Assembly (NCBI GenBank): GCA_025201805.1
Contig: MU619267.1
Location: 102,020-166,019, forward strand
Source: Parasitella parasitica NRRL 2501
Taxonomy: Eukaryota > Fungi > Mucoromycota
Direction of reading: 5' to 3'
DNA length: 64,000 bases
The notes under the pieces were generated by a model. It saw only the letters and a list, made by a program, of their open reading frames with translations. It did not search any database and was not told the origin of the DNA. The stretch's first letter is position 1, and each line of letters begins with the position of its first letter. Positions 1 to 64,000 of this stretch are shown piece by piece. The translations under genes and the position numbers were made by a program.

Positions 1-30
1 CAGTAATTGACCCTTTTTTCCCCCCCCCAG

Positions 31-317
31 ATGCACTACAACTTGCCTTTTGTGTTTCTTGTCTCTTAAATATCCTGAGTGGACCATTCTTTTCCAATTC
101 TTAGTCTCACTTGATTTCAGCTCTCATTATATGCACATGTATAGGTATGTTTGACAGCAGACTTGGAGGGCATAGCAACGATTAACAGCAAAATAATTTT
201 AGCTCAATGATCTCAGGATCATCTAGTCACAAGAAGATCAGTGAGAAGCAAAGTTGGTATCTTCGTATTTATTACACCAACAATGTAGGTTCAATTATAG
301 AGATATANNNNNNNNNN

Positions 318-348
<31 letters not shown>

Positions 349-657
349 CCCCACTCATGTGCGTATTTCTGGTAGATTGTTTTATTCATCATGTGCGCTG
401 GTAATGAGCTTTTCTTTGTTGCGCTCTACGTTCTCAAATTTACTGGACCATTAAATCGTAAGGAAGGAGGGATGGAAAGCATGAATAACTTACAAATGTG
501 TTTTATAGTATTTTGGTGGAGTATATTAGCAGTGACAGGTGTAATTTGCTTTGCTAAGCAATGCATCAATGTCGTACAAATTGTAAATGCTAGCAAGACC
601 TTAGCGACCATTGATCAGGAAGAGAGGGCGAAAATTGCTTTAGACAAAAGTAATTAG
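31..657 (+). CDS. PIS1: Phosphatidylinositol synthase, 3' exons (gene starts before the window)
   Basis: Spliced reading gives RCTTTCLLCFLSLKYPEWTILFQFLVSLDFSSHYMHMY, SMISGSSSHKKISEKQSWYLRIYYTNN and MCAGNELFFVALY...KQCINVVQIVNAS. These match the LD.SSHY.HMY, SHK and CAGNELF motifs of PI synthases. Confidence 0.88.
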
Positions 658-2747
658 ATACATGGACATAGGAGAAGCAAAATGTGAATGAAATAACCCT
701 AGAAAATAAATAAAAACATATCATTTCAAGAACATGAAGAGCAAGTTTATTAGGTTGTACTAACAGTGTGAGATGGAACATGGAGAATCAATGAAAGCTC
801 TGTTTCCAGCATCGGGATCAGACCATTTTCATTTCAAAAATCGAGTATGCATGAAATTAGCTTTGCATGGGCTATGTCTCACGATCTCTTGAGAATGAGA
901 AGAGCCAACCTTCCTTTTCAAGACTTTTCATTATCATCAACAAGGGCACATGCAAAAAAAAAAAATCTCTTTTCTATGTAGTCCTACCTTTCGATGCACG
1001 TTTAAAGCCCAAAACTCGAGGCATAAAACTATAAAAAGTCGCATCGAATCAATTGCGCATCATTTGTTGCTTGAGCAGATATTTTACTTTTTCCGAAATA
1101 GTAAAACAACGCGTTTTGCTACAAATTTGTCCTTACAAGAACATAAACACCAAGCAGCTCAAGTAAATCTTGTCAATCCATGTCTATTAGAGTAAATGTT
1201 GGACTTGTCTTGAAATACATTACTGGTAGACTTTATGGCGATAATGAACCTTTTCAGTGGAAATTATTCTCGTATTATATACTTTATCATGTTCTACAAT
1301 TTGGAAAAATGGTATTGGGAGTAATCTAGGTTCTTCGATTCCCAGGGTTAGGTTAAAGCGGCTTTTTTAAAATGTCTGCCAAGAACCGACGGTTGGGTTA
1401 GCATATCCATAGTAAGTCTAAAACGCAAAGTAGGGCTGTATGACCAATTCCGAACCTTCAGCATTTATCGTCGATACATACTTGACTGTTGCTGCAATAC
1501 ATCAAGTGATCTTCTACTTGAAACTAACGCCTGAAACTGCTAAACGAAGGCGATAGAGTTCATTATAAAGGAGCTTAGCTCCATCAGCTGCATTTGATGC
1601 TTTATACCATGCAAAATCTTGACTTTAATCTAGATATCTAAGCTAAAACTTTAATGAACGCGTTGTTTAATCAATTGCTTGGCCATCCTGGTTAAGAGCT
1701 TGTCTAGAAATGTAAAACTTGCTACATTTTTTTTTTTTTTTTTTTTAATAAACTTGCAACATTTAGGATAGTATTAGGATTTCTGAATATAAAAATTTCC
1801 ACTAAATGATACCACATGTAGTACAAAGCTTCTTGGACACAAATATTGAAAATTTTTTAGTCTTGTCTCCTTTTTGGGTAGCTCTAGAATCGTCTATGGG
1901 CATTTGGGCGCCTTGCTTACAGAAGTGGTTTAACCAGAATGTTTCATGACACTCTTTAGCTTCACTTGGTCATGAACGTTATTTATCTTTAGTAAAAGTT
2001 TGTTTCCAGTATTAGTCGAATAACACGAGTCTGCATAGTCCTTTCTTCTTTTGAGCCTAAAACCGACATTTTTCCTAATATAAAAACTGCTTATAAAAAA
2101 CATCGACTTTGAGTTTCAAACCAAGCGCTAGATTCACAAATGTCGGTTGTATACTAATAGGTTTCTTGGTATTATATTATCGTCCAAATCATTATGGATA
2201 CAAGATTGTTGGATAGGGGTGTTTGCCTTGGAATCATCAGTCCTCACGCTACAATTTTTCTCTTTTTCTTTTCGTCTTTAAGCCAAGTGTAACACGATAC
2301 CACTTACTCCCTCTTGTTTCCTCTTCTCTTTCATTTACAACTAATCCAAATCTATCGTGAAAACCCAACATGTCGGCTCACGAGGTGATGTCACGAAGTA
2401 GATATGTCTCTATTTTTTATCTCTTCTACATTGCGATCTTTTTTCCTCTTTCTTTCCCTCTCTGGCAATTTTTGTTGTTCGTTTAAAACCAAATTTTATA
2501 AGCCTTAGTTTCTTTTTTTTTTTTTCCAAGCTCACACCGAAACATTTCTTGCTTGAATCTGATTTACTTGATTAAATCGAATAAGCAAACCTACTTTTCG
2601 CAATCATATACACAAAAGAACTGTTGAAACATTTAGCTGGTAACACCGATATGGAAAGAAAAAAAAAATATTCTATGGAAATTTACTTTTTCAACAATTG
2701 CAATTACTCAGGGAAAACAAATACATGTTGAATAGTTTACACTAATT

Positions 2748-4903
2748 ATGGCAAAAAGTAGCAGTAGATCTAGCTCAGCAACAAGTTCAACCGGAGGAGA
2801 TCAGGACCAAAGATATAAAAGGTTTGTTAATGATTACAACGGAACTGGCCAAGTGAATCTGATTTTTTTTTCTTTTAATTCACATAGGCTCAAAGTAGAG
2901 TCAGGTAGCGATATCGAAGAAACACCTGTTAGCGACGCTCTTGTTATTGCGCCTGCCGTTGGAAACATAAAAACACAGGCTGCATTTGTCAACAAGCTTT
3001 ACAAGTAAACAGATGAAAATGAGTATCAAAAACAAAAATTAACGCTTGATTAATAGAATGCTAGAAGATCCAGATACCTCTGATTTGATCGCATGGTCAA
3101 GCCATGGAGATCTGTTCAGTGTATCAAACCCTACAGCATTTTCGAAAAGCGTTCTTCCGCAGTATTTTAAACATAATAACTGGCAAAGTTTTGTCAGGCA
3201 ATTGAACAGTAAAATTATCGCTTTTTTCTATTTAGATTATGGAAATTTAATTTATCGCTCGATATAGTGTACGGATTCCATAAAGTCAATGATTTGATCC
3301 ATTCGAATCTAACAAACGAAAACCAAACATGGGAATTCAAGCATCCGAATTTTCGAAGAGGTGCAGTGGGAGATTTGCAACACATTAAGCGGAAAAGTGC
3401 AAAAACCCAACAGCTCCAATTGCAACAGCAATTGCAGCAACAGCAACAGCATCAACAGCAGCAGCAACGGGATCTTCAAATACAGCATCGCGAACAGGAA
3501 GAGCGAGAACAGCAACAACAGCACAGAGAAGAGCAGCAGCAGCAGTATTATACAAATAATACCGGTAATAGGAATGATAGCAACTTAAAACAAGAGATTG
3601 CTGATTTGCAAGATGATAATAATCCAGTGATAAAGCATATTTTACGAATTGAAGACCACTTACTAGGTGTAACTAGATCTTGTGAGCAGCTTTTTAATGA
3701 GGTTGTACATTTGAGAATGGTTGTTTCCAAGCAACAAACTGTAAGTTGTTTTTTCCTTTTTTAGGGGTTTTCAACTAGGGGCGGGGGTGGGGTGTGTGCA
3801 TTAACCTTGTAGATTAGGATAATCGTGTTAATGGATATTTTTCTTATTTAGGCAATGCAGGATTTAGTCGATGTTGTTTCTTCGTCAGCAAAATCGAATA
3901 GTAATGAGAAACAGCCTTCACCTTGAGAAAAAAAAAAAAATTAATTAATCCATTTTTGTAGATTGTGGATGTTCTTCCAACAGCAATAGTAACAATAATA
4001 ACAACCAAGAGCTACAAAATGGTAAATGACGAATAGATATACTCAATCACAGTTTGCTTAACAATTAATTTATTAAAAATCAATCCTTNNNNNNNNNNAC
4101 CAAAAAAAAAAAAAAGCTGAAAATCTTCGAATACAAGTTTCTAGAATGAAAGAGAATCAGATTATGAGCAATTCAGGTCAAAGCTTCAGCAATAACAACA
4201 ACCAGAGCAACTATGGAAGCAACAGTAGCAGCAATAGCAGTAACCACAACACAACTGGCAATGAATCATCAAACGCAAGTTGGTCACCTATTGTGCCGCC
4301 CTTGTCAGCTTCTATCAAAATAGACCATTCTCAGTCTAATTCGTCTGATCCAAATTCCTTTTCTCAGCAAAATAACAATAATGATACCAAACAACGAAAA
4401 TTACTTTCATTTGATTCAATGCAGCAACAACAATGCCAATCATCTTATAGATTAGACAACCATAGCAGCTACAACGGTGGTCGTAATTCTACCTTAACCG
4501 CAAACAACAGCAGTGGCGACGAGCATGCTTACTACAACAGCATCAACTCCAATGGTGAGCCTCTCTCCAATTTTGAAAGGAAGTCATCTGAAGCTTCTTC
4601 AGCGTCTTCTTCGGCGTCTCATCAAAGATACAATGCTGGTAAGCTGGTTAGTTTCCATGTGTCCCTGAAAGATTTTTTTTTGACATGTATATAAAGTAGA
4701 TTCTGAAGGGAATAAAACTAGATCTTCCAAGATGAGCTTTGGAAAGCAATCTCACATGCTAAATCCAATCGATGGTAAGCGCAAACACCGAAGAAAGTCC
4801 AAAGCAAAAGCACCATATTAAACAGTGATCTACGATAGATCGTTACCGAAACAAGAACAACAACAATAATGATGATGAAAACGACAATAACAGCAAACAC
4901 TAA
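2748..4903 (+). CDS. HSF-family (heat shock factor-type DNA-binding domain) transcription factor, multi-exon
   Basis: AFVNKLY / MLEDPDTSDLIAWS / FSKSVLPQYFKHNNWQSFVRQLN / MYGFHKV...WEFKHPNFRRG is a canonical HSF DBD, followed by a polyQ tract, a coiled coil and an S/N-rich tail. The 3' end is uncertain (stop near 4820 or at 4903). Confidence 0.88.
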
Positions 4904-6666
4904 CAACGAATACCAGTAAAAAAAAAACCCCCCTCCCCCATTTTTTTTCTTTAATTATTATATCAAATGTTCGAATCAAATTTATGCCTCTTTCAAAATA
5001 TTATTTATAAAATTCATCCCTCCTTTTTTTCCCCAGAAATAAACCAGTTGTATATTCGTGTTGTGTGCGAGCGAGCATTTGATTTTGCATGCTGCTATCT
5101 TGTCCAAGAAGTGGGCGTTTTGTTTGTTTGTTTGGATTAGATGCGCCACATCTTTTTAAGAATATATTGGATGTGCTTGTGTTATCATACCACTCGGGCC
5201 CTTCCCCCCCCCCCACTGCTCATTTTCATTATAAAACCCATCAATGATTGATGTTTTTTCGGTTTTGAAGGCATATTTTATGGTGTTCTAGTGGGCAGCA
5301 AGTGCGCAAAACTACACCAAACAATTTCTCAGAACTTGTACTCGATATCTGATGCATTTTCACTTAAAAAATAGACAATGAAAAAATGATCGATTTTCAA
5401 CAATTTTTGATGAGGGTTTACAAGGGAAAATTTGCGGAATAGCTATTATCCGATTTTTTGTTCTGAACAACCTGTTTTTACCAAACCAAGTACTAGTAAA
5501 AAATGACCAGAAATACTCCAATTTTTATATAAAGCCGTCTGTTGGAGGTGTTACTTAAGCAAGTTACAGTCTTTTAGTCGAAAAACGTATTCTCCTTCAA
5601 CTGCAGATTACTCGAAATTTTACGATAGCTTTTTACTTCAAAAGTATACCATTAGATGCGAAATTCAATATTCTACAAAATTGATTAAGGCTATAATATG
5701 AACTATTTTTAAACTCAATTGATGGCGACTGCCATTCAAATACAGACTTTTAAAATTGTAATTTTTAAAAATTATCCAAAGATTCTGACCTTCTTCAACA
5801 TGAAGAGATAAGAGTAAGCTTTGACGATATGATATCAATTTATTCTAGTATGCATGTCTAGTCACATTTCTATACTGAAGCTTGCAAGTAAAGATCTCGA
5901 TATCATGTAAACAAAGTTAAAGGGAAAAATTGAGAAGATTGTAGGTATACATTTTTAACGGTAAATGTCTTCTAAAGATGTTATAACTACTGATGTCTTA
6001 TTACATAGACCTTTAATACTAATTCAGTCTTATTCAACGGAATATTTAGTTTTTATAAGTTCGCGACTCTTGATATTAGCCGGTGCCATTTGTTGTAGAG
6101 TACAACCATGCTTATTCCTTATTGGGTCTACATCATTGGCAACTGTGTCATTGGATGTGAAGATGGAACTTATAAGTGCTGTTGGAAAGGTTACGTTATC
6201 GTTAGATATAGTTTCTCAACACCATCTTCGGGTTTGACCGTCAAGAGTGGATTAAGTAACCTAATTTTCACTTTTGAGGGGTAGTTGTGCTCTTAAATCG
6301 CTTAAATATCTTCTTTCGAAACTGGGACTGTATAGCTTTATCTGGGTTTCCAATCAAGGGCAGAGTCAGAAGTGGTAAATTGACAGATGCAAAAACACTT
6401 TCTTCAAGAGGAACTGAAGACAGCGAGGATGTTCCTATTGAACACATACAAAATTTCATCCAGCACTTGATCAATATATTCTCTAGATATTTGAATAAAT
6501 AACCTTTGTAACCGCCTTAATATTTGGTCAAATTATTTTCTCAAAAGCGAGCAATTTATTTTCAAACTGCTGGGCAAATTTAGATTCTCACACAAATGTC
6601 CAAATTTTTTCAAAAAACTGGGCGGAGTTTTCAAACATCCGGTAAATTGAGAGTGGAAACACAGTA

Positions 6667-6790
6667 CAGCTAACGCAGTGCCAAAGGGCGGTTTTTTAAA
6701 TCAAAAGGGCGGGCCATTTTACGTATATTTGTATTATAAAGTAGCCGCCCTTTAGTTTTAAAAAACCGCCCTTTGGCGTTGCGTTGACTG
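6667..6790. mobile_element. 124-bp MITE with ~46-bp imperfect TIRs and TA flanks
   Basis: Left end TA-CAGCTAACGCAGTGCCAAAGGGCGGTTTTTTAAATCAAAAGGGCGG. The reverse complement of the right end is TA-CAGTCAACGCAACGCCAAAGGGCGGTTTTTTAAAACTAAAGGGCGG. Confidence 0.8.
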
Positions 6791-7434
6791 TATTGATGAA
6801 AAGTGCCAAACAAATCCAAATTTTTTTGTTTTCGGAAAATAATCAAAGAAAACCCTGGCTTCGTATCTTACCTCTGATTGGCCAAAAAATCTGATATTTT
6901 GGACGCGCAGCTTCCGCGATAAAGATGATGGAATGCTCAAGCATGGCATTGTTTCAACGATATTAGAGTTCCCCAATATCGGTAGGATTGCCAATAAAGA
7001 TAATCATCGTACTCTAGAAACAAAAACAAAAAAAACAAAAAAAGATGCTTTCAGGCCTTTTTTTTCTTTTGATTTCTTGATCCTGCAAAGCAAAATTTAC
7101 TGTCGTAAAAATTGCATGTTTTCATTTGTAAGTTTATACGCTGTCGAATATGCGTACATACATCATGTTAGGTAAACACTCCTCCAATTTTGACATACAG
7201 ATGCAATAATGCTGATGTGTAGCCTGAGCTTTTTGGTGTCTTGATCTAGAGATGCTTCACTAGCACTCGTTATCCTAGAAACATTAAAGCGTACCGATCT
7301 CCATGCAGATATCGCTTGGTTTAGATTTCAAACACAAAACCCTTATATGACAAACCTGCCTTATCAGCATCTTTGGCGCATTTATCTTAATGGAGTGATC
7401 CATTTGACTGTAAACTTACACTAAATATGTGCTG

Positions 7435-7758
7435 TTAATGCGCTGCAATAGAAGGTTGGGCTATATGAGCGATCCATAAAGATGCAATCGGTTCTTTATC
7501 TGAGACGACTTCAATATTCCTCACTGATATTCTGGCAGATGAAACGATCATGATGTTCTCTGAGTTCATAAATCTGGTAGTTACAGAGTAGACAGCTCTA
7601 ACAATTAGAAATTGAGAATGGCTGGTGAGTTTCGATATTCTATCTGCGAATGTCTTTCCAGACCCTAGTGGAGCACTAACAACAAAAACAAAACTGACAT
7701 CAGACGCTGCCAAATATCTTTGTGAATTGCCTAATCCCTGGGGATTATGCGTTGGCAT
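7435..7758 (-). pseudogene. Decayed P-loop NTPase fragment, possibly an origin-binding-protein-like SF2 helicase
   Basis: The ORF contains FVFVVSAPLGSGKT, a hydrophobic strand followed by a Walker A motif. Stops and frameshifts flank it, and no clear Walker B is present. Confidence 0.3.
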
Positions 7759-8136
7759 ATTTATCGTTATTATAAAATGGAGGGGAATTTGTTTAGCCTT
7801 GCGTGTCGCTGCTTGTTATGGAATCTCAAACACATTTCAAAGGAATGCAGCAAATTTTTTTCTTGTAGGGCATACTTGCAACATCGCATTAGCAGCGTTT
7901 ACATAAATGATCTGTGCCTGAATCATGTGAAACAAGCACATTCACTCAATTGTGAAAATAAGCAAAATTAGTATAATATTCACATCAAATTGTTTTTTTT
8001 AATGCCCCCACTTGCTATTTTACCCCACAAAAAAAAAAAAAAAATTATACACTACATAAATATAAAACATATCCAATCCTTGGCTGAATCCCTCTTTTCT
8101 CTCTTTTTCTTTCTTTTGAACTGAACAGAGACAACC

Positions 8137-11100
8137 ATGGACAACAACAAAACCGAGAAACGCATACAGGAACTAGTAGAAGAATACAAAAAGTCTGGTG
8201 ACGACTACACAGTCGACAATCCTAGAGCACTCAAAATTCATGTTAAAAGAGATTTGACATCCAACGGAAGAGAGCATCGCAACGTCGTGTAAGTGTGTCC
8301 AGAACGCCTGTCTTGCTACATTTTTATTCAATCGTTGCCGGAAACAGAGAGAAAGAGCCGCGCCGTATTAGAGAAGATCCCGTTGCTTTCATGCTCAATC
8401 TTGGACTATATTACCAAGGCACTGTAAGTACATGGATACTATTTACGTACATTTATGTGTCATGATTTACTCAATTCCTATGTCGTTATGCAGGGCTGGC
8501 GAGGATATAACGATTACATTGGAACCAAAATCTTATACCCAAACTGTTCGGCCAAGATTAAGCAAGTAGTGCTAGATAGTAAAAAAGGTAATTGCAAGAT
8601 AATACGCACGTGAAAAAGGGAAGGTGTCTGATTTCTATGCATGCACAGTACAAGAGATTATTACTCAACTGGCAGATCGACAAACTGAAATCCTAGTTGC
8701 CCAAAAGAAATGGAAATCAGACGACAAGAGGATCGAAAAGCAAAGAAGGGCATTGAGAAAAGAGCTTGAAGTTGTCGCTAAAGCCATTGGGGAAAAGGCC
8801 ATCGCCACTGTTGACAGCGTCCGAACGTTACGGTATGCGGCAAAAACGGAACAATTGAGCATCTTGTCTAGTACTAATATCAGTATTTTAGATTCTTTGC
8901 CTTTGTTGTAAACAATATTCTTGTACGACTTTACCATCAAGGTGTTCATATCAGAGAGAGCGAATGGGTTGAGGTAATGACAGTCTACGCAGTATATCAT
9001 AGAATAAGCTCACTGTTTTTTTCTCTCTTGCTAGCTGAAAAGAGTTGCTATACTAGCGCAAGAAAAGAAACAATCGCTTATATTTCTGCCATCTCATAAA
9101 TCTCATATCGATTATTTAGTTGTATCTTACTTGATGTACAGATTAGGTAAGGATTCCAGCTTTTTTTTCTTTTTCTTTTTACTCACAGCCAAACAAAGAC
9201 TAACATTGGTTGTACCAGGAATACAGATCCCTCATATTGTAGCTGGTGATAATCTGGATATGCCTATCGTTGGCAAAATACTGAAATCCTGTGGCGCCAT
9301 TTTCATTCGCCGAGAGTGGGGTAATGATGAACTGTACAAGACAGTGTTGGAGGAATACATGGCTACACTGTTATCTCAAGGAAGTAATGTATATTTTTGA
9401 TTGTGCAACTTGGTAATAGGGAGCCCAGTTAACATTCAAGCTGTACAGTGAACTTTGAATGTTTTGTTGAGGGCACTCGCTCTAGACTTGGCAAACTACT
9501 TCAGCCGAAATTAGGTGTGGTCAAGATCATCCTGGACGCATTAATCGATAAGCGCTTTTCAGATTGCCATATTGTGCCCATCTCACTTGGTTATGATAAA
9601 ATCATCGAGACCTCTAGCTATGCAACGGAGCTGCTCGGCACTCCTAAAGAAAAAGAGAGTTTATGGTAAGTTTGCCCTTGGGATATAAGCTGTACACACA
9701 TATGCATTTTACAAACTCTCTATCATAGGGGTATCCTTACAAATACTAGATTGCTGCAGTTAAAGTGGGGTCGCGTTGATGGTTTGTACATGAAAGGAAT
9801 AGATAAGATGGCTTCTTTTATTTTACTAATGCGATACTGTGTAGTTCGCTTGGGAAAGCCATACTCACTGAAAGATTGGCTCAAAGATCAAGTCAAAATG
9901 AGAGGGTGCGTTTATATTGCATTTGGTTCCTGAATCTGTTTCTAATCTGACACGTGTTTGGACATGTTTATATCTTATAGCCCAATGGATGTCACTGACC
10001 CCACTCAGAAATCGATCTTGTTGAAGTCATTAGGTTACAGGTATGTAGAAATGCGCGAGTACACAAGTATGTACTGTACAGGAAGCATCAACTAATTCTA
10101 CCATATGTAATATAGAGTACTTGCTGACATTGTGAGTATATTATGCTATAGTCATATATGTTCTCCCCCTCCCCCTCCCCTTCTTTTATTTGTTAACGTA
10201 ACCATCCTTTAGAATGCTATATCTGTAGTTATGCCATCTGCATTGGTAGGTACTGTTATCTTGACATTGAGAGGAAGAGGCGTTGGCAGAAGCGAATTGA
10301 TTAGAAGAGTGGATTGGTTAAAAAAAATCATTGAAGATAAAGGCGGGCAAGTGTCTGAATTCCATGGCATGTCCACAGCAGAGATCGTTGACAAGTAGGT
10401 ATACTTGTATATAGTCGCGATGCACTAGCTAATGACATGAAAAAAAAAAAGAACCGTGGTCATTCATAAAGATCTTATTGGGGAAAGAAGAGGAAAGGAT
10501 ATCGTTGAACCAACATTTTACCCCATTGCAGCATTTGAACTCTCTTATTATCGCAATCAAGTCATCCATCTCTTTGTCGAGGAAGCTATTGTCTGTGCTG
10601 CGCTCTATTCTGTAGTCAAAAAAGGTGGCGGAAAGCCCCTTCAACGAATGCAATATGCTCATCTATTGGACGAAATATCATTCCTTTCCAGTCTGTTAAA
10701 ATTGGACATGATCTACAGACCTGGTGGAGTAGAAAGCAACACAAGACGAACTATTCAATGGCTTGCTGATAACAGTGTCATTGAACTCGGCGATGATGGT
10801 TGGGTGGGCTTATCCGATATGGAAAGAGGCTGTGGCAGAGAAAATTACGGTAACGAGGAGTATGTTTTTATGTAGCTTGTAATTGGTACTAATCCACATA
10901 TATGCATATACACGCCATGGCAGATTTCCTTTGCTTCATGATCTGGCCATTTATTGAATCTTATTGGTTAGCCGCGGTCAGTTTATTCACACTGGCGCCT
11001 CCTAGTGTTGTGGCGGGACAAGACCCTATTTGGGTGGACAGCAAGCTGTTTGCTAATCGAACTCAATCACTGGGCAAAACGCTTTATTATCAAGGTGATC

Positions 11101-11474
11101 TCAGTTATCTAGAAGCTGTGAATAAGGAAACACTGAGCAATGCATTTGTTCGGTATGAGGAGCAAAACATTTTGCTTAAAAGACGCCATTCCAGTCCTAA
11201 ACCATGGTCTGAAGTTGCTGTCAGCCCTGCTTATACCCCTGAACGTCAAAATGGGATACTGATGCCTCGAGGTCATCTTTGGGAGTTGGTTGATCATATT
11301 GGTAGATTTCGTCGTGAGGGTAAAAATAGAAGAGATAATGCTACAGTGAGCACTCGAGTACTTCGAATGGCTGATATCCTTGGAGAGGACAATGCCATTC
11401 CTACAGCTAATCAAAAGGCTGCTGCCAAGAAGAATCCAGTGGCTGACAGTACTGCTAACAAGGCCAAAATCTAA
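8137..11474 (+). CDS. Glycerol-3-phosphate/dihydroxyacetone-phosphate acyltransferase (PlsB/GNPAT family), many introns
   Basis: Acyltransferase blocks FLPSHKSHIDY (HxxxxD), GAIFIRR, FVEGTRSRLGK and IVPISLGYDK. The C-terminus is ...KAKI. Confidence 0.9.
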
Positions 11475-12237
11475 ATAATAAAACTGCCCGATAAAGTTTT
11501 GGATAATTTTTGCAAGTGATACAATCGAAATGTCTCTGATTCATGTAAAGTACGACACCAGGGTCCAAGCCAAAGATATAGTCTTTTTTGAATTGATAAA
11601 TAGAGACTTAGAATACAAGACATTGTCATGTACAAAACAATAGATCGGCAGTAATTGTATTCAGCAAATCGAGAATAAAGCGATTTTTGTAGAGACTCAA
11701 CCAGATGTATCGCATCGCATAAATATAGACGCAAATGCAAAGCTGCACATTTCACATACCGAGTGTACCATGTAGCAAAATGTTCACAAGCTAAAATGTG
11801 GCATATTGAAGCAGCTGATTGATATATTCCGCTGTATAAAAGACACTTTTCTTTCTTTGTTGTACTACTGCTTTTTGTTATGTTCTCAATGCAATCAAAC
11901 TCAAGCTAATTAGAAAGCCATGGTCTACATTTGGTTTGTCAGTGTAGCACCATTAATAATGATGTAAGTTTTCTACAAATGCTTTTTTTGGGAGTTTACT
12001 CCTTAAAATAAGGACAACATGGGCTTTTGTGAATACTATATGTATACACTGAAAAGGGTTGGACATACCATGGCAACCATGATGTTGGCAATCTTCATTG
12101 GGAGTATCAAGATGGTATTGCAAAAGATATTATCTAAATAGGATTTCCAAAAAAAAAAAAAAAAAAAAAATAAGAGTAAATTTTTCTCTCATCTCTTTCT
12201 TCTTTCCTATCAATTTCCCAAGTATTTTACCACCAAG

Positions 12238-13947
12238 ATGACGAATGTTTATCAAGCTGCCGTCTCGCCTGCTTCAACTGAAGAGATATTATTCAACTAC
12301 CTTCGACCACAATTAGAAAGACGCCATCAGCCAGAAGACGAATTGTATTTACCCAGCAACAATGCTTCATTAATTGAATCAAGAGACCACCAGTTCTTTT
12401 CAACGCCTGCGATAAATGATACATTTGCAATCCTCGACGAGGACGAACAGATGCAGCTGTTTCAAGATGCAAGCATCACACTAGAGTTAACAAGCTTTTC
12501 TGATCTTCAAGTGGCTCTGAAAGACATTGGAGAACTTGAACCTGCAGCAGGCAAAAGATCGAGAGCAACAAGCTTTCGGCAGCAGCAGAAAATCACTGAA
12601 GAAGATCTACTATATTTGCCAGGCGCAGATTTCGAGGTACCACCATCTATACGCCTCAACATCGAAAGCTCACAGATACTCGACATGCTCATGGCTCGAG
12701 CTGTGCAGCATTGGTGTTGTATAGGTTTTAAAGTGGCTCCTATCAGTGTAGATCTCATCAAAAATTGGCATTCGGCACCCGAGCCTATTGTGTACTGTAT
12801 AGCATCAATCAGTCTGGTAACATTTATGGACCAGCAGGTGCAGAACAACAGCTTGTACTTTAAGCAGGCTGCCATGGTGTTTTACGAACAAGCAAGGAAC
12901 AAATTGGACGACATTCTGCTCGATGATATGCAGCCGCTCATCATCCAGTCTTATTTCTGCCTCAGCTATACGTCAAACCTACTGCGGCTGTACGAGCAAC
13001 AGCGTACGTGGGGTGGCCTAGCGTCTATATCTCTGCAGCATCTGGCAGAAAAGCAGTTATCAGCGTCCAAACCAGTGGAGAACGCAACATTGGGATGCTG
13101 GTTTCGATGGTACTATGTGGATGCTTGGATGTGCCTCAGCTTGAACAGAGAATGTCTACTGCCTGATACAGTCGCCTGGGTTAACATGGAAGAGATAGGA
13201 AGACTGTCGCTTGCAAATCTCAAATCCGATCAGCACAACCTGTACAGTTTTGCGTACCTGACATGGTATATGCGACGCTATATCCAAGCCTTGCATTCTG
13301 GCCGAATTTTCAAGGACCAGAAGCAGAAATCCCCATCTAACCACTACTACACAATCACCAAGGAGCTGACAAGCTGGTATGCCCGCTTGCCCAAATATAA
13401 CAATATATCAGAGCTGCATTTACAACTGTGCTACAACTCGATGCGCCTGGTTGTCCTATACCAATTCCTCAACCCACAACTACCGCCACCGCACGATATT
13501 ATCATCGATTGCCTCGAGACAAACCTGGAGCTGTTGCAAGCATTGCAACACCTCAAAACAGTAGGCTGTGACCAGAGCACATACCATCACATGTTTTTTG
13601 CCATCCACAACACCGCCAAAAGGATTCTGCAGTATGGAATTCGACAGTTTCAGCCGTATGCAGAAGAGCAGCTCAAAATCAATCTCCTGTTGCTCAAAAG
13701 CACGCAGGCGTATGCACATGATGTATTTAAAATGAAAATTTATGCACAAAAAATCCAAGATCAGTTTACGAGGATGAACATTTCGATACCCATGTCAAAT
13801 CCGTCAGTTGGAAGCATTACTGTGTTCAAGCAAACGCATGGTAACGATACGCAAAAGCCTCTCAAATTGCCACAGCAATCGCTGCAGACAGTATTCAAGT
13901 TTGAGCAGCAGGGCAGAAAAATGCTTAAAAAGAAAAAATCGAAATGA
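12238..13947 (+). CDS. 569-aa protein resembling the fungal transcription-factor middle-homology region, with no Zn2Cys6 cluster seen
   Basis: Long intronless ORF. The segments VYCIASISL..FYEQARNKL..IQSYFCLS and CWFRWYYVDAWMCLSLNR resemble the Fungal_trans helical domain. It ends in a basic KKKKSK (possible NLS). Confidence 0.6.
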   Translation: MTNVYQAAVSPASTEEILFNYLRPQLERRHQPEDELYLPSNNASLIESRDHQFFSTPAINDTFAILDEDEQMQLFQDASITLELTSFSDLQVALKDIGELEPAAGKRSRATSFRQQQKITEEDLLYLPGADFEVPPSIRLNIESSQILDMLMARAVQHWCCIGFKVAPISVDLIKNWHSAPEPIVYCIASISLVTFMDQQVQNNSLYFKQAAMVFYEQARNKLDDILLDDMQPLIIQSYFCLSYTSNLLRLYEQQRTWGGLASISLQHLAEKQLSASKPVENATLGCWFRWYYVDAWMCLSLNRECLLPDTVAWVNMEEIGRLSLANLKSDQHNLYSFAYLTWYMRRYIQALHSGRIFKDQKQKSPSNHYYTITKELTSWYARLPKYNNISELHLQLCYNSMRLVVLYQFLNPQLPPPHDIIIDCLETNLELLQALQHLKTVGCDQSTYHHMFFAIHNTAKRILQYGIRQFQPYAEEQLKINLLLLKSTQAYAHDVFKMKIYAQKIQDQFTRMNISIPMSNPSVGSITVFKQTHGNDTQKPLKLPQQSLQTVFKFEQQGRKMLKKKKSK

Positions 13948-14246
13948 TAATAAAGAAAAGAGGAATTTAACTTTTTTTATTTTTTTTGAGGAATGTTACT
14001 ATAGTCCATAATATGATAATTGTGTGTGTTTGTGTGTGTGTGCGATGTATTATATATATATAAAACGAAAGTATACTATATTAAAAAGAATGTGTATTTT
14101 TGTGTGCGACTGAATATGGGTGTCAATATATAAAGAGAGTAATGTGGGGGAGTAAGGGGAGGGGGGGGGGGGTTAGTTGGTTGGTTGGATATTTACATGA
14201 AATGAATGTCAAGGAGTCCATTCTTTTAAGGAGTGTGTGCTTGTCT

Positions 14247-15497
14247 TTACATAATGCAACGTAGTGTCACCTTTTCAAGCCTATTCCACTTAGTGTGCAT
14301 GATTTGTACAAGGTCTTGCTCTTTGTTAATCAGCACGGCAGGAAGTACCATTTCGTTCTTTGCAGTGGCGATGCTACAACAGCTGCTGCTATTGTCGTTG
14401 AATAGCAGGACAACCTCATCTTCAACGCGGACATTGCTGCCCATGCTTGGGTCGGAAAATTTTTGTGCTATGCGAGAACGCAGCTCATGGAGCGAAATCG
14501 ATCGAGGCACTTGAACGACAATGATGTTATCGATATCATAAATGACCTTGATCTTGATTGTAGGCTTCATGGGGAAACTTGTGCTCTCGGTGGGACTAGG
14601 CATGATTGTCGTAGCGCATGTACTGGTACTAAGATGACTTGATGCAATGCTGCCAGACCGGCTACTATTGGTAGACTCTGATAACGGTTCTTCTCTATTA
14701 ATGCAAAGCGATGATTTACTCTTTTTCAGCTGCTCTCCTTTAAAAGGATTGGTGTTACGCTGCTGTAATGATCTGAATGTAGCAGTTGCATTCTTTGCTG
14801 CCGTGTTTGTATTTGCAGGTGTTGACATGGAAGGTTGTGGCTGCTGGTTGACATTGTTGCTACGATACCAAATCTTGTTTGCTGCCTGACTGCATAGTGA
14901 TGATAGACCGCTGCCACCGCTGATACTTGTGCTGCTGCTGCTAGTGCTAGTGCTGACAATGGGAGGCGCTCGGCCAAGAAACGAAGTGCATCTCAGCCTC
15001 TTCCATCTGCTGGACGATGATGATGCAGCGGACGGTGACAGTTCCGGAATGCAGTTCTCCTCCTCATCTTCTAGTATAAAATCAGACTTTTGAATGCCAA
15101 AGAACTCCAGCACGAGAAATGAGTCTGTGATCATGGATGGCTTGTAAAAAAGCTTGCTCAAGAACTGGTCCAATTCCTCTGCGCGTTGGGCGTGCAATTG
15201 CTTGCTGGCGGGCAAGAGAGTCAATCGGCTTTTAATCTTGGGTGGCAAACGTGAGCCAGCCTTTTTGGTGGTGTTGAATCGCTCGTGCAATTTTTGCGAT
15301 AATTGACAGAATTCTTCGTATCTTCTGGCAACCAAGAATGGTCTCTTTTTGTGCGGCTCAACTTTAATTGTGTACCAGATTTTTTGATCGCTTCGCTTTT
15401 CGAATGAGACGACAGACGCTGAATCAATGGCATATCCCAGTTTTGATGTGGTGTTCAAACTGAAGGATGGTTTCATCATTAGCGATGCTGAAGGCAT
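14247..15497 (-). CDS. PX- and PB1-domain protein (Bem1/p40phox-like C-terminal architecture, no SH3)
   Basis: PX: WYTIKV...VARRYEEFCQLSQKL...LPPK...RAEELDQFLSKL. PB1: IKIKVIYDIDNIIVVQVP...LHELRSRIAQKF...VTLRC. Confidence 0.8.
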   Translation of the reverse strand: MPSASLMMKPSFSLNTTSKLGYAIDSASVVSFEKRSDQKIWYTIKVEPHKKRPFLVARRYEEFCQLSQKLHERFNTTKKAGSRLPPKIKSRLTLLPASKQLHAQRAEELDQFLSKLFYKPSMITDSFLVLEFFGIQKSDFILEDEEENCIPELSPSAASSSSSRWKRLRCTSFLGRAPPIVSTSTSSSSTSISGGSGLSSLCSQAANKIWYRSNNVNQQPQPSMSTPANTNTAAKNATATFRSLQQRNTNPFKGEQLKKSKSSLCINREEPLSESTNSSRSGSIASSHLSTSTCATTIMPSPTESTSFPMKPTIKIKVIYDIDNIIVVQVPRSISLHELRSRIAQKFSDPSMGSNVRVEDEVVLLFNDNSSSCCSIATAKNEMVLPAVLINKEQDLVQIMHTKWNRLEKVTLRCIM

Positions 15498-16550
15498 TTT
15501 GAATTGGAGTATTACAAAAAGAGAAGGAAAGACGCAAACAAAAACAGATCATCAACTTATATACAAAATGGATGCCTAGGTATGAAATGTTTAAGGAGCA
15601 TTTCACGGCATTACTATAAAGTTGCCTCTGACCCCCTGGATGTTTCTTTTTTTTTTGTGTGTGCATATATCCTATACGCACATTTAGAATACTAATTACA
15701 CAGACTCTAATTTTTCTTATTCAGCAGTGTCAGATAGAATTACACATTCAAGGAGGTTTCAATATCTGAACTGAGGTGAAGTATGTTTTCAAGAATGGCG
15801 TGAATTGATCTCATATAGGAAATAGACAAGTCTGGACTCCCCTTTCTCTTGTCTAATGTGGTCAATCTCCGCGAAATAGCTTTTTCATCATTTACTGGTG
15901 AAATATCCAGATTTGATTGTTATGATCTTTTTGTATTGTTGCACCAATTGTGCATAGTTTAAATCTTATACAACTTTGATGTATACAGCATGGATTTCTC
16001 TCCTCCTCTCCTTTTTTTTTTTTTTTNNNNNNNNNNNNNNNNNNNNNNNNNNNNNNAAAAAAAGAAATCCTGTCGCTATTCATTATTCTTTTGACATTTT
16101 GAAATGAACCAACCATGAGTTAAATGCAGCGATTGCATTAGGATGCCAATCAATTTTGCAGTGCAATTCTCAACTAGGTTCATCTGAAAAATGGTCATTA
16201 TTCTCCTCCTTTATCTGCAGAAACCTACGTGTCATACATAAAATGTAACCTCCAGTAATTAAAGACAATAATTCAGCGAGTTTTTAATATTTTTTAGACA
16301 AAAAAAAATACAAACATCAAATAAACATGCAATATTGACATGTTAAAGCACTCAAACATAATGGTTTGCTTTAGAATACCCTGAAAAAATACTGCAAAAT
16401 TCATAACCTAAAAAAAAATTAGAATCGATCATTTTATTTTTAGCAAAGGGGGGGTCACAGTCTTCCGTTGCCGAAATTATATTTTTTTGTGTTGATTCCT
16501 GGTACCCACAGTTATACGTGCTTGATAAAACTTATGTTTTACGGAATACA

Positions 16551-18564
16551 ATGCTATCAGTAGACGATAGAGAACCCATCCCATTTGTGGATTACTACTG
16601 TGCATGCTCTGTCAGAAAAGAGCACACCTCTTTGAATACAGATACACCAGAAAACGCATCTACTGCGACAAACGCCACCACCGCAACGAATAATCCCAGT
16701 ACATCCACTTCCACAGCGACAACGACAGCAACTGTTGAAAATGCTGCCTCTGCTACTGGGCGCCACTTGTTATCAAAACAAGCTTCAAATTACTTATACC
16801 CGCTTTCACGCCTTTATTTTTGTGAAGATTGCCACCAAATAAGATGTCCATCTTGTGTGCAAGATGAAATCGTTTCTTACTATTGTCCAAACTGTCTTTT
16901 CGAGGTTAGGGAAATCGATACATTTTCAGTTAAATCAGGTCTTTGATCGTGTTGTATTAGGTTCCTACAGCTAGTGTGAAGAGCGAAAAGAATAGGTGCG
17001 CTAGAAATTGCTTCCAATGTCCAATTTGTCAAAATACTTTATCGGTTGTTGCGGCTCAGGAACCGACACAAATATCAGCTTCAGGGCCTGCTCCTGGTCC
17101 CTACTTTCTGGCTTGTAACGTATGTCGCTGGAATTCGCAGGAAATTAACATGACGTTTGAAAAACCAACAAGCTTAGCATGTAAGAAGAACGTCTAGTTT
17201 TCCATTAAAAAAAAACTAACCACGTCGATGGTTTAGTGCAACTGCAAAAAAACGAAGAAGCACTGCCTGATGCCAAAGAATTCGATCAGTTAAAGGAGCA
17301 TTTTGAAAAGCATCTGCGAGTCAATTCGCCACCATCATTGCCTACAAGCTTTTTGTCTTTTTCCAGTTCAACAACCTTTAGTAAATACATGGGAAGCCAA
17401 TTCCAGCACGACTCACAGATGCAGCAAGGAAAATTGGATGATATCAGTAGTTATGAACCAAGCGTGCAGATACCAGACGACGATGTTAAATTATTGGAAT
17501 CAATGACAACCCTAAGAAGCGTTGATGGAGGTAATATGTAGACTATACACATTCGGAGCACTAGAGTATACTAAACGATATTTACAGTATCGACTTTGTC
17601 TCAGCGTCTATCTCAGTTGTATGATCAGCCTTATGAATTATCGTGAGTGACGAATACCGGTTTGGGAAATGTTATTCACTCCTCTCTTCTACCTCCCTAT
17701 TTCATGCACAGTAAGATACATCCTCAGCGTATCCATTTAGCCATCAAAAGATCAAAGCGCTGTCGCAACTGTCGACATATTTTGATTAAGCCCGAGCAAA
17801 AGGCTCAAGCCACTCGATTCAAGATCAAATTGGTTGCCATGTAAGGCCTATCCGTTATTTTCTGAGGGAATGCAACTAATCAATCGTTTTCCCATACAGG
17901 AATTACATACCCACGATTACATTGCTAAAGCTGCCAAGAAAGAATTGGCCACTTCAAATCGGAGTGCCCACTCAACTTGTACTCAAGTTTACGAATCCAT
18001 TGTACGAGGAGATGAACATCACCTTGGCAACGCCTCAGATCAGAAAGAAACCTTCAGACGATGAGGGAACTGAGCATAAGATCAGCGGCAAAGTTACCAT
18101 TCTGTCACCTCATTTCACCGTAGGCGCTTACAACGAGACAATTGAGTACGACGATGAAATGTATCCAACCGGAAATAGACGAAACAATACAAATTTTGCT
18201 GCGACTTCCTATGCAGATGGAGTATATGAAAAAAGGAACAACTATACCAGTATTCTAGTAGAGGTTATACCTGATAAAGCAGGCGAATTCAAGGTAAAGA
18301 AAGTGCTTGTGCGTGTGTATGTGTGTGTGTGTGTGTGCTTGTTCTGAGAATGCTGCATAGTTTCCTTTGCTTGTAACGTATAATTACAAGTCGGATGAGG
18401 ATCGAATGGATGTTTCATCGGGAGACATAGATGCTGACGATATGGACGATATGGATGTAGACGACAGCATGGATGGATCAAAGAAATCATCGCTTCGATA
18501 CGATGATGACAAGATTAAAAGCTATTCTTTCTGGTGTCTTATTGGACTTGGATCAGCAGTATAG
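16551..18564 (+). CDS. DCTN4: Dynactin p62 subunit, multi-exon
   Basis: LYFCEDCHQIRCPSCV, YYCPNCLFEVP, EKNRCARNCFQCPIC, KRSKRCRNCRHILIKPE and a C-terminal FWCLIGLG. Confidence 0.93.
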
Positions 18565-18613
18565 TCAAGACATTTTCGCATTTAGGTATATTACGCATAT
18601 ATTTATTCGCTGT

Positions 18614-18996
18614 TCATCCAAGTAAAAGTTCGTAAATAATAACTATGATATTCATACCAATTAAAGGAACTAAACAATAATAATAATAATAATAAAAATA
18701 TTATATTAGCAAGTGCATCTTAATCAAAAGGCCTTTAAACCTCTTACTTCTCATTAGTGTTCTCACTGCAGACATCAAATTGATCATTTTATATTTGATC
18801 GATTGTCCTTGCTCATTGCCGAAACCAGCATCAGGCTGCACTGTCCATCCAACTAAACCATGGTGATCAGCTTTTACGTGTTTAAAACATTGACTGACTT
18901 ACTTCTGGCTAGAAATCTTTCCTCGCTCAAAACTGCTATAGCATTGACAAAGCACAGTAATACATAGAACAGCTGCCCAAGTCCAAGAGTCAACAT
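18614..18996 (-). CDS. YOS1: Yos1/IER3IP1 ER-Golgi transport protein, 3 exons
   Basis: MLTLGLGQLFYVLLCFVNAIAVLSEERFLAR / GW...SIKYKMINLMSAVRTLMR / PLIGMNIIVIIYELLLG*. Confidence 0.92.
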
Positions 18997-19199
18997 TGTT
19001 TTATAGTTCGTTGTGGGAGAGGAAATAATAAAAAAAAGAGAGACAACTGTATTCGTTTCGCCACGTAGTGATTGAATCACCGTCTTTGGCAGCAGCAGCA
19101 AAAGGAGCAGCAGCACAGGCAAGTCAGTAGTGGTGATCTTTCAGATTCATCGAAAATTTTTTCTTCTTCCGTTCTTTTTCATTCAGTTCTCCATATATC

Positions 19200-21197
19200 A
19201 TGACAAGTGTGGATCAACTTGGCATTGATACTGTTATTAACAAGAAACAATTCTCGAGTAATGTTGTGGTGAAAGATTGCCCTATAGTCGGTCGTTCTCT
19301 GGTTGCAAAACGGCCTCTTGTTCCTGGAGATGTCCTACTAGTAGAAGAACCCTTGATCAAGTATAACCTCAAGCCAATTTGTCGCTCGGCAAAATCACCC
19401 TACTTTTCTAAAAAGTTATGGAATGTCCTGAATTCAATGGTGCGTGATGTGGAAAATGATAAATTTCAGCAACAGTATGTATCTGATCCAGCCATAGAAG
19501 AAGCTGCGCAGGAGCGAGAACAAAATGGCTACGACGATGATAACGACTCGAACGATTATAGCAGTAGTGAGGATGATGAGGACGATCAAGAGGAGGGAGT
19601 GAAACCAGAGACAAACCCTGACTCGGATTTCTGTCCCGGTGTACCTGCAGCCATCATTGCCTATTTAGACATTCATCCACCCACAGAGCATTTCACAAAT
19701 GTCAGAAATCGCAGGACATACAAGCGAGATGATTTCGACTTTTTCTATTACCCCAATTCAGACATTGAGCCAGCTTGGCTAGATCATAAAACTGTCAAAT
19801 TGATTCATACAGTAACGCAAAAGGTAGCCGACACGATACCTTTATATTCTCATGTCGATCCGTATGATCTGCGTAGCTTTGTACTCAAGATTTACTCTAA
19901 TGCACACACGGTAGCATTGCCTCGAAGCAGAACTATGCCGACTCATCGATCCAAAAAGGCTCGCCGACAAATGTACATGGCTAAATTTGGAGATAATGTC
20001 ACTTATTGGGGAGAAGATGCCGTCGATCCTCCGAGTAATCCCACTATTGCCTTGCTGCGTTGGGGTTCCAAGTTTGCCCACTCTTGCTCACCCAACATGT
20101 TTTTACGTTTTGAGCCTGGCAACAATGCTATGGTATTTACAATAACTCGCCCAGTGAAAGAAGGTCAAGTGCTGTCTTTTTCTTATCTTCCTGAAGATGA
20201 CTCAACTGTTGGTGGTTTAGTGTTGGGGAGTACGTCTGACCGTAGAGCCAAGCTTCAAAAATTCAAGTTTTTCGAATGTTTGTGTGAGCGTTGTGTAGAT
20301 TGGGATTGGTCCAGAGGTGTCACTTGCAATGCTTGTCGTGAACCTACTAGTTTCCGTGACGATAAGAAAGTTTGGACATGTTTCTTATGCCAAGCACAGA
20401 ACAGCGATGATGAGGCTACGTTTATTGGTGAACGTGAAGAAAGTGTACAGCAGATGGTTATGGGATTCGTTGCTCGTATTCATGGCCATCGCCGTATGAA
20501 CGAAAGTACGATGCGCATGATGGAACCTTATCTTTTAAATTTATTAACTTCAGCACCTGAAAAGAACGAGGTGGCTGTACCAAAAAACCATTGGACTTAT
20601 GGTGTCATTCATTCCTTATTGGCATCGTATCATTTGAACCTATTTCCTCAATCTTTTGGTAAAGGATTGGCTGCTCAGTTGGGCCTAACAGTGCAAGGTT
20701 TGGAAGAGGCTTTAGTTTATATCGAATTTTTGAACAATACGATCCGGACACATCCCAACTATACCAATGCTTGTCCTGTCACTTTACATGGTGGTAATTT
20801 GATGGCGGCCTTCTTTGCTGGCTGGCGTGTACTGACGTTGGTGATTGATCTTGTGATGGATAGTACTGAAAATAAGTATGCAAACTTTATCAATGAAAAG
20901 GATTCTGATGAAGAAGATCATGAAGAAGATCCTGAGAGCTGCCAAGAAGGGGTGATAAAAAATGCACCGAAGCCTGTTGCAAAGAGCCCAGACATTGTGT
21001 TGATTGCATTGAATCAAGATTGGGTTGTCCCGCTAACTAAAATTTCAAATATTGTCAACAAAGAATGGATACCCCTGGTGGAACAAGTATTTACATCGCA
21101 TCAGCCAGCCGTTGTTCGAGACATGATAGCTCAAATCATATCTTTTGCTGATAGAATCGAAAAGACCTCTTTCTCCTCTAGTGTCTCCATCCCCTAA
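19200..21197 (+). CDS. SET-domain protein (SMYD-like lysine methyltransferase fold)
   Basis: GRSLVAKRPLVPGDVLLVEEP, SKFAHSCSPN, TITRPVKEGQVLSFSY and post-SET FECLCERC, plus further CxxC pairs. Confidence 0.85.
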   Translation: MTSVDQLGIDTVINKKQFSSNVVVKDCPIVGRSLVAKRPLVPGDVLLVEEPLIKYNLKPICRSAKSPYFSKKLWNVLNSMVRDVENDKFQQQYVSDPAIEEAAQEREQNGYDDDNDSNDYSSSEDDEDDQEEGVKPETNPDSDFCPGVPAAIIAYLDIHPPTEHFTNVRNRRTYKRDDFDFFYYPNSDIEPAWLDHKTVKLIHTVTQKVADTIPLYSHVDPYDLRSFVLKIYSNAHTVALPRSRTMPTHRSKKARRQMYMAKFGDNVTYWGEDAVDPPSNPTIALLRWGSKFAHSCSPNMFLRFEPGNNAMVFTITRPVKEGQVLSFSYLPEDDSTVGGLVLGSTSDRRAKLQKFKFFECLCERCVDWDWSRGVTCNACREPTSFRDDKKVWTCFLCQAQNSDDEATFIGEREESVQQMVMGFVARIHGHRRMNESTMRMMEPYLLNLLTSAPEKNEVAVPKNHWTYGVIHSLLASYHLNLFPQSFGKGLAAQLGLTVQGLEEALVYIEFLNNTIRTHPNYTNACPVTLHGGNLMAAFFAGWRVLTLVIDLVMDSTENKYANFINEKDSDEEDHEEDPESCQEGVIKNAPKPVAKSPDIVLIALNQDWVVPLTKISNIVNKEWIPLVEQVFTSHQPAVVRDMIAQIISFADRIEKTSFSSSVSIP

Positions 21198-22801
21198 TTA
21201 ATACAGTTTGATTCAATAAATAATAACAATTCTTTGTGTCGGGTAGTAGTGTTCCTTCATACAATCCTTAAATTGATCAAGTACACACTTCGCTGTATCA
21301 GGGCCAAAAAGAAAAAATAACGGCATAAATACTGGAAGAAGTTATTGAGCTACGAGTTGCGGCCACAAAGCTAATTGACTTTCACAGGTCAATTTTGACA
21401 TCTACATCACAAAAAAGCTGCTTAGCTGACTTTATTCAAGAACGATAGTGAAACAATGCTGCCACAACCCGAAACTTTTAATAAAGAAGATATGTATTTT
21501 ACTCATCAATGAGTTTTGCGATTCTGCCAAGTCCTACTTAACAAGGGCATAGCAGTAGACAATTGATATGACAAAAAAAGGGAAAATAATAAAGACTTTT
21601 AATTCACCCAGATAACAGAAGTTGTTATCTTTTCATATATTGACTATAGTTACGAGAATTAATCATTTACAATAATACAACAACTTAGTCATGTTTAACA
21701 CTTATTTAGCTATCATTATGCAGCATCAGCGTTTCAATAGCGGTCAGATTTTCCACAAACATCTGTTAATCATCTCTGCTATAAAAAGAACCGTACCACT
21801 GCGATTCAACTTGGAAACATCTTTTTATTGAAATCTAGAAAGTTCTCACCAGAAGCCACAGATTTTCGTGTATAATCGCTGGTAGGCTTCGATGAAAAGC
21901 AAAATCAGAGCTTCTCTTATGCGCCATCAAATCAGGCATGATTATCACTACACGAACATAACTTGCTTTTCACTAGGCGATGTCTTTATCAAAAGTTATC
22001 TGCAAAAACAGGTTTTATTGAGATCTGCAAGATCGAAATAAGAAAAGTATTGGATAAAACGTTGAATTAACGAGATACGAAAACTTGAGATTACTTTATT
22101 AAAGATTCAACTTTGCATCTGCTATTTATACTTTTTACAACTACATAAATTTTTGGTGACTTTTTTAAAATACTAGTTGATACTAATCGATAAGAATAAT
22201 TTGCAAGCAACATCATATCCTTAACAGGGTACGATGCATTATTGTACTACAAGGTTATTGATCTTTGATCTGACAGTACCTTATTGTTTGTCAATCATAC
22301 AGATCTCTGTTACAGATAACCTTCCTGATTTGAAACAAAGACTTTATTCTCCTGTTTCGACAAGTATAACAACACATCATTGGAAAATCTTAATTGAAGT
22401 ACACTATCATGATCTCCTATCCTACATTATGGCAGATTAGGTTTATTTTTAATAATTTATCTTGAATATCACATATTTGCTCATAACTTCTTGATCAGCC
22501 ATAAATTAAGATAAGAGATCATGATAATGTACTTCAATTGAAAATTGGGAGATTAACCAATGATATGTTGTTACACTTGTCGAAACAGAAGAATAAAGTC
22601 TCTGTTTCAGATCAAGAAGGTTTTGTCTGTAACACAGATCTGTGTGATTGACAAACATTAAGGCACTGTCAGGTCAAAGATGAATAACCTTGTAGTATAA
22701 TAGTATATCGTAGCCTGTTGGGGATGATGTTACTTACAAATTACTCTTATTGATTAGTTTCTAAAATAGGTCACCAAAAATTTACACCTTTTGCCAAAAC
22801 G

Positions 22802-22899
22802 ATGTTGCAAGAAAAGAAATTAAAGTGTCGCACTTTTACAAAAATCAGTGTCGTATGTTTCTAGAAAAGAGTGTCGCACAATTCAGAGAAATAGTGTCG
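22802..22899 (+). repeat. Five RTGTCG-type motifs at exact 23-bp period inside the left TIR (mirrored in the right TIR)
   Basis: ATGTTG at 22802, then GTGTCG at 22825, 22848, 22871 and 22894. CGACAC/CGACAT copies occur at about 26373-26470. Confidence 0.85.
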
Positions 22900-23615
22900 T
22901 GCTTTTCAAAAAAAGGACATGTCAGATATATTGTTCTTTTCACCGTAGTCATTATCATGGTCATTATCATGGTCTTTACCGTTGTCATTACCGTGGTCAC
23001 GCCTAGGTTTTTTTGTTAACCTGAGTGATTTCAAATAAAGAAAACAGCATTCAAGCTTTAGAAAAGTTCCAAGCATTAAGCGATCAATTTGAGGTGTGCT
23101 ATTTATCTGATCCGGCAATTCCCGTACTTGCAACTAAATTACAGATTTCAAAGTATCCGTTAGCCTTTTACACCTACAAGTCCTGTGAACTATAGCCAGT
23201 GGCACCTATAAGGATATACAAGCACCTTAATACGAAGGGCTTAAGTCGAGCTACTTATTGCTCTTAATTCTTCTTTTTGAAACATAAATACTCTATATAA
23301 AATAAAAATTTAATATGTGGTCTGACTAGTTGACTATCGAAAAAGGTTATCTTTATTCACTGATGGTTATAAAAACATCGAGCTTTGTCAAAGAAAAACT
23401 GCAGGGTATGCTGTCGTAAAAAAATAAGAGTGCATTAATTTACGGGGTTATTCGCGCTATGGGAAGATTTAAGTTACGAGCACCAACATAGGTTACCTAA
23501 AGGTAATTTTCAAGTTAAATAAAACGAACACCATTCTTGGCTAGTGGAAACAAATATCTTCTGCTAATAATAGTAATATGAAGAAAAGAAAGATGATACT
23601 GGAATTGGTATAGTT

Positions 23616-26075
23616 TTATAGGGATCTTTGGATCGGCCGTGTTCTGCAATCAAACTTCTTCATAGCCTTTGGGTCTTGAAGTAACAGCTCTGCTGCATAA
23701 ATTTCAACTTCGTTTGTGATAGGGAGTCTGTCAACTACTATTTTTGTGATGTTTTTTTGCTCGCTGAAATAATAGATCAATCAGGTGTCAATATATGTAG
23801 TATTTACTTGCTTTTTACCCGAGAAATTCCTTCAAATCTTCAACGTTTGTCGTTAAACCTGCGTAATCCAATACGACCAATATAACTTCTTTTTTGGTGA
23901 TGTTTAAAAACTCAATAAAATCTAAAAGGCACAATATATTAATTCAAGAATATCTTCAGCATGTACTGCCTATTACCTGTCGTGGTGCCATCTGTTTCCT
24001 CTATGGTGTCCGCATTGATGTCTCGTTTGTGAAATGGCTGATCGGCATCGGAAGTTTTCGAGACAAAGATTTTATCAACTATTGACCGACTTTGTAGGTT
24101 ATCAACCATTCTTTTTATGAGTCTTATTCTGTTTTCTTCATTTTTGTCACAGGATGACTTTCTGACATATCCCACTATTTCTACACCTAATTTTTTCTGT
24201 GTCTTCAAGAATCCTTGATATTTCTCATTATATTCTAATATATTTTTAATCACATTTGCTACAAACAAAAAGTCAATAAGGAAGTCAATACGAAACATCT
24301 TCACTTTACCGTGGTATTTGTTTTTTAAAACATAAACTAGCTGACCTGCTCGCTTCGCTCACGACGGCCATCGTCGTCCTACCGGGAGCTCAATCTTTTG
24401 ATAACTGCTAATCAGATATTCAATGCTCTTTTATTGTTGTTTATCTATAACTTAAAATATATTGTTAGACAGAAATAAAAATATAGATGTAGTAACGCAC
24501 AATAGGAAAAAAACGTAAAANNNNNNNNNNNNNNNNNNNNNNNNNNNNNNNNNNNNNNNNNNNNNNNNNNNNNNNNNNNNNNNNNNNNNNNNNNNNNNNN
24601 NNNNNNNNNNNNNNNNNNNNNNNNNNNNNNNNNNNNNNNNNNNNNNNNNNNNNNNNNNNNNNNNNNNNNNNNNNNNNNNNNNNNNNNNNNNNNNNNNNNN
24701 NNNNNNNNNNNNNNNNNNNNNNNNNNNNNNNNNNNNNNNNNNNNNNNNNNNNNNNNNNNNNNNNNNNNNNNNNNNNNNNNNNNNNNNNNNNCGACAGATG
24801 CTGTTCCTTCCACCAAGATCATGGCGTTTGGTGAAAGAGGGTGTACTTCTTCTAGCCATTTTATGAGTATTGTTGTGTAGTAATTTGGCACCCAATCTAC
24901 TGGTAGATCGCAAATGACTTTCTTGTCCACAGCTTGAACAAATACGTCTACTGGTTGTTGCATCATTAACGCTGATTGTTGTTTGCTGATCTACTTTCAT
25001 AGTTTCAGATTGAGATCCCAGTTGATACAAAGAGTTCGATTATGATTGTAAAGTGAAAACAAATTGAGTCATACGATTAGCAATGTTGTTAGCGCAATGA
25101 CGATAAGAAGATCGATGATGGCCTACAACACCACAGCTCCCGCAAGTGTTAGTATTAGCACGGGTGTTATTGAGGCAAAGCCTGCTTGCAGAACGCGAAT
25201 GGCCTCCTTGACCACAGCTTGAGCAGATTCTAATAGCAGGCACTCTGTGTTTGTAGTAATAAAAAGTGTCAACATATTTGTATTAAATAAAACAGAGTGT
25301 GCAGCTTAAAAAGTAGCCATTGCTGGTTAGACCATGTCCAATTTCGAAAGATTCAAGCTTTTTCGCCCGAATTTCGACATTATTCACTTTGTTTAGAGAG
25401 TTTTTTAATTTTAAATTAATGTACATGATCATCTATTTCATGTTTTGTTTCATACGTTATAATTTTCTGACGTTTTAAAGTATTTTTAATTAGTTTCTGG
25501 AATTGAAGATGTGCTTGGCTCAACGCCGACTTCTCGAAATTTAACAAACTGGAATGGAACTGAAAAAACCAACTAAAGCATTTGTTAACTCCATTTCTTC
25601 TTGGTTTAGGTTTGTAGCTTCAAGCGACTTTAATGCGACTGTTTTTTTTTATGAAGCATGTAAAATAATTATACAGATATTCCAATGTTGGGTATAGGAA
25701 CCAGTTTCGTTTTTCGATCTTTTTCGTGAATCTTCACCTTCCATAAAGTTTAATTTGTTTTTACCGCAGAACGAGCTGAAGCTATTGAGTGTTTTTTTGT
25801 TGAAATATGTTGAACATTGTACCATTTTGGCAAATAAGTCTGAGAGTGATACTATTTTTAAGTATACATCATCAAGAACAGGTTCGGTACTTCATTAATA
25901 AATTTTAAAACTTGGGCTTTTGTTTCTGTATTGCAAATTAGTAAAGCTATCACCATTAAAACATCAAAATCATTCCCAGTTTGGTTACAGATTCATCTGA
26001 AAAGTCTTCGTTTGGCCTTTCATAAATATATTCTTTAAACACAAAAGGGTTGCCATATAATCTTGTTTTCGACAC
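23616..26075 (-). pseudogene. Intron-containing serine-recombinase (resolvase)-like gene, frameshifted and interrupted by a Helitron
   Basis: The spliced 3' exons read ...EIVGYVRKSSCDKNEENRIRLIKRMVDNLQSRSIVDKIFVS...DGTT / DFIEFLNITKKEVILVVLDYAGLTTNVEDLKEFLG / EQKNITKIVVD...KKFDCRTRPIQRSL*. The 5' portion at 25429-26075 is frameshifted coding sequence. Confidence 0.7.
24337..25428 (-). mobile_element. Non-autonomous (internally deleted) Helitron
   Basis: The minus strand begins A|TCATGT at 25428. It ends with the hairpin ACGACG-ATGGC-CGTCGT, then GAGCGAAGCGAGCAGGTCAG-CTAG|T. It encodes CxxCGxxxHxRS knuckles and RHDLGGRNSIC, which resemble RepHel N-termini. It contains an N gap. Confidence 0.8.
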
Positions 26076-27046
26076 TAGTACAGGAATTGCCGGATCAGTT
26101 ATATAGCACACCTCAAATTGATCGCTAAATGCTTGGAACTTTTCTAAAGCTTGAATGCTGTTTTCTTCATTGAACTTTAGTTGAAAAAAAAATGCAGTGC
26201 TTGATTGCGACTTATAAAAACCACGGCGAGAAGAGTGTGCAAATTTAAAAAAAAATAGTTTTTATTTGAAATCACTCAGGTTAACAAAAAAAACCTAGGG
26301 GTGGCCACGGTAATGACCATGATAATGACTACGGTGAAAAGAACAATATATCTGACATGTCCTTGAAAAGCACGACACTATTTCTCTGAATTGTGCGACA
26401 CTCTTTTCTAAAAACTTACGACACTGATTTTTGTAAAAGTGCGACACTTTAATTTCTTTTCTTGCGACATCGTTTTGGCAAAAGGTGTATAGTTGGAAAA
26501 ATATTCAAAGTTGAATCTCTAATAAAATAATCTCAAGTTTTCGTATCTCATTAATTTAACGTTTTATTTTACACTTTTCTTATTTTCGACCTTGCAGATC
26601 TCAAAACTTCTGCCAAAAGTAAATGTTTAACGAGATTGGACTTGAAAAGCATACGTTTGACTTGGGATTATCTGATGAAATCTTTTGTGTCGAGAAAAAG
26701 TAATGCATACATGCAAAGTTATGAGTTGAAAATACAAATTTTCGTTTTAATATTGCATATTAGTAATATAAATAATAAATAATAGGTTTTGGTAAAGAAC
26801 AAATACATACAGGTTCGACACAAATACTTTGCATTCAGTCATTTTATATCAAATACATAGAAGGATGATAATTTCGGTTGGTGAGAAACAGGAAATTTGG
26901 AATTTCCTCAAGACATGCCTCAAGATATTGGCAATGTACTAGCAAATTTATTACCATATGTGTATATTGTGAAATACGCGATGTTAACCATCTCTTTGAT
27001 AAGCTATACAATGTCAGCATAAATACAATTGATAACAGCGTAGTAA

Positions 27047-28223
27047 TCAAGCAAAGTGCGAAAAATAAGCGTATGTAAAGACGGCCATAAACAACTGGCA
27101 GTCAACACGGTCAGTAAGACCACCATGTCCAGGAATCCAGCCAGCAAAATCTTTAATATTAGCTGCTCTTTTTAGAGCACTTGCAAAGAAACCACCAAAA
27201 GGAGCAAAAAATGAAGCATATAGTGCCAAGATAACCCCATGAAACCGTATATTTTTGTAAATCTCCAGCTCCTAATAGTATGGCAAAGAAAATAATTAAT
27301 AAGATATTCTACTCAGTTACTATACACAAATTACATTGTTAGCAATCAGTCTGCTAAAGTTACAGAGGAAGCCGGAAGTCTGTAATAACGTATATTACTT
27401 TTAGAGTCCTTGATCTCTAAAAACTGATTACATGAAATACTCACGACATAACCAAATAATACAGTGACAAAAAGTGCTCCAACAAAGCCTTCAACCGTCT
27501 TGCTTGGGCTTAAACTAATCAACTTTGTCTTGCCCCAAAGGTTTCCACAAAAATAAGCCGCACAATCATTGCATATGATCAGGGAACAAGGAAAAACGAA
27601 CCAAAAAAGACCACCTTTGGCGATATTCCAATGAATAATCGCAGGCTGTGTCAACGTATACAGAATAGAGAGATGTATCCAAGACTGGTGCGCAACCCGT
27701 TGGCCTAAGCCTGTGTTCGAGTTGGTCCGGTTCAATATAAACAAGACCCATCCAACAAACCCTGTGCGTCAACGACTTGTTTTTAATATGCAATCCTATT
27801 GAGGTTTACAGAGTATAGACCTACATTGCGTGTAAAGCATAAAACACAAAAGCAGCTTGGTGTTATCGAGCCACAACACATCCACTAAGCAAAGGAAAGA
27901 TATTGTGAACAAAATCCTAACCCAAGTTCCGATTGTAAGTATTTATGCTGTATGTTGCGTATAGCTTGATTGACTAAAATACCAATCTGAATAAACCTGA
28001 TCTTTTCCCACATGAACATTATCCATGGTTAAGCGAATTCTTCGAAGTTCCTATCATTACAGTTTATATGAATATATAAATGCGTTTATCACCCAGTTTA
28101 TGATCTAACATGAAAGACTTTTGCTTGTACAGAAGATGTTAAAGCAAAAAACAATTTCTCATTTCCAGATAAAAGAACGGTTAGCACCACCGATGCCATT
28201 AATATACCAGCAAGTATTCTCAT
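27047..28223 (-). CDS. CDS1: Phosphatidate cytidylyltransferase (CDP-DAG synthase), short divergent copy, multi-exon
   Basis: [31 protein letters not shown] and [42 protein letters not shown]-type signature. The start is inferred at [11 protein letters not shown]. Confidence 0.8.
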
Positions 28224-28732
28224 TTAAGTTTGATAAGAAGAATGAAGAGTAGGCAAAATATATGCGTACAGCTACTCTTTATATATACAGCTTTTGTGAT
28301 AATCCTCGACAAGACTGAATCAGGCTTAATGTCAAGCACATACAGCAGCAGCAGGCTTGAAGGGGGGGGGGTTTAGACACATGTGATGGCAGTCTCTAAT
28401 CAGTGATTACCACTAAAACCTGTTTATGTTAAAGCTATTTGTTGTATATATAGGTTTGATTGCACCATTTCCCAGCGCATCCTCTTCTCATTATAAGATC
28501 CCTGATAATTAACCATCAGATCTGATGTTATACGCAAGCATTTGAGCAATTCCACTTGCTATTGTGACGTCGAAGAAAAAATTGGCTACTTGAAATTCGG
28601 CATACAACTTGCACCAAAAAGCAAAAGGGAGAAGAGCTCCTATTTAGTTTCTTTCTTTTTCCTATTTTAACCTTTCTACTACATTGATAAACATAAAAAA
28701 AACTAGAAAAAGCACTAAGTTATAGAATAAAA

Positions 28733-29882
28733 ATGCCAGTTAACGACGCAAAATATATCAAGGAAGTCTGGGCAGAGAATCTGGAGGAGGAGATGGCTTA
28801 CCTTCGTGATTTGGTGGAAGAATATCCATACTTGGCTATGGTTAGAAATAGAAATAGCTGCAATGCTCGTCCATCTAAATACGTAATAAAATAGGATACT
28901 GAGTTTCCTGGTGTTGTTGCTAGACCTATCGGCACGTTCAAGACATCTTCAGACTACCACTACCAAACTCTGAGATGCAACGTGGACTTGTTGAAAATCA
29001 TTCAACTAGGTGTAACTTTTGCTGATCAGTACGGCAACCTACCTGGAAATATATGTACTTGGCAGTTCAACTTCAAGTTTAATTTATCGTAAGGATCTCC
29101 AGCAACTGAGAGTATATCGTGAGGGGCTAACAAATTCGGTTAACAGAGACGACATGTACGCTCAAGATTCGATTGAATTGCTCACCAAGTCAGGCATCGA
29201 TTTTAAAAAACACGAAGAATATGGTATTGATGTGGAACATTTTGGCGAGTTGCTGATCAGTTCAGGCTTTGTTTTATTGGATGATGTTAAATGGATATCC
29301 TTTCACAGTGGCTACGACTTTGGATATCTGTTAAAAGTATTAACATGCTCAGTCATGCCTGCCGACGAGACAGAATTTTTTGAGCTGTTACGAACCTATT
29401 TCCCATGTATATACGATATCAAATATTTAATGAAGAGCTGTAAGAATTTAAAGGGTGGGCTACAAGACATTGCAGATGATTTACAGGTTGGTTTTTTTGT
29501 GTATGTGGGGCTTTTGCCAGTTGGATTTTGCATTAAATAGGCATACAAATAGGTGGCAAGGATTGGTCCCCAACATCAAGCTGGCAGTGATAGTTTATTG
29601 ACTTGTACCACCTTTTTTAAAATGAGGCAGATGTTCTTTGAAGATAGAATTGATGACCAGAAATATCTGTAAGTGTGTCAATTGAGAGTTGAAGTATAAC
29701 GAATAGTCTACTCACTCCTTAAAAACTATAGTGGTTACTTGTACGGTTTAAAGTGTAGTCGAAATAATACATCTGTTCAAGCACTCACAACAGCTACAAA
29801 TAACTTGTCAATAGCGATATCTGATGAATCAAACACCAACAACAATATTAATAATAATGCCATTAAATCTAATGGGAAATAA
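28733..29882 (+). CDS. POP2: CCR4-NOT deadenylase subunit CAF1/POP2 (CNOT7-like)
   Basis: [49 protein letters not shown] and [15 protein letters not shown]. Confidence 0.95.
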
Positions 29883-30524
29883 AACAACATAAAACAGAAA
29901 AAAAAGGAAAATTTGCTTGTTCAGCCTACATAATTATCACTTTATTTATTTACAGTTCAACAAATTAGCTGTAATGGAAGAACTGGCTTTGGGTTTTTTT
30001 AAGCTCTATTGCGTTAGCACTTCCCCCTCTCTCCCCCCCCCCCTTTTTTTTTTGTTTATTTTGCTGATATTTTTTTTTGGATGAAGTTGTACCGAAGATG
30101 ACCTGAGCCAACGAAAGTATGTTCATGTCATTTCAAAGTTAAGTAGGACTAAGATATTCATACGAATACTACAAACAAACAACTGCATCGGTGTGAAGCA
30201 GTAGCAGGCAACTTTAAACAATTTTCCCTAAAGATAATGAAAAGAAAACCCAAAAATACTTCTACCAAAGCCGTGATTGTCAAGTCCATGATAAAGTTTT
30301 TTTTTTTTTTTTTTGAACGCAAAGGGGCGAATTTGTGTATTCCATTATTATTATTATTACTATTATTATTATTAATAGCTGGAGGTGCCACATCATCAAG
30401 ACATAATAAAACTGGAGATTTGTATTGAAACAAAGTTTAATGTTTTGGTATAAAAAATTGCAAAAGAGATGGAGAGAGATAAATATTTATATATGCAATT
30501 TTTTTGAGATTGTGTTTGACGATT

Positions 30525-31711
30525 TTACAACTTGGGATTTTCAGTGATGAAGGTAGATCCCTTGACAATGTTACCCTTCAACTCACTAGTAGCATCAGTG
30601 AACAGTTTCTTTTCATACTCGTTGATATCACCAATGGGAAGGATTTTACTGACGCCATTAGGACCTAATTCAACAGGGACAGAGAAGAAATCAAGACCAT
30701 CACCGATCAGCTTCTTAACATCAGAAGCACCTGTCTTATCAGCCTTAAGGTCGACATAAGTGCATTCAACGATACCGGTCTTATTGCCAACGACAGCGTC
30801 AATAATATTCAAAGCGAAACGAGCACCAGCAAAAGCCATGGAAAGAGTAGCGGAACCAGCACCGTCCTTGGCCTTGACAACTTCATCGCCACCAAACTGG
30901 ATACGGTTGGTTACCTTTTCAATTGCTTCCTGAGTCAACTTTTCAGTACCCTGGACTTGAGACAATAAAGGCAAGATAGTAACGCCACTATGGCCACCAA
31001 CGACAGGAACACGAAGAGAACTGGGACAACCGCCAATTAATTCTGAAACAAAAGTAGAGGCACGCACGATATCGAGAGTAGTAACGCCGAAGATTCTATG
31101 ATGTGCGAGAACTTCTGGTTATGTTCTGATTCTAATCGCAAACAAACAAACACTCGGACTCTTACCTGCGAGGGTCATAGACGTTGAATTGCTTGAAAAC
31201 TTCAGCAACAATGGGCACAGTAGAGTTAACGGGGTTAGAGATGATACACATAAAAGCATTGGGGGCAAATTTGGCAGCTGCAACAGCAAGATCACGAACA
31301 ATACCAGCATTAATCTTGAAGAGGTCATCACGAGTCATACCAGGCTTTCTGGGGACGCCAGCAGGGATGACAACTAGGCAAAGTAGGTTTAATTGGTGTA
31401 ATTGAGGTTATTTATTTCTCTATCCTTACCGACGGTAGAATCCTTGATAGCTTCTTCGAGTTGTTCGGCACCTTTATGGCCAGTAACCTTGGATTTGGTG
31501 TTGATATGGCTAACCCAGATTTGCGGTTAATCTTTGCAACAAAGACAAGCCAATGATTCTCATCTAAATCTTACCTCAAATCAGCAGCAACACCGGGAGT
31601 ATTGACGATATCGTAAAGAGACAGATGAGTGATATGCTCAGATTGCTTCAAGAGCAAAGAAAGGGGTTGACCAATACCACCAGCAGCACCGCATACAGTT
31701 ACTTTGACCAT
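30525..31711 (-). CDS. MDH: NAD-dependent malate dehydrogenase without a mitochondrial presequence, C-terminus PKL
   Basis: [58 protein letters not shown] and [13 protein letters not shown]. Confidence 0.95.
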
Positions 31712-32652
31712 CTTGTATATGTTTATGTTTTCTAAAGAAAAAGGATTAGAGAGAAAAGAGAAGAAGATTGGAAATGAAAAGGTTTGGGGTTTTAAAAGTT
31801 TTAAGAGTTTCTCTTTGGGTGAGAAACTTGTTTGTGGGATTATGTATAGAATAACCGACCACCCCGCGCATTTTCATTTCAAGGAACGAATCGGTTAACT
31901 CGCTTACTATGATGATAAAGCCAGATTTTCACATGAATTAATAGGGTTCATCAATTATTATAGCCTACATGTGAAGATCATCTTGGTCCCTTTTATTTTG
32001 TTTTTTTTTTCGTTTAGTCGTTTAAGATAGAAAGAGAGAGAGAGAGAGAGACAAGTAAGCAAGTTAAGCATGGCTACTTGAATTTCCATGGTTATGAAAA
32101 CATGTTTCCTTGTTCAAGCGGGGATTGCCATGGAAACTGGATTCAAGTAATAATGTGCATGTGTTATAGCAATAAAACATTTACATTTACCCCGCATTTT
32201 TGCATCTAATTTGAATCCGCTTTTCGCCATGTTACGGTAACTTGAACTCTGTTTCATTTGTTTTTCGGACAAAACACATTGGGCAGTTTGATTTTTTTGA
32301 TGAAATTCAACGATCTACAGCTACAATCAACTCTACCGTTCGTGACATTGTCGCTTAGCTTGAACCTGGTTTATACTTTTTCTCCAACATGCTTTTACAT
32401 TTAAATGAAACTTGCACTGTGTTTTTTTTTTCTCTCTAGTATGCTAAACGGAAGAGCTAGACTTGTTATAAGTAAGCTACATAAAGATTTGAAGGAGGAT
32501 TGGAGTATAATGGACATTTGCTCATAGTAGTTGTTTGTTGACATCATTTGAATTGAACTCCCGTGGTTGCTGTGCGAAAAAAGATTTCGTTGGAGATGAG
32601 CCAAAAACTACCTAGTTTGCCAGGGTAAACATTTTATTGCTTCATCTTTCAA

Positions 32653-35600
32653 ATGACTGCAGCAATTACTGATAAGAGAGTAGTAGTAGCGACACTATTT
32701 TTGCCGTACACGGTTGATTTCCATGTTAAAGAGAAGAAGAAGCGTATTGCTACTTCGCCAGCAACGCCTGATACGCCGACAACCGTTCCAAATTTGCTTC
32801 AAAGCTTAGCAAAACATCAGCTCAAAGAAGGCGACAAGAAAAAAGACCAGCTCTTTGATTTCACTCAACCCGAACAGCTGGTTCAACCACGTAGTAAACA
32901 ACAGCGTGAAGAAGAGATCCGTAAACTGACTCCTTTGCTATCTGTTATGCCACCTCAAAGCAGAAGACCATCGATAGATTGTGCACAAGTGTTTGCAGAT
33001 GCGCCATGGTCAATTAAACCATGCAGTAGTGGCAACATTGGGCTCAATAATGCTCTTTTCTCTATTCAGGACAAATTGCATGATTTGGCCTGGGTAGGCA
33101 CTGTAGGGATGCCAACTGACCCTTTGTCGAAAAAGACTCGAGATGAAATTTATGCAACATTTACTGAGAAACACAATGCATATCCCGTCATGCCTTCGGA
33201 TAGTGTCTTTGATGGACACTACAATCGATACTGCAAGCAAGTGCTCTGGCCGTATTTTCACTATATCGTGCAAGATGATCCTCAAAACATGATGTCCCAA
33301 GATGGTCCTTATAAAGCCTACCATGAATTAAACAGACAGTTTGCTGAGACAATCGTCAAGAATTACAAAGAGGGTGATATCAGTGAGTATCAACACAGCG
33401 TCAATGCGACACAAAACTAAACACATTATCACCCAGTCTGGATTAACGATTATCATTTAATGCTTGTACCTGGTTTAATTCGAGAGAAGATCCCTAATGC
33501 TACAATCGGGTTCTTTTTGCATATCCCTTTTCCTAGCTCTGAACTATTCAGATGTTTACCGCGTAACTATATTATATACACAAGCACTCGTTTGCACAGC
33601 ATTTAATCATGACTCACTCCGATTTGTTCTATTATTAGCTCGAAAGCAACTACTAGAAGCCATGTTGCAATCAGACGTCATTGGCTTCCAGACTTACTCT
33701 TTTGCTCGCCATTTTCTTCAGACGTGTGCGCGTATTCTTTCCGTGGATGCAACGCCCTCTGGTATCCAATTAGATACTCATTATTGCTCGGTTGGCATCC
33801 ATCCAATCGGCATTGACATCAACGCACTGAACAAGAAAATATCGGATCCTCTGGTAACACAATGGGTGTCCAAACTGAAAGAGAAATACGCTGATAAAAA
33901 GCTAATTGTTGCGCGGGACAAGCTGGATTACATCAAAGGTGTCCGTCAAAAACTGCTTGCTTTTGAACAATTCTTGACGAAACATCCAGAATGGCGCGGC
34001 AAAGTAGTTTTAATTCAAATCGCTTTATCCACATCTGAGCAGAATGAATTGAGAGCACATATATCTGATGTGGTCTCTCGAGTTAATTCAAAGTTTAGTA
34101 ATATATCGTATCAGCCCATCGTCTTTTTGCATCAAGACATTTCATTCTCGCAGTATTTGGCTCTGTTGACTTGCGCTGATGCTTGCTTGTTGACTCCTCT
34201 GAGAGATGGCATGAACTTGACTTCTCATGAATATATTGCTTGTCAAAGGGAGACTCATAACCCATTGATTTTAAGTGAATTTACGGGTACTTATGGCAGT
34301 TTTGGCGCTTCGGTTAGAGTGAATCCATGGGATTATCGAGTAAGTTTTCTGCTTTTCTCCTTTTAAAAACAATATAATAACGGCAATTTTTTTTTCTTCT
34401 TTTTACAGCAAGTGGGCGATGCCATTCATGAGGCTTTGTCTATGGGTCAGGAGGAAAAGGTAGGCAGATGGAAAGAGCTATACAAGAGCATCGAAACAAA
34501 CTCTGCTCAAAACTTTGCTACCAACATCATTGCTCGCCTATCAAAAGTGCACAATGCGCCTGGCCGCCGCTTTTCAGTGCCGTTGCCTAAATTAACCTCT
34601 GATATATTGGTCAAGGCTTGCAGTAAAAGCCCAAAAAGATTGTAAGAGATTGTGTTTATCCATCGTGTTCAAGTATATGCACTCATACATGCTCCAGGTT
34701 TTTGTTTGATTATGGTGGAACTTTGATTCCTCACGGAAAACCTCCCGGCTCGGAGGATTTGAGCCGGATTTTGGAGATCCTGACTAAGCTTACAGCAGAC
34801 CCAAGAAATGCAGTTTATGTGATTTCTGGTAGAACAAAGATCAACATCGAGACAGATCTAGGGTCTATTCCCGGTTTAGGTCTTAGGTTCGTTTCTGTTC
34901 TCGCATGTAAGATGAGTTATTTTGTACTAAAAACTTGCTTTGCTAGTGCTGAAAACGGATTTTACATCAAATCTCACGGAGAAGATTGGCGCCAAGTGTA
35001 CGAAAATGTTGATTTTAGCTGGAAACCCACTGTCAAAGAGGTACACGATACATCTTGCAAGCAGCCTGCTTTCTTCAAGTAACTTAACCTGTTTTTTTTT
35101 TTAGATCTTTCAATACTATACAGAACGTACTCCTGGCGCATATGTAGAATCTAAGGATACATCAATCGTTTGGGTAGGTATATGTTAAGTATGCAATAAT
35201 ATATAGCACAGTCTCAAACGTATACGCATGTAGCATTATCGAACATCAGAAGGCGCAGACTCTCAATATGTGTAAGTAGAATGCGCATAACGAATACAAA
35301 CAATGTAGAACTAACTCGGGTCTTTCATGCGTACAAACACAGTTCTTGGCAAGCAGCTGAATGTCAAAACCATATAGCAGATTCAGTAAACAAGAACTTT
35401 GCAGTTCATGCAATCATTGGAAACACCACCATAGAAGTGATCCCGCATGACATTAACAAAAGTTCCATTGCTAATCGAATTTTACAGGAAACAAGCCCTG
35501 ATTTTGTATTATCTGTAGGCGATGATCGCTCAGACGAAGATTTGTTCAGCTTTTTAAAGAAGCAAAAGAACCTAGAGAAAGTTATCACTTGTACGGTAGG

Positions 35601-35688
35601 TACAAGAAGTACAGAAGCAGATTACTTTATACCAAATGTCAATGGTGTTCTGGCTGCACTTGATCAATTATGTGCAAACCTACAATAA
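32653..35688 (+). CDS. Trehalose-6-phosphate synthase/phosphatase complex subunit (GT20 + HAD domains; TPS3/TSL1-like)
   Basis: LWPYFHY, WINDYHLML, FFLHIPFPSSE, RDKLDYIKG and RDGMNL in the GT20 part, then FDYGGTL, ISGR, AENG and GDDRSDED in the HAD part. Confidence 0.92.
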
Positions 35689-37006
35689 ATAAAACACTGT
35701 TATATCAACCTGCATCAAGTACTAATTTTCCAAATGTTTTAAAAAAGAGTATATCATATAATGTTTCTAGAGCCAAAAATACTGAATGCACCAGGGCTGT
35801 GATCTCGCTTAGTACATGTAGTCTAATCAAAAGACTTTTGCACAGCAGATTTATTAAAAATGCCCAGCAATCGGGATAGATAGTCCTTGAATAAAATAGT
35901 AGATATTGCACTGGAAGAAAAAAAAAAAATGTCTAGATTTTCCAAGTAATTTATCATATGCAAATAGATTACCTTGTTGATCAGAGATAATGCCTTTGCT
36001 TAGGAGCCAACTTTGACAACACCAATTTTAGGTTATACAAGTCATCTGTCTGTAGGTAGATATTGGCAAGTAAACATGTTGTTAGATTATGGTTCTAATT
36101 GCTGAAGTCCTTTGTAATCGTCGATAAAAATATAGTTATTTTAATATGTTTTTCAGAGTTGTTGAAAGTCAAGAAGAATCTCAACATTTCTGACTATCGA
36201 CACGATGCGCCTGGCAGCATCCTTTGATGGCTTATACAGCATGGTACTTGATAGACGATTTATGCATATTATACCATATGAACAACATTTGAGGGATGGG
36301 TATATGTTGCACAAGATGCTCCACGTTTTGCTTCTTCTTTGTGTGAGTAAATCAGGTTTACCATGACGACGATAAATTAATAGGAGAAAAAAGGGGGAAT
36401 ATGCCATATGTATATAATCTGAGACTCAACAGGAGGATGGAATCTAATGAAGATCCCAGGTCAAGTTGTAAGCGTCGAGAACCGGGAAAGCTGGGCTAAA
36501 TCATGCTGGCATCCTATATATTCATGATGCGCAAAATGATACACAACATGTCAGTAAAACTAGTGTTGTATGCCTGTGTACAGAGATTGGTGTTGCCCAC
36601 GTTTTGAATGTATGTCGGAGATGGTGTAACTAAATTATATTGATCACATCAGTTTCCATTCAGTTTGAAACGAAAATGGATGTCAAATGAAATGGTAGAG
36701 CGTTTCATATGTCAATGCCTCGGCAGTACCAACATATAATCGCTGCTGTGCGTCAATTGCATTTTTTTTTTTTCAGTAGGTACATGTTTACAAAACAAAG
36801 ATGTGCTTGAAGTTTTTAAGATGGCGATAAACAGCAGGTCTAAAAGAGCATCGCAGAGCTTCTGTCACGCGCTGATTGCCTCAATCCAGAAAGGCTATTC
36901 ACTAATTATATCAACTCCTGTTGATTTTTCTTCTTCTTATTCCTCTTCTTTTGCTTCCTATTTAACTTTTACTTTTCATCAGCCATCTCCACTTGGACCG
37001 TACAAC

Positions 37007-39653
37007 ATGGCTGCTGAATTTATACGTCAACAGCAGCAGCAGCAGCAGCATCCGCAACATACACCGACGCAATCGCCAGAGATAAAGAGAAATGCCAGTC
37101 TGTCAAGAGAGCCCAGAACGCCTCCTGTAAAAGTGATTGGAAACTACACAATGCAGCAAAGCATAGGCAAAGGAAGCATGGGCAAAGTGAAATTAGCCAC
37201 ACACAATGTAACTGGCGAGAGGGTGAGTGAGAGATATATACTCAGGAAATGTAACAAAAACCAATCTAAAAATAACCTCTACTATAAAACAGATTGCCAT
37301 TAAAATTGTCCCCAGAGCCAATCTGCAAATACTGAATGCGCCAAATCATCATACAAACGGGAAAATAGCGCAACAAATTGCCAAAGAAAAGGCAAGAGAG
37401 GAAAACCGCGAAGTGCGAACAATCCGGGAAGCACACATCATGATGCTGCTGAAGCATCCAAACATTGTTGGCATGAAAGACTTGGTGGTGCATGGCCCTT
37501 ATTTCTACATTTCGATGGACTATGTAAACGGCGGGCAGCTGCTGCATTACATTGTAAAACGACAGAGACTCTCTGATAGTAGGACTCGGCAGTTCTCCAG
37601 ACAAATCGTCAGCGCGCTGGACTATTTGCACAGAAACTCAATCGTGCACAGAGATTTAAAGATTGAGAACATCATGATCGACAAATCCGGAAGACACATC
37701 AAAATCATTGATTTCGGCTTATCCAATCTATTCTGTCCAGAGCGGCAACTGACAACTTACTGCGGGTCGCTCTACTTTGCTGCCCCAGAATTGCTGAAAG
37801 CTAACCCTTATAGTGGTCCTGAGGTAGACGTTTGGAGCTTGGGTGTGGTTATCTATGTCATGGCAACTGGCTCTGTTCCCTTTGACGACAAAACAATGCC
37901 CGGACTCCACGACAAAATCAAGCGGGGCCAAGTAACGTATCCTGCCCATCTTAGCGATGACTGCAAAAACCTATTGTCTCGCATATTCAACACTGATCCG
38001 TCCCAGCGCATTATTATGACTGATATCGTTCACCACCCTTGGATGAATAAGGATGCTGCTCCTATCAACAACTACATGCCCCCGTCAAGGAAACCCTTGG
38101 CGCTACCATTGAATCCAAAGGTGATCGAGAGAATGTCCCAAGGATTTAACTTGGGCTCGCCAGAAGAGATTGAGCGCCGGCTTACTCTGATCATCCAATC
38201 TCCAGTATACCATGAAGCTATGAAGCATATTTCAGACTGCTATGCCAGAAGAACGCTTACCCCACCGCTCAATTATGGTGAAATCAACTTTGGCATTATT
38301 TATGACGATCCACAGTCTGTGCCTGCCGCATACCATCCGTTTTTATCTCTTTACTATCTAGCTTCAGAGAAACTGGCTGCCATTGAAGCTGAAGCACACC
38401 ATAGCCGAGTACCTACCATTCGTTCGAGTCTATCAAGAAAGGCATCTGTGGAATCAATGGGTGGCTATTCCTCTGCTCGTAGTAGCCAAGCTTCTTTAGT
38501 TGGTGCTGATGAGCAGCCTTCATCAAATGGAACTCGATTACTCACTGAAGTTCCTCTTGGTCACACTCCCGTCATACCTCCTCCCAGCTCTGGCATCAAG
38601 CTACCTGGGAATGGAAGCATGTCAGGGTTTGTTTCTCAACCCGCTGCTATTGGCTCTGCAAACTATCTTAGTCGCATTCAACGCTGGCTTCGTTCGTCCT
38701 TATCGACACATCATCTTCCTGATGAACCAAAGAGTCAGAGTGTCTCTGCTCCACCTTCTCCACCTCAGCGACTTGAAGATATCAAACACGATGAGGTTGA
38801 TCCTATCATGTACAATTCTTCATCATCAGCCAACAGCAGCAGGTTACCCACACCTTCTCACTCCACGGACGATAAAGAAAATGCAGCATCACATTCACCA
38901 AATGAAAGTTTCCAGAGCGCTTCCAATGTTGAGACCCTGCCAATTGCAGATAAACAGCAGCCACCTACACCAGCCGGAAGCAAATCGCTGTTTCGCAAAT
39001 TATCTCATGCAGTTTTCCGTAAAAACTCTACCAAATCGCTGAACAAGAAGGCTAGCAACGTCAGTGCTACAAATACCGTAAGCGATCACAGCACCAGCGA
39101 GGAGGAAGTTGTATCGGTTGCAATTGCCGACAAGGCAGTGGTAAACGACCAAGTACCACCACCAGTCCCGCCCAAAGATCTCAAGTATACGATCCAAACG
39201 CCCCCTGGAGTGGTTAAAACGTCGCAGCAATTACCGCCAGGCATGTCAATAGCTACAGTAACATCTCGCCAGACAGCCCATACCATCGATATCAGTGCGA
39301 TCAACAGCAATAACTGTAACAACAGTGGCACTGGTGCCATTGCTCCCACTCTATCTCATTTCACTGCTAATACTATAACCACTACAAATATACCAACACC
39401 CATTGCATCTAAAATGGCCAAATGCGACGATACTTTACAAATACAAAGTCAACAAAAGCAAGAGGGCCACTTGCTGTCCCAGCCTGCACCCAGCATTTCT
39501 AGATCGGCTTCCATGGCTATTTCTCTGCGCCGAAAAGGATCGGTTTCCAAATTGACTGGAAAGCTTGGTTCTTGGCTCAACAGATCTTCTTCGTTTAATC
39601 AGCATGGTAACAAAAAAAACACCACGGGTAGACTGAACAAAAACGAAGCCTAA
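37007..39653 (+). CDS. KIN1: Kin1/Kin2-like (MARK/Par-1 family) Ser/Thr kinase, one intron at ~37223-37292
   Basis: GKGSMGKVKLA, AIKIVPR, REVRTIREA, HRDLKIEN, DFGLSN, TYCGSLYFAAPELL and the AYHPFLSLYYLASEK segment typical of Kin1. Confidence 0.85.
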
Positions 39654-40793
39654 GGTCTCATGTATACATTTTCGATAGACAAAACAATTATTTTCTTTTG
39701 TCTTTTTTTTTATATATATATATATGTATATACATAGTATTGCTAAATCGTTCATATTTATATATATATATATATATATATATTATATTTCTATAAAGTG
39801 GCACAACATGTATCTTGGACATTTTTATTGATAATCACCAAGGGGACCTCATACAAAAGTCTAGAATTGCTATTGTCCTGTACTACATTATCGAAAGTTG
39901 CGGGAAACACAGGCAGTGCTACGAGGTTAAATTACAGTATTATACCATTTTATTAATAGACTTGTGTATTTTGCATGCAAAAGCTTCCAATTCTATAGAT
40001 TCCATCAATCTTGTATGCATTTGAAGTCCTGAATTCGATTCACGTATTTGTATATCATATATGTACAAATCAAACATTAATCTATTACAAGCAGGACAAA
40101 CCTTGCAAGTCTAGGTACTTTGCATTTATACAAAATTAACTGTGTTGCATCGAACTATTATAAATACATCAAGCATTGCACATTTTTGAAAAACGGCAAA
40201 AAAATGGGCTATATCCAACATTTGTGTTATTTACCCTGCATGAACCATATACGAAAAGTTATCCGCAAAATGCTGTAAACTTCATATAAAAAATGCATAT
40301 TTCTATAAACACTAAATCAAGGAATGTGTTATTGGCGTCAGAATCAAAGGCGTCCTATTTCTCTAGTAAGCAAAAGAGTTATCAGCCAATAGAGCCTTCA
40401 ACTAATTAGCAATCCTAATAATCAAAAGTCTAAAGAAAATATGGGCAACTGATTTATTGGGGGGGGGGGAATTTGAGTCAGACAACACACGCTGCAGAAG
40501 AGACTTGCAGTGGCCGATGAAAAGAGAAGGGAAAAGCTGAAGAATTGCCCTACAATTTTAGCTATGATCCACTGATTTGAGCAGTGAGCTCTGGATTTTG
40601 TTGCTGTTTTCGTGTCTCGAGGTTTTTAACCACACACTATACCTTTGAGTTACTTGCGAATGAGACCAACACTTATGAATAAGGGGTTAAACGGATTAGC
40701 CGTCGATTTTTTAAAGGCAAGTGTTTTTGCTGACAACGCTTCCAATGCGCTTCTTTCTCACGCTTGCTACCATTTTACATTTGTTTAGTATAC

Positions 40794-41660
40794 ATGTCAG
40801 TACGGGAGATCTTGGAAAATATACAATACAAACAGGATATTGCCACCGATATATGGTACATTGTAGCTGTAAAGTGGACGATACGATACTAATTTGGAGA
40901 GATTATTGACGGATATGTAAACAATAGGCGGTTGTTATGAGCGCAGTAAACAAACCAGAAGACGTCAGCCATGTTTACAATATCATATCCGAGAGAGTAG
41001 AGAGAACCAAAGACATGACAATCGAAGAGAAGAACAGACTGATTGCTGCAATTGTCCTCAAACTGAGAGAAGCTATACTGAAAAGCTACATTATTATTGG
41101 TTTTCCAAAGGTAAATTATACAGCAAACAAGATTGTTGTGATTTGAAAATTAACGTGGCAAAAGACTATCAACACATTGCAGCAATTAGCCAACGCTACA
41201 CCTGAAAAGATCAAGACATTATTGCCCAAGAAGCCACTTCGGTAGGTCAATGTACATTCTCGATTCGTCTCTGTGCAGCTGACTAGAGCTTGTTAGCAAG
41301 GAAGAATCGTGGTCAGATGTACAAAATGAAAGGCAAAGAGGAAAAGCGTTGTTTGGCGCCATTTATGAACGCCACACAGACAAAGTGATTAAAAACATGT
41401 ACAATACGCATCCAGATTTAGCGCAGACAGCGCTTTACCAACTGTATGGGCCCACTCTTGGCGAGACGTCTGTTTTGAACGCCAAAGAAACCAGTCTTGT
41501 AACAGTGGCAGGCTTAATGATCACCAACGTCCCGCTTCAATTGGTAGGACACAGCTATGGGGCTCTACATAATGGAGCTTCACAGTCGGATATCCAGCAT
41601 GTCCAGTCTATTGTGTCTGAATTGGGGGCTCATTACAAATTTCCTGTGGCCAAATTATGA
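40794..41660 (+). CDS. AhpD/carboxymuconolactone-decarboxylase-like protein (Pxp2-like) with C-terminal AKL
   Basis: WYIVA-AVVMSAVNKPE, KLREAILKSYIIIGFPK-TIN, RQRGKALFGAIY, HPDL and ETSLVTVAGL...QLVGHSYGALHNGAS. Confidence 0.75.
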
Positions 41661-42025
41661 ATCGAGGATGGAGAATTGCATTTAGATAGCAATAGGCCGT
41701 AGAAAGTGTATCCTAATAAAATATCGTGTTGCTGCTACGTGCAATACAATGTTCAAACATGATTCTATTAATCCCTGGACTCTCCTCGCGCAGAACAAGC
41801 AAAGTTCAAGTATATGATACGGCCATTGCGGCTACAGTAGACAGCTGAAAGAATAAAGCTACAGAATCATGCAATTAACCGTATACCATGATTGGGGGGA
41901 CAGAATCCAGCAATTGACATCTGTAAGGCATAATCTTTTATCCGCATTTGATCAAAATAAAAAAGTGGGCTTGGTGAAAGGATGCGTTTTTTCCTCTTCT
42001 TCCACAAAAATAAAAATAGCAAAAC

Positions 42026-44185
42026 ATGGAAGAAACCGATATCATAAACGCTGCTTATGACGAAGCCAACAACCGCTCTCTCCAACCACCTGCTACACAT
42101 TCTGATGTGTCTCAAAAGCAGTTTGAGGATGGCAGAACCTTGCTGGATGACCAAGGAAGACCTAATATCAGCCGTACACCGTCTGCTGTTCACATTACGC
42201 ATAAAGAGACGCTTCTGGATTCAGATACAAGCCATGCAAAGGTAATGGGATTATGAATCTGATAAGCATCTGTTGCTAAGCATCTTGTTGCCTTATTGCT
42301 GCAAATGTATGTAGGGATTCTACAATGCCAAAGATTCGAAAGATGTTGTCGACTTGATTATCGACGGTCAGCTCCCAGAGTGGCTTATTGGAGAGCATTA
42401 TACCATTGGTCCTGGTACGTATGATATAAGATACTCTAGGAAGATAGAGGTGGACGGTATGCTTCAGAGCGCAACAGCCACTTTTACGCTGGGTCATTGG
42501 TTTGATGCGTAGGTGTTTGTATTTTGCTGATAAGGTTGTACAATGCATTGATTTTATCCTACAGACTTCCTCTTGTGAATCGCTTTGATATAAACGGTGA
42601 AAGAAATACGATTACCTACCGCCACCATCTAGTCAACAAAAAGCTGGGAGAAAAGATACGCGACCACCATGGCTATGCACCCAACTATCCTGCTGGACTG
42701 TTTAAAACACATGCCAACCAAACCATGCTGATCAAGCTTTTGAATAACGGAAAGGCTTTGAAACCAGATCGCATTCCTTGCGGACAGCGAATTACAACAT
42801 CTCTTCCTGGCATCGACGGAAGACTATTCTGTCAAGATTTTGCCAACCACGTAAGGCATATTTTTATCCTCCAAAGCGACACAGAGCCTGATTACTAAAC
42901 CACCCCTCGTCCGTAGATTCAAGAGTTGGATCCCTTTGACTTGACGCCGACTCGAGTTGAGACGTGGGATAGCTTGAACCCTGAACTGAAAGGCTACAGT
43001 TCTTGCCCCAATGGCCAATGCGATGCAGAAACAGGCGAATATATCAATTTCACCATGGAAATAGGATATCGATCCACAAAATACCACTTCTTTTCTGTTT
43101 CTGAGCAGCATCCAAAGGGCGAGCCTATTGCCACCATCTGGAACGCACCGACCGGCTGGGTAAACAACTTTGCATTGACAGCCAACTATATCGTCATGGT
43201 GATCCACCCTATGCTGGCTAATTCGAGTGCTGTCAGATTTGCTTGGTCTGAAAGTATTTTGGATTCGTTCAACTTTTACCCATCCGAACCCACCTTGTTC
43301 TACGTCGTGTCGCGCAAAGATAAAGATGTCATTGCCTGTTACAGGGCGGCGGCATGCTTTTCTTTCAACCAAGTAAACGCCTACGAGGACGTTCACGGCA
43401 ACGTGATTATCGATATGGTTTGCTACGAGAACGATGCCATTACACAGCAATTGTCTACCGAGAATTTGCGCCACCCAGAGACAATGGGAAAACTGGCCTT
43501 CTCCCAACTAAGAAGATACACTTTGAACCAGCCACAACATGACGCCCACAAGACGTACATTGCCAACAACTCCTTCATCCCGTCTGCTATCGGCATTACA
43601 TCACGAATTGGCTCTGTTTGGAATTACTTTAGTGGAGGATCAAATCAACCAGAAAACGCAGTAGGGTCAAGTGGATGGCATGCTTGGATGCCTGTGATTG
43701 GGTTTGAGAGTCTAGTTGAGAGTGCACTAGAACTACCCCAGGTTAACCCTCGATACAAAATGAAGAATTACACATTTATTTACGGCCTTGGCTTCAATGA
43801 GACCAGCTCGACCCAAGAAGGCAAACTTTGGGATACCATCACCAAGATTGTAAGTGTCTGGATTCAGTGTTGGTATGCAAGTTGTTGACATTACTTTGTA
43901 TACTAGGACGTCCGTTCCAATGCTGTAGTGGCATGGTGGCATGAAGACAACTGCTATCCCAGCGAGGCACAATTTGTACCTAAACCAATTAAAGCAGGAG
44001 AAGATAAAATGACGGAAGAAGATGCAGGTGTATTGATTAGTGTAGTCATGGATTCTGCAAGAGCCACTTCGTTTGTGTTGGTTTTGAATGCACAGGATCT
44101 TGCGGTGCTTGCCAGAGTCGAGCTCAACAAATTGATCCCTCTCAGTTTTGCTCATGGCAGCTATCGACTAACAAGAAGCAACTGA
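42026..44185 (+). CDS. Carotenoid oxygenase (RPE65/CCD family) homolog with a degenerate iron site
   Basis: GQLPEWLIG..GPG, HWFDALP, ELPQVNP, YPSEAQFVP, EEDAGVLISVV, FVLVLNAQDL and SFAHGSY. Confidence 0.88.
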
Positions 44186-44434
44186 ATTGTTTAAGGAGTC
44201 TTTTTGTTCCCCTTGTAGATGTCTGGATCTGCCCCCCTTCTTTTTGACCCCTCGCCCGTCTTTCTTTTCTTGCCTTTGTGTCAGATTTCATGAATTAATA
44301 AATGTGCAAGCTTTGATATTTTCATTATTTGTCACCCTTTATTAAAAATGCTAGTTTTAGATCTTCTTTTCAACAACAACAACATCAACTGAAATCATTA
44401 CATGATAATCTTTTATTAAGGGATCTTTTGCACT

Positions 44435-44475
<41 letters not shown>

Positions 44476-44490
44476 CTCTTTTGCTTCAGA

Positions 44491-45833
44491 ATGTTTCCAA
44501 TCTACACATCAGATTCAGCTGCATCCTTAAAGACAGCAGCATCAGCACCACCAAATCGACACGGACATGCCCGAAAATTGAGCCACGTTCAATTCGGAAA
44601 AAGATCGTATATACATGACGAGTACGCCTCTTCATCCTCACTGATGATACCCTTTGATGAGCTGCATCCTTCACGTAAAAAAGTAGATTCATTGTCAAGC
44701 GACATTACTGCTGCACATAGGACCACCACCACCACCACCACTGCTGCTGCTGCTGCTACTGCTGCTGCGAATTCGACACTGTCGTCTGCAGGCTCTTGCT
44801 CCCTCCATGAAAAAAGCCGCCAAGCACAGCAATCATCTCCAAAAAACAGACATTGGATGCTGTCCTGCAACTATTGGGGACCTTTTTCAAAAGGAGAGCA
44901 TTGGCCATTGTTCACCTACTTGATGGTCATGTTTACGATGATTATATTTTCAGGCGAGATGCTGCTAAGCAAGCAGAGCTCAGGGGAATTTTTCGAGCTG
45001 GAGCCATTCAACTACATGTTGGGTCCGTCGATGGAAATCATGATTCAGGTGGGTGCTCGCTTTGCTCCGTGCATGCGACACGTCGATTCAATGCCGCCTG
45101 AAGAACGTTACGTTTGTCTGCACACGATCGCCGAGAAAAACAAGACTCCGGCTGCTGCCGCTGCTGCTACTGCTGTGGCTGCATTGGGTAAAAACAATAG
45201 CCTGACCATGGGTGGTGGACAGTCTCTGCTGCTGCTGGATCCAGTCGTCAATCTAGCGGACCCTCGGTTGCTCAATTCAAGCTGTTCGCTTCAGTCCATT
45301 TGTGGCATGACGACATTCCATCAGAACAAAGTGCCAGATCAGACGTATCGCTTGCTGACGCCCTTATTCATCCATACTGGCCTGATACATTTGACAATCA
45401 ATCTAGCCGTGTTGATTGTACTGGGAGCCAAGGTGGAAAGAATACTAAACTGTTTACGGTTTTCCGGCAAGTTTTTTTTTTCCAATATTTTTGTATAAGC
45501 ATTATACACACATCTAATGTTTATCATGCGTGCTGTAGTGCTGTATCTCGGATCTGGAGTATTTGGTCATGCACTAGGCGCTAATTTTGCTCCTCCTACT
45601 ACCCGTAAGCCTTCCAAGATATTGTTGGAATGTCAATAGTCTATTTACATCATAACTTGCATTTAGCTTTTTTGGGTTTTAGTTGCTCCTTATTCGGCCT
45701 ACTGGGCTTTTTATACATTGATTTAATACACAATTGGAGACTTTTAGAACAACCTATTCGCTACCTGATCAAGCTGCTGCTCGGAACTGCTCTCAGCTTT
45801 ATTCTGGGATTACTGCCTGGGTANNNNNNNNNN

Positions 45834-45874
<41 letters not shown>

Positions 45875-46250
45875 AACAAAACAACAACACACCAGTGTTT
45901 CTTATGTATGCACTAACGACATATGAGCAGTGTGGATACTTTCTCGCATTTGGGAGGATTTGCAGCAGGAATCATACTGAGCTTAGTTTTGCGGCCTCCT
46001 ATCCAGCTGGATGCTCAGACAGGTGGCAAGAAGAAACTGGTTTTCCTCTACCTGGCAAGACTGTTGTGCCTTTGTTTATATGGATTACTGCTAGGAATCC
46101 TGGTGCATCATTTTACAACAAGCAAGATTGATGAGGTATGTATACCGATATAGCTCACAAAAATATAATCTGACCAATTGACATTACATGTAGGAATGCC
46201 CTTACTGCCGATATCTTTCTTGTCTGCCCATTAATGGGTTTTGTGATTAG
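44491..46250 (+). CDS. Rhomboid-family intramembrane protease, multi-exon
   Basis: NYMLGPS..GARFAPCMR, DQTYRLLTPLFIHTGLIHL, GFSCSLFG (catalytic Ser), VDTFSHLGGF (catalytic His) and a C-terminal CPYCRYLSCLP. Confidence 0.88.
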
Positions 46251-46428
46251 AAGAGACAGATAGAGACAACAAGCCTTTTTTATTTATTTATTTTTATTTA
46301 TTATTATTTCGTTATTTGGAGAGAGAATTCAGTTTTTTTTAATGTGGTTATTTATACGAGGGAGAGAGAGAGAGATAGAAAATGTGGTTTTGTACTGTTA
46401 AAAGAAGAAAATATATCGTTTAAATTGT

Positions 46429-46729
46429 CTAGTTCTCTTCAGGGATTGTATCATCTGTCATAACGCCTCTCAGTCGACGCTCCTTTTCATTTTCCAGTTG
46501 TCCATAAAGTAGATAAAGCGCACGCTCGTTAGCCTCAGGAGTGCCTTGAATAGTGAACATTCTTTCTCCAGATTCGTCGTGAGGAACTTTGGCAATTGAA
46601 ATTCTGGAGCCAGAGAGTCTGCGGATCTCGCTGATCTTGGAGCCACCTTTACCAATGATGCAGCCTACCATGTCGGAAGGAATCGAGATGTTTTGGGTGC
46701 GCACATTAGGATCATTCAAAAACTCTTGC

Positions 46730-46766
<37 letters not shown>

Positions 46767-47742
46767 GGTGTTGCTGGTGTTGCTGGTGTTGCTGGTGTTG
46801 CTGGTGCTGCTGTTGTTGTCTTTCAAAATCATGGTTGCTGAAATCAGAGCCATTACCTGTGCGGACTACATTGTGCTGTATGCGATGATCATTCAGGCTG
46901 TTTATATTGGTGTTGGCTTTGGTGGGATTGTATAGGATCGTACCGTATGCTCTTTCTTTATCCTCAATCAAGCAATGGCCAATCTCCAGGACGGCCTTAT
47001 CAATTGCATCCACAGTGCCTCTCACTTCAACAACACGCTCAGTACTCTGGGGTAGTAAAGTCTTTGAAGCAATCATGCGGACGCCAGATGTGTCTTGAAT
47101 GTGCTTGATCTTGGCTCCCTGGCGACCAATGACTGTCCCCATTAAATTATGAGAAATTAACAGACGAATCGTAGCTACTGCATTGCTGTTGTTGTCGTTA
47201 CTGGTGTTGTTAGTGGTGGAGGTGGTGGAGGTGGTGGAGGTAGTGGGTAATGGTGAGATGGGATTATCCAATAATGTTTGCGCAATCAAAGAATAGGCCT
47301 TTGACACACCTTCCAATGTACCGGTGACAGTCAAGACGCGATCATGGACACCTTGAACCACCTTTGAAACACCTGCCTTTACTCCAGTTGTATCTCTCAT
47401 CTCGGCAACATTTTTGCCGCCTATATACATGTGCGTATATAAAAAGAGTTAATCCACCTGCTTCGCCTTGAATGCAAGTGAAAACAATTACAAACCTTTG
47501 CCAATAATAACACCTGCTTCTTTGGTAGAAACAAGGGCACGAAGAGTCAGAGCCGAGTCATCCATGGTAATGCTCGAATGATGATCGTCAAAATTTTCTT
47601 GAGTTGCATCCGGGAAATGGTCTTCAAAATTACTGTTGTTGATCGCATGGGTGGTAGGTGTACTGGGTGCATTGTTTGTTGTGATAGTATTGCTAGTTGC
47701 AGCGTTGCTGATGGTGGTGGTATTATCTGGAGTTGTCAACAT
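46429..47742 (-). CDS. Triple-KH-domain RNA-binding protein (hnRNP K/Hek2/Pbp2-like)
   Basis: Three GxxG KH motifs: GVIIGKG-GKN, GTVIGRQGAKI and GCIIGKGGSKI. One intron. Confidence 0.92.
46728..46818 (-). repeat. Coding polyQ/QQH microsatellite, (CAA)n and (CAGCAACAC)n
   Basis: (TGT)n and TGCTGGTGT repeats on the plus strand, inside the KH gene. Confidence 0.9.
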
Positions 47743-48970
47743 TTTCTTCTATTGCGGTAGGAATGATGGATCTGTCACAATTAACGCGTTACAATCCTCC
47801 TATCTCTAATAAATTGGTTTACATTTTTCTTTTTACCTAGATTGCTATTTTAAATATGCACGTATCAATACAATTAGTAGCAATGATATAACAAAAAAAA
47901 AACGATGATAATGCCAATTGAATTGAAAAGGNNNNNNNNNNNNNNNNNNNNNNNNNNNNNNNNNNNNNNNNNNNNNNNNNNNNNNNNNNNNNNNNNNNNN
48001 NNNNNNNNNNNNNNNNNNNNNNNNNNNNNNNNNNNNNNNNNNNNNNNNNNNNNNNNNNNNNNNNNNNNNNNNNNNNNNNNNNNNNNNNNNNNNNNNNNNN
48101 NNNNNNNNNNNNNNNNNNNNNNNNNNNNNNNNNNNNNNNNNNNNNNNNNNNNNNNNNNNNNNNNNNNNNNNNNNNNNNNNNNNNNNNNNNNNNNNNNNNN
48201 NNNNNNNNNNNNNNNNNNNNNNNNNNNNNNNNNNNNNNNNNNNNNNNNNNNNNNNNNNNNNNNNNNNNNNNNNNNNNNNNNNNNNNNNNNNNNNNNNNNN
48301 NNNNNNNNNNNNNNNNNNNNNNNNNNNNNNNNNNNNNNNNNNNNNNNNNNNNNNNNNNNNNNNNNNNNNNNNNNNNNNNNNNNNNNNNNNNNNNNNNNNN
48401 NNNNNNNNNNNNNNNNNNNNNNNNNNNNNNNNNNNNNNNNNNNNNNNNNNNNNNNNNNNNNNNNNNNNNNNNNNNNAAAAAAAAAAAAAAAAAAAAAAAA
48501 GTGAATATATTACATTTTGATATGAAAACATATAACGGATGTCATTATATCATGTTTAATATGAAATTGCACTATAAAGAGTTTGACTTTGAAGTATATG
48601 ATAAAATCGTTATTTAAAAAATCACATCTATAGCACACATATTCCGATGCTACGTTTATTTGTGAATATAATATAGAAATCTAGTGCACACACGATATCT
48701 CGTTATAATGGTTTTTACGAATTTCTAAAGTTGTGGCAGTTAGGAGGCATTCAGAGGGATTAGCGTAACCTAAACTTTCTTTGCAGCATTAGGAAACTGA
48801 CATTAACTGCCATTGTCTGGTGCAACATTGCGAACTACAATCATCATATAAATGCCACCCTCCCACTTTTATCGTACCCTTCAAACAGTTCCAATTGGTA
48901 TAAGTAAATAATATTTGAAGTCGGTTTATATCAAAGTTTTAGAAATCACAGTTTCATAACAAATTGTAGT

Positions 48971-49715
48971 ATGCCAAAGCGTTCCTCCTCTGATTCTGAT
49001 CAAAATATAGCAGGCCCTAGCCACTGGCACATCAAGCGTTGTGCTTTATGCCATAAACTGGGCCATTCGAGAAACTAACATAATTCATGTCCTAAACAAT
49101 CCAAAAAACAGTGGTATCCCTGCAGATAATACAAATGCGGACGCTCAATCTGTTATAGAAAGCGAAGTAACTCCCACACCTCAAGTCAGTGTAAGTAGAA
49201 GTGCCTCATGTCAGCAATTAGGGCATACAGGAAGTGCCAACAGTTCTTGCACTAATAACCCAAGATCCTTCCGAAAGCACAACAGGCTCCGCTGACCCAA
49301 CAAACCCAACAAACCCATGATGTCCAAGAGCAACAAATGATTATGCCACACGAAATATTGCAAAGGATCCCGCAAACATTGCCCACTGAGAGAGATGACA
49401 GTATGAGTGTGGAGCGAACTAGCTGGGGAGCCTTGATGTAGATGGTTGAGAGGATCAAAATATTATCTAATACCAACCCTAGATTTCAACTATGCTGTGT
49501 AAACAGCTCTTTCAAGCTTTGACCTCTTAAACCAGCGCCACCTTTATTTGCTGATTTGCTAACAGGATCAACAAGCGAATGTAGAGAGTTCAGGAATAAT
49601 AAAAGGTCATATGACAGTGCGTAGTAGTTTACCTGCGGCTAGAAAACGTCCAACATTCTCTCAGGTTTACATTTATGATGCTGATAATGGGTTGGACAAT
49701 CGTCATGCTCACACA
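48971..49715 (+). pseudogene. Decayed Helitron RepHel N-terminal relic
   Basis: The knuckles KRCALCHKLGHSRN* and SCQQLGHTGSANSSC are followed by GALM*MVERIK...NPRFQLCC, EFRNNKRSYDSA and PTFSQVYIYDADNGLDNRH, with stops and frameshifts. Confidence 0.7.
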
Positions 49716-51021
49716 AGAATATTCTTAATTAGCTATTATATGGTATGTCGGTAGAAACGGGTTTCGCTAAAGAAAAGTTGTACTTTCTCTTCAAATTTTG
49801 GCCTTGTTTGTAAAATACGTGTTACAGTCAACGCCTTCACTTCGTTAGAACCGGAATCATTAACATGATCTTCTTATTTTCATCTGCTATTTTCTTTTAA
49901 TGATAGTATTCCCAACAGCAGTAAATTTTTTACAAATTAGCCATTAACTGCGTACCTATTTCATCTAAAAATCGATAATAGCCTTTTTTTATTTTTGCAA
50001 AGCTCCTCATTGATGTGTTCAAGTAATGTTGATTGCAAAAGTCTAAAATTTCTTGGGCGAGGCTGCGCATTCGTCTCTCCAAGGCTTAATCTCCTAATGT
50101 AGATGTTGTAACTTGGTATAGTAGTCTACAACCTTATTTTATAAAGGATTCTTGACATTTTAAAGTACTTGAAAAAGTACGAGAGCCAGAGATAGTGGAG
50201 ATATACAAATCATGCCGTTTTCCAACTAGTCTTATTGTGGTTCCTCGTGGCGTTTCAAGAGAATACAACGATTATAGCCTAGCCATGCCCCTCGATAACT
50301 CTCATCAAGAGTACATTGCTTCCTTAAAGCCTAGCGGAAGAAGTAAGGTCAAAGCAATTTGTTCTCCAGTTCTTGTTTTATTGCTTTTTTTTTTTTTTTT
50401 TTTTNNNNNNNNNNNNNNNNNNNNNNNNNNNNNNNNNNNNNNNNNNNNNNNNNNNNNNNNNNNNNNNNNNNNNNNNNNNNNNNNNNNNNNNNNNNNNNNN
50501 NNNNNNNNNNNNNNNNNNNNNNNNNNNNNNNNNNNNNNNNNNNNNNNNNNNNNNNNNNNNNNNNNNNNNNNNNNNNNNNNNNNNNNNNNNNNNNNNNNNN
50601 NNNNNNNNTTTTTTCAAAAAAAAAAAAAAAAAATCACTAACCTCTTCTAGTATTTTTGTGTCTTGACACCCTTCTCAATACAAAAACTGTTATGAGTAGC
50701 AGGCATCCGGCTCTGCAACAAGCAGCAATTTAGAATTACTATTTGTATTTTAACAGATACAATATAAGCGTACCCAGTACGTTACTGTATATAATCTTGA
50801 TGTAACCAAATATTCTCCTTTTGTCACACTTGATTTTCCAATTTAGACCATTTCCCAACAACCAATTTGTTTACATGAAATGCATTTGGTTAAGTTTATC
50901 ATAATCTCCACGTGATCTACTCCAATCACTTGCAGTGAAAATGCAGACCATGGACTAATTTTCTTCTTTCTTTTGTAAATTTTTCAAGATAAAAATAATA
51001 ATAATAACAAAAAAAAAAAAA

Positions 51022-52149
51022 ATGCCTGCAGTAGATAAAACCCAAAACAACGACATGGATCGCAAGTATGATATACATACAAAGTACCATCATCATGAAG
51101 GTACGAAGCAAGACTCAGACACAGCAGATAAATGTCAGCAACCAGGGTTACTACCGCCTCAAGCATTACTATCGACGCCTCCACCTCCACTACCCTCTGC
51201 AGAGGATACTTCCACACTATTATCGCCTTGGTGGTCGGAAGAAGCACAGGCTGAACCAGCCGATGAACTTAATGCTGAAGAGTACACTTCCGACACAACA
51301 GCGTCGACAACGACAGACTTCACAGCCCCCCCATTAGACTCCTCCTCTTTAGATTCAATCATACCAACACAAGAAATCAACAACAACAGTAGTGCGACTG
51401 AACAAGAGGCTAAAAAAGATTCTGGCATACTAAACATCTCCATACTCTCCTTTGGCAGGTCTGCGCCCAAAGAAAGTAAAGAGCAGTGGAAGGAACGCTG
51501 CTTATTATTAGCAACAACGACTGAATTACGAAAGAAGACCGAAACCAGCACTGTACAAAACGAACTGGAAGAAATATTCGACAAATCAAAAGAATGCAGC
51601 ATGATTTGTTTCTTGCGGACAAGCCGAGAGCTGACGAATAGGTCTTCGTTTACTCTAAATCCATTCTACGGTACATGGATATCTGTAGCGAAAACGCCCA
51701 AAAGATGCAAAGAACATTTATTAGATGGTATGTAGTCTACGCTTGCAGTAAACAATGGCTAGTTGCCTGTGCATTTATTAAAGTTCTTCAAAAGCAGGAG
51801 CTACATCCAAAAAGAGCTTCCCTGATTATTATACCATGGAAGTGGGTGAAGAACTGAGTCATTCCGGTGAATATGGTAAGTGTGATGATTGACACTTTAT
51901 CTTTGCAGATCATTGCATAGTAAACTTTAGTTGCTAGTTACCACAGCTGTTACAAAAACTTTTAGCCCATTGCAACATTTAACGCAGCGCTACATTGATT
52001 CGTGGAAGGACGGTAGTCAACAAGCATTCTTTTACAAGTTTTGGTCGAGTATGCAGAAGGGAGACGCACTTTATTTGGTTAGAGATAGTACAAAAAAATT
52101 ATTCGAAAATGCTTTGGGTCATGATAAGAAACCAAGTGATAAAAAATAA
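51022..52149 (+). CDS. Hypothetical protein, multi-exon
   Basis: A long S/T/E-rich first exon is followed by plausible GT-AG introns and a last exon ...FFYKFWSSMQKGDALYLVRDS. No family was recognised. Confidence 0.6.
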
Positions 52150-52154
52150 AACTG

Positions 52155-53204
52155 TTATTTCCAATACATTGATCCGCCCGCAGCAGAAGACGGTTGGGTC
52201 AACGTACAAAAATTATACACAAACAGTACAATGCCGAGTGGGAAGCAGCTGTAGATGATGAGCTTTTGAACTGTAGATCGATGATGATTGCCGCCGAGAT
52301 CAGGAAATCCCATCACATTGCAGAATGAATGACAGAATACTGGTGGCCATAGGCTGCCTATCCGGATAAACAGATAGCTCGCATACCATCCGAATATTGT
52401 TGTGTAGGCAAACTGGAATAAGGACGAAAAGAGCGCCTGCTGGAATGCTTGTCGAGTGCGGCCTAGTTTATTGTAATTATCCAAGGCATGATGCAAATGT
52501 GCTATGTATAGGGGGAGGGGGGGGGGTTTGGCAATTAAAAATTCAGTCTCTTGTCATGCTGCCGCTGATGCTGCTGCTGTGAATCACGATCCTCGTGCTC
52601 TTACCTATTCCGAAATAGAGTGGCGATATAAAGATCAGGTAATTTTTAGAGTAATTGGCCTGATGTAAAACTGCAATAATGCATGCTCTAAATACAAATT
52701 CTTCGGTCAAAGGAGCCTATATTTACACAGCACGTCGTTAAATAGAATCACACGGTACGACAAAAGCTGCTACTTCTTTTTTTTGTTTTTGTTTACCACT
52801 ACATAATTACGTTGTCCCAGTAGACTCATTAAATTCATCTTGACATCTTGCTCAAAGCTGAAATATATTTGAAAAGGGAGTTCCTGGTCAAAATACATGA
52901 CAGATAAAGGCCCCAAAAACAGCATACCCGTGAGCAGTAGTGGCTTTAAACAACAGGTCTCTAAAGGCTGCTGTTTCACTCCTAATGCCGAGACAGCGCT
53001 TTCTTTAGCTTCACTAGCCTGTAAGAGGTACCAAACAACGCTGGCTGACACAAATGAAGCAACAGCAACGGCTTTCATACGTGCTAAAATCACACGTGGG
53101 TCGTTACGGTTGCCAGGAGTTTTGAAGATGTAGAAGCCAGTGACATAAATTAGCGTGAAGCCAATACATACCAGGTTGGCCAGCCAGGCTGTAATAATTA
53201 GCAT
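52155..53204 (-). CDS. RCE1: CAAX prenyl protease 2 (Rce1/Abi family)
   Basis: RNDPRVILARM, RNYVV-APLTEEFVFRAC, ISPLYFGI-AHLHH, QFAYTTIFGWY and HSFCNVMGFP. Confidence 0.93.
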
Positions 53205-54821
53205 TGTGGGCAAAATGTCTAGAAAAAAGGGAAAAATAATTAAATACAAAGTGTGCTGCAGATTTAAATTAAGCCGCCCTCATCTTCCTCCTCTCCTTCT
53301 TCTGTCCTCGCTCTCCTCCTCATCGTCAAACTCTCCTCATTCCGCTTTTACCACCGACTCTCTTTGAAAGCTCCATAATCTGTCCTAACATGTTGCGCCA
53401 GACCTTAAAAATAACATTTGAGACGGCATCATTCGATGACCCTTGAGCACATTATATAATCAAAATCACACGAGTTTGGCGCAACAAGCCAGATGTTTTC
53501 AATTGTGGCGTCATTTCATGTGTGAGAGCCATTCTACTTTAAACCAAAATCTACTACAAGCATGGCGTTGATTAGCACCCGCAATTAGGCCTGCTGACGT
53601 CGATGGCCAAGCTGCCACCTGTTGATTCAAGTGGGAGTCAATATAGTAACGACAATTGGTGAATAATGTCAAATTTGTCATCAAGTAAGGTACCACACTT
53701 ACTCGAACTTTTTATTCTAAAAACGGCTTTTCGGGTAACTGCCTTTTCATTGCGCGATTTGGCCGGATGGAAACGTAAAAAGTAAATTATGAAGGTCAAT
53801 TTCTTTGTGGACATGTCTAAGTCATGTAAAATGATTAGGTATTTGCAAGTTAGCAAGTTAATCACTGCTTCAACAAAAATTTATTGAGCTAGCAATACTG
53901 CCACATCTGCTATAAACATATAAGGCTGAAAGAGTGTACTCTGAATTATTACTTGATACAAACATCAAGTTCACAAAGTGCCCCCCCCCAAGACATACTC
54001 CGGTAGAATGGCACAGAAGAGAGCAGGATACTGTTGTCTATTTATTATGACGAACATTGTTGATAGACTAAAATTAATTTTTAGTTCGAGCAGCTATTGG
54101 ATGCTCAAGAGCTCAAAGATTCGTTAAATTGTTTGTTTGCCGTTGTTATAGGCAAAGGACTCCTTAAGAGTACTTGTTTTTTTCTGGCTCACAACTGTCG
54201 CCAGGTTGCGCCATTTCTCCGTACAGTTTCGGTGTAAGGGTAATGTCTCTATTCAGAGTAAACAGCAAAAAGCAGTAATATTACTGCAAAATTGCTGCAA
54301 AATACCACGATATAGCCAATAGAAAGCCATCTAAGAGACAATCAGAGGCGCATGCTGAATCCGCAAAAGTTGCCAGAAATCATCACTGTTCCCCGTAGCC
54401 GTTTGTTTTGCAACTATTGTCAGAGTCTGCTTTGTTAAGCCATTTCGAGTGTTGATTATTCAATTTAAAATATGTTTTCTGGCGTTGGTTGCTTTCAAAG
54501 CTACTAGAAGCAATGAGCGGAAGACCTCTGAATGTGGGTGAAATCTTATGCTAACCAAAAGCTGAATCACCTCAATCTAATTAACTACAAACTGCTATTA
54601 TATAATGTGAGAATCATAAAAGTAACTCAAAATACTTGTTTGTGGTTGTAATCTGTGAATGTGTATGATTTATAAAGCCTTCAAGTTTTTGCGCTCTTGG
54701 GAAGGGGGCAGAGAAACTGTCATTGCACAAAATGTGGGCGGAGGCAAACAAACAAACCCACCTACCCACGCGCAGCAGAGGTTTTGCTTGATTTTTCTTC
54801 TTTCACCACTATCAAAAAATA

Positions 54822-55775
54822 ATGTCTGATCAGCAAGAATCCTCCAGCAGCAGACCAACTTGGAATATACCTTCAGTAGAAGAGATCGAGAGACGTAAAA
54901 CAGAACAAGCAAAGAAAACATTATCCTTTTTTAAAGGAAAACGAGCCATCAGCCAAGCAACCTCTGACGAGAACAATGCTTCTTCTGTTGCTTCTACTAC
55001 AACAGCAGCAACAGCATCGACACTGACTACTAGCACGCCTTCTCTTAATAATACAACCATTACTTCTGCAGCACCACCTTCAAGATCTAGCACCTCTTCA
55101 TCTGTTGGCAGAACAGCGACAACCTTGCCAATCCGCCGGACAACTGGAAATTCAATTCTTGTGAACCCAACGCAAGAGAAAAATCCCATCTTGAAGCATG
55201 TTCATAATGTACCTTGGGAGCCGTCGGGATCCATCAAAGTAGACTATGTAGTTGGCCAGACTACCGGTGTCATATATCTCAGTCTGCGCTACCATAGATT
55301 ATACCCAACGTATATATACGATCGGTTAAACGCTACAAAGAGTTTGTATGTGAATCGTATTCTTCTAGTCTATATTGACGTGGACAGCTATCACGATGCG
55401 CTGCGTGAGATTAACCGGATTGCCATACTGAGCGATTTCACACTAATGCTAGCCTGGAGCCCGGAAGAGGCAGCACGTTATTTAGAAACATACAAAGCAT
55501 TTGAAAACAAGGCGCCTGACATGATCCGAGAAAGAGTGGATGATGAATACTTTGCTAAAATCACAGACTGTTTGACTCAAATACGAAGCGTGAACAAGAC
55601 GGACGTTTTGACACTGCTATCCACATTTGGATCATTGAAGCAAATAGCCGAAGCAAGCACAGACGCATTGGCCATGTGTCCTGGTTTTGGTGAGCAGAAA
55701 GTGAAGCGACTACAACAAACTTGGAAGCAGCCGTTTCTAGCAAACAAGAAACAAAAAAAAGGACATTACAAGTAG
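54822..55775 (+). CDS. ERCC1: ERCC1/Rad10/Swi10 excision-repair endonuclease subunit
   Basis: ILVNPTQEKNPIL, YLSLRYHRLYPTYI, AWSPEEAARYLETYK and the HhH segments LTQIRSVNKTD and CPGFGEQKV. Confidence 0.95.
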   Translation: MSDQQESSSSRPTWNIPSVEEIERRKTEQAKKTLSFFKGKRAISQATSDENNASSVASTTTAATASTLTTSTPSLNNTTITSAAPPSRSSTSSSVGRTATTLPIRRTTGNSILVNPTQEKNPILKHVHNVPWEPSGSIKVDYVVGQTTGVIYLSLRYHRLYPTYIYDRLNATKSLYVNRILLVYIDVDSYHDALREINRIAILSDFTLMLAWSPEEAARYLETYKAFENKAPDMIRERVDDEYFAKITDCLTQIRSVNKTDVLTLLSTFGSLKQIAEASTDALAMCPGFGEQKVKRLQQTWKQPFLANKKQKKGHYK

Positions 55776-56033
55776 AACTAGTAGTCTAGTGGGGGGAGGG
55801 AAGATTTTTTAATGAAAAGAAAAGAAAAGAAAAAGGTCAAAGTTTTCATATTACAAGAGAAACACACATTAACATAAGAAGAAGAAAAGAAGAAAAGAAG
55901 AAAGGAATATGAGTATGAAGATGAATAAAATCAAAAATGTAGCATAATAAGTATTAAAGTAGTATGTAGCCTTACAAATAAATTACAGAAATAAAGATGG
56001 GAAAACGAGAGTAAGAGTAGAGTGTTCAAAAAG

Positions 56034-57396
56034 TTAAGACCTCCAGGAAGAGATGTCCTCGTCCTTGACAGATGCATTGATGACTAGCGAGTTTCTGATG
56101 TTTTGATTAAAGTTGAAGGAGCAAGGATTCATAATCATTGAGCGGCAACTTTTGAGTGTCTTGTGGGTTGTGGTGGTAGGATGATTGTAATCAGACGATA
56201 CAGGTGTATCAACCTCCTCGATCAACGAGGGTTCAAACATCATATCGTCATCATCATCTTCGTCATACAGCATGTATTCGTTACTAAAGAACGAGATCTC
56301 TGACTCGTATGGGATATCACGCTCGTCCTCTGCTATGTAAGAATAGCCTCGGAAAGCATGCTCTTTTAGACCTTGAGGACAGCTATCAGGCAGCCAGCGT
56401 TGTCTCAACATGATGGCTTCATCGTTTTCCTCCTGGAGATGTGTCGACATCCCCAAAAAGTCGGGGTCAAAGTTGCTCAAGTCAGTTTCACCTTTACGCA
56501 AAGGTATGTAGCATGGCTGAATGCGTTTAGCATGGACATCTTTCCAATTGAGATGATTGGCAAAATACGCATGCGTGCGCAACTCGAATACGCCGCCAAA
56601 ACCAGCGCCGAGTCGATTTATTGGATCACGCTCTAGCAAACCAGCTATGAGATCCATAGCTTCGGGATCAAATTTGTTTGGAAACAAGAGATCGTCGTAA
56701 AGAACTCTGTCGTACATTTCTTCTGGCGTATCTGCAGCAAACGGAGTGACGCCTATCAGCATTTCGTACAGCATAGTACCGAGGCTCCAGAAATCAGCAG
56801 CGTATGAATACTCGTCGTCTTGCAGGATAATTTCGGGAGCCAAGTATTCAGGAGTTCCGCAAAATGTGGTTGTACGATGGTCGTATTTGTTTTCAGAGTC
56901 TTGAAACATTTTGGACAGCCCAAAATCTGTTAGTACGATATGACCATCAGCAGCCAACAAGACGTTTTCAGGCTTCAAATCTCTGCAAAAGACAAAGAAA
57001 ACTAGGTTGGAATACGCTCCTCACGACCCCGAATGTATGCCATGTACTTTACCTGTACAAGATGCAGTGACGATGTAATTCTTGAAGCCCCATTACGATT
57101 TCAGCAGCATAAAGACGGCATTGTTCAGCAGGAAAGCGGACGTAACGCTGTAAAAGCGTGGCTAAATCAGCACCTGCATGATAGTCCAATACCAAATATA
57201 GGTTTTGACGGTCTTGGAAAGCACTGTTCAGTCGGATCAAAAATGGATGGTGGATAGCAGACAGCGATGCCAAAATATCCCGTTCCATTTTAATATGCTC
57301 TACTTCTCGCTTTGTGATACTCCAGGATTTGGTGATTGCCTTGAGGGCGAATAGACGATGGGAAGTTTGCTCTCTTACTAAGATGACCTATTGTGA

Positions 57397-57457
<61 letters not shown>

Positions 57458-58399
57458 GTAGCTGATTATTATAGTAATACCTTTCCAGTTGCACCCTTTC
57501 CGAGAACTTTGATAAGTTGATAATCATTAATCGTGTCGTTATTGTTGTTTGTTATGGGTTCATTCTGATTATAGTAAAAAGTGCTATCCGTGCTTCCAGC
57601 AGCCGGTGCTTCAGGAGGCGTAATGGATGAACACATCATTTCATCATTGATAGATTCGCTAAAGCGGCTGTCGTGAAGGTCATAGTAGTCTGGAAATTGA
57701 GTGATTGAGATGGAAGAAGGTGGCGAGGGAGGCAGTTCCTGCTGCTGTGGACAGTCGGATTTCTTTCTCTTCAATGATGATGCCATAGGGTCAATAGCAA
57801 TTGTGTTTTGTGAAACTTCATGTTGTGCCACCAGCTCAAGCACTTGCGCTTTTGAAATGACACGATCTTCATCCCTTTGTGCCGACAAGAAATCACGAAA
57901 CAGTGATGACCTACCAATGACGGTAGATAAACAATTAGAGAGGTAGGCTTCTAACAGCTGCGAATTGGATCTCTTCTTTTTCTTGAAGGTGTTCAGTAGT
58001 GACTTTTTGCTGTTATCTTGTGTCAATTTCGGCAATGGGATCCGATGTTTGGGGAAGTATTGAAAAAGCTAAGATAGGAAATATGTTATTCTCCAGGTTA
58101 CTATAAAAGTGCTTTTGATTTGTTTACCAGATCATCCAGCTCTTTGAAATCCTGGACGAAGCGAACCAAAGAGAGGTGGTTTGAGTCATCCTCGAGCATG
58201 ATATGAAAGACCTACGTGCAAAAATCAGTCAGACATCACCAGGTGCACAATTGTGTTTGTTATATTTTACATTGCACGCATGTCCAGATACTTTTAAGTG
58301 GGTTTCAATCACTGCAATGCGGATGGATGACGGCTTTTGGTGGAAATTCCATGTTTTACTGTGCAGTGTGGATGTGGATGTGGATGTGGATGCAGGCAT
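56034..58399 (-). CDS. PX-domain AGC kinase (SGK3/CISK- or Ypk-like), multi-exon
   Basis: The N-terminal PX-like segment reads [33 protein letters not shown]. Kinase motifs are [19 protein letters not shown] and [12 protein letters not shown], and the hydrophobic motif is FRGYSY. Confidence 0.88.
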
Positions 58400-58709
58400 G
58401 ATGAAAAGAAAGAAATGAAGATGATAAAGTATATGGAAAAGAAAGAAACAAAAAGAGACAAAAAGAGGAAAAATGCCATCGCTTTATATTTGGAAATAAA
58501 AAAAAAATGACAACAATGATCAAACATTGCGGTAACACACGTATTCTTTTTTTTTTTTGCACGCATACTGTTTGTGCTCCTTTTTAGTAAAGCAATAAAT
58601 GCTGCTTAAATGATTTCATATGCATGGACCGTATCAAATGCATTCGGTAAGATACAAGCTAGAGCCTATCGATCATCGTCGCCCATATTTTGCATTTACC
58701 CACTCTGTG

Positions 58710-58801
<92 letters not shown>

Positions 58802-58811
58802 NNNNNNNNNN

Positions 58812-58872
<61 letters not shown>

Positions 58873-60252
58873 GCCAGCTCAGTTCCATGCCCAAATGTGC
58901 GGCTGCAGAATCAAACTTATGAGCTTGTGATTTTGACCACAATTCTAATGTCCATATCACAAACATTTGATATGTAATCATATTTTGCCATCACCATTCA
59001 GATCCCCTGAGGCAAACTCCTATACATCGTGATTGTGCCACCCTGGCTATGAGCCATTATGGTATTTGCGTGTGTTGCTGCTACTGTCTTGGTACTGCAT
59101 TTCAGGAAGGTCATTGAGCATAAATAGCTTATCCCTTTATTAGTATGCTAGCCTTTCTTCTCCTAATACGCAATTGAATCAAAAGAAGAGGCCAAAGCGA
59201 GCATTATTCTATATTCGTACACGTGTTTGCTACACAAGGATTAGGGACAGCGTGACCCATGCGTTGGATGCGTGCAAACATATATGCTAATATGACTCTT
59301 GCAACCATACGATCGAACCTTGATCCCATTTATATCACTTGGGAAAATAAAGCTCTGTTTCCGTGCACTTGCCATATTCAATGCAATAAACGAAGAGGCC
59401 TTACTGACATTGAATTGTTACGACGGCTTATGCATCATCATGTAAATGCTTTCTTTGCGTGCTTCTCTTTTTATCATATGTTTCCTATACATTGGACGTT
59501 TACTTTCTTGCTTTTCCTTTTACCAGGAAGCTTACCTCGTTTTGCTCAAAATTAACTTTTTCTTTTTGATCGACCTTATATATCCTAATATCAAAACAGA
59601 TCGACATTTTTGTAAAACCAACACTGAAGCTTGCCAAGAAAGTTAATTCGGTGTTTATCATTAAAAAAGAATATTTGATCTTGTAATTGTTAATGTCAGT
59701 GCATTATGTATCATTTGTGATCAATGACAAATATATTATATTTTTTAAAAAAAAGGAATTCGATTCTGCTCCCCTAATTTTCATATTGCTGCTGCAGCTG
59801 CAATTGCGGAGCCTCCATGCGCATACATCCATCATTCTCACTGCATTCATGCATGTATGTGCACATAATTAATACTCGCATCATATAGCCACCTCATCAA
59901 AATACACGGTCTTGATTATTGTTTCGTACATATACACCAGAGAAAATTCATATCCTTGTTTTATGCTCACTGTCAGTAGTTAAAAAGGCTACATACGCAA
60001 TTGACTATAATAGTGTGTGTTGTTCATTTGGCAGAACTGTTCCTTACTGTGCTTTAAAAATACATAAATTTAAAAAAGAAGTACAAACCTCCCTTAAAAT
60101 TAGCCTATATATAGTATACAATATGTGAAATAGTGAATGTGGGAGCTTTATATTTGTATACCTATATCATTCATACAACAAGACGGCTGTTCAGCCAGTT
60201 AGTGTAACAATTATCTAGCCATCCAAATCTGAATTCTTTGATCGATCTTTCT

Positions 60253-60832
60253 AAAAACTGCGTTTTTATTGATTAGGCTGGTTTTGATGTCAATCTGAAA
60301 CCAAGTAAAGCCTGGACTTCTAGGGGACAAATGGCAGTGACCATCACTCGAAAAGAGCACCTCCTCATATTATTCTTGATGCTACATCTTCTGTAGGAGT
60401 GATTAACTCAAGTATTCGTGTACCAAAGCAATCTCCAAAAGCAAGGAAGATACAGGGGGGGGTGCAAAAGAAAAAAAAAACCTGGTAGCCTCTAATGAAG
60501 ATGGTCCAAAAGGCTCAACAGCTGGTCATTTCGTGCGATTCTTGCGAGAAACCATGAATACTTTAGACAAGTACGACCAAATGAGAGAGTATTATATAAT
60601 TATGGATAATGCACCAATTCATAAACAAATAGAAGATATTCTCAATGAGAGAAATAAAGACTATAAGTGTGTGTATCTTGCCCATAATTCTCCAGAGCTC
60701 AATCCCATCGAGCAATTTTGGACTTTAGTTAACCGCAAGGTTAGACATCAAAAGCTCAAAGATACCGAAATCTTGAAAGAAAGAACTATTGGGGCCGCAT
60801 ATGAAGTTTCTATTCAATATCTTAAATCGTAA
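60253..60832 (+). pseudogene. Tc1/mariner-IS630 (DDE_3) transposase relic
   Basis: NCVFID*AGF (first catalytic D followed by a stop), YIIMDNAPIHK and YLAHNSPELNPIEQFW, with frameshifts between the blocks. Confidence 0.9.
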
Positions 60833-61492
60833 CCCAATTTAAAACCATTTAAAATAAATTGTGAAATGATAATCCACGAAATGAGCTTCAAACAATTGGT
60901 GAATGTTACTTGTTAAGTCCCAGAAGTAGTATACACATTGTTAGTTTCTCCCTTTCCAGAAAATCAAAATTTTCAAGTACTTCTAGTAAGTATGCGGACT
61001 GCACCCTGAATATAGCCCTTGAATAAAGATTGGTTATTTTAACTTCAAAAGCTCAAGTCTTTTAAATGGTCTATTCGAACGTTCTCCTTCTTCAAGGCTC
61101 CATCAACCAAATAAATTTTTTAATGGTGCAGAAGATCGCAGTGTCCAGGGCTACGTCTGCTGACGACAACGAGGATGAAAATGTGGCAAAAAGCTCCAAA
61201 AGCTGCGCTTTTTCTTCTATAGAATACTTAATGAAACTATCCTCTTCAAAAATTATCTTTGAAAATTACTTCGAAAGGCGTAATGGGCTCAATTTGCACA
61301 ATATAATGAATAGGGTGGGTTTGTGGGATAGAGAAAAATATGAAAAAAATAAGTTAGGGCACCGGGCTACATGCTGCAGACTAATGGCTACCTCCAATCG
61401 CTTAATCTCCACCACGGGGATCTTTAATAGGATACTGCCGCTGGCTCCCTTATCCTACGTTTATACTGTTGTATCCATATAAAGGTTACATA

Positions 61493-61969
61493 CAGTAGCC
61501 GCTCGATTTAAGGCTGTTCGATATAAGGCTATTCACGATATAAGGCTAAAATTTTTGTGAATTTTTTTTTTAAGCAGGGAGTTAGCCTTATTAGCCTTAT
61601 TCGATATAAAGCTGAAAAATTTCGAAATTTTAGCCTTATTTTACAGTAAATTGACGGTATTTAAATTTGTGTTGTGTTGGAAACTGAGCATTATGCTACA
61701 GATTTCGTACTTTTGCTCGATAGTGAGACGCTCTCTTGATTGTTGATTAATGCTCATAGTATAATTGTTTGTCAAAATATGCTTTTTTAAGAATAAAGTA
61801 AATGGATCAGATTGGACATGTGTCAAATTAATCTAATAGCTGTAGTACCGTATCAACTATGCCGGTGACTGTTTTAAGAGTAATAGTCACATGCACGATA
61901 TAAGGCTATGTTCGATATAAGGCTAAAAAAAGCTTGCAAAAAAAGTAGCCTTAAATCGAGCGGCTACTG
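61493..61969. mobile_element. 477-bp pogo/Tigger-derived MITE with perfect 23-bp TIRs and TA flanks
   Basis: TA-CAGTAGCCGCTCGATTTAAGGCT ... AGCCTTAAATCGAGCGGCTACTG-TA, with subterminal CGATATAAGGCT repeats. An internal minus-strand ORF stub reads MSINQQSRERLTIEQKYEIC. Confidence 0.92.
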
Positions 61970-63844
61970 TATGTCATATCTAACATAGTTATAATGTACG
62001 AATAATAATATTAATTGCTGGTAATTCTTTTACAGCGAAGGACTAAGCTACAAGTTGTAATTGTACCTCTTTCAAGGTCCTAGGCTTATTCAAAGATTGA
62101 ATCAAGATCAGGTCGCGGGGCATTGGGGAGATTTCTTTCACGTATTTTCTGTTTAATGTAAAATAGAAGATTAGGTCTGTTCCTGGAAATGCTGCTGATA
62201 TAATAATGTTTGGCACCTCCTGTCAAACATCAGATGTTATGCGCATAAACACTAATTAAGATATAGTGTTTAGAATGAATAGAGATTATATTTCAGACCT
62301 TACACATCTCAACAATTAAAATCCAACAAATGTTGTAAATTTATTGCAAATGGTAAAAAAACGATTGACACAAGTATAGAAGCAAAAACGCAAAATCTTA
62401 TTTTTTTCGTTGGGAAATGCTTGATTTATCAGAAAAAAAACTTGATAGAAATTAACCAGGTGAAGATCTGTTTATTATATTCAAAAATAGAGGGTTCATA
62501 CACTTTCTACGAACTGAGCGAAGCGAATGTGAGGATAAAGGTTTTATTGATGAGTGTTATGCGCAGAGGATATATAAATATAACCTGCTAAAAAAATGTA
62601 TAACTTTATAAAAATAAAATCAGACACAAAAGCTAATGACTTCGTTGATAAGAAAATGCCATCTTTTTATACTTTATACTAGATTATATCTATTGTAACA
62701 CTATTTGTCATCATTGTTAACCATTGAACTTGGTATATATTATCAAGTCAATTACATGTTATATTGTGCATTATAAGCTTATTTCTTGTCATTGTATACA
62801 AAGAATTGCCAATCTAATAATTGCTTAATCTCAAGCCTTTCTAGCACAACAATGAGATCCAGAAGATAAAGTAGATTGTATCTACTCCAAATATCATGTC
62901 GTATTATTTTGTGATTTGACGTTTTACTCTTTAAGATAAGTTTATTATAGCATATTAACATCTGGGAGAATTGCTACATCAATGCTAATTTAACGTATTA
63001 TTACGTAAATAATGGAGCAAAAAAGCATTATATGTTTATTGTAAACCAGCTCTAAGTTTCAATGTAAGTACCGGCATGCTGATTGTCTATGCTAAAATGA
63101 AGTGGGAAGATGATTATGTATTTTCAATTCTGTTTATTTTTTTTTTCATTTCTGTTTTTCTCATAAAATCAGGATTAATTTGGCTAAGTCAACCCTAAAA
63201 TCCTAAAAACAAAAAAACAGGGTTTCCCCCTGATTTGATGTTAGGCGGAGCTTGAAATTCGACCAAAAATAGAAATTGGTAGAATTTCAAGGAATACCAC
63301 CCCTAAACAGCCAAAAAATGCCTTACCGCACTTCCTAGCTTCGGATAAAATGGCCCATCTCAAGAACTGCTAGAGTAAGCACAGTAGATGAGTAGAAACA
63401 GCCTACATGCTCCTGTATGACCTGGATAGAGATCTAATGTCAAGTTTCAATGATAGGCTATCCACTTGACATGAAGAGAGAACCAAAACTACAAATGCAA
63501 AACAAAAAAGATTTTTCAGTTAGTAAAAAAGCTCTTACAAAACATAATAAGAAGTGATATTACCTGAAGGAACTACTGCACCAGAAACACACCATCTTTT
63601 ATATTGTTTTCTTGTGATAGGTTCTATAAAAAAAAGCAAATGAGAGTGTTAGTTATGTTTATTTTTTAAAAAACGTGGGTAATATTTACTGTTTTTAAAG
63701 AAATAAAGCGACTTTACCCACAACCAAAGAGGTACAGCGTATAAAACCAGCAGTAATGAACACAAATTCCACGCGTTTGCATTGTAGATATTCAAGCATA
63801 AGAGTATATAATAGTAACATAATAGCGGAATAGAAGTAAGGAAG

Positions 63845-63876
<32 letters not shown>

Positions 63877-63879
63877 GTG

Positions 63880-63910
<31 letters not shown>

Positions 63911-64000
63911 AAAGGAGGCGTAGCCATAATTTTTAATACGCCTGTGACCTTATTTTTGCGTGAACAGTAAATGCATGCAAACCAGTAAACAATATAAACT

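Follow-up and report, generated by a model that had tools for sequence, protein, structure and literature searches.

A terminal-inverted-repeat element of Parasitella parasitica is probably a dead non-autonomous Tc1/mariner transposon with a serine-recombinase-fold cargo gene

Fanzor1-only elements, which have Mariner terminal inverted repeats (TIRs) and TA duplications, provide a precedent for non-autonomous Tc1/mariner elements in which a captured gene replaces that of the transposase (Bao and Jurka 2013, PMC3627910). Tc1 transposons of the Tc1-MP1 group have been reported from Parasitella parasitica, Mucor and Rhizopus (PMC9977792). We analyzed a window of 64,000 nucleotides of P. parasitica NRRL 2501 (contig MU619267.1) and found a 3.7-kb insertion at 22785-26487 (Table 1). 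We propose that it is probably a dead non-autonomous member of the Tc1/mariner (DDE_3) family with a recombinase-fold cargo gene.

Table 1 Features of the element and its surroundings, in positions of the window
Feature	Position	Strand	Basis
Older high-copy palindromic repeat hosting the insertion; resumes at 26488-26604	22018..22784	.	Inverted repeats I3-I5, I7, I10, I4, I12; uninterrupted paralogues
Left-flank TA dinucleotide	22783..22784	.	Sequence
Left TIR, 344 nt	22785..23128	+	Inverted-repeat pairs I1, I6, I8, I9, I2; arm-to-arm alignment
Left TIR, outer Tc1/mariner-type part: CACCTTTTGCCAAAACG terminus and 4 or 5 AGTGTCGC-type repeats, 23-bp spacing	22785..22915	+	TRF; match to C43/C225 ends
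Inner 12-nt tandem array GTCATTACCATG, 4.3 copies	22948..22999	+	TRF; arm alignment
3' UTR	23404..23615	-	Spliced RNA-like contig, run X7 record 27: 23404-23763, 0 mismatches
Last coding exon, ends ...FDCRTRPIQRSL; stop codon 23616-23618	23616..23763	-	ORF 23616-23780; splice joint 23763/23819; matches P0061 residues 309-361
Intron, 55 nt, GT..AG	23764..23818	-	Run X7 contig joint; CT..AC on + strand
Exon with VILVVLDYAGLTTN (D67/R68/R71 region of serine recombinases)	23819..23921	-	ORF, RNA contig, hhalign register
Intron, 55 nt, GT..AG	23922..23976	-	Run X7 contig joint
Exon with IVGYVRKS (24155-24178; Y-x-R-x-S motif), DKIFVS, KRD	23977..24258	-	ORF, RNA contig; ~20 paralogues in genome
Intron, 51 nt, GT..AG	24259..24309	-	Run X7 contig, joint 24258/24310
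Short gene stretch between intron and nested insertion; transcribed	24310..24335	-	RNA contig; tblastn homology up to 24322-24346
Helitron-like non-autonomous repeat; at least 50 copies; 5'-truncated here	24336..25668 (right edge approximate)	-	Copy number; boundaries in five copies
Degraded winged-helix exon(s), ~P0061 residues 85-175; frameshift near 25895	25661..25956	-	tblastn, translations
Degraded first coding region, ~P0061 residues 1-65, within right TIR; no ATG; frameshift near 26180	26028..26245	-	tblastn, translation
Right TIR, 411 nt; outer Tc1/mariner-type part 26363-26487	26077..26487	-	Inverted-repeat search, TRF, arm alignment
Right-flank TA dinucleotide	26488..26489	.	Sequence

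The TIRs of ~350 bp flanked by TA that a sequence-only reading had described were recovered as inverted-repeat arms at 22778-22909/26363-26494 (132 nt, 96% identity), 22913-22972/26305-26364 (97%) and 23034-23128/26077-26171 (95%), with TA at both ends. When the TIRs were aligned end to end, the right arm was ~68 nt longer, the excess being extra 5' coding sequence. The left TIR contains 4 copies of a repeat with a period of 23 (TRF, 22824-22913), and its inner 12-nt array is partly mirrored in the right arm at ~26305-26345. Other copies of the gene family are flanked by comparable inverted arrays. TA adjoins CACCTTTTGCC at both ends of the element and at nearly all of ~15 independent family ends in the genome, the sole exception having CA in its place. 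Insertion into the arm of an older palindrome, as claimed earlier, is confirmed: the second arm of this repeat, whose contig depth is very high, and 7 uninterrupted paralogous copies are continuous across the insertion point. The comparison of filled and empty sites suggested at that time was less favorable, as a clean TA duplication was not found at the single testable empty site, where the 7 paralogues have TTTATGTAGTTG versus TTTATATAGTTG in the window minus the element.

The termini, TA followed by CACCTTTTGCCAAAA, are ~90% identical over 113-125 nt to those of elements on contigs C43 and C225/C182, with 90-91% identity for the outer 113-115 nt (E 1e-37 to 1e-38), and the alignment showed that the 23-bp phased AGTGTCGC repeats are shared with them as well. 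Both C43 and C225/C182 encode HTH_28/HTH_32 and DDE_3 domains (E 1.4e-26 and 4.4e-14) and show the motifs DESGF, MDNAPIH and PYSPELNPIE. There was no DDE_3 match inside 22785-26487, in agreement with the sequence-only reading, and a second internal TIR pair was not found in the C43 and C225/C182 elements. No fully intact DDE partner with matching ends was seen; the copy on C43 is truncated and contains a stop, and the one on C225 is without its left terminus. The earlier preference had been for a new family in which a serine recombinase drives mobility and crosses over at TA, which is at odds with the presence of DDE_3 genes behind the same termini and phased repeats, a finding that the sequence-only reading had itself named as refuting. 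The evidence instead favors the alternative raised at the same time, a non-autonomous Tc1/mariner-type element with resolvase-fold cargo. We propose that a DDE transposase, which, as the shared ends suggest, may be provided in trans by sister elements, would bind and cleave at the TIR termini and the 23-bp phased subterminal repeats, and that the cargo gene would take the place of the transposase gene. The proposed action of such a transposase on the ends would explain why the element has TIRs and TA flanks and why it is inserted in an older repeat.

The same termini also surround a serine-recombinase-like gene of only ~35% identity at C209, where just the terminal 55 nt are shared, and C2H2 sequences at C106, indicating that they carry unrelated cargo. 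Paralogues of the gene lie between Tc1-like ends at C15 (TA followed by CAGTCGTTCC) and in Hesseltinella (TA followed by CAGTTATTTC). Two divergent serine-recombinase-like genes behind the same termini would require repeated capture, which counts against our preferred reading, as do the lineage-specific inverted arrays around the gene, a hint of possible activity of the cargo's own. Such arrays raise the possibility of a two-layer element, in which gene and arrays form a recombination cassette that inverts, excises or integrates via the arrays, repeatedly settles in Tc1/mariner elements and spreads by their ends. The inverted arrays of 10-22-nt units at all TIR-bearing family loci, with units varying by lineage, and the identical Tc1 termini around two very different cassettes are consistent with this possibility, and so are the conserved active-site motif and a winged-helix domain that could read the arrays. 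However, no junctions of cassette movement independent of Tc1 ends were seen, some family members (L063) have neither arrays nor TIRs, and the catalytic arginines are missing. Foldback-type elements, moreover, have tandem arrays in long TIRs without any recombinase. We therefore regard a two-layer element as unlikely.

As first read, the element is filled by a single gene on the minus strand whose introns are of the GT-AG type; three of these introns are spliced out in an 819-nt contig of the RNA-like public run X7 that matches the exons with 0 mismatches. The IVGYVRKS, DKIFVS and VILVVLDYAGLTTN motifs and the stop at 23616 were all found again in ORF pieces. The RNA contig extends 52 nt beyond 24310 into the nested repeat. 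The gene start had been placed at ~26075, but homology to the gene family reaches 26219, which is inside the right TIR, and the ORF at 26177-26275 reads ...VVFISRNQALHFFF. Similarly, what had been called a long unknown N-terminal region is the normal N-terminal half of the family protein, split by the nested repeat. This repeat is ~1.33 kb long, and its 3' end on the minus strand is a hairpin and CTAG, followed by T. An assembly N gap (24521-24791) falls within it; both sides of the gap are collinear parts of the repeat (312 nt in the gap-free copy L060 versus 271 N in the window), and the gap is irrelevant to the reading frame of the gene. The repeat also contains a CCHC zinc-knuckle ORF at 25040-25243 (weak zinc-knuckle matches). 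The possibility that the knuckles and the gap belong to the N-terminal part of the gene was rejected since both lie within the repeat. The copy is dead, as had been concluded before: its start codon is lost, its 5' exons are frameshifted and the Helitron-like insertion splits it. In its intact 3' half, transcription and correct splicing persist.

The subfamily of this gene is single-copy in the genome, with the next-best paralogue 37-46% identical. This observation, together with the pseudogene state of the window copy and many paralogues, would fit a functionless passenger: a fragment of a gene, either from the host or acquired horizontally, that was caught by transposon ends and is decaying without a role for element or host. 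However, the gene family consists of Mucorales-wide hypothetical proteins of ~355 aa, in 667 clusters at 50% identity from many genera, and its intact members share conserved motifs and intron positions. As these properties argue for long-term selection, we consider a functionless passenger highly unlikely.

The cargo family is large, undescribed, fungal and Mucorales-specific. It had no Pfam match, and neither Pfam nor PDB HMM comparison gave a sequence-level match to serine recombinases. An AlphaFold2 model of a family protein (pLDDT 88.7) was compared with known structures by VIA-align. The top 13 PDB matches of the C-terminal domain were all serine recombinases (Z 10.0 to 7.0), including gamma-delta resolvase (10.0, rmsd 2.5, 102 aa), TP901-1 (10.0), Sin (9.5), Tn3 (9.3) and IS607-like matches (9.2 and 7.3), and the best unrelated match had a Z of 5.6. 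Foldseek probabilities were 0.97-0.99, the structure neighbors in the ESM Atlas were PF00239 clusters, and hhalign gave the expected register. Two independent structure predictions thus support the resolvase fold first suspected from motifs. In the predicted layout, the C-terminal serine-recombinase-fold domain is preceded by an RFX-like winged helix and, before that, by a small N-terminal domain.

Across 80 family sequences, Y-x-R-K-S is near-invariant. This implies a functional pocket, superfluous for a mere passenger, and counts against our preferred reading. The equivalents of D67 and G70 are kept, while those of D36, R68 and R71 are replaced by S, Y/F/H and L/I, respectively; the earlier caution about missing arginines hence applies family-wide. 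Tn3 resolvase has six crucial residues, these three among them (PMC2794168), and loss of the three makes canonical strand exchange by the cargo protein doubtful. In the AlphaFold2 model, a short C-terminal helix replaces the long E helix. These results bear on whether the element was a transposon that moved autonomously through a diverged serine recombinase of its own. This enzyme would bind to the TIRs, cut out a circle and integrate it at TA through a 2-bp crossover. The fold with its conserved Y-x-R-K-S, a DNA-binding domain on the N-terminal side of the catalytic one, the order also found in IS607 TnpA (PMC6188088), TA at both junctions and the lack of an internal DDE gene all agree with such a mechanism. 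It is nonetheless distinctly unlikely, because DDE_3-encoding Tc1/mariner elements have these termini and phased repeats, half of the residues crucial in Tn3 resolvase are replaced throughout the family (PMC2794168), the E helix is reduced, and TIRs are absent from known serine transposons (IS607; PMC6188088). In addition, the two same-terminus copies with genes only ~35% identical differ in their inner repeats, a misfit with a protein co-evolved with its own ends. In the Tc1/mariner reading that we prefer, the cargo would most likely bind DNA in a sequence-specific manner, possibly as a diverged recombinase, with the short tandem arrays that bracket its gene in inverted orientation as putative targets.

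The C43 and C225/C182 partners belong to the same superfamily as the Tc1 transposons of Mucorales, sharing TA target, TIRs and HTH plus DDE_3 transposase, whereas the window element is without a transposase. The cargo resembles the resolvase-invertase family (PF00239; gamma-delta, Tn3 resolvase, Sin, Hin/Gin/Pin) in its predicted catalytic fold (Z 9.3-10.0), in Y-x-R-x-S likewise positioned where the first strand ends and in the retained D67 and G70 equivalents. It differs from that family in having no sequence-level match, in the replaced D36, R68 and R71 equivalents, in the C-terminal position of the catalytic domain with a short terminal helix instead of a long E helix, and in being encoded by a eukaryotic gene with spliceosomal introns. 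As in IS607 TnpA, a DNA-binding domain is followed by a C-terminal serine-recombinase catalytic domain, and IS607 ends likewise contain multiple subterminal repeats (PMC6188088); structural matches within the IS607 family are 3lhk (Z 9.2) and IS1535 TnpA (Z 7.3). IS607 nevertheless has no TIRs, a GG target, a MerR-type N-terminal domain and intact catalytic arginines (PMC6188088), in contrast to the Tc1/mariner TIRs with TA and the RFX-like N-terminal DNA-binding domain found here. With Fanzor1-only elements, likewise present in Mucorales genomes (PMC3627910), the element shares TA flanks, TIRs of Mariner type that also occur in relatives encoding a transposase, and a sole gene that is of prokaryotic-IS type and not a transposase gene. 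Unlike theirs, its cargo has a serine-recombinase fold rather than being a TnpB/Fanzor nuclease, and its TIRs are long (~345-410 nt) and enclose tandem arrays on their inner side, along with a copy of the 5' end of the gene.

The terminal-inverted-repeat (TIR) unit that the sequence-only reading had delimited in the window is real, as a repeat search recovered it as a chain of inverted-repeat arms (see table). End-to-end alignment gives 344 nt for the left arm and 411 nt for the right one, in which the surplus of about 68 nt is 5' coding sequence. TA was found at both ends of the element, as had been reported. Of about 15 independent ends that the family has in the 32.8-Mb Parasitella genome, all except one are likewise next to TA, with unrelated sequence past the TA. 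The element had also been said to interrupt an older palindrome. Indeed, the other arm and seven uninterrupted paralogues of this palindrome, itself a high-copy repeat, are continuous across the insertion point, and a contig of the public, RNA-like run X7 breaks precisely at position 22784. These observations indicate that the window element did move.

The seven uninterrupted paralogues read TTTATGTAGTTG, and the window reads TTTA, the element, then TATAGTTG. With the element taken out, the window site becomes TTTATATAGTTG, which equals TTTATGTAGTTG in length. This is explained either by no net duplication with one G-to-A change or by a TA duplication with a 2-bp loss. The window copy of the old repeat shares just 82-86% identity with its paralogues, and 14 nt are deleted directly downstream of the site. 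Since the same-length comparison fits both histories, the TA duplication expected of Tc1/mariner elements is not proven at this site. All four sequencing runs compared carry the insertion, and neither an empty allele nor a circle junction was found in them at the contig level, a comparison that is blind to rare forms. The insertion is old, shared and non-polymorphic across these runs. The strain assemblies X4-X6 share it with small indels in the degraded 5' exons and the right TIR. The old palindrome belongs to a foldback or MITE-like repeat of very high copy number, with 185 first-look candidates in the genome and a summed contig depth of 10,000-76,000 versus 30-40 for single-copy DNA. To its right, an 86-nt GT..AG intron was removed in a 1084-nt X7 contig, indicating that a transcribed neighbour gene starts just beyond the old repeat.

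Coordinates of features in the window and at related loci (C, contigs of the Parasitella genome G000; L, excised loci, numbered from their own first nucleotide)
Feature	Position	Detail
Element under study	window 22785-26487	gene on minus strand
TIR arm pair	window 22778-22909/26363-26494	132 nt, 96%
TIR arm pair	window 22913-22972/26305-26364	97%
TIR arm pair	window 23008-23039/26261-26292	100%
TIR arm pair	window 23034-23128/26077-26171	95%
Old palindrome	window 22018-22784 and 26488-26604
Homologue residues 3-65	window 26219-26028
Homologue residues 102-175	window 25891-25661
Homologue residues 161-266	window 24322-24002
Homologue residues 279-314	window 23928-23818
Homologue residues 309-361	window 23780-23622
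Segments joined in X7 contig	window 23404-23763, 23819-23921, 23977-24258, 24310 onward	819-nt contig
Stop codon	window 23616-23618
Second frameshift	window near 25895
Nested repeat	between window 25668 and 24336	1.33 kb
N gap	window 24521-24791	271 N
CCHC knuckle ORF	window 25040-25243
Further zinc-knuckle region	window ~24900-24960
Indels in X4-X6	window 25867, 25887, 26246, 26362	+AT, +TAGAGTA, +A; +TTTTT in X4 and X5 only
Intron of neighbour gene	window 26699-26786	plus strand
Further DDE_3 transposase fragment	window 60515-60775	Tc1/mariner, E 8.7e-14
DDE_3 match, same TIR	C43:110132-110446	element at L027 747-2372
DDE_3 matches, same TIR	C225 and C182, 2305-2520
Element with C2H2 cargo	L026 (G000:C106:85500-93700) 1016-6195	window-type termini
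Inverted arms around SR-like gene	L052 (G000:C29:15000-24999)
Helicase frame	L051 (G000:C37:205000-214999) 6313-9762	minus strand
Small Tc1/mariner element	L036 (G000:C71) 2128-2957
Palindromic array	L064 4824-6204	Hesseltinella vesiculosa
Inverted arrays	L065 344-2519 and 4933-7295	Hesseltinella vesiculosa

The ownership of these ends was addressed by scanning the genome for the Tc1/mariner transposase domain DDE_3 (PF13358), which gave at least 171 matches. Three of these lie inside elements with the TIR of the window element. The element on C43 is 1.6 kb long, has TA/CA followed by CACCTTTTGCCAAAATGATGTCGCAAG at both termini, contains no other internal TIR pair and encodes HTH_28/HTH_32 and a truncated DDE_3. 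The element on C225 and C182 has an ORF for a DDE_3 protein of 289 aa, in which DESGF, MDNAPIH and PYSPELNPIE were recognised as motifs. This ORF stops 9 nt short of the right TIR; the left terminus of the element is truncated, leaving the right terminus only. The DDE_3 E-values among these elements were 1.4e-26, for the 289-aa protein, and 4.4e-14. Their ends match those of the window element at about 90% over 113-125 nt, every 23-bp phased AGTGTCGC repeat included; the genome matches to the TIR itself were 90-91% identical over 113-115 nt. As these repeats are common to the ends of DDE_3 elements, they are most simply regarded as putative binding sites of the DDE transposase, not of the recombinase.

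Two explanations had been offered for a TIR element whose only gene is serine-recombinase-like (SR-like), namely a new mobile system driven by the recombinase, or a non-autonomous Tc1/mariner element with a cargo gene. The copies on C43 and C225/C182, which have the same TIR and encode a DDE_3 transposase, argue against the former and support the latter. It had been stated beforehand that such copies would reduce the SR-like gene to cargo, and this is what we conclude. We rate the window element as ordinary, a dead non-autonomous Tc1/mariner element. Its TIRs, its TA flanks and the ends it has in common with DDE_3 elements would assign it to this superfamily, with putative mobilisation in trans. 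We considered a fusion between a DDE_3 gene and an SR-like gene on C71 and rejected it, since the DDE_3 belongs to a small Tc1 element that is distinct from the SR-like gene and bounded by 31-nt TIRs of its own. This element (L036), with perfect TIRs, TA followed by CAGGATTTCGC and a truncated DDE_3 ORF, is inserted 10 nt past the stop codon of the SR-like paralogue.

Full-length homologues, among them P0061 (a family protein from Hesseltinella), were placed on the window in five segments, and the 1.33 kb between the second and third proved foreign to the gene. This stretch is repetitive, with at least 50 copies that are 77-97% identical. The long unknown N-terminal region of the sequence-only reading corresponds to the normal N-terminal half of the family, which the repeat interrupts. 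On the minus strand, five of five copies end in ...CGACGATGGCCGTCG...CAGCTAG, a hairpin and CTAG, followed by T. The repeat thus shows the hallmarks of a Helitron (a 3' hairpin then CTRR, insertion before T, no TIRs). Other copies have the 5' TC end, which the window copy, being 5'-truncated, lacks. No Rep/helicase gene was found in the repeat, which is therefore non-autonomous. Both the N gap and the CCHC knuckle ORF lie within it. The sequences on either side of the gap are collinear parts of the repeat, and the gap-free copy L060 has 312 nt in place of the 271 N; continuity of the window across the gap would follow indirectly, from collinearity with other copies. The gap is irrelevant to the gene because the latter is already split by the nested insertion. 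The knuckles and the region across the gap were considered as parts of the gene and rejected, as the mapping of full-length homologues assigned both to the nested repeat. Members of this repeat family carry ORFs with three CX2CX4H-type zinc knuckles.

The 819-nt contig from X7, which is listed as a putative RNA run, matched the window with 0 mismatches and spliced out three introns of 55, 55 and 51 nt, all GT..AG on the minus strand. Phase arithmetic on exon lengths and ORF frames, with the exons handled singly, fits a reading frame continuous from IVGYVRKS to the stop codon. The contig begins within the nested repeat and then reads into the recombinase-like exons, indicating that the transcript is chimeric. 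About 20 paralogues, of which many have stops, show the same three-exon layout of the C-terminal domain. The 5' half of the window gene is degraded. The MVF..QAIC start of the family corresponds to VVFISRNQALHFFF in the window, which has no ATG and does not share the frame of the downstream ...EENSIQALEKF...VCYITDPAIPVL, and there is a second frameshift. The loss of the ATG and the frameshifts confirm that this copy is dead.

The structure of P0061 was predicted with AlphaFold2 from an 80-sequence alignment (pLDDT 88.7, pTM 0.77) and compared with the PDB in an all-against-PDB structural search. Residues 206-349 matched serine-recombinase catalytic domains, and the top 13 PDB representatives were 13 serine recombinases, ahead of any other fold. 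Gamma-delta resolvase 2rsl_A (Z 10.0, rmsd 2.5, 102/115 residues) was among them, as was TP901-1 integrase with an equal Z of 10.0. Others were Sin (Z 9.5), a large serine integrase (Z 9.4), Tn3 resolvase (Z 9.3) and the IS607-like 3lhk (Z 9.2) and IS1535 TnpA (Z 7.3). The rows that followed were RFX matches to residues 86-177 (Z 6.2 and 6.0), and the best unrelated match to the catalytic domain had a Z of 5.6. Foldseek agreed with probabilities of 0.97-0.99, its weak E-values being due to the use of the whole protein as query, and a separate ESM Atlas model matched PF00239 clusters with TM 0.53-0.63. The resolvase fold proposed from the sequence is therefore seen in the predicted structures of the family, and the modelled catalytic domain, a mixed beta sheet with flanking helices, would have a PF00239-type fold. 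The RFX winged-helix DNA-binding domain is matched by residues 86-177 over 73/76 residues, which gives moderate support to a predicted RFX-like winged helix. The model ends in short helices at 338-343 and 345-351 with the C-terminus at 362, and of the E helix the alignments cover no more than the initial 10-15 residues. In serine recombinases this long helix follows the catalytic core and serves in dimer/tetramer formation and subunit rotation.

The relationship to PF00239 was seen in the predicted fold and not at the level of the sequence profile. There was no PF00239 match, even at E up to 10, in the window exons, 10 full-length members or the whole genome, and two family profiles searched against the PDB found no serine recombinase. 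A directed hhalign comparison with Pin-type invertases gave a P of only 0.006, albeit in the expected register. As the Pin-type profile is shallow (84-98% identical sequences), we take this as weak support.

The 80-sequence alignment showed Y211 in 80/80 members, R213 in 79/80 (99%), K214 in 98% and S215 in 74/80 (93%). When residue 206 is counted as residue 1, the structural alignment places Y211, R213 and S215 on Y6, R8 and S10 of Tn3 resolvase. The Y-x-R-x-S motif noticed in the window as IVGYVRKS is thus near-invariant in the family. The residues crucial in Tn3 resolvase are Y6, R8, S10, D36, R68 and R71 (Olorunniji and Stark, PMC2794168). The hhalign register pairs IFAS with IFED and LDHAGIT with LDRLGRS. 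The D36 position is occupied by S in most of the family (74/79), R68 by Y/F/H and R71 by L/I; D67 is kept in 44/58 and G70 in 52/57. The second motif of the window is VLDYAGLTTN, and the absence of its arginines, remarked on previously, extends across the family. The conserved basic residues K214, R238, R259, R354 and R360 could stand in for the lost arginines. The predicted fold and half of the catalytic set appear to be present; canonical chemistry is doubtful.

A profile of the main exon, searched against 1.84 billion representatives, matched 667 clusters (at 50% identity) with E up to 0.001, of which 390 had an E of 1e-10 or lower. The length of intact members is about 353-362 aa. Every member looked up was from Mucorales and annotated as 'hypothetical' or 'uncharacterized', the genera being Hesseltinella, Halteromyces, Mucor, Phycomyces, Cunninghamella, Blakeslea, Apophysomyces, Zychaea, Rhizopus and Sporodiniella. 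No Pfam domain was found in 10 full-length members, and the feature neighbours in the ESM Atlas were exclusively from Mucoromycota. These results define a large unannotated gene family of Mucorales with a predicted serine-recombinase catalytic fold behind a winged helix, with spliceosomal introns, that rides in transposons. To our knowledge, serine recombinases are otherwise essentially prokaryotic or viral. Full-text literature searches for a serine recombinase or resolvase in transposons of Mucorales or Mucoromycota returned nothing relevant.

The window element is one of several carriers. A second SR-gene element with its termini (C209, 2.07 kb) has only the terminal 55 nt in common with it, and the SR-like genes of the two are about 35% identical. 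A third element with these termini (C106, 5.2 kb) has unrelated C2H2 sequence as cargo. One paralogue lies on C15 between other Tc1-like ends, TA followed by CAGTCGTTCC, an end family that also has MITE-sized members, and a Hesseltinella paralogue lies between TA followed by CAGTTATTTC, with an uncertain outer boundary. Judged from these sequences, the SR-like cargo appears to have been captured more than once. Two identical Hesseltinella copies were rejected as independent insertions; they have 5 kb in common, flank included, and therefore represent a segmental duplicate. The TIR boundaries in Hesseltinella are less certain than those in the Parasitella genome.

Several of these loci have further features. 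The C106 element has 1.2-kb TIRs and contains C2H2 zinc-finger and internally duplicated sequence without a transposase or an SR-like gene; a third end, unpaired, was located 1 kb beyond it. At L052, an SR-like gene is at the centre of perfectly identical inverted arms of more than 2.9 kb. In each arm lies a DDE_3 open frame of 471 aa. DDE_3 genes in comparable inverted pairs, 4-8 kb apart, occur on C46, C128, C25, C66, C38 and C30; such pairs may represent Tc1 elements of a long-TIR or composite kind, or else an artefact of assembly. At L051, an open frame of about 900 aa with a viral superfamily-1 RNA helicase domain (PF01443, E 4e-21), with a near-duplicate at L043 on C3, immediately precedes an SR-like exon of the same orientation, with only a 390-N assembly gap between them. 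The two may be fused, may be mere neighbours or may have been brought together by the assembly. A 1149-aa ORF on C37 was rejected as evidence for a helicase/SR-like fusion since it reads through the N gap.

Inverted arrays of short tandem units were found inside the TIRs at every TIR-bearing locus. The unit is GTCATTACCATG in the window, CTTGTCCATTAC on C56, TTTACGTGGTCA on C29, a 22-nt unit with TGAACCGCGTTCA on C209 and AACTCGGGCTTC at the P0061 locus; the locus of P0142, another family member, has 2.2-kb arrays of a 10-nt unit. Because of these arrays, we keep a modest probability for an alternative in which the protein is an active, chemically diverged recombinase acting on the flanking inverted arrays, such that the cassettes form a second mobile or invertible layer colonising Tc1/mariner elements. 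We consider this unlikely. If true, it would be the first serine-recombinase-based system of such kind in eukaryotic chromosomes. Some family members (L063) are without any TIRs. Co-variation between array motif and protein lineage is not supported, as C209 and L064 share TGAACCG..GTTCA arrays and the protein P0085 is not among the closest relatives of C209. In Hesseltinella vesiculosa, a 1.4-kb array of palindromic GTGAACCGGTTCAGC adjoins one family member (L064), and 2.2-kb inverted arrays of a 10-nt unit, annotated publicly as 'genes', flank another (L065).

We favor the cargo interpretation, which removes a false lead: as the ends are ordinary Tc1/mariner ends, a TIR element lacking a DDE gene needs no new transposition chemistry. 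Mucorales transposon libraries and gene annotation should mark SR-like genes as transposon cargo. An active member, should one exist, would be a serine recombinase evolved for eukaryotic nuclei and of interest to genome engineering. Tc1 transposons have been described in Parasitella and related fungi (PMC9977792). Among known arrangements, the nearest is that of the Fanzor1-only elements of Bao and Jurka (PMC3627910), in which a prokaryotic-IS-type protein was captured by Mariner-type elements with Mariner TIRs and TA duplications; these authors also found Fanzor1 elements of other superfamilies in Mucorales. The present case parallels TnpB/Fanzor capture by eukaryotic transposons. It also prompts the question of what makes a recombinase-fold protein recur as a passenger. 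IS607 has no TIRs, no duplication, a GG crossover and a MerR-type N-terminal DNA-binding domain followed by the catalytic domain (PMC6188088). In contrast, the window element has TIRs of 345-410 nt and TA flanks and none of the defining features of IS607. The N-terminal domain of the family protein is RFX winged-helix-like (Z 6.2), and it has the domain order alone in common with IS607 TnpA. At most, the family protein may work like an IS607-type TnpA, with DNA binding first and catalysis last.
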